Source of the DNA: Naegleria gruberi
Taxonomy: Eukaryota
Strand: one strand, 5' to 3'
Assembly: GCA_000004985.1 (NCBI GenBank)
Contig: GG738906.1
DNA length: 64,000 nt
Shown: piece by piece, positions 1-64,000 of the stretch
Layout: the number at the start of each line of letters is the position of its first letter
Position numbering within the stretch: the first letter of the stretch is position 1
Notes under the pieces: generated by a model
Told to the model about the DNA's origin: nothing
The model's database searches: none
Seen by the model: only the letters and a program-made list of their open reading frames with translations
Made by a program: the position numbers and the translations under genes

Positions 1-116
1 TTATTGAAAATAGCCTGATATAAACAAATAAATGCTTGAATAATCCTATATATATCGGATACATTTAGAAAGGAACAAATTTCAAACCACTCATCTTCCG
101 AAAGTCTTTTAATCAT
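1..116 (-). CDS. 5'-partial gene: N-terminal ~38 aa of a protein (possibly F-box-like) whose remainder lies upstream of the window
   Basis: Minus-strand ATG near 114-116 opens a frame (MIKRLSEDEWFEICSFLNVSDIYRIIQAFICLYQAIFN...) that runs off the window start. The spacing loosely resembles an F-box. No further support. Confidence 0.25.
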   Translation of the reverse strand, partial: MIKRLSEDEWFEICSFLNVSDIYRIIQAFICLYQAIFN

Positions 117-223
117 GATTTTCGATAATAATTTTTTTGATCAAAAAAATCTTTTAATCGAGATCCCTAACAGAATTTAATTCAATTAATTTTATTAATA
201 GAGCATGATAATTATTTAAAAAA

Positions 224-913
224 ATGGGAGCAGATGGCGGAACATTATGTGACCGAAGGGATATCATAGTCAAGACCAAAAAACAAGATAAAAAACCAGA
301 CAAGGAGGCAGTTAATTTTACAATTTGGAATTTATGTCGGTTAACAAAAGAACCCTTACATGATCCGATTGTAATGGACAAAGTTGGATTTTTATACAAT
401 AAGACAAGTCTTTTGGAATGTTTAATTGATAAAAAGAAAAAGAAGAAACATAAGGAAATAATTGGACACATTGGTAAATTGAGTGATATTAATGATGTAA
501 TTTTAGAGAAAAATCCCGATTTCTCTGAAGAGGACAAGGCAGAAACAATGGATAAAACAGCAGTTTCTTTGATTAGAAAATCCAGGTTCATTTGTCCTGT
601 ATTGAGGGAAGAAATTAGAGGACAATTCTCTGTTTATTGTATTTCGAGTTGTGGACATGTAATGAGTGAGAAGGCAATTGGTTTAGCAAAAAAAGATGGA
701 TGTTGCATGCTTTGTGAAAAACCTTTTCAAGAAAGTGACATTATCAAAGTTAATCCTGAATCAACAGCAGCCAAGGAAATTATTGAACAGATTATTTCTG
801 AAAAGTCAAATGAAAAAAAGAGGAAAAAAACTACAAAAGAAGAAACTAACAAAAAATCCAAAACCTCATCCATTGCCAACGAAGAACATATTTGTAAAGA
901 AAGTACTGAATAA
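224..913 (+). CDS. RTF2: Replication termination factor 2 (RTF2/RTFDC1) homolog, single exon
   Basis: Single 229-aa ORF. MGADGGTL...WNLC...PIVMDKVGFLYNKTSLLECLIDKK..RFICPV...C.SSCGHVMSEKAI...C..C follows the RTF2 RING-like pattern from recalled human RTFDC1. Lys-rich C-terminal tail. Confidence 0.7.
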   Translation: MGADGGTLCDRRDIIVKTKKQDKKPDKEAVNFTIWNLCRLTKEPLHDPIVMDKVGFLYNKTSLLECLIDKKKKKKHKEIIGHIGKLSDINDVILEKNPDFSEEDKAETMDKTAVSLIRKSRFICPVLREEIRGQFSVYCISSCGHVMSEKAIGLAKKDGCCMLCEKPFQESDIIKVNPESTAAKEIIEQIISEKSNEKKRKKTTKEETNKKSKTSSIANEEHICKESTE

Positions 914-1012
914 TAAATTGAATAATAATTTTAACACTCATTAAATTCACGTACAAATAATACATGTGAGCTTATCACACAACACAAACATTCCATAAAA
1001 AAACAGAAAAAA

Positions 1013-1617
1013 ATGAGTGAAGAACAAATTCATCACCTTGCTCAATTTTATAAATTCATCAGCAACAATAATAACCAACTGGTCGGAGTTGAAAATAATG
1101 CAACAACAAATGACAATAATTTTATACAATATAATATTGCTATTTTAGATTCAATAGTTCAATCGATCGCCTCGAATTCTAACATGTATCAAGCCTATGA
1201 TTGGAATCAACTGTATTTATACTTGTCATACAAGATTCATCACATAAGACAAATCTATCCTAATAATCAAGAAAATTTTGATAATCTAATGCAATCAATT
1301 GACAGTAATTTACGTAAATTTAATAGGTAGGTGTTTTATTCTAAAATATAGAATTTTAAAATTAATTTCTTCAAAGTAATCCACCCTTCACATTACAACG
1401 TCTTTGTGAATTGTTAATTGAGCCAAATAGACAATATAAAAAGCTTGGACATTTACTTAGCTCAATAGAGAAATGTCTAATTGTAAATTCATACATAACA
1501 GATTTTTCCGAAGAAGCAATGCTACGCACTATGGAACCATCACAAGAAGAAATTATCAATCATAATGCTCAACAAATTCTTGAAGAAGAAGACGATGTAA
1601 CAATGCAAGATGTGTAA
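1013..1617 (+). CDS. PPP4R2: Protein phosphatase 4 regulatory subunit 2 (PPP4R2)-like; 2 exons (~1013..1326, ~1377..1617)
   Basis: ORFs 1013..1330 and 1411..1617 are joined by a ~50-nt GTAGGT...AAAG intron. The second exon encodes PPFTLQRLCELLIEPNRQYKK, matching the PPP4R2 signature PFTIQRLCELLTDPRRNY. Acidic C-terminus. Confidence 0.55.
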
Positions 1618-1633
1618 AATAACATGATTATTT

Positions 1634-3826
1634 TTATTCATCAATCATTTTGTTGTCGAGATTAATTATTTTGAGTTTATCCCTCTCATCCAAGAGCATC
1701 TTGTATCTTTCTTGAAGTTCTTTTTCTTTTTTACATAGAAGGGTTACTTCTTCTTCGAGATGAGCTAGTCTTAATGGCCCAACAGTTCTTTCTTGAGTTT
1801 GGATAAGTTTGAAATTATCTAGCTCTGATTTTGACTTTTTGATTTCTTCACTTATTCTCTTGAAATAGGTAAGCAATAATTCTTGCTTGGTTTTGAAAGT
1901 AGAGAGACCATTCTCGACTTGTTCCATTTCTTGTTTTAAAGTAGAGTAAGGTTTCTCTAGCATGTTTACAATATCTACCTTATTCGAAATAATAGGACTT
2001 TGATAGAGTTTGCGTAATTCCTCAAGCGATAAATTTTGATTTTGTTGATTCAATTCAATAGCCAACTCAATATTTGCCCTCAATAGTAAACTGGAAGGTA
2101 TGCTTAGGTTTTTTTGAGAAAATTCATGGGAAATGTCATTGTTAATCAATTGTTTCATCTCTAGTGAGATCATTTCGCTGGCTATTTTGTTATTTACATC
2201 TAGTTCCTGAGTCATTTCTTTTGATGGCACAAATACAGACATATCTTGACATGGGGTGTGAGGTTTAGGGTAATTTCGTCTTGATACGCTAGTTCTCTGA
2301 ATTAATTCATTTTGTTTTGCAACTAATTTTTCTTTTGATTTAGCCTTTTCATTTTCTCCAGCGTCTTTTTCTAAGGATTTCTTTTTAAATTCGGATTTTT
2401 CTTCATTGTTGGACTGTTTGAAAACCACAAAATCTCCACCAGTTGGTGTTGGAAGTTTGCTAAATCCCTCTTTCAAGCTTTGCTTGTGGAAATTTAAATC
2501 ATCAGTCAACTCTGTTGGAGCATATGATGGAGTATTGATTTGTAATTGATCTCTGAAAGGTGTTTGGTGAATTATTGGTGTTGATTTTACAGATGAACTT
2601 TGAATAGGAGTTGCAGAAATTGGTGTTGGATTTACAAAGATATCACTCTCCTTGGTTCTTGAAAGTTGAATAGGTGTTGGTGTACTTGAAAGTTGTTGCA
2701 ATTCTCTTAATTTTTCTCCTGTATTATCACCTTTGAGAGGTGTTCTAGTTGGTTGAATAAGAGGTGTTGCATTTGGTTTGTAATCTCCCATTAATTGTCT
2801 AGTTGCTTGATTATTTGAAAGAGAAGATGATGGTAAACTATTCATTTTCTTTCCCATTTTCACAATTTGATCCAATTCTTCATCTGTTATTTGAGGTGGT
2901 GGAAGTGATAATTTCACTTTTTTCAAGTTAACTCTTGATTCTGATATTTCATCCACTCTCTTTATAATTTCTGGAAGATTTTTATCCATTAAAATTTGGA
3001 CCTTATCCTTCTTTTTCTTTTCATTATTTTCATTTTGCTCATTTTGAATTTGAGCTAGAGCTTGAACAGAGTTACCTTCAAATGATAATAATGTTGTTTT
3101 CGTATCTTCCTCTGTAGTATCATAGAATCCAGGAGCTGGTTTTTTGTAGAAGGGAATTTCCTTATTATAATCCACAGTTGTAGATTGATTTTTTAACTTT
3201 CTCTTTTTCTTTGTGGATGGAGCAACTGTTAAACCAGCAGCTTTTAATTCTCTTTTCTTTTGCAGAGCAGCAATACGACGACCTTCTTCTAATTGTTTTT
3301 CTCTCAAATGTCGTTTAGCCTTTTTACCCTTTGTATTGGATAAACGAGCTCTAGCTTCATTTAATGTTTCCAATTCATCCTCATCCATATTAATAGGATC
3401 TGGTCTAGCTGCTTTAGTTTCTGGATTCGGATCAATTTCACCAACACGTAATTTTCTTGGATCATCACTCGAAGAGGATGACTCTCCACCTTCTTGTTTT
3501 CTTTGTTCCTCATCCAACATTTGTTCGTAATGTTCCAAACATTGACTTGCTGTTCTTCCTACAATCGGAGCTATTGATTTCCATTGACTTGGCATAATTT
3601 TTGCAAGATGCAATAGTTTTTCCTCCTCTTCTCTTGTCCATTCGGTTTTCTTTATGCTCGGATCAAGCCATTCATACCAACGAGCTTTACATTGTTTAGC
3701 AGATTTTCTATTTAACAATGAAGCCACACGAGCCCATTGGTTTTTACCATACTTCATAACGGCAGCTTTTAAAATTTCATCCTCACTATTTTTCCAAGGA
3801 CCTCCTCTTACAAATTGTTTCGGCAT
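1634..3826 (-). CDS. CDC5L: CDC5L/Cef1 Myb-domain pre-mRNA splicing factor, single exon (730 aa)
   Basis: N-terminus MPKQFVRGGPWKNSEDEILKAAVMKYGKNQWARVASLL..KSAKQCKARWYEWLDPSIKKTEWTREEEEKLLHLAKIMPSQWKSIAPIVGRTASQCLEHYEQ is the canonical CDC5 tandem Myb repeat. Long coiled-coil C-terminus. Confidence 0.9.
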   Translation of the reverse strand: MPKQFVRGGPWKNSEDEILKAAVMKYGKNQWARVASLLNRKSAKQCKARWYEWLDPSIKKTEWTREEEEKLLHLAKIMPSQWKSIAPIVGRTASQCLEHYEQMLDEEQRKQEGGESSSSSDDPRKLRVGEIDPNPETKAARPDPINMDEDELETLNEARARLSNTKGKKAKRHLREKQLEEGRRIAALQKKRELKAAGLTVAPSTKKKRKLKNQSTTVDYNKEIPFYKKPAPGFYDTTEEDTKTTLLSFEGNSVQALAQIQNEQNENNEKKKKDKVQILMDKNLPEIIKRVDEISESRVNLKKVKLSLPPPQITDEELDQIVKMGKKMNSLPSSSLSNNQATRQLMGDYKPNATPLIQPTRTPLKGDNTGEKLRELQQLSSTPTPIQLSRTKESDIFVNPTPISATPIQSSSVKSTPIIHQTPFRDQLQINTPSYAPTELTDDLNFHKQSLKEGFSKLPTPTGGDFVVFKQSNNEEKSEFKKKSLEKDAGENEKAKSKEKLVAKQNELIQRTSVSRRNYPKPHTPCQDMSVFVPSKEMTQELDVNNKIASEMISLEMKQLINNDISHEFSQKNLSIPSSLLLRANIELAIELNQQNQNLSLEELRKLYQSPIISNKVDIVNMLEKPYSTLKQEMEQVENGLSTFKTKQELLLTYFKRISEEIKKSKSELDNFKLIQTQERTVGPLRLAHLEEEVTLLCKKEKELQERYKMLLDERDKLKIINLDNKMIDE

Positions 3827-3998
3827 GATGATCGTCCAATTTTTGTAGAGGGTTTGATTGTATTAATATTTTTTTTATTATTTTTAAAATAGTTTGTTTA
3901 ATTGAACTGGAAGGAATTTTCCTATTAATTTGATAATAAAAGAAATTAAAATATTTGATACAAATTATTTATTACATGGTATTATTCTAGTTTAAAAT

Positions 3999-6093
3999 TT
4001 ACAAATCATCTTCCATAGTAGTTGGTCCATGTAATAATTCAATATCTTTTTCTCTAGAGAGTATTTCCTCTTGTTTCTTCATCAAGAATGAGAAAATGTC
4101 ACTAATTGAAACAATGCCGACAACTCTTGAATATTCATCAACACATACCAATCTGTGAATACGAGTTGTTGACAAGTGTCGTAATACTTTTTCAAATGAT
4201 TCAGCTTTTGTACAAGTAAAGACTGGAATTCTTGGTCTAGTTCTTAAAGCATCTCCCAAAGTCATTTCAAGTCTATAATCACCATCTCTAACAAAGTAGA
4301 CGATATCATATCTTGAAAATACATCAACTACGCATCCATCTTCATTTACAACAGGAATAGCAGAAACCTTATATTTAGCAAACATGCATACAGCTGCAAA
4401 AAGTTGCATTTCCATTTTAGCAGTAACAACATTGGTATATGTACCAATTCCTAAATCTTCTAAACTGTATTGGAAAATTGGAGATTCAAATTTGAGCTAA
4501 TAATAACCTTAATAATCACCAAATTCAAATTTTCATAAAAACCTACATTTTGAACTAGATAGGCAAGAAGATGTGAATGTGTAATAATATGTAATAAAGC
4601 TCCCTTTGGTGACAAAACTGGCAAACGATGGATTGAGTACTTGCTAAGAGTATGAATTGCTGTAAGTAAAGTATCTTCAGGTGTTACAAAAATAAGCTTA
4701 TCAGGTCTTGTACGTTTTTGCATTGCTCTCCATTCTCTAATTGTCTTGTGAGTTACAAGGTCTTGAATAACATCCATTTGATTGTGGAACAATAATAAAA
4801 TATCAATCAAATCGGTAACAGTTAACATTCCGACAAGACAACTCTTTTCACTATCCCAAAGAGAAGCAAATGAAATGTCTAAATAATCAATTTTGAATAC
4901 TATAAATCCTTAATTATTAATAACATACCATTATTAGCAGCAACTTGGAAAGCTTCTCTAACTGGCAGATCAATATCAAAAACTATTACTTTACCAGAAT
5001 AAGGCATTAAATCATAGTTAGTATTTTGTTTGAAAAAATCGAAAATAGGATCCAAAATTTCCTCTTGAATCTGTCCGTTAGAGACTCTTGGTTTTGTTGT
5101 TGGTGATGAACTAATAATAACTCCATCTTCATCACTCATAATTTTAATATTACTTGGTGGTTTTGTAATGGCATGAATACCTCCTTCAGAGAGACTAGAC
5201 TCATCCATGGAAAAGTCATCTTCACTAGTGTTTTTCTTTGGAATGTTCATGATAGTAGAAGATTTAATGTTGTTGATTTTTTGTTGTATTGATGATGTTT
5301 CGGACTTTCCAATAACACTCAAATTATTATTCTTGTTGTTGTATGAGTGGTCTTTAATATTATTATCCAATGACCGTGTAATACTTGGAAGTGAGAGTGA
5401 TCGGGTAGGAGTAAAATATTTTTTTTGTTTCTTTTGGAAATTTGTGCAACCCATCTGTTTGTTGCTGTTTGGAAAATTAGTGGTTGCTGGAGTTTGATTT
5501 GCAGAATTGGAAGCTTTGAATGCAACAGAAATCACTTCATCATTGATTCTTCCCAATTTTTCATACCTTGATTCGAGTTCTTGTTGTCTTGCAGCATAGG
5601 ATGTTGGAGATTGTAATTGGTCATAAACAATTGACTTGTTGTAGAGAGATGAATCAGAGGAAAATGGTGTTTCGAATTGTCCTGTCTCCTTCCTTCCTCC
5701 TGTTTCTTCCATCAGTGATTCATCATCATCAGCTTGAGGGTTTGTAATGAGTTGTTTAAACAGTTGTTTTTCATCTTGTTTTTTGAAAAGCAAATTGTGA
5801 ACTTTAGATAGAATTCTCCTCAATTTCTGATTCTTCTTAATAAAGATATTGTTATGGTCAGTTTGTTTGAATTGAACATTATTGGAATCTCCGTTGTTAT
5901 GGGCTGTTTTAAATTGATGATTTGAATCACTTCCTCCACTTGTTGACTTTCTAAAGAATTTACCAAACAATGAATTTCTTCTTTCTTTGAGTATTTGAGG
6001 AGAGTAGGAGTCTCTCCTCAATTCAACGGTTTTACTTCTTGAATGATTAACATCCAAAGATTTGGTAATTGTTGATTGTGTGGTTGTTTCCAT
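3999..6093 (-). CDS. PRKAG: AMPK/SNF1 gamma (CBS-domain) regulatory subunit with long Ser/Asn-rich N-terminal extension; 3 exons (~6093..4900, ~4849..4547, ~4496..3999)
   Basis: Spliced product reads ...REAFQVAANN-DISFASLWDSEKSCLVGMLTVTDLIDIL...IHRLPVLSPKGALLHIITHSHLLAYLVQN-LKFESPIFQYSLEDLGIGTYTNVVTAKMEMQLFAAVCMFAKYKVSAIPVVNEDGCVVDVFSRYDIV. It aligns along its length with human PRKAG1 CBS1-4. Two 50-nt introns (GTATGT..TTTAG; GTAGGT..TATTAG). Confidence 0.8.
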
Positions 6094-6296
6094 GTTTTTT
6101 TTGCCTGTAATGGTTGAGAAGTTTAATAAATCTTAAAAGTACATTTTCCAAACTGGTTTTAAACTAGGTGTCACTTCGATAATATATGAACTTTGTCATA
6201 TGAACACCTCCAAATTCAAAGTAATTGTTATTTTAATGCATATAATAAATAAATTATAAAATTTCTATTTAATTTTATTTTTGTAAATTAAAAAAA
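6094..6296. promoter_or_regulatory. Putative bidirectional promoter between AMPK-gamma gene (minus) and MRPL15 (plus)
   Basis: ~200 bp AT-rich spacer between divergent ATGs. Confidence 0.3.
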
Positions 6297-7259
6297 ATGA
6301 AACGAGTCATTCAAAATTACCTCGCTGTGGCACCATCCACTTTAAAGAAGGTGCAAACTTCAGGTGTTGCATCATCTCTTCTTCAAAGAATGTCTTTCTG
6401 TACAACTTCTCGCATCATGAATAATGACAATAACACAACAATAACACCTCAACAACAATATGAACGTTTTAGACAAACAATCAAACCTCTCAAAAAGAAG
6501 GAAGCCTACAAACAATTTATCGAAGTTGAAAATACAAAAGTTGAAGATATATCCTTGACGAACTTGAAACTTCCAATGCCACTCAAAAAGAAGAGAAGAG
6601 TTGGTAGAGGTACTGGTTCTGGAAGAGGAAAGACTTGCGGTAGAGGTAGAGGTGGTCTTTACTCTCGTAATGGTATTAATCTTCCTGTTGGTTTTGAAGG
6701 TGGTCAAACTCCATTGTGGCGTCGTGTTCCAAAATATGGTTTCCGTAATGGTAAATTCAAACTCAACTATCAAGAAGTTAACTTGGAACAAATACAATTC
6801 CTCATCGATTCTGGACGTATTGACATTAGTCAAGGTGCCACAATAACTATGAGAACATTGAAGGAAGCAGGATTGATTAAAAATCCAAAGTATCCTGGAA
6901 TTAAATTACTCGCTAAAGGAAAGGAATTTTTACGTTCAAAGATTGATATTGAAGTACCAAGAGCATCTAAGGAAGCTATCAAGGCCATTGAAAGTGTAGG
7001 CGGTTCTGTTCGTTCGATTTACTACAATAAGAAGAGTATTCAAGTAATGTTGAACTTTGAAAAGTTTATCCAACAAAAAGGCCATTTATTATCGGATGAA
7101 GAAAAGAGTAATCCACAATTGATTTATAAGAAATATATGGGTTTACCACCTCCAAAACTTTTGAGTTTCTATATGGAAGAAGCTAATAGGGGATATCTTG
7201 CACCTTTTGCCAAGGCTTCTTCGTTTGAATTTTATAATGACGAACAAAAACAACAATAA
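6297..7259 (+). CDS. MRPL15: Mitochondrial ribosomal protein uL15m (MRPL15), single exon
   Basis: KKKRRVGRGTGSGRGKTCGRGRGG...GFEGGQTPLWRRVPKYGF is the uL15 signature. N-terminal presequence-like region. Confidence 0.85.
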   Translation: MKRVIQNYLAVAPSTLKKVQTSGVASSLLQRMSFCTTSRIMNNDNNTTITPQQQYERFRQTIKPLKKKEAYKQFIEVENTKVEDISLTNLKLPMPLKKKRRVGRGTGSGRGKTCGRGRGGLYSRNGINLPVGFEGGQTPLWRRVPKYGFRNGKFKLNYQEVNLEQIQFLIDSGRIDISQGATITMRTLKEAGLIKNPKYPGIKLLAKGKEFLRSKIDIEVPRASKEAIKAIESVGGSVRSIYYNKKSIQVMLNFEKFIQQKGHLLSDEEKSNPQLIYKKYMGLPPPKLLSFYMEEANRGYLAPFAKASSFEFYNDEQKQQ

Positions 7260-7403
7260 ATGTTAAATAGAATAAATTGTTGGATAAAAACAAATTAAAA
7301 CCTTAATGAAACAAGTTGAATTAATTGTGGATAGATCTGAATTAAATAATTGAAAGAGAATGGGCCAAATAATATTTTTAAAAAATATTTAATTTAAAAA
7401 AAA

Positions 7404-7887
7404 ATGGTTTACACTAGCATTTTGTTCCACAGCGACAGATGGAAGGAATTTGTTCCAGCTGAGATGCACCAAGAAGTAGAATCTAAAATCAGCAGTATGT
7501 ACATCAAGAATAGTATGAAACAATAACATTGTGTTAACGTTTTTATGAATTTAATAATAATTGTTGGAATTTGTGATTAAATTGTTCGGATGATGTATAG
7601 AATTGAAGCCTCTTGTTTCTGAAGAAGAAATGGACAAAAACAATGTTCCTTTGTATTTGAGAGATGCCTGTGTTCACCGTGTTATCCCTCTCAACAATTG
7701 CAGACACGAAAATTATTATAATCCTTTCAAATGTGATGATGAAAGAATTAGATATGAAAGATGCCAATACAAGAGATACATGAAGTGGGTGCAAAAATCA
7801 CAAGACTTATGGCGAAGAGAAGAAAAATTGAGAATTATCAAAGAAAAGTTAGAAAAAGCCAAGATGAACGCTCCAGCTGATGAATAA
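7404..7887 (+). CDS. NDUFB7: NADH dehydrogenase 1 beta subcomplex subunit 7 (NDUFB7/B18, CHCH-fold); 2 exons (~7404..7494, ~7601..7887)
   Basis: Exon 2 encodes LRDACVHRVIPLNNCRHENYYNPFKCDDERIRYERCQYKRYMKWVQKSQDLWRREEKLRI, matching NDUFB7 ([51 protein letters not shown]). Upstream ATG exon is joined by a ~106-nt GTATGT..TATAG intron, inferred. Confidence 0.7.
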
Positions 7888-8064
7888 TGTAGTAATATTC
7901 TAATTCCCTTTTAACCACCATATCTTATCTTCCACAAACTCATCATGACTTTCCGTAATATTAAATCATCATTAGGAAAATAATCATAGGTGAAACACCA
8001 ATTCCTATTTCCAATAATAAAAACTATCTGCCACAAAACATTGGGTATTTTTGAAAGAAGGAAT

Positions 8065-9872
8065 TTACTCTTGTTTTTCATTTAAAGTTGTACCAATCTC
8101 ACCCCTTCTGAACATTGTAAATTGTCTGATGAATGGTTTTTCAAATTTGTAGAGGCAAACAATAAAAAGCATTAAAAACAAACTTCCAACACCTATATGA
8201 ACGAATCTGACAATGCAAAACAGTTTTGTTTTAGAAATATCAAAATAGAGTTCTGTAGCCTTGGTAATAACAAGGCAACTGGAAAGTACTATTAGTACTA
8301 CTTTGGATGGAATGATCTGTTGTAGAATTTCACTTGGTTTCATTCTCAAATTATTCTTGTGTTTCTTAAAGAATAAAACTATAAAATAGGTGCTATAGGA
8401 TATTCTCATTAACATATTAAAACAGTTGGCAATAATCATACTCTTAGTTCCCAAATTGAATAACCACAAACATGTAATACAAACAGACATGTACACAATA
8501 GAGAATAGAATCATAATGTAATTCAGTTTGATAATTTCCTTTCTATCTGAAAGTGCATGAATAAAAGCTTCACTTATTCCATTTAAAGCCATAAAGAAAA
8601 TATAAAAACAGTAAATAGATAATATCTGAGGAGCTTCAGTATTATTGGCCCATTGGTCACCATATAAGAGATAAATGAGAGTGTGAGAGTAAGCAGGTCC
8701 AAAGAAGGCAAATACACAACCAATTAAAATGGATGCTTTCAAAAACAGAATTAAAACTGTGGCGCTTGTTGTAACTGATTCAGTAATTTCGTCATTGGAA
8801 GGTTTCCTTTCAGTACAATTTACAATATTGCTCAATTTACTCCAAATAGAGAAACTGGTTTCTTCCAAATATTGAAATATTAAACGAGCTGCCAAAGATC
8901 CAAGATTAAAGACAATATCATAAACTCCCTGGTCATACTGAGTACGAAATAGAATTAATATATGTTTTTCACCTTCTGTGAGTATGTATTTAATTACGGA
9001 TTGATAGAGAAAACTTTGCGAGAGTTCAAACAAGTTCCAATCCCATGAAATTGTAAATTTTTCCAATAATTTGTTACCATTATTCCATTTAAAATTATAA
9101 ATTAGATATCCAATAAATATTGTCAAACTATAACATATTTGACTATATCCAAAGTAGAGTAAAACATTTTCTGTTTTGCAAATATTTACAATAAAAAAAC
9201 TAGAAATAATCTTGATAAATAAAGCACTAGCTTCTATTGTAACTCTAACACCAAATGCCAATTGAGCAAGAGAAAGAATATACATTGGTTGAGCAAAAAT
9301 TTCAATAAATGTTGCAAAGCTATAAATCAATAATGGAGATATTGTAGAATCTACCTTTGGTAAATAAAATGTTCCCCAAATAAAGTAACAAAAAATCATT
9401 GTCAACAATCCATATGGAATTGACAATAAAGAAATGGTTCTGATTTTCTGATATTGGTTTTCATTATTACTTTCATTCAAATTTGTTCTTAAACAAGCTC
9501 TTCTAAAACATTCTGAGGACAGAAATATTACAGTAGTTGCAAATAGTTCAGATTTAAAGATAAACTATTCAAAGTCATAAAAATTATTAATCTCAAAACT
9601 TACACCCTTAGTTCCTGGATCTAATTGTCTTATTATATATGTATTTGCAACAAATGTTACAATTTTAGAGAGGAAGGACAAAGCTTGATAAATTTTAATA
9701 ATTTGTTAATTTTTCAAAACATACATAATAAGTAGGATAAACCCTTTCCTGCAGATGTTAATGTATCCTGAATATGACTTTTTGTTGGTTGGTTGTTTCC
9801 GATTTGTTTTTCAATCAAGCTCTCTCTTGCTGTACCATCTGTGATTGTATTACTGATGCGTATTTTGGTCAT
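8065..9872 (-). CDS. RFT1: RFT1 homolog (Man5GlcNAc2-PP-dolichol flippase-related, N-glycosylation); 3 exons (~9872..9725, ~9683..9606, ~9512..8065)
   Basis: Multi-TM ORF with [40 protein letters not shown] matching RFT1 ([33 protein letters not shown]). Spliced N-terminus gives ...KECFRRACL, matching human REAFRRACL. Introns of 41 and 93 nt. Confidence 0.75.
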
Positions 9873-10111
9873 TTTTTTTTGATTGATATGAAATATGAAC
9901 AATACACGTTTTTTAACTTCGTGTTTGTAGATATTTTCTTCTTCTTTCCTCTGTTTTATATTATTGAGAACCATCAATTAATTGATGAGAAGAAAATTAT
10001 TAGTTTGGTAAAGGGGAATTAATAGTTGCATTAAATCCGACAATGGAGAGAAAGTGATAGTGGAGTTTCTCTTTCAAAATCACAAACTAGCGAAAAAAAG
10101 CGACAACAACA

Positions 10112-10642
10112 ATGACAAACTGTGGAAATGCACTCATCAGTGGAACAACATCATCTAATCGAACGAAAATTGAAAATTCAAATGGTGGAACGATAAATAC
10201 TACTAACATGACTCAAATTAAAAACCAACATATTTATAATCTATTAAACGACCAAATAGATGAAATTGATATTTTTGAAGCAATAGCAGATATCAGGGAT
10301 CCCGAGCATCCCTACTCTTTAGAGGAATTAAATATTATTAATGAAGATTCAATTCAAATAATTAATGGATCTATTGTGAAAATTAATTTTACACCAACTG
10401 TAAAACATTGTTCATTAGTGTCTCATATTAGTTTATGTATTAGGGAACGTTTAAAAAATAGATTTGGAAAAAAGTTGTTCGTGACAAAGTATAAATTAGA
10501 AATATTTGTATCGGAAGGGTCTCATAATGAAGAACAACAGGTTAATAAACAGATTAATGATAAAGAGAGAGTTACAGCAGCTATGGAAAATCCGTTAATT
10601 ATGGAATTAATAAAGCAATGTATTGGAAATGAAGATGAATAA
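10112..10642 (+). CDS. CIAO2: MIP18/FAM96 (CIA2, DUF59) cytosolic Fe-S assembly component, single exon
   Basis: IRDPEHPYSLEELNII..D..I......I..TPTVKHCSLVSHISLCIRERL matches the DUF59/MIP18 family. Confidence 0.75.
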   Translation: MTNCGNALISGTTSSNRTKIENSNGGTINTTNMTQIKNQHIYNLLNDQIDEIDIFEAIADIRDPEHPYSLEELNIINEDSIQIINGSIVKINFTPTVKHCSLVSHISLCIRERLKNRFGKKLFVTKYKLEIFVSEGSHNEEQQVNKQINDKERVTAAMENPLIMELIKQCIGNEDE

Positions 10643-10644
10643 AT

Positions 10645-12114
10645 TTAAAGGTCTTCAATTTTAACAGTAAATTCCTTCTTTTCTGGATCTTCTTCTCTCA
10701 ACATTTTGATTTTAACTTGACCATTATTCCATTCGGCTGGAGCAACAAAAATAGCTCTAGTAGCACCAATCTTATCAGCATATTCGAAACAGGCACCAAC
10801 CTTCTTTGGATTCTTAAGATATAAATCAGCAACTCTACCCTTCTTTCTCAAAATTGAAACAATCTTAGCAGCTTGAGGTCTCAAAGAAAGATCGAATGGA
10901 ATAACAAAGTCTTCAACTTGTTGAGAAGTGATATATTCTGGAATCAATTTCAAATCTCTGAGAATTTCCAAAATGACAACATCTCCAAAACCAAAACCAC
11001 AAGCAGGAATTTGATCCTTAGCTCCATAAGTTCCTAAAATCTTATCATATCTACCGCCACCACAAATTGCACGTTGAATATCACCAACAGTTGCAAAAGC
11101 TTCAAAAACAACACCTGTATAATATGACAAACCACGAACAATACTTGGATCAAATTCAATCCAATCTTCAATATCATAACCATTCTTTCCTACCATGGCA
11201 AAAATTTCTTCAACTTCCTTGAAAACGGTACTATCCTTGAAAGCTTGATTTGTCAACATTCCCTTGAAAGCTTCCAAAGCTTTAGATCCAGAATAATCTT
11301 CATTTGGATTCAATTTCTTAAAGTTCATCAATTTGATAATCTTGAGAGCAACTTCATCAGAAATTTCAGGAACTTTATCAACAAGAATCTTTTTAACATC
11401 TTCAGCTTCCATCTTATCCATCTTGTCAATAATGATACAGGTTTCCTTGAACTTGTCATCAGATAAATTAAGTCCAAATTCTAATTTGATCAAATCTTCA
11501 ATAATTTTACGAGAACTGAATCTAATTGTAACTTTTTCACTTGATAAGGAAACCAATTTAAAGAAATTTACAATAGTAGCAAACAATTCACATTCACCTG
11601 TAACATCTTGAACACCCCAGATATCACAGTTCCATTGATAGTGTTCTCTCTTTCTACCACGAGTAGTAGTTTCATATCTCCAACATTGTGGAATACTGTA
11701 CCACTTTAATGGGAACTTTAAAGTCTTTTTGTTCTTCAAGATAAGTCTGGCAAGAGATGGTGTCATTTCTGGACGCAAAGCAACGTTCAATTCACTCTTG
11801 TCAATAAAGTTATACATTTGTTGAACAATTTCTTCACCTCCCTTTCTCTTGTAAAGTTCTTCCATTTCAAGGATTGGTGCATCGTATGGTTCAAAACCAA
11901 AGAGTTTACTTGTTTCGTGGAATTTACTGAAGAGCCATTCCCTTTCTCTCATTTCTTCAGGAAGGAAATCCCGAGTACCAGCTACAGGTTCAACCTCAAT
12001 GGCATTACCCTTTCTGTATTTTTGTTGTTGTTTACGTTTGCCCTCTTCTTCAGAGACAGGGTTCTTCTTTTGTTTTGTTTCAACTGGTGTTGTAGCAGTG
12101 GTTGGTTCACTCAT
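10645..12114 (-). CDS. HARS: Histidyl-tRNA synthetase (class II), single exon
   Basis: 489 aa with class II aaRS motifs (..GTRDFLPEEM.., RYDKILGTYGAKDQIPACGFGFG), HisRS-like core and anticodon-binding domain. N-terminal Lys/Glu-rich appendage. Confidence 0.85.
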   Translation of the reverse strand: MSEPTTATTPVETKQKKNPVSEEEGKRKQQQKYRKGNAIEVEPVAGTRDFLPEEMREREWLFSKFHETSKLFGFEPYDAPILEMEELYKRKGGEEIVQQMYNFIDKSELNVALRPEMTPSLARLILKNKKTLKFPLKWYSIPQCWRYETTTRGRKREHYQWNCDIWGVQDVTGECELFATIVNFFKLVSLSSEKVTIRFSSRKIIEDLIKLEFGLNLSDDKFKETCIIIDKMDKMEAEDVKKILVDKVPEISDEVALKIIKLMNFKKLNPNEDYSGSKALEAFKGMLTNQAFKDSTVFKEVEEIFAMVGKNGYDIEDWIEFDPSIVRGLSYYTGVVFEAFATVGDIQRAICGGGRYDKILGTYGAKDQIPACGFGFGDVVILEILRDLKLIPEYITSQQVEDFVIPFDLSLRPQAAKIVSILRKKGRVADLYLKNPKKVGACFEYADKIGATRAIFVAPAEWNNGQVKIKMLREEDPEKKEFTVKIEDL

Positions 12115-12239
12115 TTTTTTTTATTGGTTTTTGCAAATTATTTTTTTTAAACTTTATTCAATTTTCAATTGATAATAATAGATTTCTGCACTTTTGTAAT
12201 AATGAAAGGTTTTTAAACTTGCACATCATACAATTTGAT

Positions 12240-13484
12240 TTATTGATATGGTGTATCACTTAAAATGTCCAAATGTCTTGTAACAATTTTCACAAATTGT
12301 TCTTTTGATATTCTGGCTGCCTTGTCAACACCCTGAAGAGCTGTTTCGGCGTTGATGTTAGAAACTTTAAGATTAACCATTGTTTTCAAAGTTTGTTCAT
12401 ATGTCACAAATCCCTTATTATTAATATCTATCATTGTAAACATTGTCTCAAAATCTGTTGGTGTTAGAATTTTAAGTGAAGATTTTTTCTTAATTTGTTG
12501 TAAATTTTCAATTAAAAATTTTCTTGGATCCTCTGGCATATTAATAAGTGTTTGTTGGAGAAGATACTGTAAGAGTTCACTAATTTTATGCTTCTTCATA
12601 TAATCTCTAGCAGTTTGTTTTGATTCATAGAAAGGTTCATATTCTTCCTCTGTTTTTCCTTCCAAACTATTTATCATTCTTCTCAAATCAGCTTGAACAT
12701 TATTCGTAATATCAACAAAAACTATTGGAATATTTCCATTATAGTGAAGATACTTTCGTAGAGTGTTAACTGTTTGATCTTTTTCAATAAATTCATGGTG
12801 AACAAGCAAAGTATCAATTTCATCCTTTTTGTAACATCCTTTTTCAATAAGAGAATGTACTATCGTCTCTCTTGGAGCTCTTATAAATACAATTTTTAGA
12901 TTATGAGTATCTTTGTATAATTTGATTGCAGTCATAAGGGGATTAAAAATTGATCCTTCCTCAGCTGCTGTGCTATTTGAGAGTGAAATAATTATTTTTT
13001 GAGACTCTGGATTTTTCTCTATTTCTCTCTCAATATTTGGAATTGCTTTGTATACATAGTCATTACAAATTTCCTCTCCATTATATTTGTATTGCTTATC
13101 AAGAAATTCTTTCCAACATAAATCATAATTTCTAGATCTAAATTGGTCTAGAAATTCATTTCCTTCAACAACTTCAAACAAATCGGAAGTCTTCTTCAGA
13201 TCATATCTAACATCAACAGGTGCACAAGTTATTGTTGGGACAAAATGATATGAGGTTAATTTTTCAAATCCAATTAAATCACGATCCTTAGAAGCTCCAC
13301 TAATTACACCATTCTTCTTTTGAATTAACTCTTGCATTAGAAATTCCTTCCTACAACCTTCAGCACCGAAAATCAAGACCAATGTAGGACGAGTAGAGAA
13401 CATTTTTTCTGTTTGGAAATCGTAAAAATTATTGGCGCCAAACAATATCGGTTCCCGACTTGAATGGATATTAATAAAACACAA
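12240..13484 (-). CDS. Adenylate-kinase-like (degenerate P-loop) protein with C-terminal Dpy-30/RIIa-type docking motif and EF-hand-like loop; putative axonemal protein
   Basis: LVLIFGAEGCRKEFLMQELIQKK resembles an AK P-loop with GxxGxGK degraded. ...ISELLQYLLQQTLINMPEDPRKFLIENLQ fits the Dpy-30 motif. DINNKGFVTYEQ is an EF-hand loop. Likely true start is the internal Met MFSTRP. Confidence 0.45.
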   Translation of the reverse strand: MCFINIHSSREPILFGANNFYDFQTEKMFSTRPTLVLIFGAEGCRKEFLMQELIQKKNGVISGASKDRDLIGFEKLTSYHFVPTITCAPVDVRYDLKKTSDLFEVVEGNEFLDQFRSRNYDLCWKEFLDKQYKYNGEEICNDYVYKAIPNIEREIEKNPESQKIIISLSNSTAAEEGSIFNPLMTAIKLYKDTHNLKIVFIRAPRETIVHSLIEKGCYKKDEIDTLLVHHEFIEKDQTVNTLRKYLHYNGNIPIVFVDITNNVQADLRRMINSLEGKTEEEYEPFYESKQTARDYMKKHKISELLQYLLQQTLINMPEDPRKFLIENLQQIKKKSSLKILTPTDFETMFTMIDINNKGFVTYEQTLKTMVNLKVSNINAETALQGVDKAARISKEQFVKIVTRHLDILSDTPYQ

Positions 13485-13585
13485 TCAAAAAAAAGGCCAA
13501 AAACACACCATCCCTTCTCTATCGGATTTCTTTCAGGACATATGTTGTGATTGAAATTATATTAAATAGATATCTTTGAATCAAA
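13485..13585. promoter_or_regulatory. Putative bidirectional promoter between AK-like/Dpy-30 gene (minus) and ZMPSTE24 (plus)
   Basis: ~100 bp between divergent start codons. Contains a poly(A/T) run (caatcaaaaaaaaggccaaaaacac). Confidence 0.3.
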
Positions 13586-15359
13586 ATGATCCATACCTAT
13601 ATTGCATATTACATTACAATACTTGCAAAAATTGTGCATCAAGTACCTCTACCATTTCTTACAATTACTATCCTTTCGAATGCTGTTGCTTTTTTTATTG
13701 AATTATATTTGGATTATAGACAAAGTAAACTTTTGAAAACTTCAAACATTCCCTCAAAATTACAAAAATACTTGGATAAGGATGAATTTGATGATATGAG
13801 AAATTATGTAGGTAATAATTTAACAATTGATTTTATAATGTGTGAAAGAGCATTTTGAGATTGGGATTTTCAAGATTGGAAAATGCATACGGGTTTATAA
13901 CTGAGGTTGTGATATTATTATCTGGGGTTCTAACATGGATTTTTGACTTATCTTTGAAAATTAATATTTTACTCTTTAGTTTAGGGGAAGAATATGCCAT
14001 TACAAGAGGTGTGACATTCCTCTTCCTTGTTTCTTTACTGAGCACTTTGGTGAGAGCTCCATTTGAGGTTTATAGAATTTTTGTGATTGATGGAAAATTC
14101 TTTGAAACCAAGCAAGAAAGAAAAGATCTTCAAAACTCTACACTAACCAATGAAGATGTTGCTATATTTTCACATCAACAATTATTGGAAAGTAGTAGAT
14201 CCAAATTAATGCAAATCAATAATGCAAAAATGTTTTTTGGAGATGAGCAAGGTGATAATTCTGTAAAAAGTGATGAAGAAGAAACAACATCCCAATACAA
14301 TGAAATATCAAATTTTAAAGAAGATATTACAAGTGATAATGATAGTGATGGAAGTGAGGGAGGAGTTCAGGATATAATGACAGTTTTTCGTAATTGGATA
14401 ATGGATCAAATCAAAATGGGAATTATTTCAGTAGTTATAGGCACTCCACTTTTATTCTTAATTTTGTGGTTGCTTACAACTGGAAGTCCAATTCACTGGG
14501 TTTATATGTGGGTTGGAAGTGTTGCCCTAGCTGTGGGTATATATGAATTATATCCAATAATATTAGCTCCAATGTTCAATACTTTTTATGGTAAGTATTT
14601 TAATTTTTATATTAAATATAATCATTTTTAAAGAAATGCCAGAAGGGCCTCTCAGAAAAAGTATTGAAGAGTTGACAATTAAAGTAGGAATTCCAGTTAA
14701 AGATATTGTCTACGTAGATGGATCAAAAAGACATGAGAATGCAAATGCATTCATGATTGGATCAGGAGAAAATAAGAAAATTGTTCTATACGATAATTTG
14801 ATAAGTAAAGATGGTTTGAATTTGACAAATGATGAAATACTTGCAATATTGGCACATGAAATTCACCACTATAAGATGAATCACAGCATCAAAATATTAA
14901 CTTCACAAGTTTTTTCTTTAGGGATATTTTTATTTATCCTCTCATTCACTATCTACAATGAATATTTTTACAATAGTTTTGGATTTACAGAAATTGATGT
15001 AAGTTTACAAAATTCAATTCCATTATCTTACAGATTTTTTTCAGCCAAGTGTTGGATTATGCTTATTCTCATATCTTTTTCAACCACTGGGAAATTTTGC
15101 CATGGTAATTCTCAATCATATTCAAAGAAAATACGAATATTCCAGTGATGAGTACAGCATGAGTCTTGGATATAATATTGAGGAACCTCTCATCAAAATG
15201 CATGTCAATAATGTTTATAATTTAATTGTAGATAGATTATACTCTAGCTATTACAATGCACATCCTTCCTTATTGGAAAGAGTTGATAATTTGAAAAAGT
15301 GGATTGAAAGAAATGCCCAACGACAACGTTTGAATGAAAAGTTGATAAAACAAGAATAA
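13586..15359 (+). CDS. ZMPSTE24: CAAX prenyl protease 1 (ZMPSTE24/Ste24, M48 zinc metalloprotease); 4 exons (~13586..13807, ~13849..14600, ~14643..14998, ~15045..15359)
   Basis: Zinc motif ILAHEIHHYKMNH (HExxH). Alignment with Ste24/ZMPSTE24 along the whole length (FIELYLDYRQSKLLK; EEYAITRG..LVSLLSTL; VDGSKRHENANAF; FGF...PLGNFAMVILNHIQRKYEYSSDEYSMSLGY; HPSLLERV). Three 41-46-nt introns. Confidence 0.85.
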
Positions 15360-15544
15360 ATCAATTTTTAATGTTTCATCTTCTTCCAAAATATAATAAT
15401 TTCAATATTTTTAAAAAAGATTCTCCACATTTAACTGTTACTTTAAAAAGAATCCCGCATCTTTGAAATGCCAAAAGCTTCATAAAAATTTCATCCTTTG
15501 ACACTGTCCATCAAATTATTATTAATAGATAAATCAATAAGAAA

Positions 15545-16066
15545 ATGCTCAATAATATTAGTGGATCCAATACCCAGAGAAGAGTATCCCGCTATTCCTT
15601 TCTCTCTAAAGGAAATCATAATACTGATCACCATTATCAACAACAAGTAATAGAATTGAATCCATCAACACAAGTTGAATCTAAATGCTATTATTTTGAT
15701 GATCCTCATCAGCAAGAAATCAACCGATATATTAGAAATAATTATAATTATTGTGTTGTTGTGGAATTTGAATTTAAATCCGAAAATTATAACATCAATA
15801 ATTTTTCTCCAAAATACACCATCAAATCAGTCTGTTTTAATATTATTCCTCTATTCCAGCCAAACAATTCCTCACATCATCATGATATGAATATATCCTA
15901 CTTTTATGAAAGAAATAGAGGAATTATTATTAATAGTGAAGAATTTCAACCTGATGAACAGTTAACAATGGATATTTCCTACCCAATTCATATTGTTTCT
16001 GATTTGAAAGAAGCAATACAAATGGTAAGTAGTGGTATTATTTTTCTCTTAGGTATTCAATACTAA
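15545..16066 (+). CDS. Hypothetical protein (173 aa, His/Asn-rich); may instead be a 5' exon of the downstream RRM gene
   Basis: ATG-initiated ORF with no recognisable domain. It ends in a GTAAGT that is in phase with the downstream ORF at 16346. Confidence 0.3.
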   Translation: MLNNISGSNTQRRVSRYSFLSKGNHNTDHHYQQQVIELNPSTQVESKCYYFDDPHQQEINRYIRNNYNYCVVVEFEFKSENYNINNFSPKYTIKSVCFNIIPLFQPNNSSHHHDMNISYFYERNRGIIINSEEFQPDEQLTMDISYPIHIVSDLKEAIQMVSSGIIFLLGIQY

Positions 16067-16345
16067 TATGACTCTTTATCATTGTAATGACACTTTCTTT
16101 ATATCTAACAATACATTTTTCCATTGTGCTCGTTGATTTGCCTAATTTTAATTTTCCCCGATTTTATTGCAAATTGATTGAATTCATTATTGTCCTACAA
16201 CCCCTACAATTGTTTTATTAACTGTTCAACTTGTCGCCTCATCATTACCACTGGTGATTGTTTTTTATTATCAATGATGATTCTTTACCACCATTTTGAT
16301 TGACCCTTCATTGAAAAAATTGCTCCAATTGAATGTGTTGAATAG

Positions 16346-18853
16346 TTGGATCAACATATTATTAGTCACACTCAATCATTATTATCATCTCATTCAAATA
16401 ATAGTAAGAAGAGCTTTTGTTTCCTATCAACTACAACATCAATTTCAAACAATACTGATATTAGTTTACCTCATATTTTACAAAATATTCTAGACTCTAT
16501 TCAAATAGAAAATCATTATCTTATAGAGAAGACATACTTTATCAATACATCTATAGGATTGCATCAACAACATTTATTGGAAAACCAATCCTCCCTACAG
16601 AGTAATAATTTTCCCGACCTTTACCAAGCATTCCCGACAAACAATTTATTGTCACCACCACTCCAATCAACAAATAGTAGTGATAATTGTCAATACTATC
16701 CACTCAATTATTCTCCAACACAAAATTATTCTACTAGTTTTCATACTAACAAGAATTTATTGCTAACAGCATCAAACATAACAAATACCAAACATAACTT
16801 TGAAGGGAAAATTTTGCTTGAAACAATTACTCATTTTACGATTTGTGAAAAAATGGCTCAATCAGTAGATACCCAACAAGACTCATCCGACAATACTCCA
16901 ACAAACAATTGCAGTACAAGTACTGCAAATAATCAACAAACCGAGCAAGATGGTCAACATTCTATTCAGAATTCTATTTCCGAATGTTTAAAAAAACCAC
17001 TTTCTATCCATTCACCTTCCTTTGAACCACCTCTTCATGTTTTACAACAAACAATTAGACAAGAGAGAGTACTTTTTCAACAAGTGAACTCTCCTCTAAC
17101 AGATGAATTTAAAACTTGTGTTGTAAGATTGAGAGGATTACCTTGGACAAGCACAGTCCAGGATATTGCAGAATTCTTTTCTGAATTCAAACTTGCTAAA
17201 AAGGAACAATCCAAAGATGATACCGACTTGTCATCATCTGAAATTCAACCAACAATAGAACAGCCAAGTACTTGCATAGTAGATTCAAGCTCTCCATCAC
17301 AGTTAACCTATGCAGCTATAGTATCTATGGGCGTTTCAAGTAATGAGCAAATAACTGATATTGAACAAGTAATCCAACAACCAATTAAGCAATACAAAAT
17401 TTCAGTAGATACAGCAAAGGATATGGATATTATACTAATGTTAAACTATTTTGGAAAATCAACTGGTGAAGCCTATGTCAGATTTGAATCTGAAGAAGAG
17501 CTCGAAAAAGCAAGAAAAACTATGGATAAGAAGAATTTAGGTAGCAGATATATTGAAATTTTTAAATCTACCATTGAAGAAATGGAACATTCTAGAAGAG
17601 TATTAGAAAGAAACTTGAAGAATTTGAATAATTCTAAAATTTTAAAGATGCGTAATGTACCATTTTCTGCAACTGAAGATGAAATTGAAACATTCTTCTC
17701 TGGACTCACTATTGCAACTGTTCAATCAAGAAATCAAGCTGAACAATCAAATGAGACTAGAAGAAGAAAAGTGTACTTTGTTTTAAACCCAATGAATGGT
17801 AAAAGAACTGGTGAAGTTTTCGTTGAGTTTACTTGTCATGACCAAATGTTACAAGCCGCCAAGAGAAACAAGGAAAAAATTAGAAATAGATATATTGAAT
17901 TATTCCATAGTAGTATTTCAGAATTGAGAGCATCTCAATACTATATTCAACAACAACAACAACAAAATTACTTTCCATACCAACATATTACAAGACCTAG
18001 AATATCAGGTGTACAAAATAGAAAGTCCAATTTCATTGTAAAAATTGAAGGTTTACCAACTAGTTTTGAAGAAAATGAAATTGCTGAGCTCTTTAATGGT
18101 TTATCTTTATCCGAAGCAGGAATTCATCTCATTTTTGGTGAAGATGAATGTTCTACAGGTGAAGCTTTTGTTGAATTTGTAAATGAAGAAAGTTTTGCCA
18201 AAGCTCTAGAACAAAATGATACTACTATTTCTTCAGTGGATGAAAATAATGTAGAACAACAAAATACCATCAAAGTAATAGCATCTGATCGAGCTGAAAT
18301 GTTGTCAGTATGTGGCATTGAGGAGGAGGAGGAGGAACAAGATGAAGAGGAAGAACCATCTAACAATACTACACTTGAAACAACACTCGATCAAACCAAC
18401 CATAACGATTACTCAAAGAGAAGATTTAATTATAACAATAACTTTGCTTATCCAATGGTGTATTATGTTCCTTCCTATACTCCATATTATGTCAATCCTT
18501 ATTTTCAACAACAAGGACAATCATTTAGAAATAATTTAGATCCAAACACAGATTCAACAATTGTTAAACAACCATTCAAATATAAGTTATTCGAACATCC
18601 AGAAAGAACTCTAAAGATGCGTGGATTACCATTCTCTTCAACTGAAAAGGAAATTGCAGAATTCTTTGCAGGATATGATTTTGAGGAGGATTCAATAAGA
18701 TTCAAGATGGATTTCAAAAGAAATCGTCAAACAGGAATTTGCTACATTAGGTTCAGAACCAAGACTGAGGCTGAAAGGGCAGCCAATGAAAGAAATAGAT
18801 GTAATATTGGCGATCGTTACATTGAACTTTTTACAATCACTCCAAAAACGTAA
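16346..18853 (+). CDS. RNA-binding protein with four quasi-RRMs of the hnRNP F/H / ESRP / GRSF1 type and an N/S/Q-rich N-terminal region
   Basis: Repeated qRRM signatures: VVRLRGLPWTSTVQDIAEFFSEF, LKMRNVPFSATEDEIETFFSGL, VKIEGLPTSFEENEIAELFNGL, LKMRGLPFSSTEKEIAEFFAGY. The true start is uncertain; the first in-frame ATG is near 16853 and the ORF-track start is TTG. Confidence 0.7.
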   Translation: MDQHIISHTQSLLSSHSNNSKKSFCFLSTTTSISNNTDISLPHILQNILDSIQIENHYLIEKTYFINTSIGLHQQHLLENQSSLQSNNFPDLYQAFPTNNLLSPPLQSTNSSDNCQYYPLNYSPTQNYSTSFHTNKNLLLTASNITNTKHNFEGKILLETITHFTICEKMAQSVDTQQDSSDNTPTNNCSTSTANNQQTEQDGQHSIQNSISECLKKPLSIHSPSFEPPLHVLQQTIRQERVLFQQVNSPLTDEFKTCVVRLRGLPWTSTVQDIAEFFSEFKLAKKEQSKDDTDLSSSEIQPTIEQPSTCIVDSSSPSQLTYAAIVSMGVSSNEQITDIEQVIQQPIKQYKISVDTAKDMDIILMLNYFGKSTGEAYVRFESEEELEKARKTMDKKNLGSRYIEIFKSTIEEMEHSRRVLERNLKNLNNSKILKMRNVPFSATEDEIETFFSGLTIATVQSRNQAEQSNETRRRKVYFVLNPMNGKRTGEVFVEFTCHDQMLQAAKRNKEKIRNRYIELFHSSISELRASQYYIQQQQQQNYFPYQHITRPRISGVQNRKSNFIVKIEGLPTSFEENEIAELFNGLSLSEAGIHLIFGEDECSTGEAFVEFVNEESFAKALEQNDTTISSVDENNVEQQNTIKVIASDRAEMLSVCGIEEEEEEQDEEEEPSNNTTLETTLDQTNHNDYSKRRFNYNNNFAYPMVYYVPSYTPYYVNPYFQQQGQSFRNNLDPNTDSTIVKQPFKYKLFEHPERTLKMRGLPFSSTEKEIAEFFAGYDFEEDSIRFKMDFKRNRQTGICYIRFRTKTEAERAANERNRCNIGDRYIELFTITPKT

Positions 18854-18860
18854 TTAAAAT

Positions 18861-19542
18861 TTACTTTGATTTATGTTTTGTTTCTGCATTTTCTATCATA
18901 TCATCACAAGTTGAATACCAATAACTCTTTGGATAAAATTCAAGTTTAGAAAGTGTACCATTGAATTTACCAATAAGAATATGTAAATGGAGATGGTCAA
19001 TTGAATTGAATGGGGGTAAATGAAATCCCATTCTGTTTTGTACAATTTCATTTGAACACATTTCACTCCATAATTCGTGGTGTCTTCTTTTTGCAAATTG
19101 CTCTCCAACTCTTTTCATGTGTTTAACTTTGGATATTAATGAAAGCTAAGAGATGCACCAACTTACCCAAATGCAAATCATCTCTATTACTGATTGTTCT
19201 CATTGTTGGGGTGTGTTTAAATGGGACGACAAGATAATGAAATTCAGCCTCCGGACGAATATCCTCTACAATGTAACACACTTCATCTCTAAATAAAACA
19301 ATTGTATGTAAATCATCATCTTGTTTATGAAGATGACAAAATTTGCATTCGTGCTCTTTTCCTGTAAAAATTCTTTTTAGAAACCTAAAGCTAAACACTA
19401 TTGTTTTGATAATAATAGTTTTGATGATAACTCCTATGAATACAAGTATCATTAAAAAACTTTTAAAAGATGACATTTCCGATTCATTGAAATCCAAAGA
19501 AGTCGCTGAGGCCGAGTGTTGTAGTCTTTTGGATGAAGGCAT
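18861..19542 (-). CDS. HINT3: Histidine triad (HIT) protein, HINT3-like; at least 2-3 exons
   Basis: C-terminal exon RMGFHLPPFNSIDHLHLHILIG matches HINT3 (RMGFHMPPFCSISHLHLHVL). Upstream exon HECKFCHL....IVLFRDEVCYIVEDIRPEAEFHYLVVPFKHT matches HINT3 (CVFCRI...[29 protein letters not shown]). 5' boundary not resolved. Confidence 0.65.
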
Positions 19543-19956
19543 TTTTTACAATGTTGTATTGATAATGTGCAATAAAATACAATGTAATCTCTTTATTATT
19601 ATGAAAAATCAGCAAAAAGAGTTGAAAGGAGTAAGAACGTTTTTTTGTACATTCAAGATATTTATTTGGATAATCCTTCTCTAGGGTAAAAATTGAGGCA
19701 TATACTCCCTTAATGACCTCAGCAAATTCAGTTGTTATCTTATATATAAGATACATTAAATGCATGACAATTGGGTTATCTTGTAACATTTCGTGATGTA
19801 TGTTGTAGTTCTATGTTGAACAAAGATGAACGCATACAAAAAACCCGCCAAAATTGTAATCACACCAAACAAAGACAATGTAAATGCCCACATCTCTTAT
19901 TGCCTCACACAATACAAAAAAAATAGCTTGATACTTGTTATTTAATCCTTTACGGA

Positions 19957-20698
19957 AATGAGTGATAAAAAATATACACCACAAGACGTTTTAAAGTACA
20001 ACAAACCAACTGAGGGTAAGTGTTCATACAATAGGAAGTTTGGAAAATAATATTTGATGATGGTTGTAAAACAAAATAATTATTTTAATTATTAATAACG
20101 AATAGCCTTCTTATGTCCCCTTAACGCTAATACTGTTGGAATCCAATTCCTTGAATTCAAGATCCGAAACTGTGATTCAGGTGAAGTTCTCTTCCACACC
20201 TCTGCTGAAGAAACAGCCAAGGAACTTTTAAAACAAGGAACTACGATAGATGAAGACTCTCTTCGTTCAATCAACTACAAATTCGATAAAGCCATGCTCA
20301 GATCTAAAGGAATTGGTACTACGTAGGTATTTGATTTTTCAGATTGATCTAAAAAAACAAGTTTGACTTTCAAGGTTGGTCCAAAGCCAGTTAAAAACTT
20401 TAGAATGATCGAAAGACACTACTTTAAGGAAAAACTGCTTAAGGGTTTTGATTTCAATTTCAAGTTCTGCATTCCTAACAGTCAAAATACTTGGGAATGT
20501 ATTTATTCGATGCCAGAACTGACCGAAGAAGAAAGTAAGTATCACCATGTCAATTCATATTAACAAAAACCCTCAGTCATTGAAATTGAAAACAGTCCAT
20601 ATCAAGTTAAATCTGATTCATTCTACTTTGTAAATGATGACGAAATGATTATGCACAATAAGGCTGCCTACGCTTATGTTGATGCAAAAAAGGATTAA
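19957..20698 (+). CDS. UNC119: UNC119 homolog (lipid-binding cargo chaperone for myristoylated ciliary proteins); 4 exons (~19957..20014, ~20106..20322, ~20362..20534, ~20577..20698)
   Basis: [50 protein letters not shown] matches UNC119 ([49 protein letters not shown]). [16 protein letters not shown] and [20 protein letters not shown] also conserved. Three 39-91-nt introns. Confidence 0.85.
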
Positions 20699-20816
20699 AT
20701 CCATCAATTAAGCAAACATTTGTATAATTAAAATTGTTGTTGTATCAAAGAAAACAAATCTACAATAAAAAATAACTATCCCGCCTAAATTTACAGGTTT
20801 TTAAAACTCAAAAAAA

Positions 20817-23800
20817 ATGGCTGAAGAAGATTTTATACAATCACTTTCTGTTGGAATTAGAAGAGCAAAATCAGATGAAGCACCCAACATACAAAAATAT
20901 ATTAGTGAGAACAGCTTTCTTCTAACAAAACGTTTCGGAAATTACAATCTAAAAACAATAATTGAGACTGGCTACATTTCTATTGTGGCTGAAGGTGATC
21001 AAGGACAATATCAAGGATTTGCATCATTCGAATTTGAGCCATCAGATACATTAGATGTGGAGAAGTACTTTTCCTATCTTCCTCTGAATGTTCGGAATAC
21101 AATTTGGATTAGACTTGTTCATTTTGAACCCCTCTTTGGAGAGACAGTTTTAATTGAAATGCTAAATTCAATTTTTATTACTTTCTCTGAAGTTGACAAT
21201 ATTTGTTTTCAACCAGTAAGATCAAACGTTCAAAGTGGTATTGATTTCTTCTCTCAATTCTCCTTCTTCAAACAAGAAATTGGATCAGATGTCCTTGTCA
21301 AGTCTGACACTGAAAAATGTATTTTTGTTTGCCACAGAGACAATCTAGGTCGTGGAGTTAAGCGTTTGTCAATAAGACAAGCAGTTGTTGAGGATAATGA
21401 CGATATAATTCCTCTATTATCAAGTTGTGAGAATGTAACCTCCTACAAAACAGAGGGCGAGTACTTTTTGGCTAATCTCTTGTTTGAACAAAATGATTCT
21501 AAAAAGATTCTTCTAGCTACTGATACAGAGAGTGGAGACATAGTAGGTGTCATGTACATTACAACTGAGTTGGATATTAGGCAAATTCTCTCGGATTACA
21601 AGACTTATAATGAAGGAGAACCAATATATGAGGATTTTATAGTTGAAAAACAAATTGGTGACAATATGGTCTACCATTCAAATGCCTTTGAAATTAAGCT
21701 CTTCTACATTCAAGAGGAGTACAAGTTTAGAAGTATTGATTTATTGAGAGCTGCATTCAAGGCATTCCAAGAATCTAAATATTGCATTGTGGGAATCAAA
21801 TTTGAGGACCATTCCAAATCTGAACATCCTCTTTTAAAACAATTCATCTATATTGAACCAACTCAAGAATGTTCTAGCCATTCACTTCATATTCTTTCTC
21901 AAGTATCCATGGTTGCAGACTTTTTCGTTGTAAAGGCCACAGAAACAACACTGGACAAAAATTCATCACCACAAGAGACTATTCTGAGCTTATTGAGACA
22001 GGCAGAATTTCATGAAGAGTTTATTGGTGCAGTAGCCAAAAGTTTTAAAGGAACAAGATATGTAACCATGTTACTGTTTGATAGTAACTCAGCAGTGGAA
22101 GGAAGAAATGAAATTATTGGTATTGCAGTGGTGGACACCCAAGTTAATGAATTTCTGCTTCGTAGACACTTTGATTTTACAGAATACATTGATTATTCAG
22201 CATATAGCTCAAGAGGAACATGTCAAGCAATGATAACACATTTTTATATTGAGCAAAAGTTTTACAGATACTCCAAATTGTTTTTGAAGGAAGTTATGAG
22301 AAAATTAGAAAAACATATTCTCTACTATGGCTGCTACAGAGGTGAAATTCCAAACGATAGTCTTAACAAGGAACTCATTTACTTGAAATCGACCAGACAA
22401 ATAGAGTTTCCAGGAGCCTTAAATGAGAGTAGTAGTGGAAGAAATTCTTCATTATCTGACAATGATTCCGTTATCTCTGGAGCTACTGTTTCTAGCGGAG
22501 GTGGATCGAGAGTTTTAACGAATGTACAATACGATTCTCTCTACTTTATTAATAGAAGATATTTGAGTGAAGAAAAAACTGAAATATTTTCCAGAATTGT
22601 GGTTATAGGTGGTTCAAAAACTGCACTGAGTTTTATTAAGGAACTTTCTGCCAACTCTTCTCTTTTCTTTAACAATATTATTGTCGTATCTCCTGAAGGT
22701 GATGTTACCAAGAGCCCTGAATTTTATGCCGATGATACGGATGAAGAATTCAACAACAGAGAATTGCTTAATATGATCTCTCTACCAAACATTTACTTTG
22801 TGAAAGATAAACTTGAAGATATAGAAAGAGTCAACAAGAGTGTCCTCTTATACGAAAATCAATCCAGCTTCATTACGTATGATATTTTATTATTATGTAC
22901 AAGCAGACAGTACAAGATGAAACCAAAATATTTAGAACTGGTTGGATATCCCAAGAAAGGCATTCTCAATTTGAACCCAAGAGTACCTGTAAATGAAACA
23001 GGAGAAGAAATTGATCTAACCGAATATTTTGAAATGTATTTACATGAAAATGATAGTGAAGAAAGAAGTGATAGTTCTTATATTGTAGTATATGGTTCCT
23101 CCTTAGATGCATTGTGTACCGTTAATACTTTATTGAACAGATTTAATGTTGAGCCATCAAAATTATTACTCATTTTCCCTGATGGAAAGAAATGTATTTT
23201 TAACGAGAATGAAGAAATTGAAGATAGATTGGACCATATTTTAGAAGTGGCCGGCCTAAAATACTTTTCTCAATATACATTGGAAGATTTTGCCTCTGAT
23301 GAAGAGGGAAATCTAGTGAGAATTTACCTCTCACCAAATGAGGAAAAGGAAGAGAAGAAAAAACATGCCAAGATGGTTGAAATTGATTGCTCCTTATTTA
23401 TAAATTGCCACAGTAAGGATGTTGATGACGGTATTTTATCAACTGTAAACAGACAGTCCCTAGTGTTTGACGGTAGATTAATTGTGGATACACAATTCAG
23501 AACTACTGATACAAGTATTTACTCTGCAGGGCCTATGGCCAAGTTTTCAAGAAGGTTTGGAGAATCGAGAATGATGGAAGCTTTCAACTCGTCTGAAGTT
23601 GGATCAAAAGTAGCACAGTCGGTACTTTCAGCTCTTGGAGTAGCTGAAGATCCATTAACAGGATCTATGCCAACATTTGTAAAGAACACATCAATTAGGT
23701 GTGTTCTTCCAGGGGGTGTAAGATTTTTCAGATGTATGAATTCTCAATTCGATGTTGAAAAATGTGTTAAATATCAAACAAATAACGTTTTAGGACCTCG

Positions 23801-24320
23801 TACAATTAATGACATCATAGAGCCTTTTAGATATACAGGATTGTATGTCAACAAACAAACAAATTGTATTGACTGTATTTGTTATCTTGGTCAGGAGCAA
23901 GTTGAAGAAGGAAACTTGGCAAGCTTGGTAGGTTTGCCATTATCCTATTTCAATGATTTAGTGCCAAGGTACAAGGATGGATTTATTTATGATTTCATAG
24001 CATTTTTGAGAGAAAATTGGGTTATGGCCATTCTTTGTCATAAGTTTATTTCTTTCAAGAATGAAACTAAAAAGAAACTTTTAAATGAGGAGGATAATAT
24101 TGGTAATATTAATGAAGTTTGTAATGAAATTGCAGAGCTAATATTGCATGGTGAATCAGAAATTTTCACTGTTGATCCAACCAAAACTATTAAAGTTGAG
24201 AAGGAAGTTACCAGAGATGCCAAAATATTTGTCCAATCTGAGCTGATAGATTTCCTTACTGTACACCAAGAAGTTTTACACTCAATACCAGGAGTTTATT
24301 TTGTACCAAAAAAACAATAG
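20817..24320 (+). CDS. CFAP61: Cilia- and flagella-associated protein 61 (CFAP61) homolog, single exon, 1167 aa
   Basis: LSIRQAVVEDNDDIIPLLSSCENVTSYKTEGEYFLANLL matches recalled human CFAP61 (VRKARVEDHDDLMPIF..TYGEYFLAELI). Downstream Rossmann-like VVIGGSKTALSFIKEL is typical of the family's dinucleotide-binding-like domain. Confidence 0.65.
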   Translation: MAEEDFIQSLSVGIRRAKSDEAPNIQKYISENSFLLTKRFGNYNLKTIIETGYISIVAEGDQGQYQGFASFEFEPSDTLDVEKYFSYLPLNVRNTIWIRLVHFEPLFGETVLIEMLNSIFITFSEVDNICFQPVRSNVQSGIDFFSQFSFFKQEIGSDVLVKSDTEKCIFVCHRDNLGRGVKRLSIRQAVVEDNDDIIPLLSSCENVTSYKTEGEYFLANLLFEQNDSKKILLATDTESGDIVGVMYITTELDIRQILSDYKTYNEGEPIYEDFIVEKQIGDNMVYHSNAFEIKLFYIQEEYKFRSIDLLRAAFKAFQESKYCIVGIKFEDHSKSEHPLLKQFIYIEPTQECSSHSLHILSQVSMVADFFVVKATETTLDKNSSPQETILSLLRQAEFHEEFIGAVAKSFKGTRYVTMLLFDSNSAVEGRNEIIGIAVVDTQVNEFLLRRHFDFTEYIDYSAYSSRGTCQAMITHFYIEQKFYRYSKLFLKEVMRKLEKHILYYGCYRGEIPNDSLNKELIYLKSTRQIEFPGALNESSSGRNSSLSDNDSVISGATVSSGGGSRVLTNVQYDSLYFINRRYLSEEKTEIFSRIVVIGGSKTALSFIKELSANSSLFFNNIIVVSPEGDVTKSPEFYADDTDEEFNNRELLNMISLPNIYFVKDKLEDIERVNKSVLLYENQSSFITYDILLLCTSRQYKMKPKYLELVGYPKKGILNLNPRVPVNETGEEIDLTEYFEMYLHENDSEERSDSSYIVVYGSSLDALCTVNTLLNRFNVEPSKLLLIFPDGKKCIFNENEEIEDRLDHILEVAGLKYFSQYTLEDFASDEEGNLVRIYLSPNEEKEEKKKHAKMVEIDCSLFINCHSKDVDDGILSTVNRQSLVFDGRLIVDTQFRTTDTSIYSAGPMAKFSRRFGESRMMEAFNSSEVGSKVAQSVLSALGVAEDPLTGSMPTFVKNTSIRCVLPGGVRFFRCMNSQFDVEKCVKYQTNNVLGPRTINDIIEPFRYTGLYVNKQTNCIDCICYLGQEQVEEGNLASLVGLPLSYFNDLVPRYKDGFIYDFIAFLRENWVMAILCHKFISFKNETKKKLLNEEDNIGNINEVCNEIAELILHGESEIFTVDPTKTIKVEKEVTRDAKIFVQSELIDFLTVHQEVLHSIPGVYFVPKKQ

Positions 24321-24521
24321 ATTTGTCATTTTTCAATTTATTATTCTACTGTCAGAAAATCAAGTCCATAAAGCATTCATATATAGCTTGCTCTGCTGAT
24401 CCAAAAGTGATGAAAACTATTCTCCAATTTATGGAATGAATAGGTGAATTTTCATCTTCATACTCTTTAATAATAAAATCTCTAGTTTGAATTCTCATTT
24501 ACATATTATGAAACAAAAAAC

Positions 24522-25271
24522 TCACCTTACAGTACCAAGAGCAATAGCACTTGCTTCTATTTTGGGATAACCGAACTTGCCTGTTGAGATACACGGTAGA
24601 ATTAGTGTGGATGCTTTAGTATTACGTGCATTATCAATGAAAAATCTCAAACTATTTCTATAACAATTTGCAAGAAGTAAGCTATTGGTAGCATCACCAT
24701 ATTTCTGTGATCCTCTAGGTCCAGAGGTGTGAATTATATAGTTAAAGCCATTTGATTCCTGCATTTTGAAAGAGCTTGTAACAAGTATTTCTCCCACAGG
24801 ACAATGAATTTCCTTTTCATTTACTTCAAATGATTTATATTTCCATTGAGAGGGATCAGCAAGACTATTTTCCATTTCACACCTTCCACAACATTGAAAT
24901 ATTACTGAAGCTAAACCTCCTCCAATAACCAGGGCTTCGTTTGATGGATTTACAAGGCTAACTACCATTTCTTTTGTATAGTTTTTTAAATGTGTAATAT
25001 TTCCTGAATAGAGAATTAAATTACAACTCCAAAGATCATTCCAATTTATATTACCAATTGTTGTTGAGTATTGTTTACAATAATCCAAATTTAATGAGGA
25101 CAACAATTCTTCAAGTGATGATCCATGCTCCGAAGTGAAATTAGAATCAAAAGCAATTTCTAATCGTGAGTTATACATTTGTGGTTGAATGGTTTTTAAA
25201 ACTTGGACAAGCTTTTTACGATCACTCCATGATTCTAATTGCATCAAATCTTGGTACCAACTTTCATCCAT
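24522..25271 (-). CDS. Macro-domain protein (MacroD/Appr-1''-pase-like ADP-ribose binding/hydrolase) with ~100-aa N-terminal extension
   Basis: LVNPSNEALVIGGGLASVI...IHTSGP...LANCYRNSLRFFIDNARNTKASTLILPCISTGKFGYP matches macro-domain motifs (NAAN..LLGGGGV...; IAFPCISTGIYGFP). Confidence 0.65.
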   Translation of the reverse strand: MDESWYQDLMQLESWSDRKKLVQVLKTIQPQMYNSRLEIAFDSNFTSEHGSSLEELLSSLNLDYCKQYSTTIGNINWNDLWSCNLILYSGNITHLKNYTKEMVVSLVNPSNEALVIGGGLASVIFQCCGRCEMENSLADPSQWKYKSFEVNEKEIHCPVGEILVTSSFKMQESNGFNYIIHTSGPRGSQKYGDATNSLLLANCYRNSLRFFIDNARNTKASTLILPCISTGKFGYPKIEASAIALGTVR

Positions 25272-25324
25272 TTTTTTAAATTAAAAATAGATTTAAAACT
25301 TTGGAAAATTTCTAAAAAGAAAAA
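25272..25324. promoter_or_regulatory. Putative ultra-compact bidirectional promoter between divergent macro-domain and TPR-MYND genes
   Basis: Only ~53 bp separate the two divergently oriented start codons. The region is A/T-rich (tttttttaaattaaaaatagatttaaaactttgg...). Confidence 0.35.
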
Positions 25325-28101
25325 ATGTTAAACTTCCATCCTGATTTTCCTCCCCAGAACATTTGTTGTGACTGTGGTTGCCACACTTGTGATAATGATG
25401 GATCGTGTAATAATCCTTCAGTGCCATTAATATTTGAAACTTGTAATCAAAATTTAAATCAATTGTGGAAATCTTCTCATTTGAATATTTATTCTCCCTC
25501 TGATGTTTGTTTTGGAGCATACAACCCTGTCATGGATCTCTTTAGACTTCTCCAAAAATTTAATCCAAACTTTCCAAAGAAATTTTGTTTTGATGAGCAG
25601 GAATGTAAATCAATTATTGAAGCCTTCTATTCCACTCCTGATGATTTAGACTCATCTTTTTTATATGATGTTCTGATTGGTGAAAGATCAAAAACATCAT
25701 CACCAATCCCGATACTTTACACTGCATACAGTAATGGTCCTCAGTGTGATAATGTCGATCAGTTTGAAACCTATTGCTTTAGGACAAAAGAGGATTTCAA
25801 AGCTGCAGTAAAGGCTCATAAAATTTATGAAGATGATCAAATGGATATTCAAAGTAGAAATTCCAAAACAGCCATTGATAAACAATTACAAAAGAAATTA
25901 ATTCAACAAGCAGAGAAAGTATTAGAAATTTCTCCAAATTGTTTGGAAGCCTATAATGCCTTGGCACTTTATAAAGCAACAAGTTTTGAGGAAGCTTTGG
26001 AGTATTACAAAACTGCACAGAGTAAACTGCAACAACATTATAGTGATACGGCCCATGAAAATAGAGAAAAATTTGAAAAATCAAACAAACATCAATTGTA
26101 CTACATTTTGGAATGGAGACAATACATGAGAGCATTGGTAGGGGAAGCAAACTGTCTTCGAAAGCTTGGAAGGTATGAGGAAGCCCTAAAGTGCTATCGA
26201 AAATGTGAACAATTAGATTCAGAGCCTCATGAAATTCGGCATGACTCTATCTCATATGTAAATTATTTATACCATATTCCAGAGTGTTTGATTAGGTTGG
26301 GTAAATTCAAAGAAGCACTAGATTTTTTAAAAAGTAATAGAGAATTATTAGCTCTTCCATCATCAAAAATCTTACTATGGAGTTTTGCTTTATGTGAGTT
26401 TGTAGTATCTAAATTACCAAGAGATTTTAATAGTATTGAGAAGTATGTCATTCCAGAATGTTATGATGAAGAACATGTATACTCAAATGCAATAGTTCCT
26501 GCTGCACTAGTTTCACCTCTTTTTTACGAATATCTGATAGGAATTAGAAAATTGTCTAACATTAGGCTTTCAAAAACGTTTAGAAAGAATAGTAATGACA
26601 AGCTAGTTTCAGAAAATTCACAAATTCAATACTGTGTCGATTATTTAGATATATGGTTAAATATTCCAGGAGCTCTAGATTGGGCCATCACAAATTGTAA
26701 CACAATTTATGCACAAATGTGCCTCTCTAAAACAGAAAAAGAATTGAGTCGAAAATATTACTATCCTAATGATCCATACAAGAATTTGGCGTTATATTCG
26801 AATGGATTTTTTGTAAACTCTACACAGCCAATGACGGGTAGGCAACTCATTCACACAGCAATAGATAATAACGATAGAGAAACTATTAGCTTTTTGATTT
26901 CTAAAAAAGCGGTTATTGTCTCCAAAGAAATCAACTCTAGTCTCAATCCTCTCTATTATGTATGTGAAAGAGATAAGGAACAGATTTTACAATTTTTACT
27001 TTCTAGTAGTTCTTTCATTAGGATTGAATTGTATCCAAAGGCTTTTGAAATCTGTTCCTATCTTGGTCATTGGAAATGTTTAAAGATTTTATTTTGCGAA
27101 ATTTTGAAAAGAAAAACTATTGATAATCTTTTGCTGGAAACATGTGTAGAGGCTATTGTAAACTCTACCTCGTTTGGTTGTATTGGTAATTCATGTAAAT
27201 ATTGTAAATCTGTGAAGGGATTCCAACATTCTCTTAACACCAATTATGTCAATTGCTTGGATATAATATTAATGTTTGGATGTAAAATTGAAAAAGAATG
27301 TATTCAAAAATTAGAGGATAAAAAGAAGAAGACTCTCTCAGATCGAGTTAACCAAATTCAAAAAAGACAAGTAGTTTTAAATCCTACAAAATATGGAATT
27401 ACTGATACAAAAGTTCTTAATTCTTTGAAAGAGATTAACCCATATCAAAAGCTTACTTTAGTCAACCAGCATTCGGCTCAAACAGCAGAAGAACTTAAAG
27501 ATGTTGGAAACCAAGAATTTCAAAAAGGAAAATTTATGGAAGCACTCAAATACTACAAACAAGCCCTTGAAAAGAGTGATCATGTCAAGATTACACATAT
27601 ACTACACTCCAATATAGCTCAATGTTATATTAATTTAAGGCAATTTGAATTAGCTTTGGAACATTCAGAGAAGGGAATTTCTGTTGATCCAACTTTTGTA
27701 AAATGTTTTTATAGAAAAGCATTAGCTCTAGATGGTCTTTCTAGAAAGAATGAAGCCTTAGAAGCAATAGAGGTAAGTTATGTTTATTGAATGGCAGACT
27801 CGATAATACTTTTATTGCACAGATGGCACTAACTAAAGAACCAACTAATGAATCATTCCAAAAATTGAAAGAAAAAATCAAGAAGGATCTTGTTAATCAA
27901 GATAAAGAGGAAAGACTCTGCAAACATTGTGGAGGAAAACGAATTCCACGTGTCTGTGCATACTGTGGTAAGGAGGCCAAGAAGAAGTGTTTTGGATGTA
28001 AAGAAGTAAGATATTGTGACCTGGGTTGTCAAAAACATGATTGGGAAAATCATAAATCTGCTTGTAAATGGGCAGAAATGCATAAGAATGCCAAAAAGTA
28101 A
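25325..28101 (+). CDS. TPR-repeat protein with C-terminal MYND zinc finger; 2 exons (~25325..27771, ~27813..28101)
   Basis: C-terminal TPRs (AEELKDVGNQEFQKGKFMEALKYYKQALE..). A ~41-nt GTAAGT..GCACAG intron joins ..EAIE to MALTKEP...CKHCGGKRIPRVCAYCGKEAKKKCFGCKEVRYCDLGCQKHDWENHKSAC, a MYND finger with the C-x2-C...C-x2-C...H-x3-C pattern. Confidence 0.6.
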
Positions 28102-28214
28102 ATCCTCTTGATTGTTGACGGGAATGCTATCAAATGTGATACATTTTTAAAAAAAATCTAAACAATTAAAAACAATATCTGGATATTTTTTATGAGCTTT
28201 TTTCATCATAAAAC

Positions 28215-29507
28215 ATGAATTATTCCGTTCGTTTGTTATTCTCGAAATCCATCAATTTTATTCGGAATAGACACTACTCTGTTTTGGCTTTTTTAATTTT
28301 TACCATCCTACAGACGATCACAATAATTGCTGTGATGATTGCAAATATGATTTATAATTCTCTTGATGAGGAGCCTTCAGTAGCAGTTTATTTTCTATCC
28401 GTTATTGCAATATTGGCCATGCTGTGTATGTGTTATTTTGCTGTGGATGCAATTGTAAATGAAAACAAAATGATGATATATTCGTATATTTTAATAAGCT
28501 TATTTCTAATGGGAAGACTCTTATATGGATTAGCGTTTGGGGGAGAAGCAGAAGAATTATTAACCCTTGTCCCTAGCTTGTTAATTTGTTTTTTTGAAGG
28601 TAGGTCATTATTATTAAGGGTATATCCACATTAACCCATTACTATAAGTTTGTCAAGTTGTTTTATCAGTGCCAGTTGTAAAAAGTTTTGGATGGAAATT
28701 ATATAGAAAAATTGGATCTGGAAAACTGTTGCATGAATTATATAACACTTACCATATTTTTGTTGCAATACTGAAAATTGATTTTGTCTTTACACTTATT
28801 GTTGGATTATTGGGATTTTTCTTCGTAGTTTTTGATTATTGGTGGGTTTACTTATTATTTGCCACCGGAATATTGTGCTCTCTTTGTAAGTTTTCACAAT
28901 TTTTCAATAGGTGTGATAATTGAAATTGAAAGTGAGTTCACCACTTGTTATTTATTTTGGAATTCGAAGAGAAAATAAGCTCATTTGCTCCATATTTGTC
29001 TGTATTTGTTTGTTGGTACCATTATTCTTAATTTACAAAATTACCATCCTGTGGCTGCCTTCCTCACATGAAATTGTGGCTGAATGGGGAGGATCTTCGA
29101 TGTCTCAATTTGAAATCAAGATTGGCTTGACCTTACTCTCTTCCCTTGCCTTTATTGTAAAAATAATTTTGATTTGTGTAACTGTGGTGTGTATGAAAAA
29201 TTTTGGCAAAGGTCTTGCAGAAACATTTAGAAATACCCAATCACTTGTTTTGCAAAAATCAACCATACAACCCACCTCAGCTCCATACTATAGTGATACT
29301 ATTTCAGTAACTTCTAATGCTCTTTTTGCAGTAACATCTTCTGGTGATATTGTTATTAATGATGGCAGAAAGCAAATGGTTTCAGTTTCATTGACAAGAT
29401 CAATTTCAGACGATTCTGGGTTTTTGGGCTCGTCTAGCCATAACTATTCATCTGGAGACGAAGAAGAAATAATTCCAATTAATAGACCAAAGCAATCTAA
29501 ATATTAA
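28215..29507 (+). CDS. Multi-pass membrane protein of unknown family; ~3 exons (28215..~28600, ~28669..~28890, ~28940..29507)
   Basis: Several hydrophobic helices (FLIFTILQTITIIAVMIA; VYFLSVIAILAMLCMCYFAV; FVFTLIVGLLGFFFVVF; LICSIFVCICLLVPLFLIY). Ser-rich C-terminal tail. GTAGGT/GTAAGT donors after exons 1 and 2. Confidence 0.45.
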
Positions 29508-30005
29508 TTATTGAACCCAATGCACATCAGTATTGTAACACCACCATTCTTCTATTAGGTTATTTTGCATCTTGCATTACAATTTATCTGTTATTTGATT
29601 ATTGCCGAGAATGAAATAACAGACTAAAACAAAATGTACATTCAAAATATACAAACAAGCACAAACAATCCTCTAAGACTAGTCAACAGAGAAACGATCA
29701 GAAGGATTCAGTGTTTTTGCCACACGACCAGTAGGGAAGAATTTCGAAAATAGCGGCAAACAGGAATCAGAACACAACCATTCGAAAAGGTTCTTTAATG
29801 CCCATCTCCAACACGTTATGGAAATACTGTTAGCTCAAAAAAATCAAATTGTACAAAGGATACTACATATGCAAAACCATCAGCAAGAATTCACAAATTT
29901 AATTTACAATAACAAATCATTTTTAAAAATAACCATACAATTTGCACATCAACACATTTCTACCGCCAAAATTGTTTACGATTTCGGTTTTTAAATTTAA
30001 AAAAA

Positions 30006-31622
30006 ATGCCATTATCATCAACATCAGACTCCAGTCCCACTCCTGTGGCAGAACACGATGATGAAGAATTGAACACTGATTCTCTTAAGAAGACTCAAAA
30101 GAAGAATGTAAATACAGTAAAGAAGGTTAAAAATATGTCGGATGGTGCTCTTTCAAAACAACGATTCACTATTGACAAAATTAAAAAGGACAATGATCTC
30201 TTGAGAGAAACAATTGCCAACCTTACACGTAATGTGAATACTAGTGAGAGTGTAGCTCTAGGAAAGAAAATTAACAAACTCAACGATGTTATTTATAATA
30301 TTACTTTAAAAATTCAGGAAGAAAAACGAAAGGTTGAAAATCTAGAGGAGCACTTTAAGGACACTTCAAACAGAATTGAAGAAGCGAGAATAGAAAGATC
30401 TGGAGTAAATGTCTCTAAAGAAAGTAATAGATTAGTTGAAAAACAAATCAAAGTCCTAGAAAATAGACTTGATAAAGCCCTTGTAAAGTTTAATGAGTCA
30501 CTAACTGAGAATAAGGTATTACGTGATCAAATTGAAAACTTAAGAAAAGAAAGAGTAGTATTCGATAGTATTTATAAAAAGATGGAAAAGGAACTCCAAG
30601 AGAAAAAGAAGGAAATGGCTAAAATCATTGAATTATCTAATTCAGCATATGAAGAAAGAGGGCAAGCACTCGAGGAGCAAAAGCAAGTCAAGGATGAACA
30701 CCAAAAAGAAATTGAGAAAATTGAGGAAGAACGAGAACAACTTGATAGACTTTTGAAAGAAGCAGAAAAAGTTACAGAAAAGCTTCAACAAAGAGAATTG
30801 GAAAGAAGAGAGAGGGAAATTCAAGAAGCTGCTGATCTTGACAGAAAGAGAATGCTCAAATCTAGTTGGTCTAATTCAGGAGTCAAGGCCAGAGCAACTG
30901 ATATGAATGAAAAAAGAAAGCAATACGAAGAAAGATTTTCCAAAATTGAAGAAGCAACAGGGAAAAATATCGATGAACTTATTGAACACTTCTCTCAATC
31001 TGAAGATCAAAACTTCTCCCTCTTTACCTATGTAAATGAACTTAACAGTGAAATTGAAAAACTTGAGGAAAATATTGTTGAGATTGAAGAAGAAATTAAG
31101 AAATTCAAAGGAGAGGGAGTCAATTCAGAATCTCAAAGAAAGAAGGTTCTTTCAGATATTCAAGAAAAAATCAATGAAACAAACAGCAAAACTGATCTGT
31201 ACCAAAGAAAGTACGAAAATTCTCTCAAAACATTGGAAATTATTTCAAGAGGTATTGAAACAATATTCAACAAATTGGGATGTGACCCATCGTCTATTTC
31301 AGACATGCTTGGTACAACTGGTGTAACTGAATCAAACATGATGATTTACTTGGGCTTTATTGAACAACGTACTAATGAAATTGTTCAAATGAGTGTCACA
31401 ACAAAGAAAAGTGAAGGTAAGAAGGATGACAATGCTGTTTCAGGACCAAAACATCCGGTTGGATTTACTGAAACCCTCTCCATAGAACCTCCTTCGACAG
31501 CTAATGACGGTCTTTCAGATGATGATGATGATGATGAAGAAGAAAGACCATTTACAAGAGAAGAATTGATGCAAAAGGCAAAGAAAAGTACCCTCAGCAA
31601 GAAACCTAAGAAGAAGAAATAA
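30006..31622 (+). CDS. Coiled-coil protein (538 aa), axonemal docking-complex-like (CCDC63/114/151-type) candidate; acidic poly-D then Lys-rich tail
   Basis: Continuous heptad-rich sequence, no enzymatic motif. DDDDDDEEE then KKPKKKK at the C-terminus. Family assignment is weak and based on length and architecture only. Confidence 0.4.
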   Translation: MPLSSTSDSSPTPVAEHDDEELNTDSLKKTQKKNVNTVKKVKNMSDGALSKQRFTIDKIKKDNDLLRETIANLTRNVNTSESVALGKKINKLNDVIYNITLKIQEEKRKVENLEEHFKDTSNRIEEARIERSGVNVSKESNRLVEKQIKVLENRLDKALVKFNESLTENKVLRDQIENLRKERVVFDSIYKKMEKELQEKKKEMAKIIELSNSAYEERGQALEEQKQVKDEHQKEIEKIEEEREQLDRLLKEAEKVTEKLQQRELERREREIQEAADLDRKRMLKSSWSNSGVKARATDMNEKRKQYEERFSKIEEATGKNIDELIEHFSQSEDQNFSLFTYVNELNSEIEKLEENIVEIEEEIKKFKGEGVNSESQRKKVLSDIQEKINETNSKTDLYQRKYENSLKTLEIISRGIETIFNKLGCDPSSISDMLGTTGVTESNMMIYLGFIEQRTNEIVQMSVTTKKSEGKKDDNAVSGPKHPVGFTETLSIEPPSTANDGLSDDDDDDEEERPFTREELMQKAKKSTLSKKPKKKK

Positions 31623-31634
31623 ACCCATTGTAAA

Positions 31635-33993
31635 TTATTTTATCAATTTCAAAACTGCCACAAAGTGTTCCATTCTTATTTCCTTATTTTCAATATTTTC
31701 TCGCAGTGACTCTAAGGCAGCCTCTCTGCACCATCCGCTAATAGATGCTCCTGTCCAGCTTCTTTCCTGTATCAATGAAACCAAATGCTCAATGTTGATA
31801 TTAGATGAAAACGGCATTTTTGCTGTGTTAAAAGATATTGAGCTACTTGTAGGAAACAATTCAAAAACTTACCCTTGTATACTTTGAAAATTTCCACCAA
31901 GTCCTCCTCTTCTGGCATGTGCATGTAAAGTATTTGGTCAAGTCTACCAGGTCTCAAAATAGCTTGATCTATTAATTCTATTCTATTGGTACAGCCCACA
32001 ATAAATACTTGTTTTCTATTGGAAATTCCGTCCATTTCATTTAGTAATTGAGATAGAGCTCTGGCAGATGAGCCACTATCTGTAACTGTAGCATTGTTTT
32101 GTAACTCTCTCCTAGGAGCCAAAGCATCAATTTCATCAAAAACTAGAACACATGGTGACAATTGTTTGGCTCTTTTAAAAATGTACCTTATCAATTTTTC
32201 TGTTTCACCAACATATTGACTGAATACTTCAGGACTGATCAAGTTAGAAAATGTTTGCTCAGTTCACTTACCATTTAATCGAAATGTAATTCATTTTTCC
32301 CATTGAAGCTAGACTCTTCACTAGAAGCGTTTTTCCAACTCCACTAGGTCCATGCAATAATATTCCGCAACATGGTGGAAGACCAAACCTAGAGAAAGAC
32401 TCTGGATGATCTAGTGGCCAATATAACAATTCTTTACATTTTTGCTTGATTTCAAAGTATCCACCAATCTCTGAAAATGCAGAGTCAGTCTCTTTGTCAC
32501 TAGCCTTGAGGATGGTAAAGAGATTTTCTGTATGTAATTGACTAGGCTTAACAACTCGTAATGCATAGTCAAAATCATTCCAACATGGTTCGGTAGTTGA
32601 AGAAATATCTTTTCGTATGGAAATCATGTGATATTGTGCCATTTTAAATATTCTCTCAATATCTCTACCAACATATCCAGATACAAATCTCTGTAAATTA
32701 CTTAAAAACTCTCTTCTCTTCTCCAAACTCAATAAAGGAAAATATCTATTGAAGTGAACGCTTAAAACCTCTCGTTTGCTCTTTAAGGAAGATGGAATAG
32801 GAATGTAGAAATCTCTCTCAAAATGTCCACTCTGACGAATAGACTCATCCATTTCTTCTACATTCTTGTTTGAAACTGCAATCACTGCACACTTTCCGCT
32901 TGTAAATACAATGTTTTGAAGAGCTGAGAACAAGTTACCAATGTTTTTTCCTAAATTTTCCATATCATCCAAACAAATAAGAGTACCTTTAGTCAAGTTC
33001 AAGTTATGAAACATGTCCATACTGAACGAAGATCCGTTCCCAAACCTCACAACAACTCCCCTCCTTTCAAACTCCTTTCCAATATATCTAAAATATTGCA
33101 AAAATATTAATATTATGAAATAAAAGTGTTATACACAAAAAGAAATAATCTTACCTGAGTATTGTTGATTTTCCAGTTCCTTGCAACCCCCACAAGAGAA
33201 TAGTTTTAGGTAGGTGAGTGTAATTTTCACTAGCTCTGAAAAATAAAGTATCCAGAATTGTTAAAATTCCTTCCAATTGGTCATTCAATCCTCCCAAAGT
33301 ATTGTTCGATAATTCCTCAATAAAATTAAAAGTATCAATATGGTTTGTGGAGCGTGTTGTTGGTTTACTATTTTTAAAATCTTCTGTAATTGAAAAATTA
33401 AACTCATTTGTTACTCTGTAATATACTGATTTTTCATTTCCAACAGTTTCTTCAATATTTAAAAGTATTGGATACTGAACACCCATGCACTCTATAAGGA
33501 TTCTTTCACCATTCATGATATATTTACCAATCAATTTGGACTTTATCAGATGGGAAAAGAAATTTTCCTTCTTTTTAAATATTGACTTGCTTTCAAATAA
33601 TTTAATTCTATCAATAAACTTCAAAACATCGTCTGAATCAATAAATTTGATTTGAACGTTAATATTATTTGGTGGTGAATTATTAATATTTGTTAAACAT
33701 TGATAATTAATATATTTTTCATTGTTATTCAATAATTTTTCCACGACTACATCTTGTCCATGCAATAACTTATCCAATCCCAACAATGAAACAATTCTCG
33801 AATTGGCAATACAAATACTTTCTTGATTATTGCTCAGAAATCCTCCAAACTCTAAAATTGTGAAACTGAACGAGTTTTTCAAAATTATTGGTTCAAAGAG
33901 GGAACTTATATTTATACTGTTATCATCGGAAGGAGAGGAAATTAGTATTGACTGCAAATCACAATTAAATTTATCATCACCAATAAGTTTCAT
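31635..33993 (-). CDS. Type II AAA+ ATPase with two AAA cassettes, SPATA5L1/AFG2-like; ~5 exons
   Basis: D1 Walker A LLWGLQGTGKST with variant Walker B ICLDDMENL. D2 Walker A GILLHGPSGVGKTLL, Walker B VLVFDEIDAL, and SRH LNEMDGI..VFIVGCTNRIELIDQAILRPGRLD. C-terminus ..SGWCREAALESLRENIENKEIRMEHF resembles SPATA5L1 ([21 protein letters not shown]...KQEHF). PEX1/6 or NVL-type cannot be fully excluded. Confidence 0.6.
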
Positions 33994-34275
33994 TTTTTAT
34001 TTGTATGAAATCTTTGTGATTCAAATTTAATGAAGAGTGGTACATTTAATGTTAATAAATACATACACAACAACAAGGCAATTAACGGAATTCATTCGGA
34101 ATCTTCTCAATGTGCCAATTCCTCATAATGATACTAAATTTTCCAATTGAACCACTCAACTGTTACCCACTACGTCATTTAAATTTTATTTAAAAATAAT
34201 TTTATTTTTTTAAATTTAAAAGCGCAAACGCTTTAGCGAAGAATACTGAATCCTAAAATAAATCAACAATAAAAA

Positions 34276-35938
34276 ATGGTCTTAGCAGAATTGGGCTCAC
34301 GTATCACAACAGCCCTCCGAACCATCAACTCACAAGCTGTTATTGATGATGCTGCGATCAGTGAATTATTAAAAGAAATTGGTAATTCACTTATGGCTGC
34401 GGATGTAAATATTCAACAAGTGATTCAACTTCGTAATGGTATAAAAGCAGGATTGGATTTTGAAAAACTACCAAAAGGTATCAATAGAAGAAATCACATT
34501 AAAGCTGTAGTTTATCAAGAATTATGTAAATTGTTGGATCCAGGAGTTAAACCATTCCAACCAGTTAAAGGAAAACAAAATATCATCATGTTTGTTGGTT
34601 AGTATTATTTCTATTTAAAAATTCTTAGTTTTTGAAATAGGTTTGCAAGGTGCTGGTAAAACAACAACTTGTACCAAGTATGCAAGATATTATCAAAAGA
34701 AGGGATTCCGTTCAGCACTTGTTTGTGCCGATACATTCCGTGCTGGTGCTCTTGAACAATTGAGACAAAACGCAGCTAAGGTTCAAATTGCCTTCTATGG
34801 TGACGAATATGAAACCAATCCAGTTAAAATTGCAAAGGATGGTGTGGAACAATTCAAAAATGAAAAATATGAAGTCATTATTGTAGATACTTCAGGAAGA
34901 CACATGCAAGAAGAATCTCTGTTTGAAGAAATGGAACAAGTTTCTCAAGCAGTTAATCCAGATGAAGTCATTTTCGTCATGGACAGTAGTATTGGTCAAA
35001 GTGTTAAAGAACAAGCAGCTGCTTTCAAATCTAGAGTATCTGTAGGAAGTGTGATTGTTACCAAATTGGACGGTCATGCCAAAGGTGGTGGTGCTTTGAG
35101 TGCTGTTGCAGCTACCAAATCACCAATTACATTTATTGGTACCGGTGAAGATTTTGATAATTTCCAACAATTTAATGCTGAAAGCTTTGTTTCTAGACTT
35201 TTAGGACAAGGTGATCTCAAAACACTTTTAACTACAGTTCAAGAAGCTGTAGATCCAACAAAACAACCACAAATGTTTGATAATATTGCTAAAGGTATTT
35301 ACACAATCAGAGATATGAGAGAACACTTTACATCAATAATGAAGATGGGTCCTCTGTCACAAGTAATGTCAATGATACCTGGATTCAGTGAACAATTATT
35401 ACCAAAAGGATCAGAACAAGAAAGTAATGCAAGATTAAAGAAATACTTAACAATAATGGACTCTATGAATGATACTGAAATGGATTGTACAGATATAACT
35501 AAATTACCGAACATGCAATCAAGAATAATGCGTATTGCTAGAGGAAGTGGTAGAACACCAAAAGATGTTCAAGAATTATTGGAACAATTTAAAGTATTCC
35601 AATCCATGATTGGAAGAGTGAAGGATCTCAACTTAGCTAACATGAAATCGCCTAAAGATTTACAAAAACTTTCTAAAAATTTACCAAATACTCTCAAAGG
35701 TATGCCAGGAATGGGAAATGTTGATATGAATGCCATGATGAAACAAATGCAAAAAGGTGGTATGCCAAATCTTGGAGGTATGAACTTGGGAGGTTTGATG
35801 AATGGATTGTCAAACATGCTTGGAAGTGGTGGTCTTGGAAATTTAGGTGATTTAGGCAGTATGTTTGGAGGTGCTGCAGGAGGTGCTGCAGGTCTTCCAC
35901 AACAACCCAAGACAAAAACAGTCGTAAGAAAGAGATAA
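34276..35938 (+). CDS. SRP54: Signal recognition particle 54 kDa protein (SRP54); 2 exons (~34276..34597, ~34641..35938)
   Basis: MVLAELGSRITTALR...KGKQNIIMFVG|LQGAGKTTTCTKYA..DTFRAGA..LDGHAKGGGALSAVAATKSPI..FIGTGE plus Met/Gly-rich M-domain. Near-identical in pattern to human SRP54. 43-nt intron splits the P-loop region. Confidence 0.92.
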
Positions 35939-36078
35939 AATTGTATATTTATTATAAATCAAATGTTTATTAACAAGTTTGATAGTGGAATGAATGGTAC
36001 TCTTTCAACTTTGTTTTGAATTAAAAAAGTATCTGCATTAATTTTGATGAAGAAAATATTCAAATTATTAAAAAAAAA

Positions 36079-37815
36079 ATGCCAAGTGTAAAAGCCAACA
36101 ATAGTTTTAAATTGAACGATACTGCTCGGAAGATCATTGATTCCTACCAAGAGAGTAGTGATGAAGAAGATGCCGGAATGGTAACAAAAAGACAAGCTAG
36201 ACAAGATTTGACATTTACTAAATCTAAAACACAAAAGGATGTAAATCAAGAAATTATTGATAAATTCTTAAAGGCAAATCCTGATGTTAATGTTGCTACT
36301 AAAAAACCAAAGGATGAAATTGAAGAATCTGTCAAGAGTATTGAGAAGAAAATTAAAAAACTCAAGAAGAAACTTTTAATTGTGGAAAAGGAGGAAGAAA
36401 ATGCCGATAGTATGGATACTGCATTCGGACAAGAAGATGAACACAAATCAAAGAAAAAGAGAATTTTAAAGGAAATAGCATTCCTCAAGGAATCTCTTAT
36501 TGTTAAAAGTTCACAATTAAAGAGAAAGAAAAATCAAGAATTCAGAGAAGGAAAGGAAGAGGAAGAAAAAGGAAAAAACCTTGTTGTTAAAACAATTGTA
36601 GATGTTGAACAAAAACCAGAAACAGAAGAAGAAAATAATATTTCACTTACTGGAACAGAAATTCCAAATGAAGACGAAGATGAAGTTGAATCATCAGCAA
36701 CAAATGAACCACCTTCAAAGAAATCTAAGGAATCATCCGAAAAGAATCTCACAAAGAAAAGAGTTATTGTTGAATATGTTCCACCATACACTAGAAAGAA
36801 TTACAGTGTCGCTGTTGCCATCCCTGGATGTGTACTTGATTCAAACATGTCAGAAGAACAAAAGACATTATTGTGCATTTCTATAGCTCGTGCTTGTACT
36901 TGTTTAAAGGTTAATGAAATTATTATTTACAACGAAAAGGGAGAATCTATGGAAACTTCAAACTTTTTACCAAATATCGAGCCACCAATGGTTACAGAAA
37001 TGAAGACTGGCAAAAAGAATAAGAAGAAGGATGATTTTATTTCATTGGCCATTGATAGAAATGTTTATTTGGCAAATATGTTATACTATCTCGAAACACC
37101 TCCATACTTGAGAGAAAAACTCATTCCAAATCTTAAAATGTTGAAATTTGCAATGTCTTTACCACAAGACGTACTCGATAGTGCTCACCATTTGAATGCC
37201 ATGGATATGGCTCATCCTTTCAGGGAAGGTTTGGTTTTAGAAGAGGGTGATTTGGTCTATGTTGGTCATTCAAAATTAGTCAAGCTCAAGAAGAAGGTTC
37301 CACCAGGATTGAGAGTAACTGTTGAAATTTACAATACTCTTCAAGGATATCATGAAGGCAGAATTGTTAGCTCCGAGGCACCAAAACAAAAGAAGGGATT
37401 ATATTGGGGATATAATGTTCGTTTAGTTTCCTCTTTCAGTCAAATCTTTAACGAATGTTCTTACAAGGAGGGTTATGATACTGTCATAACTCATGCAGAA
37501 TTTGGTAAAAGTATTGACTCTAAAGATTATGATTTGCCAAGCTTTAAACACTTGTTAATTGTTTTGGGAGGTATGCACAACATTTCAGGCGCAATTCAAA
37601 GCGATGTGAATATTGTAAAGAATTACAATTCTAGAAATTTATTTGATCAGATAATTAACTTATGCCCAAATAACGGATTGAAGTCTATGAGAATTGATGA
37701 TGTTTTGACTCTTGGAATGGGTGCTCTTCGTAAACGTATTGATTTTAACATGCCACCTGCAGAAGTCAAAATCAAAGACCTTTCCTCATTCCTTTTACCA
37801 AATAATAATAATTAA
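36079..37815 (+). CDS. SPOUT1: SPOUT-class methyltransferase-like protein (C9orf114/SPOUT1/CENP-32, DUF171) with long Lys/Glu-rich N-terminal region
   Basis: Core VAVAIPGCVLDSNMSEEQKTLLCISIARACTCLKVNEIIIYNEKG resembles the SPOUT1 DUF171 core (VALPGSILDNAQSPELRTYLAGQIARAC..VDEIVVFDE). Recognition from memory only. Confidence 0.5.
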   Translation: MPSVKANNSFKLNDTARKIIDSYQESSDEEDAGMVTKRQARQDLTFTKSKTQKDVNQEIIDKFLKANPDVNVATKKPKDEIEESVKSIEKKIKKLKKKLLIVEKEEENADSMDTAFGQEDEHKSKKKRILKEIAFLKESLIVKSSQLKRKKNQEFREGKEEEEKGKNLVVKTIVDVEQKPETEEENNISLTGTEIPNEDEDEVESSATNEPPSKKSKESSEKNLTKKRVIVEYVPPYTRKNYSVAVAIPGCVLDSNMSEEQKTLLCISIARACTCLKVNEIIIYNEKGESMETSNFLPNIEPPMVTEMKTGKKNKKKDDFISLAIDRNVYLANMLYYLETPPYLREKLIPNLKMLKFAMSLPQDVLDSAHHLNAMDMAHPFREGLVLEEGDLVYVGHSKLVKLKKKVPPGLRVTVEIYNTLQGYHEGRIVSSEAPKQKKGLYWGYNVRLVSSFSQIFNECSYKEGYDTVITHAEFGKSIDSKDYDLPSFKHLLIVLGGMHNISGAIQSDVNIVKNYNSRNLFDQIINLCPNNGLKSMRIDDVLTLGMGALRKRIDFNMPPAEVKIKDLSSFLLPNNNN

Positions 37816-37914
37816 ATGCTTTCTAAATTCATTTGGTTGTCAGTAAAGGGTTTACCTTTTTTATCACATTATTGCCTCTTATTTAATTGGTTACATTAAG
37901 CTTCATATTACACT

Positions 37915-39929
37915 TTATTTCTTCATTAGGAAATAAGAACATGGTTTAACTGAGCCAAACCAAGCATCTCCAAATCTACAGGTAGCATCGGCGTGATTAG
38001 CTTCAGTAATATAGTGTTGAGAAAGGTGGCTTGAGCTGAATTGGGATGAATTACCAATCATACATGAACTGATACCAACCAACCCGTCATTCGGCTCTCC
38101 AAAGTTGACCATATTACTCAAAAATCCTAAGGCCGGAGAATAATAAGAATTCAAGCCAGTACTACTTGTTCCACACATTTGACCTTTGATGTAGGGCTGA
38201 GCAATAGATTCCAACTCTGAAATTCCCTCAAATGTAGTTTGTAATGTTTCATAGGTTGGATAGACTTTAGTTGACTTGTCAAGACAATATCCAGCTTTTG
38301 AAGCAACAAATTTAGCAACTGATGGTGTAATAATTGACACCTTATTTTCACAAACTTCCTTTAACACGCTTACTGCCTTAGTTCCCTTCATTGGACCCAT
38401 CAAATTGTACCAAGATACAGTTTCTTTATCTATTTTACATAGATTATTCTTTAAAGCACCTGCAATTATTAAATTACCCATTGAATGAGCAAAAACAATT
38501 ACATTTCTAACAGTATTATCAGTTGCATTGAGTTGATTGGCATATTTAGGAATGTGTTTCAATAACATGAAATCACAAAAACTTTGTTGTAGCTCCATAT
38601 TATCCCATCCTCTATTCTTTGTCTCTTCACGAATGAACCATCTTTCCGAACACTGAGGTGTGTAATCGGCAACTGGTCCCCAATAGAGCTCATATTCTTC
38701 TTTAAGAGGAGGTCCTAAGTAGTTTGAATATGTAAATGAGACATTGGAAATTGACATATCTACATACCTTTTCTCTCCTCTAATTCTCCACAACCATGTA
38801 CGAAGAGGCAAATCTTTTTCTCTTCTGATTGTTCCACTTGTTGTTGACACTTGTCATTATTTCTAAGATATGGAACCTTACAGGCAACAGAATTGAAAAA
38901 GTATGCCTTGGCTGGTGAAATGAAACTCTTTAGTGAAATAACAGCCCTTGCCTTCTCTTTTGGAAACAGATCTTTCAGAACTCTGCTGTTTGATACTTGT
39001 TGTTCTTTGTTAACAAGTGAAAGTTCTTCCTGAATTGTTTTTGAAGTTGCAAATAATTGTTCAAAAGTAGGTTCAACATTTGTTTGATTTACATAATTAT
39101 TTCCTCCCCTCATCTTTACATTCTGGTTAGTGAGTTGCTCTACAGAGGTGATTTGAATAGTAAATTCCTGTCCTATAATGTATCTTAAATGAAGAAGATT
39201 TGAAACCATCTTTTCGACCGTTATTGTATGTGGATCTTTCTTTAAAACACAAAATATGTAATGCTGATCTTCAAAGTAAACGACATGCCTACTCAACAAA
39301 CTACTAGGACACAACCTATCAACAGCCTCATCAAAAATAGGAACGCTCTCAGGAATGAAATGTGAATATGCAATATTTGACATCATTTCATCATGTAAGG
39401 CAGTGAAGAAGTTGTGAAATTGGAAAGACTGAGTTGATGTAATAATATCTTCCTCGCTTTCATTGTGAAAATGTTGAGTGAACGCCAATTTCTCTGAATC
39501 ATAATAAATACTCTTTTTGAGGAGACTTGAAGTTGAAACAAGTCTTAATCTAGTGTTTTTCTTTTGCTTGCTATCATAGCTCAAAACAGCTCTCCCTCTA
39601 AAGAGTGGAAGTTGATTGTGGTTAGTTTGATAGGTAATGATTCTAGATCTGGCATGTAATTTAAAGTCTACCAATAAATTTGAAATGCTAAAATTCTCTG
39701 GGAATTTTAACCATCCTTTTGTTTTCAATAAGGAGTCATTTAGTGATGATGGTGTTCCACTATTACTTATTCCGTTGGTAGAGAGAGAAAAATGTAATAT
39801 TGTAAGAAGAAGTAAGTAAAATCCTCCCCTTGAAAAGCCCCAACTGCAAACCATTGATGTGGAACTTTTTCTTTTGAAAAAGAAACGCTTGCCATTCAGA
39901 GTTGTTATATTAAGTGAATGTTCAAACAA
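37915..39929 (-). CDS. Secreted alpha/beta-hydrolase-like protein (GxSxG lipase/esterase motif) with ~330-aa N-terminal domain; 2 exons (~39929 or 39854..38768, ~38714..37915)
   Basis: Internal Met MVCSWGFSRGGFYLLLLTILHFSLSTNG looks like a signal peptide. ICLFVHGCGE (oxyanion-hole-like HG) then VIVFAHSMGNLIIAG (nucleophile elbow). A 53-nt GTATGT..CTTAG intron resolves the frame switch between ORFs 38760..39929 and 37915..38850. Confidence 0.55.
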
Positions 39930-39988
39930 GAAACATCACAATTGGATGGAAAAAAAGGGAGCACAAACTACAAAATATCAAAAAATAT

Positions 39989-40996
39989 TTAACGTTTATA
40001 AACTAGCTCAACAGAATCATCGAGATGTGAATCATCCCCTCTGTAGGGGGTAATAGAGAATTGAGGCAACCCAGTTCTTATCCGTTTGTCATTTGGTCCA
40101 ATTGAAAAATCCGAGCTGGTTGACTGATCATCACAAAAACTATCCTCATGATTATGTCTCTCTCTGTTGATGTTGAACATTCTAGAACTTTTTGGCTCTT
40201 GTATCATTCTCTCCAAACCGGTGCCAGGGTGTGTAGGTGAAGTTTTCTTTTGTAATCTTGACAGTTTTGAATTTTGTTGAATTAATTTAGAGAGAGCATA
40301 GTCTACTTCATCTCCATCTGATCTTCTAGGAGAGGAGCTTGAGGAGGATATGGAGCTAGAATTTAAATCTATTTTTTTTGAATCTATAGTTTGAAATGTT
40401 TGCTTTACATGTCTATTTACATTTGGTTGACTTGGAAACAATCTTTGTTTGGTTGGAGGAATACCTTTTTGTATCCTATCAATTTCATCTTGGGCTTTGT
40501 TTGGCTCCATGTGGAGAATTGGTTTTTGGTAAATGTCGCTAGTATCTGATTGCAATTTTCTTTCGTTGGCCATGTCTTTCCTCCTCTCTCTCACATTCTC
40601 ATTCCTTAATCGGTGAATGATAGAGTACAAGAGTGGAACTGAGTCACCATCCTCATCCATCTCGTCATATGTTTTTCTAATGTTCAACTCATGAGCAAGA
40701 AATCGCTTATCTAGTCTTTCCTGTGGTTGATTGCATTCCTTTAGGAAAACAGATTTTGTATAGTCCATATTATTGTATTCCAAATACTCTATGAATAGTT
40801 CATTAATAAGAAATTGAATATCGGAGGGCTTGGGTTTTGAACTTTGTTTTTTTAACCAATACTCTGTGGTCTCATCATGATCTTGCTCCTCAAATGTTTT
40901 AAAAATTTCTGCTCTTAAATTTGCTCTAATTTTGTTGAGCACTCCTCTTTTCTCTAGATTGTCTTTCAATATGTCCTTGATTTCCTCTAAAGACAT
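39989..40996 (-). CDS. CEP43: FOP/FGFR1OP (CEP43)-like centrosomal/centriolar-satellite protein with N-terminal LisH/FOP dimerisation domain
   Basis: N-terminus LKDNLEKRGVLNKIRANLRAEIF...FLINELFIEYLEYNNMDYTKSVF matches the FOP N-terminal domain (LVQTLENSGVLNRIKAELRAAVF...LVAEFLQFFNLDFTLAVF). Ser-rich disordered C-terminus. Confidence 0.65.
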   Translation of the reverse strand: MSLEEIKDILKDNLEKRGVLNKIRANLRAEIFKTFEEQDHDETTEYWLKKQSSKPKPSDIQFLINELFIEYLEYNNMDYTKSVFLKECNQPQERLDKRFLAHELNIRKTYDEMDEDGDSVPLLYSIIHRLRNENVRERRKDMANERKLQSDTSDIYQKPILHMEPNKAQDEIDRIQKGIPPTKQRLFPSQPNVNRHVKQTFQTIDSKKIDLNSSSISSSSSSPRRSDGDEVDYALSKLIQQNSKLSRLQKKTSPTHPGTGLERMIQEPKSSRMFNINRERHNHEDSFCDDQSTSSDFSIGPNDKRIRTGLPQFSITPYRGDDSHLDDSVELVYKR

Positions 40997-41204
40997 TTTT
41001 TATTGATTTTTGTACTTGGTTTTGGAGGGAATTTTTAATTCTACAACTCGAGAGAAAAGAACGATTAAAACTTTTAAATTATAGGGAGCAAACCAAACAC
41101 AACATGTCAGGTAAAAAGTAAACCTTGATGAATTAAAATACTCTGTTAAAATCAAATTAAATGCAATAAAAAAAACTTAATTTTTAATTTGTTATTCAAA
41201 AAAA

Positions 41205-43197
41205 ATGCTTGCTAATATGAAAATTTTGGCCCGACCAAAAATAAAGGCCACTCCTTCCATCATTTCCTTGCTTCCTCTCAATCAACAAAGACATTTGAGC
41301 AATTGGACTCATAGACCAACAAAGGACTTTGAAAAGGAAAATATTATTGGAAAGGCTTCACATGCCAGAAGACAAAAGGAAAAGAAATTCTACAAGTGGA
41401 CCGTCAATCCTAGTGTTACAAGAAAAGAAATTCAAGAACACAACGCTAAAGTCAATGCTCCAGGTACTAAAAAAGAACAAGTTGTATCAACAAGAAACAA
41501 GCAATATATTGATGAAATATACGCAGCCGCCAAACAACATAATCCAAAGGCTGCTATTGAAGCATATCACAGATGTTCTCACGGACTTGACATTCGTGTA
41601 TATTCAGCCATCATCAAATCCGTACGTACACTATTGTGTTAAAAAGTAATAATTAATATCGATGATTATTTTGGAAATAGATGGAAAACGATGCCAACCA
41701 CATTGGTGATGCCTTCCAAGTCTATAATGATATGAAGAAGGGAGGTAAGAAGGGTAACGTTGCTACTTTTACTCACCTTTTGAATGTGTGTATTACTGCT
41801 AACCATTTGACTCGTGCCTTGTATGTGATGAAGGAAATGATGCTTTATGCAACTATTGGTCAAAAAAGTATCTCCCAAGCAACCAGTTTCTTCAAGAAAC
41901 TCATCAGGTTTGTACTCCTATAATTATATATCATTTAAATGATAACCATTTTCATTCACAAAGACTTTGTTACATTAACAATGAACCAGGAAGAGCTGTT
42001 GCTGTTTATGACTGTATGAGAAATGCTAAAGCTGGTGAATTTAAACCTGAAGAACAAGTAACAAACGAAATATCATTTGAATATATTAGACGAGTAATTT
42101 CGGAAGAAATTAAAATTCCAAAAGAATCGGAAGAACTTAAAGAATTTTGGATTGCTATGAACAAAGCTAAACGTCCAAGTTTCACTACTCAAGCCTCTCC
42201 AATGCTCCCATCATCTTCAAACAAATCTTTTGGTATTGCTGGTAAATCAGAACAAAGAGCCACTTTTGAAGCTGAGCTCAGAAAATTGAAGAGATTGACA
42301 GAAGTTGACGAAGAAGTTTCAAGAGAAAATAAGGCATTAGATTTTGATGAATATGGTTTAAGTACTCGTGATCATCTTGAACTTCGTTCAATAACATTGA
42401 ATACACCAATGCTTGCCAATGATCAATCTGATGTTGATCAATCACTCAGACAATCATATAAGACAGCAGCCTTTGAATTCTCACATGTTTTCTACTCTAC
42501 ACTTTTCAATGATAACAATTATACCCCAGTAGATGTTTATAGTACTCATACAGAAACATTGGCTGAACAATATGGTACTCTTTTAAAGAATAATGGACTT
42601 TCAGAAAAGGAAATTAAATTGGAAGTTGACTCATTCAAGGCTTTTGCTGAAGCTCACTATGAAGTCATTGAACAACACTTGTCTGAAGATGGTACCATTA
42701 CTTTCACAAATGAATATTTGAATGCTTTGATTGATGCTATGGAAAATAATTGGACTCCAGCCTACAAACATGACCACCAAATTATGTCTATGATTCCAAC
42801 TGTTGCAGGTGCTTCAGCTAATGACTCTGCCATTCTTTTATCTCAACCAATGAAGACTTTAATGGATAAATTTGTTGAAGCAGAATCTTTGCAAGAACTG
42901 GACCCTGTTTTGGATGAATACAAATCAGAAATGAACAAGATTACAAGATATGTCAATCGTAAAGTTGATTGGCAACCAGTTGTTTTGGGTGTTGATGGTA
43001 GACCATTCTTCCCATCTGAAGATATCATTTCAATCGATGAAGTCACAACTGAAACAATTGAAAGAGCCAAACAAGCCTATATTGATAGCATCAAAGATGA
43101 AGAAGTCAAGAAACAAATTAAGGAAGAATTCTATGATTATATTCACTTGGTTTGGATTGATGGTAAGGGTAGAGTTGTTGAAGGTATCAGTTACTAA
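41205..43197 (+). CDS. Mitochondrial PPR-repeat protein (mt-ribosome/RNA-metabolism type); 3 exons (~41205..41626, ~41681..41908, ~41969..43197)
   Basis: Basic N-terminal presequence. PPR-like helices (NHIGDAFQVYNDMKKGGKKGNVATFTHLLNVCITANHLTRALYVMKEMM; AVAVYDCMRNAKAGEFKPEE). Introns at GTACGT and GTTTGT donors. Confidence 0.45.
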
Positions 43198-43287
43198 GGT
43201 AAAAATAATAAATATTGGAATAAACTTTAAATAATTAAGCAATAATTTATATTTAATTTATTAATATTTAACAAAAATAATTAAAAA

Positions 43288-43914
43288 ATGAGAAAAAACC
43301 TAATAACTTTTTGTCGTACTTTCCAACAACAACACCGAAATCACACCAATACTACCACGTCCCAAAATAACTACAGACTATTTTCAACATGTGTTAAAAC
43401 TACAACCTCTTCTCAACAAGATGTTCACTTCCGAAAGAGGTAATTTTATAATTCATTTACTAATTTTTCATTTAAATTTAGCATTAAAATAGGAGATTCT
43501 GCTTCAATGCAAAGATCTTTCAATTCTCAAGATGTTTCTGATTTTGCAAAATTATCAGGTGATTACAATCCTTTGCATTTCGATGCTGATTTTGCTAAAA
43601 TACACGGCATGTTCAAGGATCGTATTGTTCATGGAGTTTTAGTATCATCATTAATCAGCAATTTGGCAGGCACTGTTTTACCTGGTGCTGGATCAATTTA
43701 CATGTCACAAGAGTTGAAATTTCTCAAACCAGTTTATATAGACCAAGAAATAACAGTTTCAGTTCAAATTAAAGAAGCCTTGTCAACTAAAAAAAGTGGA
43801 AACAAGAAAGTTATTTTCATTCTTGATACTGAAATAAGAGATTCAAGTAATAAGGATTTGTTAGCGAGTGGTGTTTCCCGACTTTATCACCCCAACTTAC
43901 AAGTTGAAGAATAA
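43288..43914 (+). CDS. HTD2: Mitochondrial 3-hydroxyacyl-thioester dehydratase (HTD2, MaoC/hotdog fold); 2 exons (~43288..43439, ~43481..43914)
   Basis: IKIGDSASMQRSFNSQDVSDFAKLSGDYNPLHFDADFAKIHGMFKDRIVHGVLVSSLIS matches human HTD2 ([58 protein letters not shown]). Exon 1 is a presequence. 41-nt intron with TTACTAAT branch-like motif. Confidence 0.8.
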
Positions 43915-43961
43915 AATTATTATTTTTGGATTTTTAAAAAAAATATTTAATAACAAAAACC

Positions 43962-44727
43962 ATGTCAGACTTGTCCTGGGAAGACGCTGAAATTGATGAT
44001 AAACCATTCTCATCTACACAAACAACAGCAGGTGATGATGATTGGGAAGACTTTGACCTTGATGCTGTTGAAAAGAAGCAACAAGAAGAGTTGAAGAAAA
44101 AGCAAGAACAACTTGCTGAAGCAGAAAGACAAGAAAAGTTGAAAAAACAACAACAAAAAGAACAAAAGTCAAACAAGAAGGCTGAAACTAGAACAACCTC
44201 TTCAGGAAACGCACCAACAGGTGATAAGAAGGTAGAAGGCATGTATTTGGATTATATGGAAAAGAAAACATCATATGACGAAGCTGAGGCTTTAATTGGA
44301 GGTGCTGGATCTGAATTTGCTAAACCAAAAATTGACTTGTTATCTCCTAAAACAGAGAAGGAATTTAACGAGTTTGGTGTTCTTGTTGCTGATAAGTTAT
44401 TGGAATTTGAAGTAAGTTTTATGACGGGATAATGTTTAACAACTTGATAATGTTTAGGATAGTAAATTCTACTTGGATTTGGTCAAGAGAATTGTAGAAG
44501 AAGCCACTATTAATTGGGATAGTGCTCAACTTAGAGAATTGACTAAACACGTCACCAATGTTTCAAATAAGAGAATGGAAGAAGAAAAGGAAAGAAAGGC
44601 AGGTGGTAAGAAAAAGAAAAAGACTGTGAACATTGAGAGAGATCTCAGTGCTAGTGCTGATCCATTTTCTGATTTAGGTGATGGAACAGGTGGACGTACT
44701 AAGTATGATGATGATGATTTTATGTAA
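43962..44727 (+). CDS. EIF3J: Eukaryotic translation initiation factor 3 subunit J (eIF3j); 2 exons (~43962..44411, ~44458..44727)
   Basis: Acidic N-terminus with W..DDWEDFD, Lys/Glu-rich middle, and C-terminal ...DDDFM matching eIF3j (...YEDFM). FGVLVADKLLEFE|DSKFYLDLV aligns with human FGKLLKDKITQYEKSLYYASFLEVLV. Confidence 0.8.
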
Positions 44728-44858
44728 ACGTGTAAAGTTATTGAGTTTTGAGTTCTTTGAAAAAGTTGAGTTATTATTTTTCCGAGTTAAATAACGAAGA
44801 AGATGAACCAATAAAAAAGTAGATTAAAACTTTTACCGCCAATTAAATTTAAAAAAAA

Positions 44859-47800
44859 ATGAGAAGAAGAATTAACAAGAACCAACAACAACCCCGAACA
44901 AACAAGAAGAGGGAATTATCGGAAAGTGAATCAGAGACTTCTGATGACGATTCTTCAAATTATGATCAATTGGAATCACTGTTGAAAAAACAAAAAAATA
45001 TTAATGAAAATTTCAATGATACAAACGAAGTTGACAATATCATAAAGAGAGAGAAGGGAAATTTTCTTGTTAAAGTTAGATCCAAATCATATTGGGACAC
45101 TGTATGGATGTCAAGAGAGGAGTTGAATAGAAAGGCTACCTTTAAATTGCTCTGGTTTGAAAATAATTATGGAACTAATAGTAGCGTTAATCTTTTAAAT
45201 AATGATTGGACCAAGATTGACTATCTTCTCGATGAACCAAAACCAGGTCAATATCTTGTCAAGTGGAGAGGGTTGCCAATATCAGAGAGCACTTTGGAAA
45301 CTAAATCTAAGATTATTTCAAATACATCAAACATTGAGTTTGAAAAACACTATTCACACTTTAAGAATAGAAAGAGCTTTAAATGTCCTACAAATGATGA
45401 AATTGAAAAAATTAGAATTGGGTTTCAATATGATTCCATGACTCTCACTAATCCTCATACTGAATTGATGAGTTACCAAAAACAAGCTGTAGAATGGTTG
45501 ATTTCGTCTTGGAAGAAACATGATAATTGTGTTCTTTCGGGTAAGTAGTCGATGTATTAAGATTATTTATTTAACTTGTTATTAGATGAGCCTGGTCTTG
45601 GAAAAACCGTACAGACCATTTCATTTCTTTCCATTATGAAAAGATATCTCAGTGGCCCATTTCTTATTGTTACCCCTCCTCAAAGATTACCGTTTTGGAA
45701 TTCTCAATTAGAAGTTTGGGCACCAGAATTAGTAACAGCTACATTTATTGGATCTAATCAAGATAAGCAAATGATCAAAAGACATTTAATCCAAGATAAG
45801 AATAATTTTTATTCGAATGTAATACTTACAACATTTGATTCCATGATATTGGATGAGAGTTGGTTCAAATTACATAATTGGCCCATTATTGTATTGGACC
45901 AAGCTCACAAAATTAGAAATTCAAAAACCAAATCCTTTTCTCTTATGAAAAGGCTTCAATATAATTTTCTCTTACTAGTCAGTGAAAACATTTACACTGG
46001 TACAACACATGATGAATACAAAGAAATACTTGATTTAGCAAGGATATCACCAAATTCAATATTGAGAAGAGAGAAGAACAATCTTAAAGATGTATTTAAA
46101 CCAAAATCTGATTTAATAATTGAAATACCTCTATCACCTTTACAAAAAAATTATTTGGCAAAGATTTTCAGACAAAATTCTTCAGTTTTATGTCAAGTAT
46201 TTGATGAGAAAAACTATTCAAAAGAGAATAAGGACAGATTAATAAGAGCATATCAACAATTATCTAATGCTTGCAATCATCCATATTTGAATATTGCGAG
46301 TGAAGATGAGCCTCAAAGACATGATCCAGTAGCATACTTTAATACTTATTTACAGGCATCTCCAAAATTATTGGTTTTGGAACGTTTGTTGGAAAAATTC
46401 TCCCAACAAAATGTGATTATTTTCAGTTCTTTTCCATGTATTATTGAGGAAATGCTAATACAACAAAAGAAAAATTACTCAATTATTACCAGTGAAAATG
46501 TAAATAATGTAACAACTGAAAAAATTGTTCTCATCTACCACAAAACAAGGCTTATTCCTGTCAAGTTTAACCACTTTGATTATATTATCATGTTTGATTC
46601 AGATTGGAATCCTACTCTTGACAATAGTCAAATTGAACGGTTCTTCACAATAGGTAAGGATACCAAAGTAATTAGATTGATGTGTGCAAAGGAATTGGAG
46701 AGGTTTCAACTCGAATTATCAGAAAAGGATAACTTGAAAGGATTTTTTAATAAGAGAATTAATGATCTCGATAAAGCCTTTAGGTCTATTGCTAAGGAAC
46801 TTTTACTAGGTGAGCAAGACCAATTAAATGCTCTTAATGATGCTTCTAGACTGGAATTGTCCAATCAAGATATTGAAAATATGCTTTCTAAAGGGTTACA
46901 ATCAGTGGAAAAAGATTCAACAGTAACAACAAATATTACTACTTCCAATAGATATTGGTGTCATGTTTTTGGTATCCCAAGTACAAATCAAATTGTAGAT
47001 ATTAGCACTCAAAATGATGTTTTGTATATTCCTACCATGAATTCTTTCTTGAATTATGATATTCATTTAGAAGAAAAAAAGGATGACTTTGAAGAATATT
47101 CGAGTGAATATCAAAGTATGAATATTGCATTAGAACTTTCCAATACAGTCGAATCCCTTGTGGTTGATGTTGAAAATATCAAAAAAGCACTTGAAAAAAC
47201 AGCCGACAAGGAAAAGAGAAGGAATCTAGTTGATGTTTTGCGAAAGAAAGAATTCAAGATTGAAGAAGAATCTATTCGTTTAAGAATTTATAGTCGGCAA
47301 ATGAAAAATTCAAACATTAGAATAATATCTCCAACTAATGTGCTTGTAAAGGGGTTTACAAGAAAAGAAAGGTTAGTATTTTATCAAACCATACTTAGAT
47401 ATGGTTTAGGAATAGGATCCACCCAAGATGGAAAATGGCAACAGTTTTACTCTATCATTAATCCAAAATTGAGAGGAAAGTCGATTCAGGAAATTAAGGA
47501 ATTTGGTGCTTTTATTTTGGATCACTTATCAGAGCAAGTAGATCAAAATTATTCACACTACTCAGATGGAACACCTACAGATTCTATCAATGGCACCAAG
47601 ATTTTACAACGAATTGGTTCTATGTTTTTAGTACATTCCATTGTTGAAAAGTATTCCCAATTTCCTATTGAAACTAATTTTGATATTAGTTTTGTAGAGT
47701 CAGTTTTGGAACTCAACGAAAGAAGTACTGATTTTTTTGAGATGGAGAAACCAACTACTGATTGGAAATTGGTTCATGATTTGATAGTGTTGAGAGGATG

Positions 47801-48005
47801 TACCAAGTACGGATTTGCTAGGTGGGATCAAATTCTTCAAGATGATACTTTTGAATTTACAACATTGAAAACCATAATTTCAAGTTTATTCCAAAACTCT
47901 AAAAAGATGAAAATAGATTTTCTAAATAATAGATTAATCAAATTGTTAGAATGCTTGAGCGCAGAGTTTGCAAAACAGAAAAATAAACTTTCAATAATAG
48001 ATTAA
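44859..48005 (+). CDS. CHD-like protein (chromo-type motifs + SNF2-family helicase fold) with degenerate ATPase motifs; 2 exons (~44859..45543, ~45591..48005)
   Basis: Chromodomain-like YLVKWRGLPISESTLE. SNF2 motif I LSDEPGLGKTVQTI is split by a 47-nt GTAAGT..TATTAG intron. Motif II reads DQAHKIRN instead of DEAHRLKN. Motif III TGTP is TGTT. Motif V/VI region reads FDSDWNPTLDNSQIERFFTIGKDTKVIRL instead of ..QAQDRAHRIGQ... C-terminal GFARWDQIL is SANT/SLIDE-like. Confidence 0.65.
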
Positions 48006-48078
48006 ACAAATTTTTTGAACAAGCTCAATAAATTTCCAATTAACATGCTTGCTACAGGTTAAAACAATTTTAGAAAAA

Positions 48079-48453
48079 ATGTCATCGGTAGGTGCTCTTC
48101 TTTTTATTTTATATTAAATATTGGTGATCATCAATTTTACTTTGTTGTGCGAATAGTTTTTAGAAAGACTTATTAATCCAAAACCTTTTCTCAATGACAA
48201 CATCGGAAAAGCTGTAGTAGTTAAACTTAAATGGGGAATGGAATATAAAGGTTTATTAAAATCTGTTGATGATTACATGAATTTCCAATTGGCAAATACT
48301 GAAGAGTGGATAGAAGGAAAATTTAAAGGAAATTTAGGAGATGTATTGATACGATGCAATAATGTAATGTATCTTCGTCAAGTTGATGAAGAAATAGAAA
48401 AAGAATATACACAAAGTGGGGCTTCTACTGAAGATGTAAAAATGGAACAATAA
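48079..48453 (+). CDS. SNRPF: Small nuclear ribonucleoprotein Sm F (SNRPF); 2 exons (short first exon MSS.., then ~48157/48164..48453)
   Basis: ..[75 protein letters not shown] matches human SmF ([74 protein letters not shown]). Exact exon 1/2 junction is ambiguous between two donor/acceptor pairs. Confidence 0.8.
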
Positions 48454-48669
48454 TGAAGAGAATACAAATTTTGGAGTTTTATTTTGGAGTTTAATGTTTG
48501 TCTAAGTAGAAAGCTTTGATCACAAAAACACCTAGGAAAAAGTTTTAGAATAAAGACTAATTGTTTGCTCTCTAATAACAGGGTTAATTTCCGGTAGAAA
48601 CATTGATGGTATTCAAAAAGTCAAACAATATTCAAATGTCATCAATCCATAAAAAAATCAGATCAAAAC

Positions 48670-49609
48670 AATGCCAAGTAACGAGACAGAAATCAAATGT
48701 GTTGTTGTTGGAGACGGAGCTGTTGGTAGGTTTTGTTGAACTGCTTTTTGCAAATAGATGATCATCTAAAATATTAAATTAACCGATATCAAGGTAAAAC
48801 ATGTCTTGTAGGTTTAACTTTTAGAAAATATGCATGGATTTGAGCAATATTGTTTAATTATTGATCCGAAGGTTAAAGTTTATGTCGACAATAAATTTCC
48901 AGAAGGATATGTTCCAACTGTATTCGAAAATACATACCTCATTAAGGAGTATAGAGGACTGAGAGTAAATTTAGGAATTTGGGATACAGGTAAGTGTTTT
49001 AATTAATCAATAGAGTGAGAAATAATGACATATCCTACAGCTGGACAAGAAGATTAGTATGTTTTTATTTGAAATTGAATCTCTTACCATTTTCTTTGTA
49101 GTGGTAGGTTTCTAAATTTACAAACAATTAATCTTCAAATCAGATCGATTGAGACCTCTATCGTATCCAGGAGCTAATATAATTGTATTATGTTTGAGTA
49201 TAGTTGGTATCAAACCATTCGATAATATCAATTACAAGTACGTAAATTTCTTTTTAAAATGAATTTTTAATGAAAATTACAGATGGTTACCTGAAGTTCG
49301 TCATCATTGCCCAAATATTCCATATGTTATAGCAGCAACAAAATCAGATCTTCGAGAAGACCCACAATCTTTAAAGGAATTATCAAATAAGGGTTTACAA
49401 CCAGTTACAACAGAGCAAGTTAAGGAATTTTCAGATGAAATTAAGGCGTTTGGATACCAAGAATGCTCAAGCAGATTGAATAAGGGTGTAAATGAACTCT
49501 TTGAATTAGTAATGAAAGCTGTACTATTTCCAAATGAAGGGGCCAACTCAAAAGCTTCATCTTCAGCTTCATCTGCAGACGCAAAGAAGAAGAATTGTCT
49601 TTTAATGTA
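48670..49609 (+). CDS. Rho/Rac-family small GTPase with C-terminal CaaX (CLLM); ~7 exons including 14-nt, 16-nt and a putative 2-nt micro-exon
   Basis: Reconstructed MPSNETEIKCVVVGDGAVG|KTCL|VKVYVDNKFPEGYVPTVFENTY...NLGIWDT|AGQED|Y|DRLRPLSYPGANIIVLCLS...K|WLPEVRHHCPNIPYVIAATKSDLRED...KKKNCLLM, near-colinear with Rac1. Donors GTAGGT/GTAAGT/GTATGT/GTACGT. Confidence 0.75.
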
Positions 49610-50008
49610 AAAAGTTGTAGTTTATGTTATAACAAATTTCTTATTTGAATGTGCTTGTACAAAATTATTTAATATGAAATTAATAATTTAAAATTTGTAA
49701 AAATTACGATATTATCACATTATAATTTCTCTCAAAAGGAGATATGAATTTGTTGAAAGAGATACACTCTGGCTGCTAGACAATAAGCTCTCCTTATCAC
49801 CAAAGAAGTAATCGCCATGCCTTTAATTAATTAAAAAAAATTGAATGAAGGCAACCCTGTGGAAGGTTGATTGTTTTTTATTGTAGATTTAAAATCGTAG
49901 ATTATCAAGGGCGGGCACTATAGTGAACAATAAAAACACATCCAACAAAGTAGTAATATAATACTTTAAGAGAGGATTTGAGGAAACAACTAAAATATTG
50001 AATTTAAA

Positions 50009-51520
50009 ATGTCTGATACAGGATTAAATGTAGATTTGGCTCAAAGTATGATGATTTCTCCCCAATCAATAGTTGTTGCGAACAATAATCATCACGGAAG
50101 CATTGTTAGTGGAGCAGGGAGAAGTTATAACACAAGGAGAATTCCTCAAACAATTGCAGGAGGAAACCCTAGCAATAATGGAGGTGGAAACACCTTTTTG
50201 ACAGAAGTTGCAACCAACGACCATTACGACACTAGAATAGTATACCCAAATGTTGCAGAGACACCTCATCCTGCTATTACTAAGGGAAAGTCATACCATG
50301 CACCGGTTCAAGAGCTTGGATCCCAACTTTACGCTCTTCATAAGAAACAACAACAAATTTTACGTAAAATTAACGATCAGAGGCAAACAATACATCAACC
50401 AATAGTTGTTCATGGTTATAAGGACTCTCAATTTAATAATGGAATTAGAAAATTACCTCCACCACAAAAAAAGGATGCCTACTATCCTCTTAAAAAATTG
50501 AATAAGAGGAAACAGATTGAGGAGTTGGCAGCAGAACTATCTAAAAAAGATAATTTTGGTCACTCCTTTTCCAAACACTCTGTTGATGATGACACACTCT
50601 CTGTAAGATCAAGGAGATCTACAAAGTCAAGAAGTCTACCACCAATATCAACAAGATCAGAGAACAGTGATGCCATAAGCCAGGCATTCAGTGATCTCAA
50701 TCCTGATAGGGATTATCACGATGACAAAATTTCTCAATTTTCCTCAACATCTAAGAATTCAAGAAAAAGTAGAAAGGGTGAGTCAGAGGTTTCATTTTCT
50801 ATTGGAAGTGATGCAGAGAGTGATCGTATTAGACAATTAGAGGAGAGTTTGAAACAGGAGGAGAGCTCAAGACAAACCTTCCTCAAGGTTCTCGATGACA
50901 TTCAGAAAAAGCAGGAATATTTATTGAGCAAACTTTCTCCAGATGACAGAAAACAATTTGAAAACCTCTATGGCGCGTCATCTCTTGTTGCAAGCTTAAT
51001 GCCTTCCAAGGATACTGATTCAGTTTCACATCTTTCTACTAAAGATGTAGATGCACTCTCAACTAGGGAGCACTTACCAAAACTCGACAATCAACCCCCT
51101 TCTCAAAAGGGGCCCAAAAGTGTCTTCTCTGCCGCTCCTTCACAACACTCCCAAGTATCGAGACACTCCTACCATTCACAACAATCTCAACAATCAAACA
51201 TATCAAAATCAGCTAGTCAATACTCCTATCAATCCAGAAATTCAAATACTTCTCACACCTCTGGAAAAACCACAACATCTCAAATATCGACCATTAAGAA
51301 AATGATTAAGGAAATGTTCCATACTATTGTTAGTACAGAATCAATTGTGACTCTGGATCAGTCAACTCAGTTAGCTAAACTCTTAGAAAAATATCCTGAT
51401 GTTTTGAATGAAGAAGACAAACAGAGGTTTTATGCAAAGCACAATGACCCAAGATTTAATGGCGCCAGCTATAGGTCATTAAACACTAAGGATCATTTTG
51501 GAAGGGTTGTGTTTTATTAA
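50009..51520 (+). CDS. Ser/Gln/Asn-rich low-complexity protein (503 aa), unknown function
   Basis: ATG-initiated single ORF in a coding-like context. Composition is dominated by S, Q, N, K, with no recognisable domain. Ordered C-terminal ~70 aa. Confidence 0.35.
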   Translation: MSDTGLNVDLAQSMMISPQSIVVANNNHHGSIVSGAGRSYNTRRIPQTIAGGNPSNNGGGNTFLTEVATNDHYDTRIVYPNVAETPHPAITKGKSYHAPVQELGSQLYALHKKQQQILRKINDQRQTIHQPIVVHGYKDSQFNNGIRKLPPPQKKDAYYPLKKLNKRKQIEELAAELSKKDNFGHSFSKHSVDDDTLSVRSRRSTKSRSLPPISTRSENSDAISQAFSDLNPDRDYHDDKISQFSSTSKNSRKSRKGESEVSFSIGSDAESDRIRQLEESLKQEESSRQTFLKVLDDIQKKQEYLLSKLSPDDRKQFENLYGASSLVASLMPSKDTDSVSHLSTKDVDALSTREHLPKLDNQPPSQKGPKSVFSAAPSQHSQVSRHSYHSQQSQQSNISKSASQYSYQSRNSNTSHTSGKTTTSQISTIKKMIKEMFHTIVSTESIVTLDQSTQLAKLLEKYPDVLNEEDKQRFYAKHNDPRFNGASYRSLNTKDHFGRVVFY

Positions 51521-51563
51521 AATTACTAATAAACTTGTAAATGTTAAAATACATGACAAGGAC

Positions 51564-54500
51564 TTAATTATTAGAATGTTGAAATTGTTGATTGAATTCT
51601 TCTTCTTGTAAATCAATGTTAGTGGGAGAATTACTACTAATTGCCAGGTCAGATAGGGCAGAAAAAGAAGATGACTCAGAAACTCTAAATTCCTTATTAT
51701 CTGCAAGTGTGGACTGTTCTTTGATTTCTGGTGGTGCTTTCTTTTTGATGGCAAGATCCATCTCTTTTTTGATTTCGTTTAGAATGAAATTCTTTTCTTC
51801 CACAACATACTTGTCCTCTGAATATTTGATTGAGAAGAAGGGATCATTTAGTATTTGAGCAGCTGTTGGTCTCTTGGATGGATTCAAGTTAAAACAATGT
51901 CGAATGATTAATTTTAACTCTTCTCTACATTCTGGAATATAATTTACAAGAGAATTGGCATTCTCCAACATGTATTCAACTTGTTCTCGTGTTGATTTTT
52001 TCACCAATCCTCCACTTAATTCCCAAGGATTGTATCCAGTAATCATCTCACAAAGGGTACACCCAAAGCTCCAAATATCTGAAGCTGCAGCATTTCTTTT
52101 TGCCTTGTAAGGTTTTGATGAGCTAGGATTTGCGTAGTAGTGATTGATAATTTCAGGTGCCCTTAATATATTCAATTAAAACGTTTAATACTTATTTCAA
52201 TATAATAACTCAAATTTGAACTTACATGAACATTAGTGTTCCACCAATAGGTTCATCAGTATCCTCTGGAATATTTGAGGATGGTAATTCATCTTTCAAT
52301 TGAATACTTTCCCCAAAATCACTCAATACTACATTATCCTCATCTTTGAGTAGAATATTTGAACATTTAATGTCTCTGTGAATAATAGCTTTTCTCTGAT
52401 GATTAGATTCATGCAAATATGCCAATGCAGACAAAATTTGAACAGAGTATTTTTGAATGAGGAAATAACTCAACTTTGGATACTTAAAACCAAAATAACT
52501 TCTCTCAGATTTCATTATTTTCTGAAGCATACTCTTAACACTTCCCCCTCCCATGTACTCCATTTTTATATAGTAATTGGATCCAGAATAACTCGTTGAT
52601 AAATACTTGATAATGTGAGGATGATCTAATTTTTGAACCAAGTCAACTTCTTGTTCAATCTTTTTGATGGGAATCTTTTTGAGGTCAAGTTGTTTGATAG
52701 CAACAAAATTATATGGTGCCACTCTGTCAATTCTATTCAAATATATTTGAATACATTATTGTAAAATGTAATCAAAATGAATGAGATAGTGAGAATACTT
52801 ACGCTAATTGAACAACACCAAAAGTTCCCTCTCCCAAACCATGAACATACATCCAGTCTGTCTCATTATAAATCAATTCTACTTCAAATTCATCTTTTTG
52901 AACAGCATTTGAGAAGAAGTAATTTAACATTTTTTCCATATCCTCTGAGGTATGTACATTGATTTTCTGATCACCCATTTCATATATTAAACTTAATTCA
53001 TTATTGTGAATCATTCTGTTAGTATTGCTGAAAAAATTTTCTTTCAATCCATTCAATAAGGTTTCAAATCGTGTGGTGTTTGTAATATCCATCTTGATTA
53101 ATTTAGAGCTATGTTTAACAATTAATTGTCTCTTGTTAATATTCTTTAGTAATTTATCACAATAATCGTAGAGTGGTGATACTAGATCAATCTTATCAGG
53201 AAATTCCTGATGTAGGTCGAGTGGATTAAGATTAAATTGTTGAATTAATAATTTCAAGAATGGCTTGCATGATAATTCAAAAAATTTTACCCCTAAAAAA
53301 AGTATAAATTTTCTGAAATGACTTTCCAAATGGTGTACACTTATTTCTTCTTTCAATTCAGTCCTTTTAAAATGTATATATGCTGTTAGATCCATCATGT
53401 CATATTCTGAAGGTTCAATAGAAGGATCAGATATTATAGTGATCAGTTTTTCGAATTTCTCTTTGAAAATTGCTTTCAGTTTCTTATAGATGAGTGTGTC
53501 TTTTTTAGAGAACTTTTTGATAAAATCTTCCACTTCCTTCTTTTTTGCAAGACTAGCCGGGGTTTTACCATCAGAATCTTTTTTACCTTTATCTGCACAG
53601 TGTGTTAGGAGACTTTTGACAATTTCTAAATCTCCCTTCTCAGAAGATATGTGAAGTGGTGTTCTGCCCTTCTAAAGATGAAATTTAATAATTTTTACAA
53701 TAAAATCAACTAAAACTTACGCTGTCAATAACATCTGCCTTGGCACTATGTTTCAGCAATAGTTCCACAATGTGTGTAAAAGAATTCCGACAGGCTATCA
53801 ATAGTGGTGTGGTTCTATCTTTTCCATTTGACATTATGTTAACGGAAGACTTGGCTTCAAGGAGAATTTTAACAATTAGCTCATTACCATTTAAACAGGC
53901 AATATGGAGACACGTCTTGTTTCAAATTAAAGTTTGTGCAAAAGAGATGAAAACATACCAGTCCTTTCTATTTTGAAGGTTGAATACTAAGAGATTATTA
54001 ACAAACCTACATAATTCGTTTGATTGGTATTTGCTCCTCTTTCAATTAAATATTGACTAATGGAAACATCATTTCTAGAAACTGCTTCAAAGAGAGGAGT
54101 TTCATGATACTTTAATTGTAAAAATATAAAGAGAAATTAACCACATACATATCTATTTGGCTGTTGAATATTTGAATTGTAATCTTCAACAAGTAGTTTT
54201 ACAATTTTCAAATTTCTTCCTCTAACTGATAAATGAAGAGGTGTTCCATCATACTGAGGAGTCAAATTCCAAAAGATGTTATCAATTCCAATATGAATGA
54301 ATACTCACTGCTGATTCCATATCTACCCTAGCTCCATTTTCCAATAAGAATTTAGCAATTTTATAATATCCTAATCTACATGCCAACATCAGTGGTGTCT
54401 GTTAATTGTCAGGCTATTTAGCTGATCCAAAACATTCCGAAAACCTACATAAAATTCCTATTGTAGAAGAATATTATTGATCAAATTATAGTGCCACTCA

Positions 54501-54753
54501 CATACATATTCATCCTTTTTTATAAAAGTATTATCATCATATTAGAATTAATTTTGTGATGACTTACATCATCTTCATCTATGTAATTTACATCATGTGT
54601 TGCCAATCCCATATTTATAATATCATGATAGAGAGGTGATGAAGTATAAATTGTTGATGATTGTTGAGTTAAAGAAATTTCCGTCACATTGGGTTTTAAT
54701 ATTTCCCTTTTTAATGATTTTAAGTCATTGTCCCGAATGTATTTCATAATCAA
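51564..54753 (-). CDS. Ankyrin-repeat-containing Ser/Thr protein kinase; ~8-9 exons (N-terminal ANK repeats, C-terminal kinase domain)
   Basis: Kinase subdomains GLGEGTFGVVQLA, VAIKQLD, HRDIKCSNILL, DFGES, APE, DIWSFGCTL spread over exons 52799..53533, 52222..52740 and 51564..52175. Upstream minus-strand exons encode ANK repeats (TPLHIACLNGNELIVKILLEAK...; GRTPLHISSEKGDLEIVKSLLTHCAD; TPLMLACRLGYYKIAKFLLENGARVD) with GTAAGT/GTGAGT donors. First exon MIMKYIRDNDLKSLKRE at ~54753. Confidence 0.7.
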
Positions 54754-55006
54754 TGATTTCTATCCTAAAGTAAATTATTTCCATTAATCGGAATCAACCT
54801 ACACTTTTCCCCATTTTTTTAAAATGAAAGTTTGAGAAGTGGTTGATCTTCCTTCTTTATTAGGATCACTTTTGAAAGAATCAAGAGAATCAAAGAACAA
54901 TTCCTTTTAAACAAAAATTAAAATCTATTAAAAAGAAAACGGACAGTAAAAATTAATAAGGAAATTGAAAATATTTACGACCGTTTAAAACAACATTAAA
55001 AAAAAA

Positions 55007-56869
55007 ATGTCTTTAGAGCCAAGACCAATCCTCGCAAAAGAGGTTGATTATATGAAGAAAGTTGCTAGTGTTGTTGGGGCTGTGGACAGATCATTAAGTA
55101 AAGCAGGTAATTCGAGTTCAACGACGCTTACTGGAGTAAGGAAGGAATTACATAAACACTTTGATGAGGAAGAACGGAATATAGCCGAACGACAAATGAA
55201 ATCGGCTCAAATCAGTAGAAGATTAAAACAAAGAGAAGCTATTGAAAATGCTTTGGAAAAGAAAGTAGTTAGGCCACAAACTAGTACCTCAAGTTTCAAG
55301 ACTATTGAAAGAGATAATGCTCCGATATATAAGGGAGACAAACATAATCAAACAACACCTGGTCAATATGATGTCAATTATTCTCTAGTTGACAGGAAGG
55401 ATTTTACTTTGAAATGGGTCCCTCCTAAAGTTGAAACAGACATAATAGACGAAAATTACAAATACTATCTGGAAGGAGAGAAACTGTCAACGAATGATGG
55501 AAAGGGAACTACAAATGGTTTCTTATCAAAAACTGGAAGAACCGAAAATAAGGTCAATTTCAAATATGAAAACGAATTTTTAGATACATTGGATAAATAC
55601 AACAAGTTTAAATTTAAGGAAGACAGATCTACAATAGTGTTGGAGAAAGGAGTTGATAGAAACAAAGCCTTAGAACTCTACAAGAACAAGAATGAAGCTC
55701 AAACAGTAGATCTACTATATGAAGTGGTGAATCCAGACACTTACAAACCAAAATTGGCAAATGGAATATTACCATTTGATAGTTATAGCGACAGAAAAAC
55801 AGCTAGAAAGGGATCTAAAATAGGTACAGCTCTCATCCAAACTGACATAGAAAATAATACACAATCCAAGCTTCCAAATTGGAGTGTTCTCCAACATTCA
55901 GAACCAAACGCAATTCAACAATTGTCAATATCAAAAGGCACAGAAAAGCCAATGTATGAGAGAGTGGTGGCATTGGATAAGCAAACAGGAAGAGACAATA
56001 TGCCTGAGTACAAGAAAATGTTGTGGACTCCAATAGCCTACTATAACAAACTCAATGCCTCAGAATACCAAAAGAAACGAGATGCAGAGCAAGAGGTGGA
56101 GAGGTTTAAAAAAGACAAGAAGAATGGAGGAGAGTCACTGAGCCTCAATAGTGAAATGCATGCCTATTCAAAAACACATCACAATATTCCATTCACAACC
56201 TATATGGATAAACAATTATCGAGACCTAAATTTATTGTGAAACCTCAACCATGGAATGATCTCGATTTTTATGATACTAATCAAATCGAAACTTCAAAGA
56301 ATGAGAGAATTAAGAATATTTCGTGTATGCCTCGAAAGAGAAAAGGTGAAGCACAAGAGGAAGCGATTAAAATGGATGACTCCTATAAATTTTATCAAGT
56401 AGATCCAAGGTGGGGAAAACCAACACACGGTTTCGAAAAGGATACTGGTAGAGACAACTGTAAAGCACCAATCATTATGCGTTATACTAAGGAATCAACG
56501 GATGTTTTCTATGATGCTAATCGAAGTCAAGTTGAGGATAGAATTAAGGGTGATCCACAAATTAAGAATCAATTACCAAGAGACCAGAATAGGTCTAAAC
56601 TATTCAAAGCTCAGCATAATTTTCAAATGGAACCAAATCAAAACTATGAAACTGCAAGACCTGGATACAACTTGAAGAAGGGTTTTGTTGAATATAATAG
56701 ATCAAATACCAGCCGAACCGTCACTTCAAGAATAGCTGTAAATAGACCACCCAACCATTTGGCAGATGACGGAAAGAATGAGTATCCTACAGTGGGTACC
56801 TATGAACCAACATTCTCAGTAACAGAAAAAGTTCCAGTAGCTTTCTCATTCTCAAAGAGTGGAATGTAA
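55007..56869 (+). CDS. Repeat protein with P-G-x-Y type motifs, STPG/ODF3(SHIPPO)-like axonemal/sperm-tail candidate; single exon
   Basis: Motifs TPGQYDVN, GTYEPTFSV, RPGYNLKKG. Internal duplications (LDKQTGRDNMPEYKKM / FEKDTGRDNCKAPIIM). Weak family assignment. Confidence 0.35.
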   Translation: MSLEPRPILAKEVDYMKKVASVVGAVDRSLSKAGNSSSTTLTGVRKELHKHFDEEERNIAERQMKSAQISRRLKQREAIENALEKKVVRPQTSTSSFKTIERDNAPIYKGDKHNQTTPGQYDVNYSLVDRKDFTLKWVPPKVETDIIDENYKYYLEGEKLSTNDGKGTTNGFLSKTGRTENKVNFKYENEFLDTLDKYNKFKFKEDRSTIVLEKGVDRNKALELYKNKNEAQTVDLLYEVVNPDTYKPKLANGILPFDSYSDRKTARKGSKIGTALIQTDIENNTQSKLPNWSVLQHSEPNAIQQLSISKGTEKPMYERVVALDKQTGRDNMPEYKKMLWTPIAYYNKLNASEYQKKRDAEQEVERFKKDKKNGGESLSLNSEMHAYSKTHHNIPFTTYMDKQLSRPKFIVKPQPWNDLDFYDTNQIETSKNERIKNISCMPRKRKGEAQEEAIKMDDSYKFYQVDPRWGKPTHGFEKDTGRDNCKAPIIMRYTKESTDVFYDANRSQVEDRIKGDPQIKNQLPRDQNRSKLFKAQHNFQMEPNQNYETARPGYNLKKGFVEYNRSNTSRTVTSRIAVNRPPNHLADDGKNEYPTVGTYEPTFSVTEKVPVAFSFSKSGM

Positions 56870-56992
56870 GAAGTGAATTTAGTTTTCGAGTTTTTGTGTA
56901 AATATGTGACATTTACTTTTGAAACATAACAATTCAATCAATAAAATTTTGATAGAATTGAAAATAAATTCTTTTAATTTTATAATTAAAAA

Positions 56993-58438
56993 ATGAGACC
57001 AAAAAGCTATAATCCTCTCGATCCTATCATTCAAACACAACCTGATGCCGGAAGAGAAAATCTTCAATTGAAGGAAATTTTTGTTCGTGGAGTGGAAGCA
57101 ACAAGCGAATCTAAAATTACAGCTGCTTTCCAAGAAGCTAAAAAAGCTACAACTTTGAACGAATTGAACGAAGCTATTAGTATTGGTCTTGAACGTGTTG
57201 GAAAATTGGATGTTTTAAATAATGTTAATGTGATCCTTGATGCTGATGATAGTAAAAATGTTGCTCTTGTTTTGGACTGTAAGGAAAAACAATCAACTCG
57301 TCTTTCTGCTGGTACAACTGTTAATGACAAGGGTCAAGTTAAAGGAGAAATCTCCTTCGGATATAGAAATCTTTTAGGACAAGCTGATAGATGGGATGTT
57401 GATGCTAATATTGATAAGACTGGTTTGACACTTGTAGGACGTACTTTCCTTCCACAAAGCTTTAATAATGATGGTGCTCTCTATGTTAGTGGATTTTTAA
57501 ATGGAGGTAGAGTTTTAACAAATCTCTTACAAGAAAAGTCAAATGGTGTTTCTGTCAGAGCTGAAATTAATGATAGACATTCAATTTCCTATGATTTTGA
57601 AATGAGAAGAAATGAAGATGTTGGTTCCATGTTTAAGAAGGCCTCATCTTCTGGATCTTTCTCTAGATTCTTCTCTAGATTCTATAATGCCAAGACTCAA
57701 GATTCTGAGCCAGTTCTTGATAAGGATGATTCTGTTGTAAAGAGTCAAGTTTGGACTGAAGTTAAGGAACAAAGTGTTAAATCTTCCTTGTCTCATACTT
57801 ATCGTTTTGATACTAGAAACAGCTCATTTGCTCCATCTAGTGGCGCATTTTTCAAATTAGTTCATAGATTAGCAGGATTGGGAGGTGATGTCAAACACTA
57901 CTCTGTTGATATGAATGGTGAAGTGTTTGTTCCTCTCATTTCAGATTCTTTAGTTGCTGCTTTAAAGCTTAATGTTGGTACAATTATACCATTGGACAGA
58001 CAAAATGATACATTCATTTCATTGAATGATAGATTTATCGAAAAGGTACGTGGTTTCCCAGCTGTGGGTACTGTTCATCCACGTTCTGAAGAAGTTTATG
58101 GAGGTAATATTAAGGCTGTAGCCACTGGTAGACTTGTATTCCCATTCCCAGTGTCGTTCATTCATCAATTACTTGGATTACACTGTCAAGCATTTTGTGA
58201 CATTGGCAATGTTTCAAATATTAATGATTACAGTGAAAATGGAGTTCAACAATTTAGAGAAAAATTCTGTAAGGGACTTCATACCAGTTATGGCTTTGGT
58301 CTTGCCATGATGTTAAGCTTTGGTAGAATTGAATTTAATTTTGCTAAGCCATCAACCTTATTCAATGATCAAACAAATCTTCCACCAACTCTTAATAGTT
58401 TCAAACAATTTTCAATTCACTACGTATTTAATGAATAA
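56993..58438 (+). CDS. SAMM50: SAM50 (SAMM50/Tob55), mitochondrial outer-membrane beta-barrel sorting and assembly protein; single exon
   Basis: LKSSLSHTYRFDTRNSSFAPSSGAFFKLVHRLAGLGGDVKHYSVDMNGEV matches human SAMM50 ([49 protein letters not shown]). POTRA-like N-terminus. Terminal ..HYVFNE beta-signal-like end. Confidence 0.8.
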   Translation: MRPKSYNPLDPIIQTQPDAGRENLQLKEIFVRGVEATSESKITAAFQEAKKATTLNELNEAISIGLERVGKLDVLNNVNVILDADDSKNVALVLDCKEKQSTRLSAGTTVNDKGQVKGEISFGYRNLLGQADRWDVDANIDKTGLTLVGRTFLPQSFNNDGALYVSGFLNGGRVLTNLLQEKSNGVSVRAEINDRHSISYDFEMRRNEDVGSMFKKASSSGSFSRFFSRFYNAKTQDSEPVLDKDDSVVKSQVWTEVKEQSVKSSLSHTYRFDTRNSSFAPSSGAFFKLVHRLAGLGGDVKHYSVDMNGEVFVPLISDSLVAALKLNVGTIIPLDRQNDTFISLNDRFIEKVRGFPAVGTVHPRSEEVYGGNIKAVATGRLVFPFPVSFIHQLLGLHCQAFCDIGNVSNINDYSENGVQQFREKFCKGLHTSYGFGLAMMLSFGRIEFNFAKPSTLFNDQTNLPPTLNSFKQFSIHYVFNE

Positions 58439-58512
58439 TTTTAAAAAAGTAAATGGTTATATTTATTATTGTAAATTTATTCTCTCTATTTTGTTACAAT
58501 ATTTTAAAAAAA

Positions 58513-59728
58513 ATGAAAAGATTTATCATCAAGTTGGGAAAAGAAGGAAATGCATCAACCAAATCCGAAGGAATTTATCTATCACACATTTCCGATTTAC
58601 ACACCTGGCAACCTGAAAAGTTTGAATATCCTATCACAATAGCAAATCTAATGAAAAACAACAAATTAAAAGATTTAAAACAAATTCAAGGATTTTTAAA
58701 TGTAAAATACAATAGAGGGCCAAATTTGTATCAAGTACAGGTGTTACAAGAAACATTGCAAAAGATTTCAACATCAATCGTCACTCAACAAAATCATCAC
58801 TTGCTTGTCAGTGGGGACATTACAAACATTTCTCATTTGGAGGAATTCAAACTGGCAAAAGAAATACTTGTGGACAAATTTAAACAATTAATTGAATTAG
58901 AAAATGAAGAGGATTTATTTAAATATTGTACTCTAGTACCAGGTAAATTATCAAATATTTATAATTTAAAAGCATAATTCAGGAAATCATGATACATACA
59001 CACCATCCAGTGTTTCAGATAATTATTTTGGAAATTTCTTCAAAAATACATTGGGTCAACATTACTATCCCGAGCTATTAGAGAATAATTACTTTTTAAA
59101 ATCAAAAAATTCACAACTCACACAAGAAATGTCAAATCGATTCGTTTCCTCTCTTTATGATTTATTTCCTAATGTAAAGCTTTTACATAACACAGATGGA
59201 ACTAAGGTTTTAATAATTTCCTTATTGTCATGTGTACCAACCAAACCATTTGTTGCAGCTGGAAATATTAAAGAACAAGCACTTGTGAATGCCTCAATTT
59301 TAATCGAGAATATGAAACAGACAATGAAAGAGGAAGGTATTGATGCAGATGCACTCTTCAAGGTTGTACTCATGCATCATCCACCAATTGAACGAGCCAA
59401 AAATTCATTTAGAGAGAAACTGGATGGTCTAGATACGGCATCCAAAAAGAGAGTTCAAGATTTTTGCGAGAGGGAACGAATCGATTTGCTACTTCATGGA
59501 CATACTCATATTCCATTCAGAGGGACCATAGGAGATTCCTATAAGACACTCATAGTTGATAATGGATCTTCCACATATGTCAACATGGAAAAGCCAAACA
59601 AAATGGCCAGATTTAATACCTATCATATTAAGGGTACTCGTCTTCAAACAATAGAACAACATGTTTGGGATCCAATTTCTCAATCATTTAATGAAAGTAC
59701 AATCCTAAATACCTCCTCCGTCAATTAA
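58513..59728 (+). CDS. Calcineurin-like metallophosphoesterase (MPP superfamily); 2 exons (~58513..58942, ~58983..59728)
   Basis: MPP motifs ISDLH (GDxH-like), VSGDITN (GDxxD-like), VPG|NHD (GNHD/E split by a 40-nt intron), VLMHHPP, LLHGHTHIP (GHxH). Confidence 0.65.
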
Positions 59729-61232
59729 ATCAATTTGGCCAGTGCTCTCGAATAAAACTCTGAAACATTCTTCATCATTATCAACGCCAGCAGTAATTTC
59801 TTCTGTATAGGTTTCTTGCTTAGTTTGTTGAGTGGTAGTGGCCTTTTTCTTTTTTCTGAGCTTGTTGAAAGTAGGTTTTGTCTGTTCTTCATCATCACTT
59901 GAATCTATGCCAATTAATTTAAGTTTAGATCTCAAATATTTGAGTTCTTGTTCCAATCTCTTCTCTCTAATGTAAAGAGCACGAATAGCTTGAGCATCAA
60001 TATCATCATATTGATAGACTGTAGAGGAGTTGTTACCTTGCTGTTGTGGTTTTTTAGATAAAGAATTTAAAGCCATTGTAATAATAGAGGAAGGAGAAAG
60101 AACAGACTCATCATTAACACTTTCTGAATTAGGTGGCACAGTTGTATCAACCACCAATTTTTTAGGTTTTTCAGATGATTGGTTATTATTAACAAGTTTC
60201 ACAATATTGTTGTCAATTAGTTTTGTGCCATTATCAGCAATAGCTTCAGAGGAGGCTCCAGTGTTGGTATCAGCATAACCTGCAGTTGAACTCTTCTTAT
60301 CCTTGATGCATCTTGCAGGAATACCAACAAGGGTGCAATCACTTGGGGCATCCTTAACAACTACTGAGCCAGCTCCAATTTTAACATTTGATCCAATAAT
60401 TATATTTCCCAACACTTTTGATCCAGCTCCAACAAGTACATTATCCCCAAGAGTAGGGTGTCGTTTGCCAGTTTCCTTACCAGTACCTCCAAGTGTCACT
60501 AAATACAGAATATTATAGAAATCATGATGAATATCACATACCTCCTTGATAGAGAGTACAATAATTTCCAAGAATTGCTGTTTCTCCAATTACAACTCCA
60601 CAACCATGATCAATGAAAAATCCCTTACCAATTCTTGCACCTGGATGAATTTCAATACCAGTCCAAGATCTTGAAATAATACACATCAATTTGGCTACAA
60701 ATCTAAGAATTTTACAAGCCAAAAGCAGAAAATTACTATTCGAATTTTGAGGGTCAATAATATAGTAGAGTAAATGAGCTATTCTATAAGTGAGTATTGC
60801 CCATAATCCAGGATAGAGTATTAATTCAAGATAATTATCAAATGCAGGATCATTATCAATAATCACAGAAACGTCAGATTTGAGTTGAGACCATATAGGT
60901 TCGGAACAAACACAAACTGATTCAGTATGTTCCTCAATGGTATGTGGTTTTTGTTTTGTTGTACTGAGCTTTGAAAGAGAGTGTAACAATTGTTCTCCTT
61001 CCAAAGCTATAACTGATGGTTTTTCAGTAGGTTGATTAACAATGGGATGACTATTCTTTGAAAACGATTCGTCTTCGGAAGAATTTCCAACAGATCCCAA
61101 CACAACTAAATCAGCATATGAAGCTTTTATCTTGTTTAAAGGAGAAGAAGATGATGAACCCGAATGATGATGGAGATGCTTGGAAGAGGAGTTATCATCA
61201 GGAACAACAACTTTGTTTAGAGTGGTGCTCAT
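59705..61232 (-). CDS. cysE: Serine O-acetyltransferase (CysE-type, left-handed beta-helix hexapeptide acyltransferase) with long N- and C-terminal extensions; 2 exons (~61232..60542, ~60498..59705)
   Basis: IHPGARIGKGFFIDHGCGVVIGETAILGNYCTLYQG|VTLGGTGKETGKRHPTLGDNVLVGAGSKVLGNIIIGSNVKIGAGSVVVKDAPSDCTLVGIPAR is near-colinear with bacterial/plant SAT (..YQGVTLGGTGK..DRHPKI..GV.IGAGAKILGNI.VG..AKIGAGSVVL..VP...T..G.PAR). Split by a 43-nt GTATGT..TATTTAG intron. SATase N-domain-like ..GLWAILTYRIAHLLYY. 3' end overlaps the convergent MPP gene CDS by ~24 nt. Confidence 0.75.
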
Positions 61233-61762
61233 TGTGAGGTCTTTTTTTTGATTTTAGTGATGGATGCATTAACTCAAAAGGCTATGAATAAACACTTCAT
61301 TTCCATGGAACTTGAGAAGTGATTTTTCATTCCAGATTTTTTAATTTCCGTAAATCAAAACACAAATTTGCATTACAAAAAGCTTTAAAACTGATAATTT
61401 GACTCTAATTCAAAATGGGAATGGGACCAATGTAAGGCAGCATCTATTAGTTTTTCCCAACTCTATTGAGAGAATGCTTGAAATACTATTCTTCAATTCT
61501 TCCCAAAGATGACTACTGATGAGAAGAAAATTTACAATATGGTGCTTTTTAATAATTTCAAAGAACCATTGAGTTGCTAGAATAAGGCTTTTTCTGATTT
61601 ATTAATAAATTCGAGATAAAAAGTTATTGTACATTTTCAAGCGCCAACCATAACGATAAAAAATACCTCGATCCATCATCACTAAGGTTGTTTGAGAAAA
61701 GTTTAGCGCGCTATCAGACAACAGAAACTATTTCATACTACAAATATATATTTTCTAGGACA

Positions 61763-62518
61763 ATGGGATCAGGATTATCAAATAACCGAGCTAAAAACTC
61801 AACAGATGAACCTAAAAATCCACCAAAGAAATCATCCACTGATACAAAAGATACTAAAGCTGTAGAACAAGCAGACCAAGTTAAACGATCATCAACAGAA
61901 CCGACTAAGAATGAAACAAAACCGGAAAAGAAACCAGAAAAAAAGAAAGCATACGTTCCAGAATTTGTTTTCCACTCCGATAAGGGTAAGATTATTTTGA
62001 ACAATTCTTTTTACTAACAGTTGTATTAGATCTTTTATATGGTGATGTAGCTCTTCCATGGCAGGAATCTTACGCACTTGGATTTCATATAATAGACGAA
62101 CAACATAAAATGCTTGTAAAATTGATTAATGAACTTGCTGAGGCAGTTAGAGATGGGCATATGAGATATGAAATTGGGAGTGTGTTTGACAACTTGGTTG
62201 AGTACACTGACTTCCACTTTAAGAAGGAAGAAGAATTGATGGTAAAATATCAATACACAGAAGATGAAGAAGCTGCTCACAAGGAAAAGCATGAACTTTT
62301 TATTAAAAAAGTCTTTGACCTTAGAACAGATTTCATTAACATGACAGTGAACAATATTGGCCAAGGTATGTATTCTTGAATCAAATATTTATGGAGCAAT
62401 TTAATTCCACTTGTTAGATCTTCTTGATTTCTTAACAGATTGGTTATTGACACACATTTGTCAAACTGACAAGAAGTTATGCGATTTCCTTATTAAAAGG
62501 AATATTGTTGAAGAGTAA
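61763..62518 (+). CDS. Hemerythrin-like (HHE cation-binding) protein with N-terminal MGxxxS myristoylation consensus and Lys/Thr/Pro-rich linker; 3 exons (~61763..61985, ~62030..62365, ~62418..62518)
   Basis: Exon 1 begins MGSGLSNNRAK (Gly2, Ser6). Exons 2-3 encode DLLYGDVALPWQESYALGFHIIDEQHKMLVKLINELAEAVRDGH...LVEYTDFHFKKEEELMVKYQYTEDEEAAHKEKHELFIKKV....DLLDFLTDWLLTHICQTDKKLCDFL, the hemerythrin H..H, H...E, H...H, ..DWL.NHI pattern. Intron 1 contains TACTAAC. Confidence 0.7.
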
Positions 62519-62669
62519 ATTGATAATAATATTATGTAAATAAACATTACTATTTCATTTAAATTTTTAAATGAAATTAATTTTTCAGATGTGGTTTGCC
62601 ATACTCTGTCACAGACGGGCCATGATTCTTTGTGTGCTTCATATCGATTAATAGTTATTAGAAAAAAAA

Positions 62670-63747
62670 TGTCTGCAAGTACTCTTATGGAAAGTAGCTT
62701 CTTCAGCTCTGCAAAGTATCCCATGAAACCATATTCAAACGATACCATTACCCAAATTTTCGGATCAGTTGCCTTTCATACAGTTCTTTTCTTTGTATTC
62801 TATGCGTTATCTAGTGTAATCTTTTCAACATTTAAAACACTTGATTTTTCCAAAAAGATGGATTGGGTTTCTAGATTGGTCTCCAATTTTCATGCCATTG
62901 TATCATTTTGTGGTGCTTTGTATGCCATTCTTACCTATCCATGTTATTTGACTTGGAATTTTTCTTGTTATGATAATGGAATTGGAGAACTCACAATGAG
63001 ATACACTATTGGTTATTTCTGTAGGTATTTCATATTATTATTGTTCATCATCGGGATTCAATCTGATTGAATGTATTTTTAAATAATTATTATTTAAACA
63101 ATGAATTATTTAACAATGATAGGTTATGATCTATTATTGATTCTTGCCTTCTATAAAAAGCTTGGTAGTATTGGCATGGTGCTTCATCATGTTTTTGGAA
63201 TTCTAGGTATGTATTGTGGAATATTTATATTGGACCAACAACAATACAAGGTTGGGGTTTGATTCTTTCCTATGGTAGTTTTAGTTTTGTTGCTTTGATG
63301 TTTACTTTGACTGAAGCTACAACTCCATTCGTCAAGTAAGTTGTTAATCCCAAATTAAACATTTAATGTACATTCGAACAGTCAAAGATGGTTCTTGTAC
63401 GAATGTAAAATGAAGGAAACTTCTTTGTATGCAGCATTTGGTTTCTTACTTTGGTTGGCTTGGTCAATTGTGAGAGTTCCACTTGTACCTCTTTGCGGTT
63501 ATTACTTGTACTTGAATTATGAAGGTGAGTAGTTCTCATTCAATGATCGGGAAGTTTTTTTAATAATACGAAATTTTCCTTTCCATAAGAATTTAAACTG
63601 GTTCCTCCAGCAGTAGTTGTTGTTTGCATTTTCAATTATCTTTTGATTAGTTGTTTGAATTCCTACTGGTATTATTTAATTTCCAAAGGTTTGATTTCAG
63701 TATTGTTTGGATCAAACAAGAAAAAGGATATTAAAAAGAATGATTAA
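62670..63747 (+). CDS. TLC (TRAM/LAG1/CLN8) domain multi-pass membrane protein (TLCD/TMEM56-like); ~5 exons
   Basis: Exons encode hydrophobic helices and the TLC HH motif (GYDLLLILAFYKKLGSIGMVLHHVFGILG). GTATTT/GTATGT/GTAAGT/GTGAGT donors. Ends ..GSNKKKDIKKND. Confidence 0.5.
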
Positions 63748-63792
63748 TGATGAGGAATAAATTTTAATATAATTATTATGTACATGTATGAA

Positions 63793-64000
63793 TTAATGAT
63801 GAGCACTATGGGTACTATGGAAATACAAGAAGAGCATTCCGAGAGGGGAATCTGGATCGTCAACAGCTTGAACAAATTCGTCAAATTCTATAGTACCATT
63901 TTGATCTAGATCTGTTGAAGTAAATGTTCTACTGAGATAATCCTCCAAGGTCTTCCATCTTTGAGAGGTTAATTTGTAGCCATTCATCTTTGCTTGACCA
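63793..64000 (-). CDS. 3' part of an EF-hand calcium-binding protein gene running off the window end
   Basis: Minus-strand frame ..LTSQRWKTLEDYLSRTFTSTDLDQNGTIEFDEFVQAVDDPD contains a canonical EF-hand loop D-x-D-x-N-G-x-I-x-x-x-E. Stop near 63793. N-terminus beyond the window. Confidence 0.5.
   Translation of the reverse strand, partial: GQAKMNGYKLTSQRWKTLEDYLSRTFTSTDLDQNGTIEFDEFVQAVDDPDSPLGMLFLYFHSTHSAHH

What the first reader, a model, noticed from the sequence alone, without database searches (positions are those of the whole stretch)
59705..61232. Intron-containing eukaryotic serine O-acetyltransferase (CysE-type) with large N- and C-terminal extensions
The core hexapeptide-repeat region is almost colinear with bacterial/plant serine acetyltransferase, yet it is split by a typical 43-nt spliceosomal intron. 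It carries a ~230-aa N-terminal region (Ser-rich plus SATase N-domain-like) and a ~190-aa Ser/Asn/Lys-rich, partly coiled-coil-like C-terminal tail (..RALYIREKRLEQELKYLRSKLKLIG..KKKKATTTQQTKQ..). These tails are absent from canonical CysE. SAT is absent from most animals and fungi, so its presence points either to an organism with a sulfur-assimilatory cysteine pathway or to an old horizontal acquisition that has become fully domesticated. In SATs the C-terminal tail normally docks into O-acetylserine sulfhydrylase to form the cysteine synthase complex. Replacement by a long low-complexity tail suggests altered or novel regulation.
Basis: partly seen in the sequence, partly recalled or inferred. 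Interest (0 to 1): 0.62.

Follow-up and report, generated by a model that had tools for sequence, protein, structure and literature searches.

The report
Amoeba serine acetyltransferase with stretched tails
This is a normal, apparently working gene for the first enzyme of cysteine synthesis in a Naegleria-type amoeba; its long extra tails are stretched versions of a tail already found in bacterial relatives, so it is ordinary.

Summary
A minus-strand gene (61232..59705) has two exons and one 43-nt GT..AG intron (60541..60499). It encodes a 494-aa protein whose core (aa ~118-298) is a CysE-type serine O-acetyltransferase with every active-site residue intact.

The organism is a heterolobosean amoeba of the Naegleria group. 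The best homologues are Willaertia magna, N. fowleri and N. lovaniensis, and a hemerythrin neighbour is syntenic with N. lovaniensis.

The C-terminal tail does not replace the OASS-docking tail. It is the tail of the "truncated" CysE isoform, best seen in cyanobacteria, with low-complexity inserts. Both anchor motifs survive: an amphipathic helix (DIDAQAIRALYIREKRLEQEL) and the terminal LIDGGGI (cyanobacterial FLDGxGI, E. coli ..YGDGI).

The same architecture occurs in Acrasis, Pharyngomonas and the jakobid Andalucia. The gene is therefore old in Discoba, not a recent transfer or contamination. The bacterial donor is unresolved.

Naegleria and Willaertia add a ~115-aa N-terminal extension with one conserved helix. 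Each lineage has its intron at a different position.

In Acrasis kona and three environmental eukaryotic contigs, SAT sits head-to-head with a CysK gene. No CysK lies in this window. Interest is low.

The parts
60542..61232 (-). Exon 1 (codons 1-230 plus the first base of codon 231). ATG at 61232..61230.
   Evidence: ORF list; splice enumeration and translation.
60499..60541 (-). 43-nt phase-1 spliceosomal intron, GTATGTGAT...GTATTTAG, inside the Val231 codon between ...LYQG and (V)TLGG.
   Evidence: It is the only GT..AG removal that restores the invariant T232-L233-G234-G235 junction without a gap. Neighbouring genes have 35- and 40-nt introns. No RNA evidence is available.
59705..60498 (-). 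Exon 2 (rest of codon 231 to Ile494, plus the TAG stop at 59707..59705).
60882..61232 (-). N-terminal extension, aa 1-117. It is Ser-rich and low-complexity (aa 1-75), and specific to Naegleria and Willaertia. It carries conserved islands: SY.DLVV and the helix below.
   Evidence: Alignment A1; composition. The Willaertia orthologue model is disordered over residues 1-85.
60933..61007 (-). Conserved predicted helix in the N-terminal extension, aa ~76-100 (ALEGEQLLHSLSKLSTTKQKPHTIE).
   Evidence: Conserved in Willaertia, N. fowleri and P0004. AF2 helix 88-111 in the Willaertia orthologue has pLDDT ~70-80. It aligns weakly with E. coli CysE residues 41-60 and with Pfam SATase_N at E=0.0037, below the cut-off.
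60663..60881 (-). Truncated SATase alpha-helical domain, aa 118-190. It includes the substrate-site residue D128 (in DPA) and a lineage-specific ~15-19-aa insert at aa ~158-176.
   Evidence: TIGR01172 and NF041874 alignments start at aa 117-118. Alignments A1 and A2. Mapping to E. coli D92.
60296..60662 (-). Left-handed beta-helix (hexapeptide) catalytic domain, aa 191-298, interrupted by the intron. It carries E194, D208-H209 and R243-H244.
   Evidence: Pfam Hexapep at 50.4 bits against a cut-off of 27. PDB alignments. Residue mapping to E. coli D143, D157, H158, R192 and H193. AF2 pLDDT 83-95.
60008..60295 (-). Linker 1 of the tail, aa 299-394: a Ser/Asn/Lys-rich insert, predicted mostly disordered (pLDDT <50 for most of it).
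   Evidence: It has no counterpart in cyanobacterial-type SATs. S+T+N+Q+K fraction is 0.51. pLDDT is <50 for aa 303-367.
59909..60007 (-). Conserved amphipathic tail helix, aa 395-427 (DDIDAQAIRALYIREKRLEQELKYLRSKLKLIG). It has heptad a/d residues at I402, L405, E409, L412, L416, L419, L423 and I426.
   Evidence: It is homologous to the cyanobacterial LPDSEAQVIRALVDRIExLEQQ. The motif is present in 102 of 120 best hits. AF2 places a helix at aa 397-426 with pLDDT 70-94. Heptad scan.
59783..59908 (-). Linker 2 of the tail, aa 428-469: acidic, then Lys/Thr-rich, predicted disordered.
   Evidence: Variable in length and sequence in all homologues. pLDDT mostly <50, with a few residues at the edges just above.
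59708..59782 (-). C-terminal module, aa 470-494: a short helix (DNDEECFRVLFE) followed by a flexible peptide ending LIDGGGI. This is the presumed OASS-docking end.
   Evidence: It aligns with the cyanobacterial C.L.D..I.EFLDG[AGS]GI and with E. coli ..EYGDGI. 78 of 120 hits have both the helix motif and [DNE]G.G[IL] at the end. The role of the C-terminal Ile is described in PMC9547175.

Best explanation
The locus encodes the serine O-acetyltransferase (EC 2.3.1.30) of a Naegleria-group heterolobosean amoeba. The enzyme would transfer an acetyl group from acetyl-CoA to L-serine to make O-acetylserine, the first committed step of de novo cysteine synthesis. The catalytic unit is of the 'truncated CysE isoform' type: four SATase helices plus a left-handed beta-helix, expected to form trimers. 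The long C-terminal tail is the ancestral tail of that isoform, stretched by two low-complexity disordered inserts. It keeps an amphipathic heptad helix, which could form a three-helix bundle on the trimer axis. It also keeps a flexible terminal peptide ending -DGGGI, which most likely inserts its C-terminal Ile into the active site of an O-acetylserine sulfhydrylase (CysK) to form a cysteine synthase complex and take part in cysteine feedback. The N-terminal ~115 residues are an addition specific to Naegleria and Willaertia. They are mostly disordered, with one conserved helix of unknown role. Shown here: gene structure, family assignment, conservation of active-site residues and tail motifs, orthology and synteny. 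Inferred: enzymatic activity, trimer and coiled-coil formation, OASS docking, and cytosolic location.
Against: No OASS/CysK gene was found in the 64-kb window. None was found within ~6 kb upstream of SAT in the Willaertia, N. lovaniensis or N. fowleri loci, nor in the downstream sequence held for them (~6 kb for Willaertia and N. lovaniensis, only ~0.4 kb for N. fowleri). None from these genera appeared among the 120 best relatives of the Acrasis CysK. The partner in this genome is therefore unverified. TIGR01172 is 9 bits under its trusted cut-off, explained by the aa 158-176 insert. The N. lovaniensis orthologue lacks 83 codons including the catalytic Asp-His, so the pathway may be dispensable in part of the genus. 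There is no transcript or biochemical evidence. The 200-aa tethers could change the stoichiometry or kinetics of complex formation.
Confidence: 0.8

Rival explanations
1. The tail has lost the cysteine-synthase-complex function. It now serves a new regulatory role, for example as a phospho-regulated disordered scaffold or a coiled-coil partner-binding module. This is what the first reader suggested.
For: The tail is about twice the length usual for the subfamily: 201 aa against a median of 105. Half of it is low-complexity and disordered. cysK is not adjacent here, unlike in Acrasis.
Against: The two elements that define the ancestral tail are both conserved across Naegleria, Willaertia, Acrasis, Pharyngomonas and Andalucia, while everything between them has diverged. 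These are the helix and the terminal DGxGI with C-terminal Ile. This is the signature of a retained docking function. Only the linkers are new.
Confidence: 0.1
2. The gene is a recent horizontal acquisition from a cyanobacterium, or bacterial contamination of the assembly.
For: After the eukaryotic homologues, the best database hits are almost all cyanobacterial SATs (57-62% identity over the core, 203-230 bits). They share the tail architecture. In a first NJ tree, cyanobacteria were sister to the eukaryotic clade.
Against: The gene has a spliceosomal intron, host-like GC (0.32-0.34) and host-style low-complexity inserts. Its neighbours are eukaryotic and it is syntenic with N. lovaniensis. 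Orthologues exist in Willaertia, Acrasis, Pharyngomonas, Andalucia (a jakobid) and Dysnectes. With broader sampling the cyanobacterial sister relation disappears and deep nodes have bootstrap below 50%. Any transfer is therefore ancient and its donor is unresolved.
Confidence: 0.04
3. The protein is another hexapeptide acyltransferase (WcaB, maltose/galactoside or sugar N-acetyltransferase), or an inactive SAT-like pseudoenzyme.
For: TIGR01172 is slightly below its cut-off. The N. lovaniensis orthologue has lost the catalytic segment.
Against: WcaB scores 75 bits against a cut-off of 196. Maltose and galactoside acetyltransferases score 31-33 bits against cut-offs above 300. All serine-site and catalytic residues are present in the window protein. 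The frame is open over 494 codons.
Confidence: 0.04

Closest known systems
Orthologous SATs of other Discoba: Willaertia magna ABK040_011506 (529 aa), Naegleria fowleri (709 aa), N. lovaniensis C9374_008277, Acrasis kona (274 aa), Pharyngomonas kirbyi, Andalucia godoyi ANDGO_00352 (372 aa)
   Same: They share the core, the tail helix (PD.DA..IRALY.R..LE) and the terminal DG.GI. Willaertia and the Naegleria species also share the N-terminal helix and the aa 158-176 insert. The hemerythrin neighbour is conserved with N. lovaniensis.
   Different: Linker lengths and sequences differ. The intron position differs in every lineage: window at Q-G|V-T, Willaertia at HP|T, N. fowleri at HGSG|VV, and none in Acrasis and its relatives. 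Acrasis and its relatives have no N-terminal extension and keep cysK next to SAT.
Cyanobacterial 'truncated-isoform' CysE (e.g. Gloeocapsa sp. PCC 7428 AFZ33105.1, Chroococcidiopsis, Leptolyngbya; ~270-290 aa)
   Same: 57-62% identity over the core. They have the same short SATase domain, the same tail helix and the same FLDG[AGS]GI end.
   Different: They have no N-terminal extension (DPA motif at residue ~24 against 128). Their tail is ~105 aa against 201 aa. They have no intron and no low-complexity inserts.
E. coli CysE (PDB 1T3D), the canonical full-length hexameric SAT
   Same: Same catalytic beta-helix and active-site residues. About 40% identity over 201 aligned residues. The C-terminus is ..GDGI with the OASS-anchoring Ile.
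   Different: E. coli has eight N-terminal helices that mediate the dimer of trimers. Its tail is only ~30 aa and lacks the long amphipathic helix.
Staphylococcus aureus and Mycobacterium tuberculosis truncated CysE (PMC13040420)
   Same: Four-helix SATase domain, an elongated C-terminal alpha-helix and a retained C-terminal Ile. They are predicted to be trimeric.
   Different: Bacterial and compact. They have no disordered inserts and no N-terminal extension.
Other protist and plant SATs: Entamoeba histolytica SAT1-3 (3P47, 3Q1X, 7BW9) and soybean SAT (4N69)
   Same: They are eukaryotic SATs of the same enzyme family (E 1e-34 to 1e-36).
   Different: They are much more distant (121-129 bits in the PDB search, against 203-230 bits for cyanobacterial-type sequences in the search; the two searches are not strictly comparable). 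They are full-length-type N-domains without this tail architecture.

Membership tests
Serine O-acetyltransferase (CysE, EC 2.3.1.30) | Left-handed beta-helix built of hexapeptide repeats | tested here: met
   Pfam PF00132 at 50.4 bits against a cut-off of 27. AF2 beta-helix pLDDT 83-95.
Serine O-acetyltransferase (CysE, EC 2.3.1.30) | Match to SAT-specific profiles above curated cut-offs and ahead of other hexapeptide acyltransferases | tested here: met
   NF041874 at 194.3 bits against a cut-off of 150. TIGR01172 at 201.6 against 210.65, marginally below because of the aa 158-176 insert. The next family, WcaB, scores 75 bits against 196. The 22 best PDB hits are all SATs.
Serine O-acetyltransferase (CysE, EC 2.3.1.30) | Catalytic and serine-site residues (E. 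coli D92, D143, D157, H158, R192, H193) | tested here: met
   D128, E194 (Glu, as in all cyanobacterial-type members), D208, H209, R243 and H244.
Serine O-acetyltransferase (CysE, EC 2.3.1.30) | N-terminal alpha-helical SATase domain | tested here: inconclusive
   Pfam PF06426 at 18 bits against a cut-off of 21, E=0.0037. Helices are predicted in the orthologue model. This is consistent with the four-helix truncated form.
Serine O-acetyltransferase (CysE, EC 2.3.1.30) | Acetyl-CoA:L-serine O-acetyltransferase activity | not testable with these tools
   Requires an enzyme assay.
Truncated CysE isoform with elongated C-terminal helix (PMC13040420) | Absence of SATase helices alpha1-alpha4 | tested here: inconclusive
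   Profile matches begin at aa 117-118, as in truncated forms. However, Naegleria and Willaertia carry one extra conserved helix (aa 76-100) that aligns weakly with E. coli alpha3.
Truncated CysE isoform with elongated C-terminal helix (PMC13040420) | [quoted passage not shown] | tested here: met
   AF2 helix at aa 397-426, pLDDT 70-94. The motif is shared with 102 of 120 relatives.
Cysteine synthase complex-forming SATs | Flexible C-terminal peptide ending in Ile | tested here: met
   The protein ends LIDGGGI. Compare E. coli YGDGI and cyanobacterial FLDGxGI. The last 12 residues have pLDDT <50.
Cysteine synthase complex-forming SATs | A CysK-type OASS partner in the same genome, and physical binding to it | not tested
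   Only 64 kb of the genome is available, and it holds no CysK. CysK is adjacent to SAT in Acrasis kona and related contigs. Binding needs an experiment.
Maltose/galactoside O-acetyltransferase; WcaB | Profile score above the family cut-off | tested here: not met
   31-33 bits against cut-offs of 314-347. WcaB scores 72-75 bits against ~195.

The most novel reading that the evidence does not exclude
Naegleria and Willaertia add two things to the ancestral SAT. The first is a conserved N-terminal helix (EGE.LL..LSK.ST.KQKPH) with the SY.DLVV island. The second is a doubling of the disordered tethers around the tail helix. Together these may form a new regulatory module. It could tune or re-target cysteine-synthase-complex formation, for example through phosphorylation of the Ser/Thr-rich linkers or recruitment of a second partner. 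This would fit a lineage in which cysK has been uncoupled from the ancestral cysK-SAT head-to-head pair.
Probability: 0.1. Interest if true: 0.45.

Novelty: new member of a known kind. Interest (0 to 1): 0.2.

Why it matters
It matters little beyond annotation. It shows that this Naegleria-group genome keeps a complete, intron-bearing SAT gene, so the organism probably makes its own cysteine. That pathway is absent from the human host and has been discussed as a drug target in other protists and in bacteria.

Three smaller points may interest specialists:

- The helix plus DGxGI tail of 'truncated' CysE enzymes is conserved from cyanobacteria to Discoba. This argues that the poorly studied long tail is functional.
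- Acrasis-type heteroloboseans keep the two complex-forming enzymes as a head-to-head gene pair.
- An originally intronless gene has acquired a different intron in each lineage.

Tried and rejected
I modelled the Willaertia orthologue and the window exon-2 product instead.
- A homology search with the tail alone found one fragment (P0136), because the word index collected only 3 candidates.
- Exact look-ups of two other window ORFs found nothing. The species could not be named beyond 'Naegleria group'.
- The search for a Naegleria OASS failed. The Acrasis CysK search returned no Naegleria or Willaertia protein among the top 120, and the candidate P0151 proved to be a bacterial MAG with a cysK-cysE operon. 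Literature searches found nothing specific on the Naegleria SAT/OASS pair.
- The idea of a cyanobacterial donor was suggested. It was dropped after broader sampling and bootstrapping.
- Apparent synteny of the downstream metallophosphoesterase with Acrasis was tested and rejected, with no tblastn match.
- Mitochondrial targeting by the N-terminus was considered unlikely, because acidic residues occur at positions 12-13 and the extreme N-terminus is not conserved. No predictor was available.
Full report
**Observation**

The region holds two minus-strand ORFs, 60534..61232 and 59705..60589. Enumerating every GT..AG removal that yields one open frame shows which splice is correct. The 43-nt segment 60541..60499 (GTATGTGAT...GTATTTAG, phase 1 within the Val231 codon) gives a 494-aa product. 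It is the only option that joins ...NYCTLYQG to (V)TLGGTGKE without a gap. T232, L233, G234 and G235 are invariant in a 116-sequence alignment. Two neighbouring genes have comparably tiny introns. One is 40 nt and restores the GNHD motif of a metallophosphoesterase. The other is 35 nt, carries a TACTAAC branch site, and lies in a hemerythrin-like gene. The intron is therefore typical for this genome. No transcript data are available.

**Family assignment**

Residues ~118-298 match CysE-type serine O-acetyltransferase:
- TIGR01172 scores 201.6 bits (E 7.9e-60). This is 9 bits under the trusted cut-off, because a lineage-specific ~15-19-aa insert at aa 158-176 splits the alignment.
- NF041874 scores 194.3 bits, above its cut-off of 150.
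- WcaB scores only 75 bits.
- Maltose and galactoside acetyltransferases score ~31-33 bits.

**Organism and residency**

The best homologues are Willaertia magna (53% identity over 84% of the query), Naegleria fowleri, N. lovaniensis and Acrasis kona. GC content is 0.29-0.36 across the window and 0.32-0.34 at the locus. The neighbours are a Sam50/Omp85 gene, a protein-kinase fragment, a metallophosphoesterase and a hemerythrin-domain gene. The hemerythrin gene lies divergently upstream of SAT in the window and also in N. lovaniensis, with 70% protein identity. This is a resident gene of a Naegleria-group heterolobosean, not contamination. Exact look-ups of window proteins found no record, so the species cannot be named.

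**The C-terminal tail**

Cyanobacterial SATs are the best bacterial hits, with 57-62% identity over the core. They carry a tail with a median of 105 aa (range 73-139) after the G[IV]P[AG]R motif. That tail has two conserved elements: a helix, LPDSEAQVIRALVDRIExLEQQ, and the terminus C.L.D..I.EFLDG[AGS]GI.

The window protein has both in the same order: DDIDAQAIRALYIREKRLEQEL (aa 395-416) and ECFRVLFESTGQIDLIDGGGI (aa 474-494). Of the 120 best hits, 102 have the helix motif and 78 have both elements. E. coli CysE ends ...EYGDGI.

The literature is consistent with this reading. The C-terminal Ile is the main anchor of CysE in the CysK active site (PMC9547175). 'Truncated' CysE isoforms are described as having an elongated C-terminal helix and retaining the Ile (PMC13040420). 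Such isoforms are prevalent in Cyanobacteriota, Bacillota and Actinomycetota.

An AF2 model of the window's exon-2 product gives the following picture:
- the beta-helix has pLDDT 83-95;
- aa 303-367 are disordered;
- aa 397-426 form a confident helix (pLDDT 70-94);
- aa 428-469 are mostly disordered;
- aa 470-481 form a short helix;
- the last 12 residues are flexible.

The helix has a 3-4 hydrophobic repeat (I402, L405, L412, L416, L419, L423, I426). That repeat is compatible with a three-helix bundle on the trimer axis, but this is an inference.

What is new in this lineage is only the two Ser/Asn/Lys/Thr-rich linkers, which double the tail to 201 aa. The jakobid Andalucia godoyi (204 aa), Willaertia (216 aa) and N. 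fowleri (322 aa) show similar expansions, always with the DG.GI end intact. The ends are conserved while the linkers have diverged completely. This argues that the OASS-docking function is retained.

**The N-terminus**

The DPA motif sits at residue 128, against a median of ~24 in cyanobacterial-type enzymes. Residues 1-75 are Ser-rich and not conserved at the extreme N-terminus. Two islands are conserved among Naegleria and Willaertia: SY.DLVV and EGE.LL..LSK.ST.KQKPH. The second island is a predicted helix in the Willaertia model (residues 88-111, pLDDT ~70-80). It aligns weakly and collinearly with helix alpha3 of E. coli CysE and with Pfam SATase_N at E=0.0037, below the cut-off. Acrasis, Pharyngomonas and Andalucia lack this extension. 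It is therefore more simply explained as an addition in the Naegleria/Willaertia lineage than as a remnant of a full-length SATase domain. Its role is unknown.

**Evolutionary setting**

I built a profile of the eukaryote-like clade and searched it against 1.84 billion representatives. Cluster look-ups show the same SAT type in Andalucia godoyi (Jakobida), Pharyngomonas kirbyi (a basal heterolobosean) and Dysnectes brevis (Metamonada). In NJ trees, Naegleria plus Willaertia is supported at 100%. Deeper nodes have less than 50% bootstrap. The cyanobacterial sister position seen with narrow sampling disappears with broad sampling. The gene is therefore old in Discoba, and a bacterial donor cannot be named from these data. 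Euglenozoan SATs have other best hits, such as Planctomycetes, Clostridia and Neisseria (supplement of PMC7052976).

The SAT genes of Acrasis and three environmental eukaryotic contigs are intronless. The window, Willaertia (59 nt at HP|T) and N. fowleri (207 nt at HGSG|VV) each have one intron at a different position, all phase 1. This suggests lineage-specific intron gain.

**The partner enzyme**

In Acrasis kona and in three environmental contigs carrying eukaryotic genes (kinesin, TMC, RING fingers, xanthine dehydrogenase), SAT lies head-to-head with a CysK-type gene that has the SVKDR and TSGNTG motifs. A bacterial MAG has cysK-cysE as a co-directional pair. No CysK is present in the 64-kb window or in the sequence held around the Willaertia, N. 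lovaniensis and N. fowleri SAT genes. That sequence covers ~6 kb on each side for the first two, but only ~0.4 kb downstream for N. fowleri. No Naegleria CysK appeared among the 120 best relatives of the Acrasis enzyme. That list is saturated by sequences of 61% identity or more, so this is not evidence of absence. Whether this genome encodes OASS remains the key untested point.

**Verdict**

The gene is an ordinary, probably functional SAT of the discoban clade. It has a truncated-CysE core and an expanded but recognisable ancestral tail, plus a lineage-specific N-terminal extension. It is a new member of a known kind. Interest is low (0.2).

Noticed in passing
L008:6914-8825 (Acrasis kona); L005:701-2674; L006:6892-8867; L007:4277-6269: A CysK-type O-acetylserine sulfhydrylase gene and the SAT gene form a divergent head-to-head pair in Acrasis kona and in three environmental eukaryotic contigs. 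These are the two enzymes that form the cysteine synthase complex. The pair is broken in the Naegleria and Willaertia loci.
   Followed up: partly
L002/L003:6560-6850 (N. lovaniensis): The N. lovaniensis orthologue lacks the ~83 codons AFDNY...FIDHGS, which include the catalytic Asp-His. In their place is ~278 nt of AT-rich sequence annotated as an intron. The gene is either inactivated there or the assembly is faulty. The two contigs carry identical copies.
   Followed up: partly
L004:6920-7130 (N. fowleri); L001:6795-6857 (Willaertia); window 60499-60541: Each lineage has its single SAT intron at a different codon, all in phase 1. The N. fowleri intron is 207 nt, in frame and free of stop codons. 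It is read through in one database model (P0003, 778 aa).
   Followed up: yes
window 59705-59728: The convergent SAT and metallophosphoesterase coding sequences overlap by 24 nt. The last eight codons of each, including the conserved DGGGI codons, are encoded on opposite strands of the same DNA.
   Followed up: partly
window 58453-59728 (+): A metallophosphoesterase gene is split by a 40-nt intron (58943-58982). Removing the intron recreates the GNHD motif.
   Followed up: partly
window 61763-62379 (+): A hemerythrin-domain gene has a 35-nt intron (61986-62020, TACTAAC branch site). It has a Lys/Pro/Thr-rich N-terminal region that starts MGSGLS, a possible N-myristoylation signal. It is divergent from SAT and 70% identical to the N. 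lovaniensis neighbour.
   Followed up: partly
window 56993-58438 (+): An intronless Omp85/Sam50-family gene (Pfam PF01103, E 1e-33) lies two genes downstream of SAT.
   Followed up: no

What the first reader, a model, noticed from the sequence alone, without database searches (positions are those of the whole stretch)
61763..62518. N-myristoylation-consensus hemerythrin-like protein with a Lys/Thr/Pro-rich linker
A three-exon gene encodes MGSGLSN, a classical MGxxxS N-myristoylation consensus. This is followed by a ~70-aa K/T/E/P-rich flexible region and a complete hemerythrin HHE domain (His/Glu ligand pattern preserved). Soluble hemerythrins are O2/NO/iron-binding proteins. A lipid-anchored version would be positioned at a membrane as a sensor or local O2 or iron buffer. 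It sits next to a TLC-domain lipid-related membrane protein gene and near the SAT gene. Hemerythrins are sporadic in eukaryotes, so lineage and function are both of interest.
Basis: partly seen in the sequence, partly recalled or inferred. Interest (0 to 1): 0.58.

Follow-up and report, generated by a model that had tools for sequence, protein, structure and literature searches.

The report
Lipid-anchor-motif hemerythrin of Naegleria
This is a real three-exon Naegleria gruberi gene, apparently missing from the reference protein set, that encodes an oxygen/nitric-oxide-binding hemerythrin on a floppy tether whose first residues carry a fatty-acid-attachment signal; that signal is conserved across amoeboflagellate relatives, so the protein probably works at a membrane, much as membrane-bound globins do.

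Summary
Window 61763-62518 (+) holds a three-exon gene for a 219-aa protein. It has an MGSGLSN start, a roughly 65-80-aa disordered K/S/T/E/P-rich tether, and a complete bacteriohemerythrin-type domain with all seven iron ligands. The window is from Naegleria gruberi NEG-M. This protein is absent from the protein collections searched, although its neighbours are annotated.

Orthologues exist in N. fowleri (FDP41_008763), N. lovaniensis (C9374_008278) and an unnamed relative. All keep MGS[GA]L[SG] while the linker diverges and doubles in length.

The nearest hemerythrin domains among 1.84 billion representatives include a second Naegleria paralogue, Willaertia magna, Pharyngomonas kirbyi and unnamed transcript-like contigs. 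Together they give 16 distinct N-termini. All 16 start Met-Gly and 13 fit the PROSITE myristoylation pattern, against 0 of 306 other proteins fetched.

N-acylation and membrane tethering are therefore well supported comparatively, but they remain unproven. The role at the membrane (O2/NO buffer, scavenger or sensor) is inferred. I found no paper describing lipid-anchored hemerythrins. I rate this a new variant of a known kind, of moderate to high interest.

The parts
61763..61985 (+). Exon 1. It encodes Met1-Gly2 and the acylation motif, the disordered K/S/T/E/P-rich tether, and the conserved pre-domain motif PEFVFHSDK. It ends in phase 1.
   Evidence: It is the first in-frame ATG after a stop at 61595. 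The motif PEFVFHSDKDLL is invariant in three species.
61763..61783 (+). Codons for MGSGLSN, a predicted N-myristoylation site matching PROSITE PS00008 at Gly2 (Ser3, Ser6, Asn7).
   Evidence: Pattern match. Orthologues read MGSALSV, MGSGLSV and MGSALGV, with synonymous Gly2 codons GGA/GGT/GGC.
61986..62029 (+). Intron 1: 44 nt, GTAAGA..TTAG, phase 1.
   Evidence: It sits at the same codon position in N. lovaniensis (57 nt), N. fowleri (123 nt) and the L010 species.
62030..62365 (+). Exon 2. It encodes helices A to C of the hemerythrin four-helix bundle. Ligand codons: H100 (62104-62106), H137 (62215-62217), E141 (62227-62229), H158 (62278-62280) and H162 (62290-62292).
   Evidence: I mapped the ligand codons onto the sequence.
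62366..62417 (+). Intron 2: 52 nt, GTATGT..TTAG, phase 1.
   Evidence: It sits at the same position in N. lovaniensis and N. fowleri. It is absent in the L010 species, whose contiguous reading NIGQDLLDFL equals the predicted splice product.
62418..62518 (+). Exon 3. It encodes helix D, with pocket Leu196, ligands H199 (62453-62455) and D204 (62468-62470), and the family-typical Cys208 (ligand Asp + 4). The stop codon TAA is at 62516-62518.

Best explanation
What is shown. This is a genuine, conserved Naegleria gene. Its product has three parts: (i) an N-terminus MGSGLSN that fits the substrate pattern of N-myristoyltransferase; (ii) a 65-80-residue intrinsically disordered, net-basic tether rich in Lys, Ser, Thr and Pro; and (iii) a monomer-sized four-helix-bundle hemerythrin of the bacteriohemerythrin type. 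The hemerythrin domain has the full H-HxxxE-HxxxH-HxxxxD diiron ligand set and the pocket leucine of O2-binding hemerythrins.

What is inferred. Met1 is removed and Gly2 is myristoylated co-translationally. The myristate, helped by nearby basic residues, holds the protein reversibly on the cytosolic face of a membrane, probably the plasma membrane or the phagosomal membrane. The tether lets the diiron domain sample the layer next to the bilayer. There the domain binds O2, and probably NO, as the soluble Naegleria hemerythrin has been shown to do.

Its job is most likely local gas handling at the membrane. It would buffer or hand over O2 for membrane oxygen-consuming enzymes, and/or scavenge NO and reactive species to protect lipids. 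This is the role proposed for acylated, membrane-bound globins.

The gene belongs to a set of similarly built hemerythrins in Heterolobosea (Naegleria paralogues A and B, Willaertia, Pharyngomonas). Their acyl signals vary between myristate with basic residues and myristate with cysteine.
For: Gene and domain. Foldseek's top hits are DcrH-Hr 3waq (target TM-score 0.90) and McHr 4xpx (0.86). L196 aligns with McHr L114, the pocket residue mutated in 4xpw, 4xpy and 4xq1.

Orthologues: N. lovaniensis P0001 and N. fowleri P0049 (equal to my splice model) keep MGS[GA]LS. Their linkers are 138-147 aa against 65 aa in the window and are barely alignable. A fourth orthologue, L010, starts MGSALGVPKK. 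Gly2 uses three synonymous codons across species.

Polymorphism: an N. gruberi-like strain differs at 6 of 1207 nt, and both exonic changes are third-position synonymous.

Family level: in an exhaustive search (19,607 hits), the nearest single-domain relatives with N-terminal extensions start MGSALSVKKKKK (Willaertia), MGGSASC (Naegleria paralogue B, three species), MGSAHC, MGNACT, MGGAVS, MGSGSSKSKR and MGNVCL (Pharyngomonas). Two apparent exceptions were start-codon miscalls. The DNA gives in-frame MGSAICT and MGCSAS. Two further members start MGNACIS.

Tally: 16 of 16 distinct N-termini have Gly2 and 13 of 16 match PS00008. Fifteen of the 16 carry a Cys within the first 10 residues or at least two K/R in residues 7-16; the exception is P0139 (MGGAVS), which has one K/R and no Cys. 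Among 306 other fetched proteins, 0 match the pattern and 6 have Gly2.

Biochemical precedent: recombinant N. fowleri hemerythrin is a monomer that binds O2 and NO (PMC11964265).

Functional analogues: globin X needs its myristoylation and palmitoylation sites for membrane localisation (PMC3176823). C. elegans has an N-myristoylated redox-sensing globin (PMC3520999).
Against: There is no direct evidence of lipidation, of a transcript, or of the protein in N. gruberi. The spliced protein is not in any collection searched. The N. fowleri orthologue was not found in the held, partly truncated proteome supplements of PMC11964265.

The window protein's second membrane signal is weak. It has two basic and two acidic residues within positions 3-16 and no Cys, so binding may be transient.

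Three relatives (Pharyngomonas P0147, P0247 and P0248) have Gly2 but Leu or Ile at position 6, outside the strict pattern. One relative (P0154) has no N-terminal extension as called.

I did not verify that Naegleria has an N-myristoyltransferase. I assume it from general knowledge that the enzyme is pan-eukaryotic, and a literature search found nothing specific.

The specific role of buffer, scavenger or sensor is inference by analogy.
Confidence: 0.6

Rival explanations
1. The protein is a membrane-tethered sensor or switch rather than a buffer or scavenger. The hemerythrin domain would report O2, NO, redox state or iron. The signal would be passed on by changing membrane association, through a ligand-dependent myristoyl switch or an electrostatic switch driven by phosphorylation of the Ser/Thr-rich basic tether, or by binding a partner.
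For: Hemerythrin domains often act as sensors fused to signalling modules. The closest fold match is the sensor domain of the chemoreceptor DcrH, and many top hits are MCP or multidomain proteins. The linkers of N. fowleri and N. lovaniensis carry repeated basic-Ser motifs (RKSTDSRKSID). A Cys four residues after the last ligand Asp is found in 17 of 18 eukaryote-like members but in only 3 of about 200 other domains, apart from one bacterial family. That Cys could be redox-active. The myristoylated globin GLB-26 is proposed to be a redox sensor (PMC3520999).
Against: Pfam and NCBIfam detect no output domain and no second domain of any kind. The linker sequence is not conserved beyond its composition. 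Nothing in the data distinguishes sensing from simple binding.
Confidence: 0.2
2. The protein is a soluble cytosolic hemerythrin that is not lipidated. The disordered N-terminal extension would serve another purpose, such as protein interactions, regulation or control of turnover. Met-Gly would be retained for reasons unrelated to NMT.
For: There is no experimental lipidation data. The N. gruberi N-terminus lacks a strong second signal. Three relatives fall outside the strict consensus and one lacks the extension. The soluble Naegleria hemerythrins are cytosolic and abundant (PMC7326272).
Against: All 16 distinct N-termini keep Gly2 followed by a small residue, across domains only 35-50% identical and across linkers of unrelated sequence and 40-210 aa in length. 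Gly2 is kept through synonymous codon changes. In 15 of the 16, either a nearby Cys or a basic cluster accompanies it, which is the classical two-signal arrangement. The soluble Nfa1-type hemerythrins of the same species start MATTIP or MSFPIP.
Confidence: 0.13
3. The protein is an iron store or iron-homeostasis protein, with the diiron site acting as a regulated iron pool, as has been suggested for the abundant soluble Naegleria hemerythrin. Membrane tethering would place it near iron transporters.
For: Soluble Naegleria hemerythrins are among the proteins most strongly down-regulated under iron starvation, and the authors proposed a cytosolic iron-pool role (PMC7326272).
Against: That evidence concerns the other hemerythrin lineage, the 119-aa TIGR00058-type, which is only 34% identical with 20 gaps. 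Two irons per 25-kDa protein is a poor store. The pocket Leu and the full O2-type ligand set point to gas binding.
Confidence: 0.05
4. The finding is a gene-model artefact: a wrong start codon or wrong splicing, or a pseudogene.
For: The N. gruberi reference protein set has no model here. No transcript was available to me.
Against: The same three-exon structure and MG start are annotated independently in N. fowleri and N. lovaniensis. Splice junctions are conserved, and one is confirmed by an intron-less orthologue. There is no in-frame ATG between the upstream stop and the start in five species. The reading frame is intact with all ligands, and within-species differences are synonymous.
Confidence: 0.02

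Closest known systems
Bacteriohemerythrins (NCBIfam NF033749), e.g. Methylococcus capsulatus McHr (PDB 4xpx) and the hemerythrin domain of Desulfovibrio DcrH (PDB 2avk, 3waq)
   Same: The domain length is about 130 aa, and the fold is a four-helix bundle with target TM-scores of 0.86-0.90. All seven iron ligands and the pocket Leu (L196, equivalent to McHr L114) are present. Sequence identity is 31-36%. From my own knowledge, not tested here: McHr is reported to supply O2 to the membrane enzyme pMMO, which is a membrane-proximal role.
   Different: The window protein is eukaryotic, interrupted by spliceosomal introns, and preceded by a disordered tether with an N-acylation motif. McHr is a free soluble protein, and DcrH-Hr is the C-terminal domain of a transmembrane chemoreceptor.
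Bacterial single-domain hemerythrins with an N-terminal two-helix membrane anchor (189-aa type: P0012, P0015, P0017 from Candidatus Thiodiazotropha, P0022, P0025)
   Same: They are 40% identical over the whole domain with few gaps. They share WKPEY-type entry into the domain, the C-terminal motif TD(K/R)KLCDFL, and the rare Cys at ligand Asp + 4. They too consist of a hemerythrin domain held at a membrane and nothing else.
   Different: Their anchor is a hydrophobic hairpin, not an acyl chain on a long disordered tether. My NJ trees did not place them as sister group, so a donor relationship is unproven.
Nfa1 and the soluble Naegleria hemerythrins (N. fowleri Nfa1 and A0A6A5BXL4; N. gruberi P0054)
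   Same: They occur in the same organisms and have the same fold and ligand set. Their O2 and NO binding has been shown experimentally (PMC11964265). Nfa1 is reported at pseudopodia and food-cups, that is, near membranes (PMC11614482).
   Different: They belong to a different hemerythrin lineage: 119 aa, fitting TIGR00058 at 133 bits, whereas the window protein scores 55.6 bits there. Identity is only 34% with 20 gap positions. They have no N-terminal extension and no Met-Gly start (MATTIP, MSFPIP).
Acylated membrane-bound globins (vertebrate globin X; C. elegans GLB-26)
   Same: The architecture is the same: an N-terminal extension with a myristoylation site, with or without a palmitoylation site, followed by a small gas-binding metalloprotein domain. 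The proposed roles are lipid protection or redox sensing rather than bulk O2 transport (PMC3176823; PMC3520999).
   Different: The fold and cofactor are unrelated (haem globin against non-haem diiron four-helix bundle). This is an analogy, not homology. For the globins, lipid-dependent localisation has been demonstrated; here it has not.

Membership tests
Hemerythrin / HHE cation-binding domain (Pfam PF01814), O2-binding type | Profile score above the curated threshold | tested here: met
   PF01814 scores 59 bits against a cut-off of 25.3. TIGR02481 scores 114 bits against 51.75.
Hemerythrin / HHE cation-binding domain (Pfam PF01814), O2-binding type | Seven diiron ligands in the pattern H ... 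HxxxE ... HxxxH ... HxxxxD | tested here: met
   The ligands are H100, H137/E141, H158/H162 and H199/D204. Six are invariant and H158 is nearly invariant in a 36-sequence alignment.
Hemerythrin / HHE cation-binding domain (Pfam PF01814), O2-binding type | Four-helix-bundle fold | tested here: met
   The AF2 model has helices 94-116, 120-147, 152-178 and 184-213, with block-mean pLDDT of 88-97 over the domain. The Foldseek top 14 are all hemerythrins. This is a prediction, not a solved structure.
Hemerythrin / HHE cation-binding domain (Pfam PF01814), O2-binding type | Hydrophobic O2-pocket leucine (McHr L114) | tested here: met
   L196 aligns with the residue that differs between 4xpx (wild type) and the L114F, L114A and L114Y mutants.
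Hemerythrin / HHE cation-binding domain (Pfam PF01814), O2-binding type | Actual diiron site and reversible O2/NO binding | not testable with these tools
   This needs recombinant protein and UV-vis/EPR spectroscopy, as was done for Nf hemerythrin (PMC11964265).
Bacteriohemerythrin subfamily (NF033749) versus classical hemerythrin (TIGR00058) | Score above the subfamily cut-off | tested here: met
   NF033749 scores 122.6 bits against 84, so it is met. TIGR00058 scores 55.6 bits against 131.85, so it is not met. The soluble N. gruberi hemerythrin shows the opposite preference.
N-myristoylated proteins (NMT substrates) | Gly at position 2 with a permissive pattern G-{EDRKHPFYW}-x-x-[STAGCN]-{P} | tested here: met
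   MGSGLSN matches. No dedicated predictor (NMT Predictor, Myristoylator) was available.
N-myristoylated proteins (NMT substrates) | The start codon is the true N-terminus | tested here: inconclusive
   It is the first in-frame ATG after a stop, with the same start in four orthologues and two annotations. I had no transcript or 5' end data for N. gruberi.
N-myristoylated proteins (NMT substrates) | Evolutionary retention of the motif | tested here: met
   All 16 distinct N-termini among relatives have Gly2, and 13 of 16 fit the full pattern.
N-myristoylated proteins (NMT substrates) | A second membrane signal (polybasic stretch or palmitoylatable Cys) for stable binding | tested here: inconclusive
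   The window protein has only R9, K11, K18 and K22-23, and no Cys. Relatives have clear signals: KKKKK in Willaertia, and Cys3, Cys5, Cys6 or Cys7 in others.
N-myristoylated proteins (NMT substrates) | NMT present in the organism, and myristate attached | not testable with these tools
   No Naegleria NMT was retrieved and a literature search found nothing specific. I assume it from general knowledge that NMT is pan-eukaryotic.
Nfa1-type Naegleria hemerythrin | A roughly 119-aa single domain of TIGR00058 type, closely related to Nfa1 | tested here: not met
   Identity to P0054 is 34% with 20 gaps. The TIGR00058 score is below its cut-off.
Hemerythrin-domain signal transducers (DcrH-type MCP, GGDEF, FBXL5/BRUTUS-type) | A fused output domain (MCP signalling, GGDEF, F-box, RING, etc.) | tested here: not met
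   No domain other than hemerythrin was found in Pfam or NCBIfam.

The most novel reading that the evidence does not exclude
Heterolobosean amoeboflagellates, and possibly other protists represented only by unnamed transcript contigs, may possess an old and so far undescribed family of lipid-anchored hemerythrins. This would be the diiron counterpart of membrane-bound globins. The family may descend from bacterial hemerythrins held at the membrane by a two-helix anchor, with the protein anchor replaced by an acyl anchor after transfer to a eukaryote. Its members may act as membrane-resident O2/NO/redox sensors whose attachment is switchable, through a myristoyl or electrostatic switch or through the conserved Cys after the last iron ligand.
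Probability: 0.2. Interest if true: 0.75.

Novelty: new variant of a known kind. Interest (0 to 1): 0.6.

Why it matters
Hemerythrins in Naegleria are already of practical interest. Nfa1 is treated as a virulence-associated antigen. [quoted passage not shown] The soluble forms respond strongly to iron and copper.

All that work concerns the soluble 119-aa lineage. The gene here belongs to a second, bacteriohemerythrin-type lineage. It is conserved in the pathogen (FDP41_008763 and FDP41_003544) and, by its conserved acylation signal, is predicted to sit on membranes. That is where O2-dependent lipid enzymes work and where host NO and oxidants act.

If confirmed, it would be the first lipid-anchored hemerythrin I am aware of. 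That would be a convergent parallel to globin X, and it would suggest that placing a gas-binding protein at the membrane is a recurrent solution.

It is directly testable with existing chemistry: alkynyl-myristate labelling, NMT inhibitors and G2A mutants. It also flags a probable missing gene model in the N. gruberi reference, which means published N. gruberi proteomics could not have detected the protein.

Tried and rejected
1. Monophyly of the MG-type hemerythrins. A BLOSUM62 NJ tree of 227 domains gave an exclusive clade of 16. Bootstrapping on an 85-taxon subset recovered it in only 9 of 100 replicates, and in 0 of 100 with Kimura distances. I therefore do not claim a resolved clade. I claim only that these are the nearest neighbours and that they share discrete characters.

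2. Bacterial two-TM hemerythrins as the donor lineage. The C-terminal motif and the rare Cys are suggestive, but the trees did not support it. It remains a hypothesis.

3. Functional linkage to the TLC or SAT neighbours. I rejected this because TLC is not downstream in N. lovaniensis or N. fowleri, and SAT is not upstream in N. fowleri. SAT is upstream in N. lovaniensis and in L010.

4. Other hemerythrin copies in the window: none.

5. Expression or proteomic evidence. The spliced protein is not in the 15-billion-protein collection. The N. fowleri orthologue's accession is absent from the held supplements of PMC11964265, some of which were truncated. No paper mentions any of the accessions.

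6. Literature on lipidated hemerythrins. Searches for hemerythrin with myristoyl and with palmitoyl gave only unrelated co-mentions.

7. Evidence for a Naegleria NMT in the literature: none found.

8. Identifying the organisms behind the unnamed Logan and ENA contigs through their run accessions: no papers.

9. A family-profile homology search to widen the taxon sampling returned mostly bacterial proteins. It added only P0246, P0247 and P0248.

10. A Foldseek search of the AlphaFold database for named eukaryotic relatives was not possible because the library was unavailable.

11. Malych et al. 2022 (Metallomics), which classifies the Naegleria hemerythrins, is not held.
Full report
**What is in the sequence**

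The region 61763-62518 on the plus strand is AT-rich eukaryotic DNA (window GC 32%). Joining 61763-61985, 62030-62365 and 62418-62518 across two short GT..AG introns (44 and 52 nt, both phase 1) gives a 660-nt reading frame. It encodes a 219-residue protein that begins MGSGLSNNRAK. Leaving either intron in place runs into a stop codon within a few codons. The ATG is the first in-frame ATG after a stop at 61595.

**Which organism**

Three long ORFs of the window are exact matches to annotated Naegleria gruberi NEG-M proteins (XP_002671293, XP_002671301 and XP_002671302, on a contig of 286,411 bp). The upstream minus-strand gene is the N. gruberi serine O-acetyltransferase XP_002671359.

The 219-aa protein itself is not in the 15-billion-sequence collection. 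Neither homology search returned any N. gruberi protein for it. The only N. gruberi-like hits were prokaryote-style ORF fragments of exons 1 and 2 from a metagenome run (P0094, L005). The gene therefore seems to lack a model in the reference annotation.

**The domain**

Residues 83-213 are a hemerythrin. The scores are:

| Model | Score | Curated cut-off |
|---|---|---|
| Pfam PF01814 | 59 bits | 25.3 |
| NCBIfam bacteriohemerythrin NF033749 | 122.6 bits | 84 |
| Classical hemerythrin TIGR00058 | 55.6 bits | 131.85 |

The best solved relatives by sequence are M. capsulatus bacteriohemerythrin and the DcrH hemerythrin domain.

In a 36-sequence alignment, D97, Q99, H100, H137, E141, H162, L192, W195, H199 and D204 are invariant and H158 is nearly invariant. 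That gives the full ligand set H100, H137, E141, H158, H162, H199 and D204. L196 aligns with the pocket leucine L114 of McHr, the residue changed in the 4xpw, 4xpy and 4xq1 mutants.

AlphaFold2 (mean pLDDT 82) predicts four helices at 94-116, 120-147, 152-178 and 184-213, with block-mean pLDDT of 88-97 over the domain. It predicts no secondary structure for residues 1-80, where block-mean pLDDT is 53-77. Foldseek against the PDB returns only hemerythrins in the top 14, led by DcrH-Hr (target TM-score 0.90, rmsd 1.7 A).

**The N-terminal part**

The first 75 residues are K15, S8, T7, E7, P7 and D6. The segment before the conserved PEFVFHSDK motif is 65 aa with net charge +6 and only 14% hydrophobic residues. 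MGSGLSN fits the PROSITE N-myristoylation pattern at Gly2. There is no Cys in the first 20 residues. The nearby basic residues are R9, K11, K18, K22 and K23.

**Orthologues**

The best database hit is N. lovaniensis C9374_008278 (292 aa, 69% identical), which starts MGSALSVGRK. From N. fowleri contigs I built the gene by hand. The result (301 aa, MGSGLSVGRR) is identical to the annotated FDP41_008763 / A0A6A5BEJ1.

Both introns sit at the same codon positions in all three species. A fourth orthologue on an environmental contig (L010) starts MGSALGVPKK. It keeps intron 1 but lacks intron 2, so the sequence NIGQDLLDFL predicted by the window's exon 2/3 splice is read there without interruption.

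In the three-species alignment the hemerythrin domain and the motif PEFVFHSDKDLL are almost invariant. The linker is 65, 138 and 147 aa long and barely alignable, yet M1, G2, S3, L5 and S6 are invariant. Gly2 is encoded by GGA, GGT and GGC in the three species, and Ser3, Leu5 and Ser6 also show synonymous differences. A second N. gruberi-like strain differs at 6 of 1207 positions, and the two exonic differences are third-position synonymous changes. These are the signatures of a functional gene with selection on the extreme N-terminus.

**A wider family**

An exhaustive HMMER search of 1.84 billion representatives found 19,607 hemerythrins. By domain distance, 15 of the window protein's 16 nearest neighbours are proteins with eukaryote-like N-terminal extensions. 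Their N-termini are:

| Protein | N-terminus |
|---|---|
| Willaertia magna ABK040_003321 (P0106) | MGSALSVKKKKK |
| Naegleria paralogue B, conserved in N. fowleri (FDP41_003544), N. lovaniensis (C9374_002761) and N. gruberi (NAEGRDRAFT_70784) | MGGSASCMGNKQ |
| Pharyngomonas kirbyi (P0147) | MGNVCLP |
| Unnamed contigs, about 1-1.4 kb, transcript-like (P0114, P0121, P0139, P0226) | MGSAHC, MGNACT, MGGAVS, MGSGSSKSKR |

Two members that seemed to lack Met-Gly were start-codon miscalls. The DNA shows in-frame upstream starts MGSAICT (L008) and MGCSAS (L009). A profile search added MGNACIS twice.

Altogether, all 16 distinct N-termini have Gly2 and 13 match the PROSITE pattern. Fifteen of the 16 have either a Cys within the first ten residues or at least two Lys/Arg in residues 7-16; the exception is P0139 (MGGAVS). 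That is the classical two-signal arrangement for acyl-dependent membrane binding. One relative (P0154) has no extension as called.

Seventeen of 18 of these eukaryote-like proteins also share a Cys four residues after the last ligand Asp. Apart from one bacterial family, only 3 of about 200 other domains have it.

**Limits of the family claim**

A BLOSUM62 NJ tree placed the 16 in an exclusive clade. Bootstrap support is poor: 9 of 100 replicates, or 0 of 100 with another distance measure. Monophyly is therefore unresolved on 134 aligned columns. Most members come from unnamed assemblies, so the taxonomic range beyond Heterolobosea is unknown.

**Relation to the known Naegleria hemerythrins**

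Nfa1 and its paralogues, and the N. gruberi soluble hemerythrin, are 119 aa and start MATTIP or MSFPIP. They fit the classical model TIGR00058 (133 bits). The N. gruberi one (P0054) is only 34% identical to the window protein, with 20 gap positions. The MG-type proteins from Naegleria, Willaertia and Pharyngomonas all fit the bacteriohemerythrin model instead. Naegleria thus carries two hemerythrin lineages.

Published work deals with the soluble lineage. It covers iron and copper responses, pseudopodial localisation of Nfa1, and O2 and NO binding by A0A6A5BXL4. Surveys counted five hemerythrins in N. gruberi and noted 'long' sequences, but did not comment on their N-termini.

**Bacterial relatives with a protein anchor**

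A group of 189-aa bacterial hemerythrins (one is labelled Candidatus Thiodiazotropha) has an N-terminal two-helix hydrophobic hairpin. They are 40% identical to the window domain over its full length. They share the C-terminal TD(K/R)KLCDFL, including the rare Cys. This could mean that membrane placement is ancestral and only the anchor changed, but the trees do not establish it.

**Mechanism**

The following are shown: the gene, its conservation, the intact O2-type diiron site, the disordered tether, and the conserved acylation-type N-terminus.

The following are inferred. Met1 is removed and Gly2 is myristoylated. The protein attaches to the cytosolic face of a membrane, probably weakly or reversibly in N. 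gruberi paralogue A because its second signal is weak. The domain binds O2 and NO next to the bilayer.

I think a local buffer or scavenger role is most likely (confidence about 0.6 for the whole chain). A switchable sensor is the main rival (0.2). A non-lipidated soluble protein comes next (0.13). The closest functional analogues are acylated globins. Globin X requires its acylation sites for membrane localisation and is proposed to protect lipids or sense redox state. GLB-26 is a myristoylated redox-sensing globin.

**Context**

The downstream gene (62669-63747, five exons, 273 aa) has a full-length TLC domain (3.4e-26). The upstream gene is SAT. SAT is also upstream in N. lovaniensis and in L010 but not in N. 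fowleri. TLC is not downstream in N. lovaniensis or N. fowleri. The neighbourhood does not inform function.

**Novelty**

Searches of 8 million full texts for hemerythrin together with myristoyl or palmitoyl, and for every accession of the family, found no description of a lipid-anchored hemerythrin. One relevant paper (Metallomics 2022) could not be read. I classify the finding as a new variant of a known kind: a known fold and a known targeting device in a combination not described before. It is conserved across a protist lineage that includes a lethal human pathogen.

Noticed in passing
window 61763-62518: The gene seems to have no model in the N. gruberi NEG-M reference protein set. The exact protein and any near-identical N. 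gruberi protein are absent from the collections searched, while the flanking SAT and Sam50 genes are annotated. Published N. gruberi proteomics would therefore have missed it.
   Followed up: partly
window 62669-63747 (+): The downstream neighbour is a five-exon gene (introns of 102, 44, 46 and 65 nt) encoding a 273-aa protein with a full-length TLC (TRAM/LAG1/CLN8) domain, E=3.4e-26. I did not check whether it is annotated.
   Followed up: partly
N. gruberi NAEGRDRAFT_70784 (P0242), elsewhere in the genome; N. fowleri FDP41_003544; N. lovaniensis C9374_002761: This is a second MG-type hemerythrin paralogue (202-206 aa). Its first 12 residues, MGGSASCMGNKQ, are identical in three Naegleria species. 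Gly2 together with Cys7 suggests dual acylation.
   Followed up: partly
P0176 (509 aa, unnamed assembly): This protein has two hemerythrin domains, each followed by an EF-hand-like segment. It falls next to the MG-type group in the distance trees and may be a calcium-linked hemerythrin in an unknown eukaryote.
   Followed up: no
P0012, P0015, P0017, P0022, P0025 (189 aa) and P0258, P0262 (188 aa), bacterial: There are two kinds of single-domain bacteriohemerythrin with an N-terminal double hydrophobic segment (a predicted membrane hairpin). The 189-aa kind shares the C-terminal TD(K/R)KLCDFL with the Naegleria protein.
   Followed up: partly
L010 2607-3357 versus window 62366-62417: There is intron presence/absence variation. 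Intron 2 of the gene is missing in a related environmental Naegleria-like species. Intron 1 is 44, 57 and 123 nt in N. gruberi, N. lovaniensis and N. fowleri.
   Followed up: yes
L001 and L002 (N. lovaniensis PYSW02000032.1 and PYSW02000045.1): The hemerythrin locus and its upstream SAT gene occur identically on two contigs of the assembly, and the called genes further out on both sides differ. This points to a duplicated segment or an assembly redundancy.
   Followed up: no
L005, L006 (ENA ERZ929261 / run ERR1078381, PRJEB11402): A data set labelled as a metagenome contains N. gruberi-like DNA that is 99.5% identical to the window over 1.2 kb.
   Followed up: partly
L003 4561-6431 versus window 59705-61232: The SAT gene lies upstream of the hemerythrin in N. 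gruberi, N. lovaniensis and L010. At this position in N. fowleri the upstream neighbour is an MFS transporter instead.
   Followed up: no
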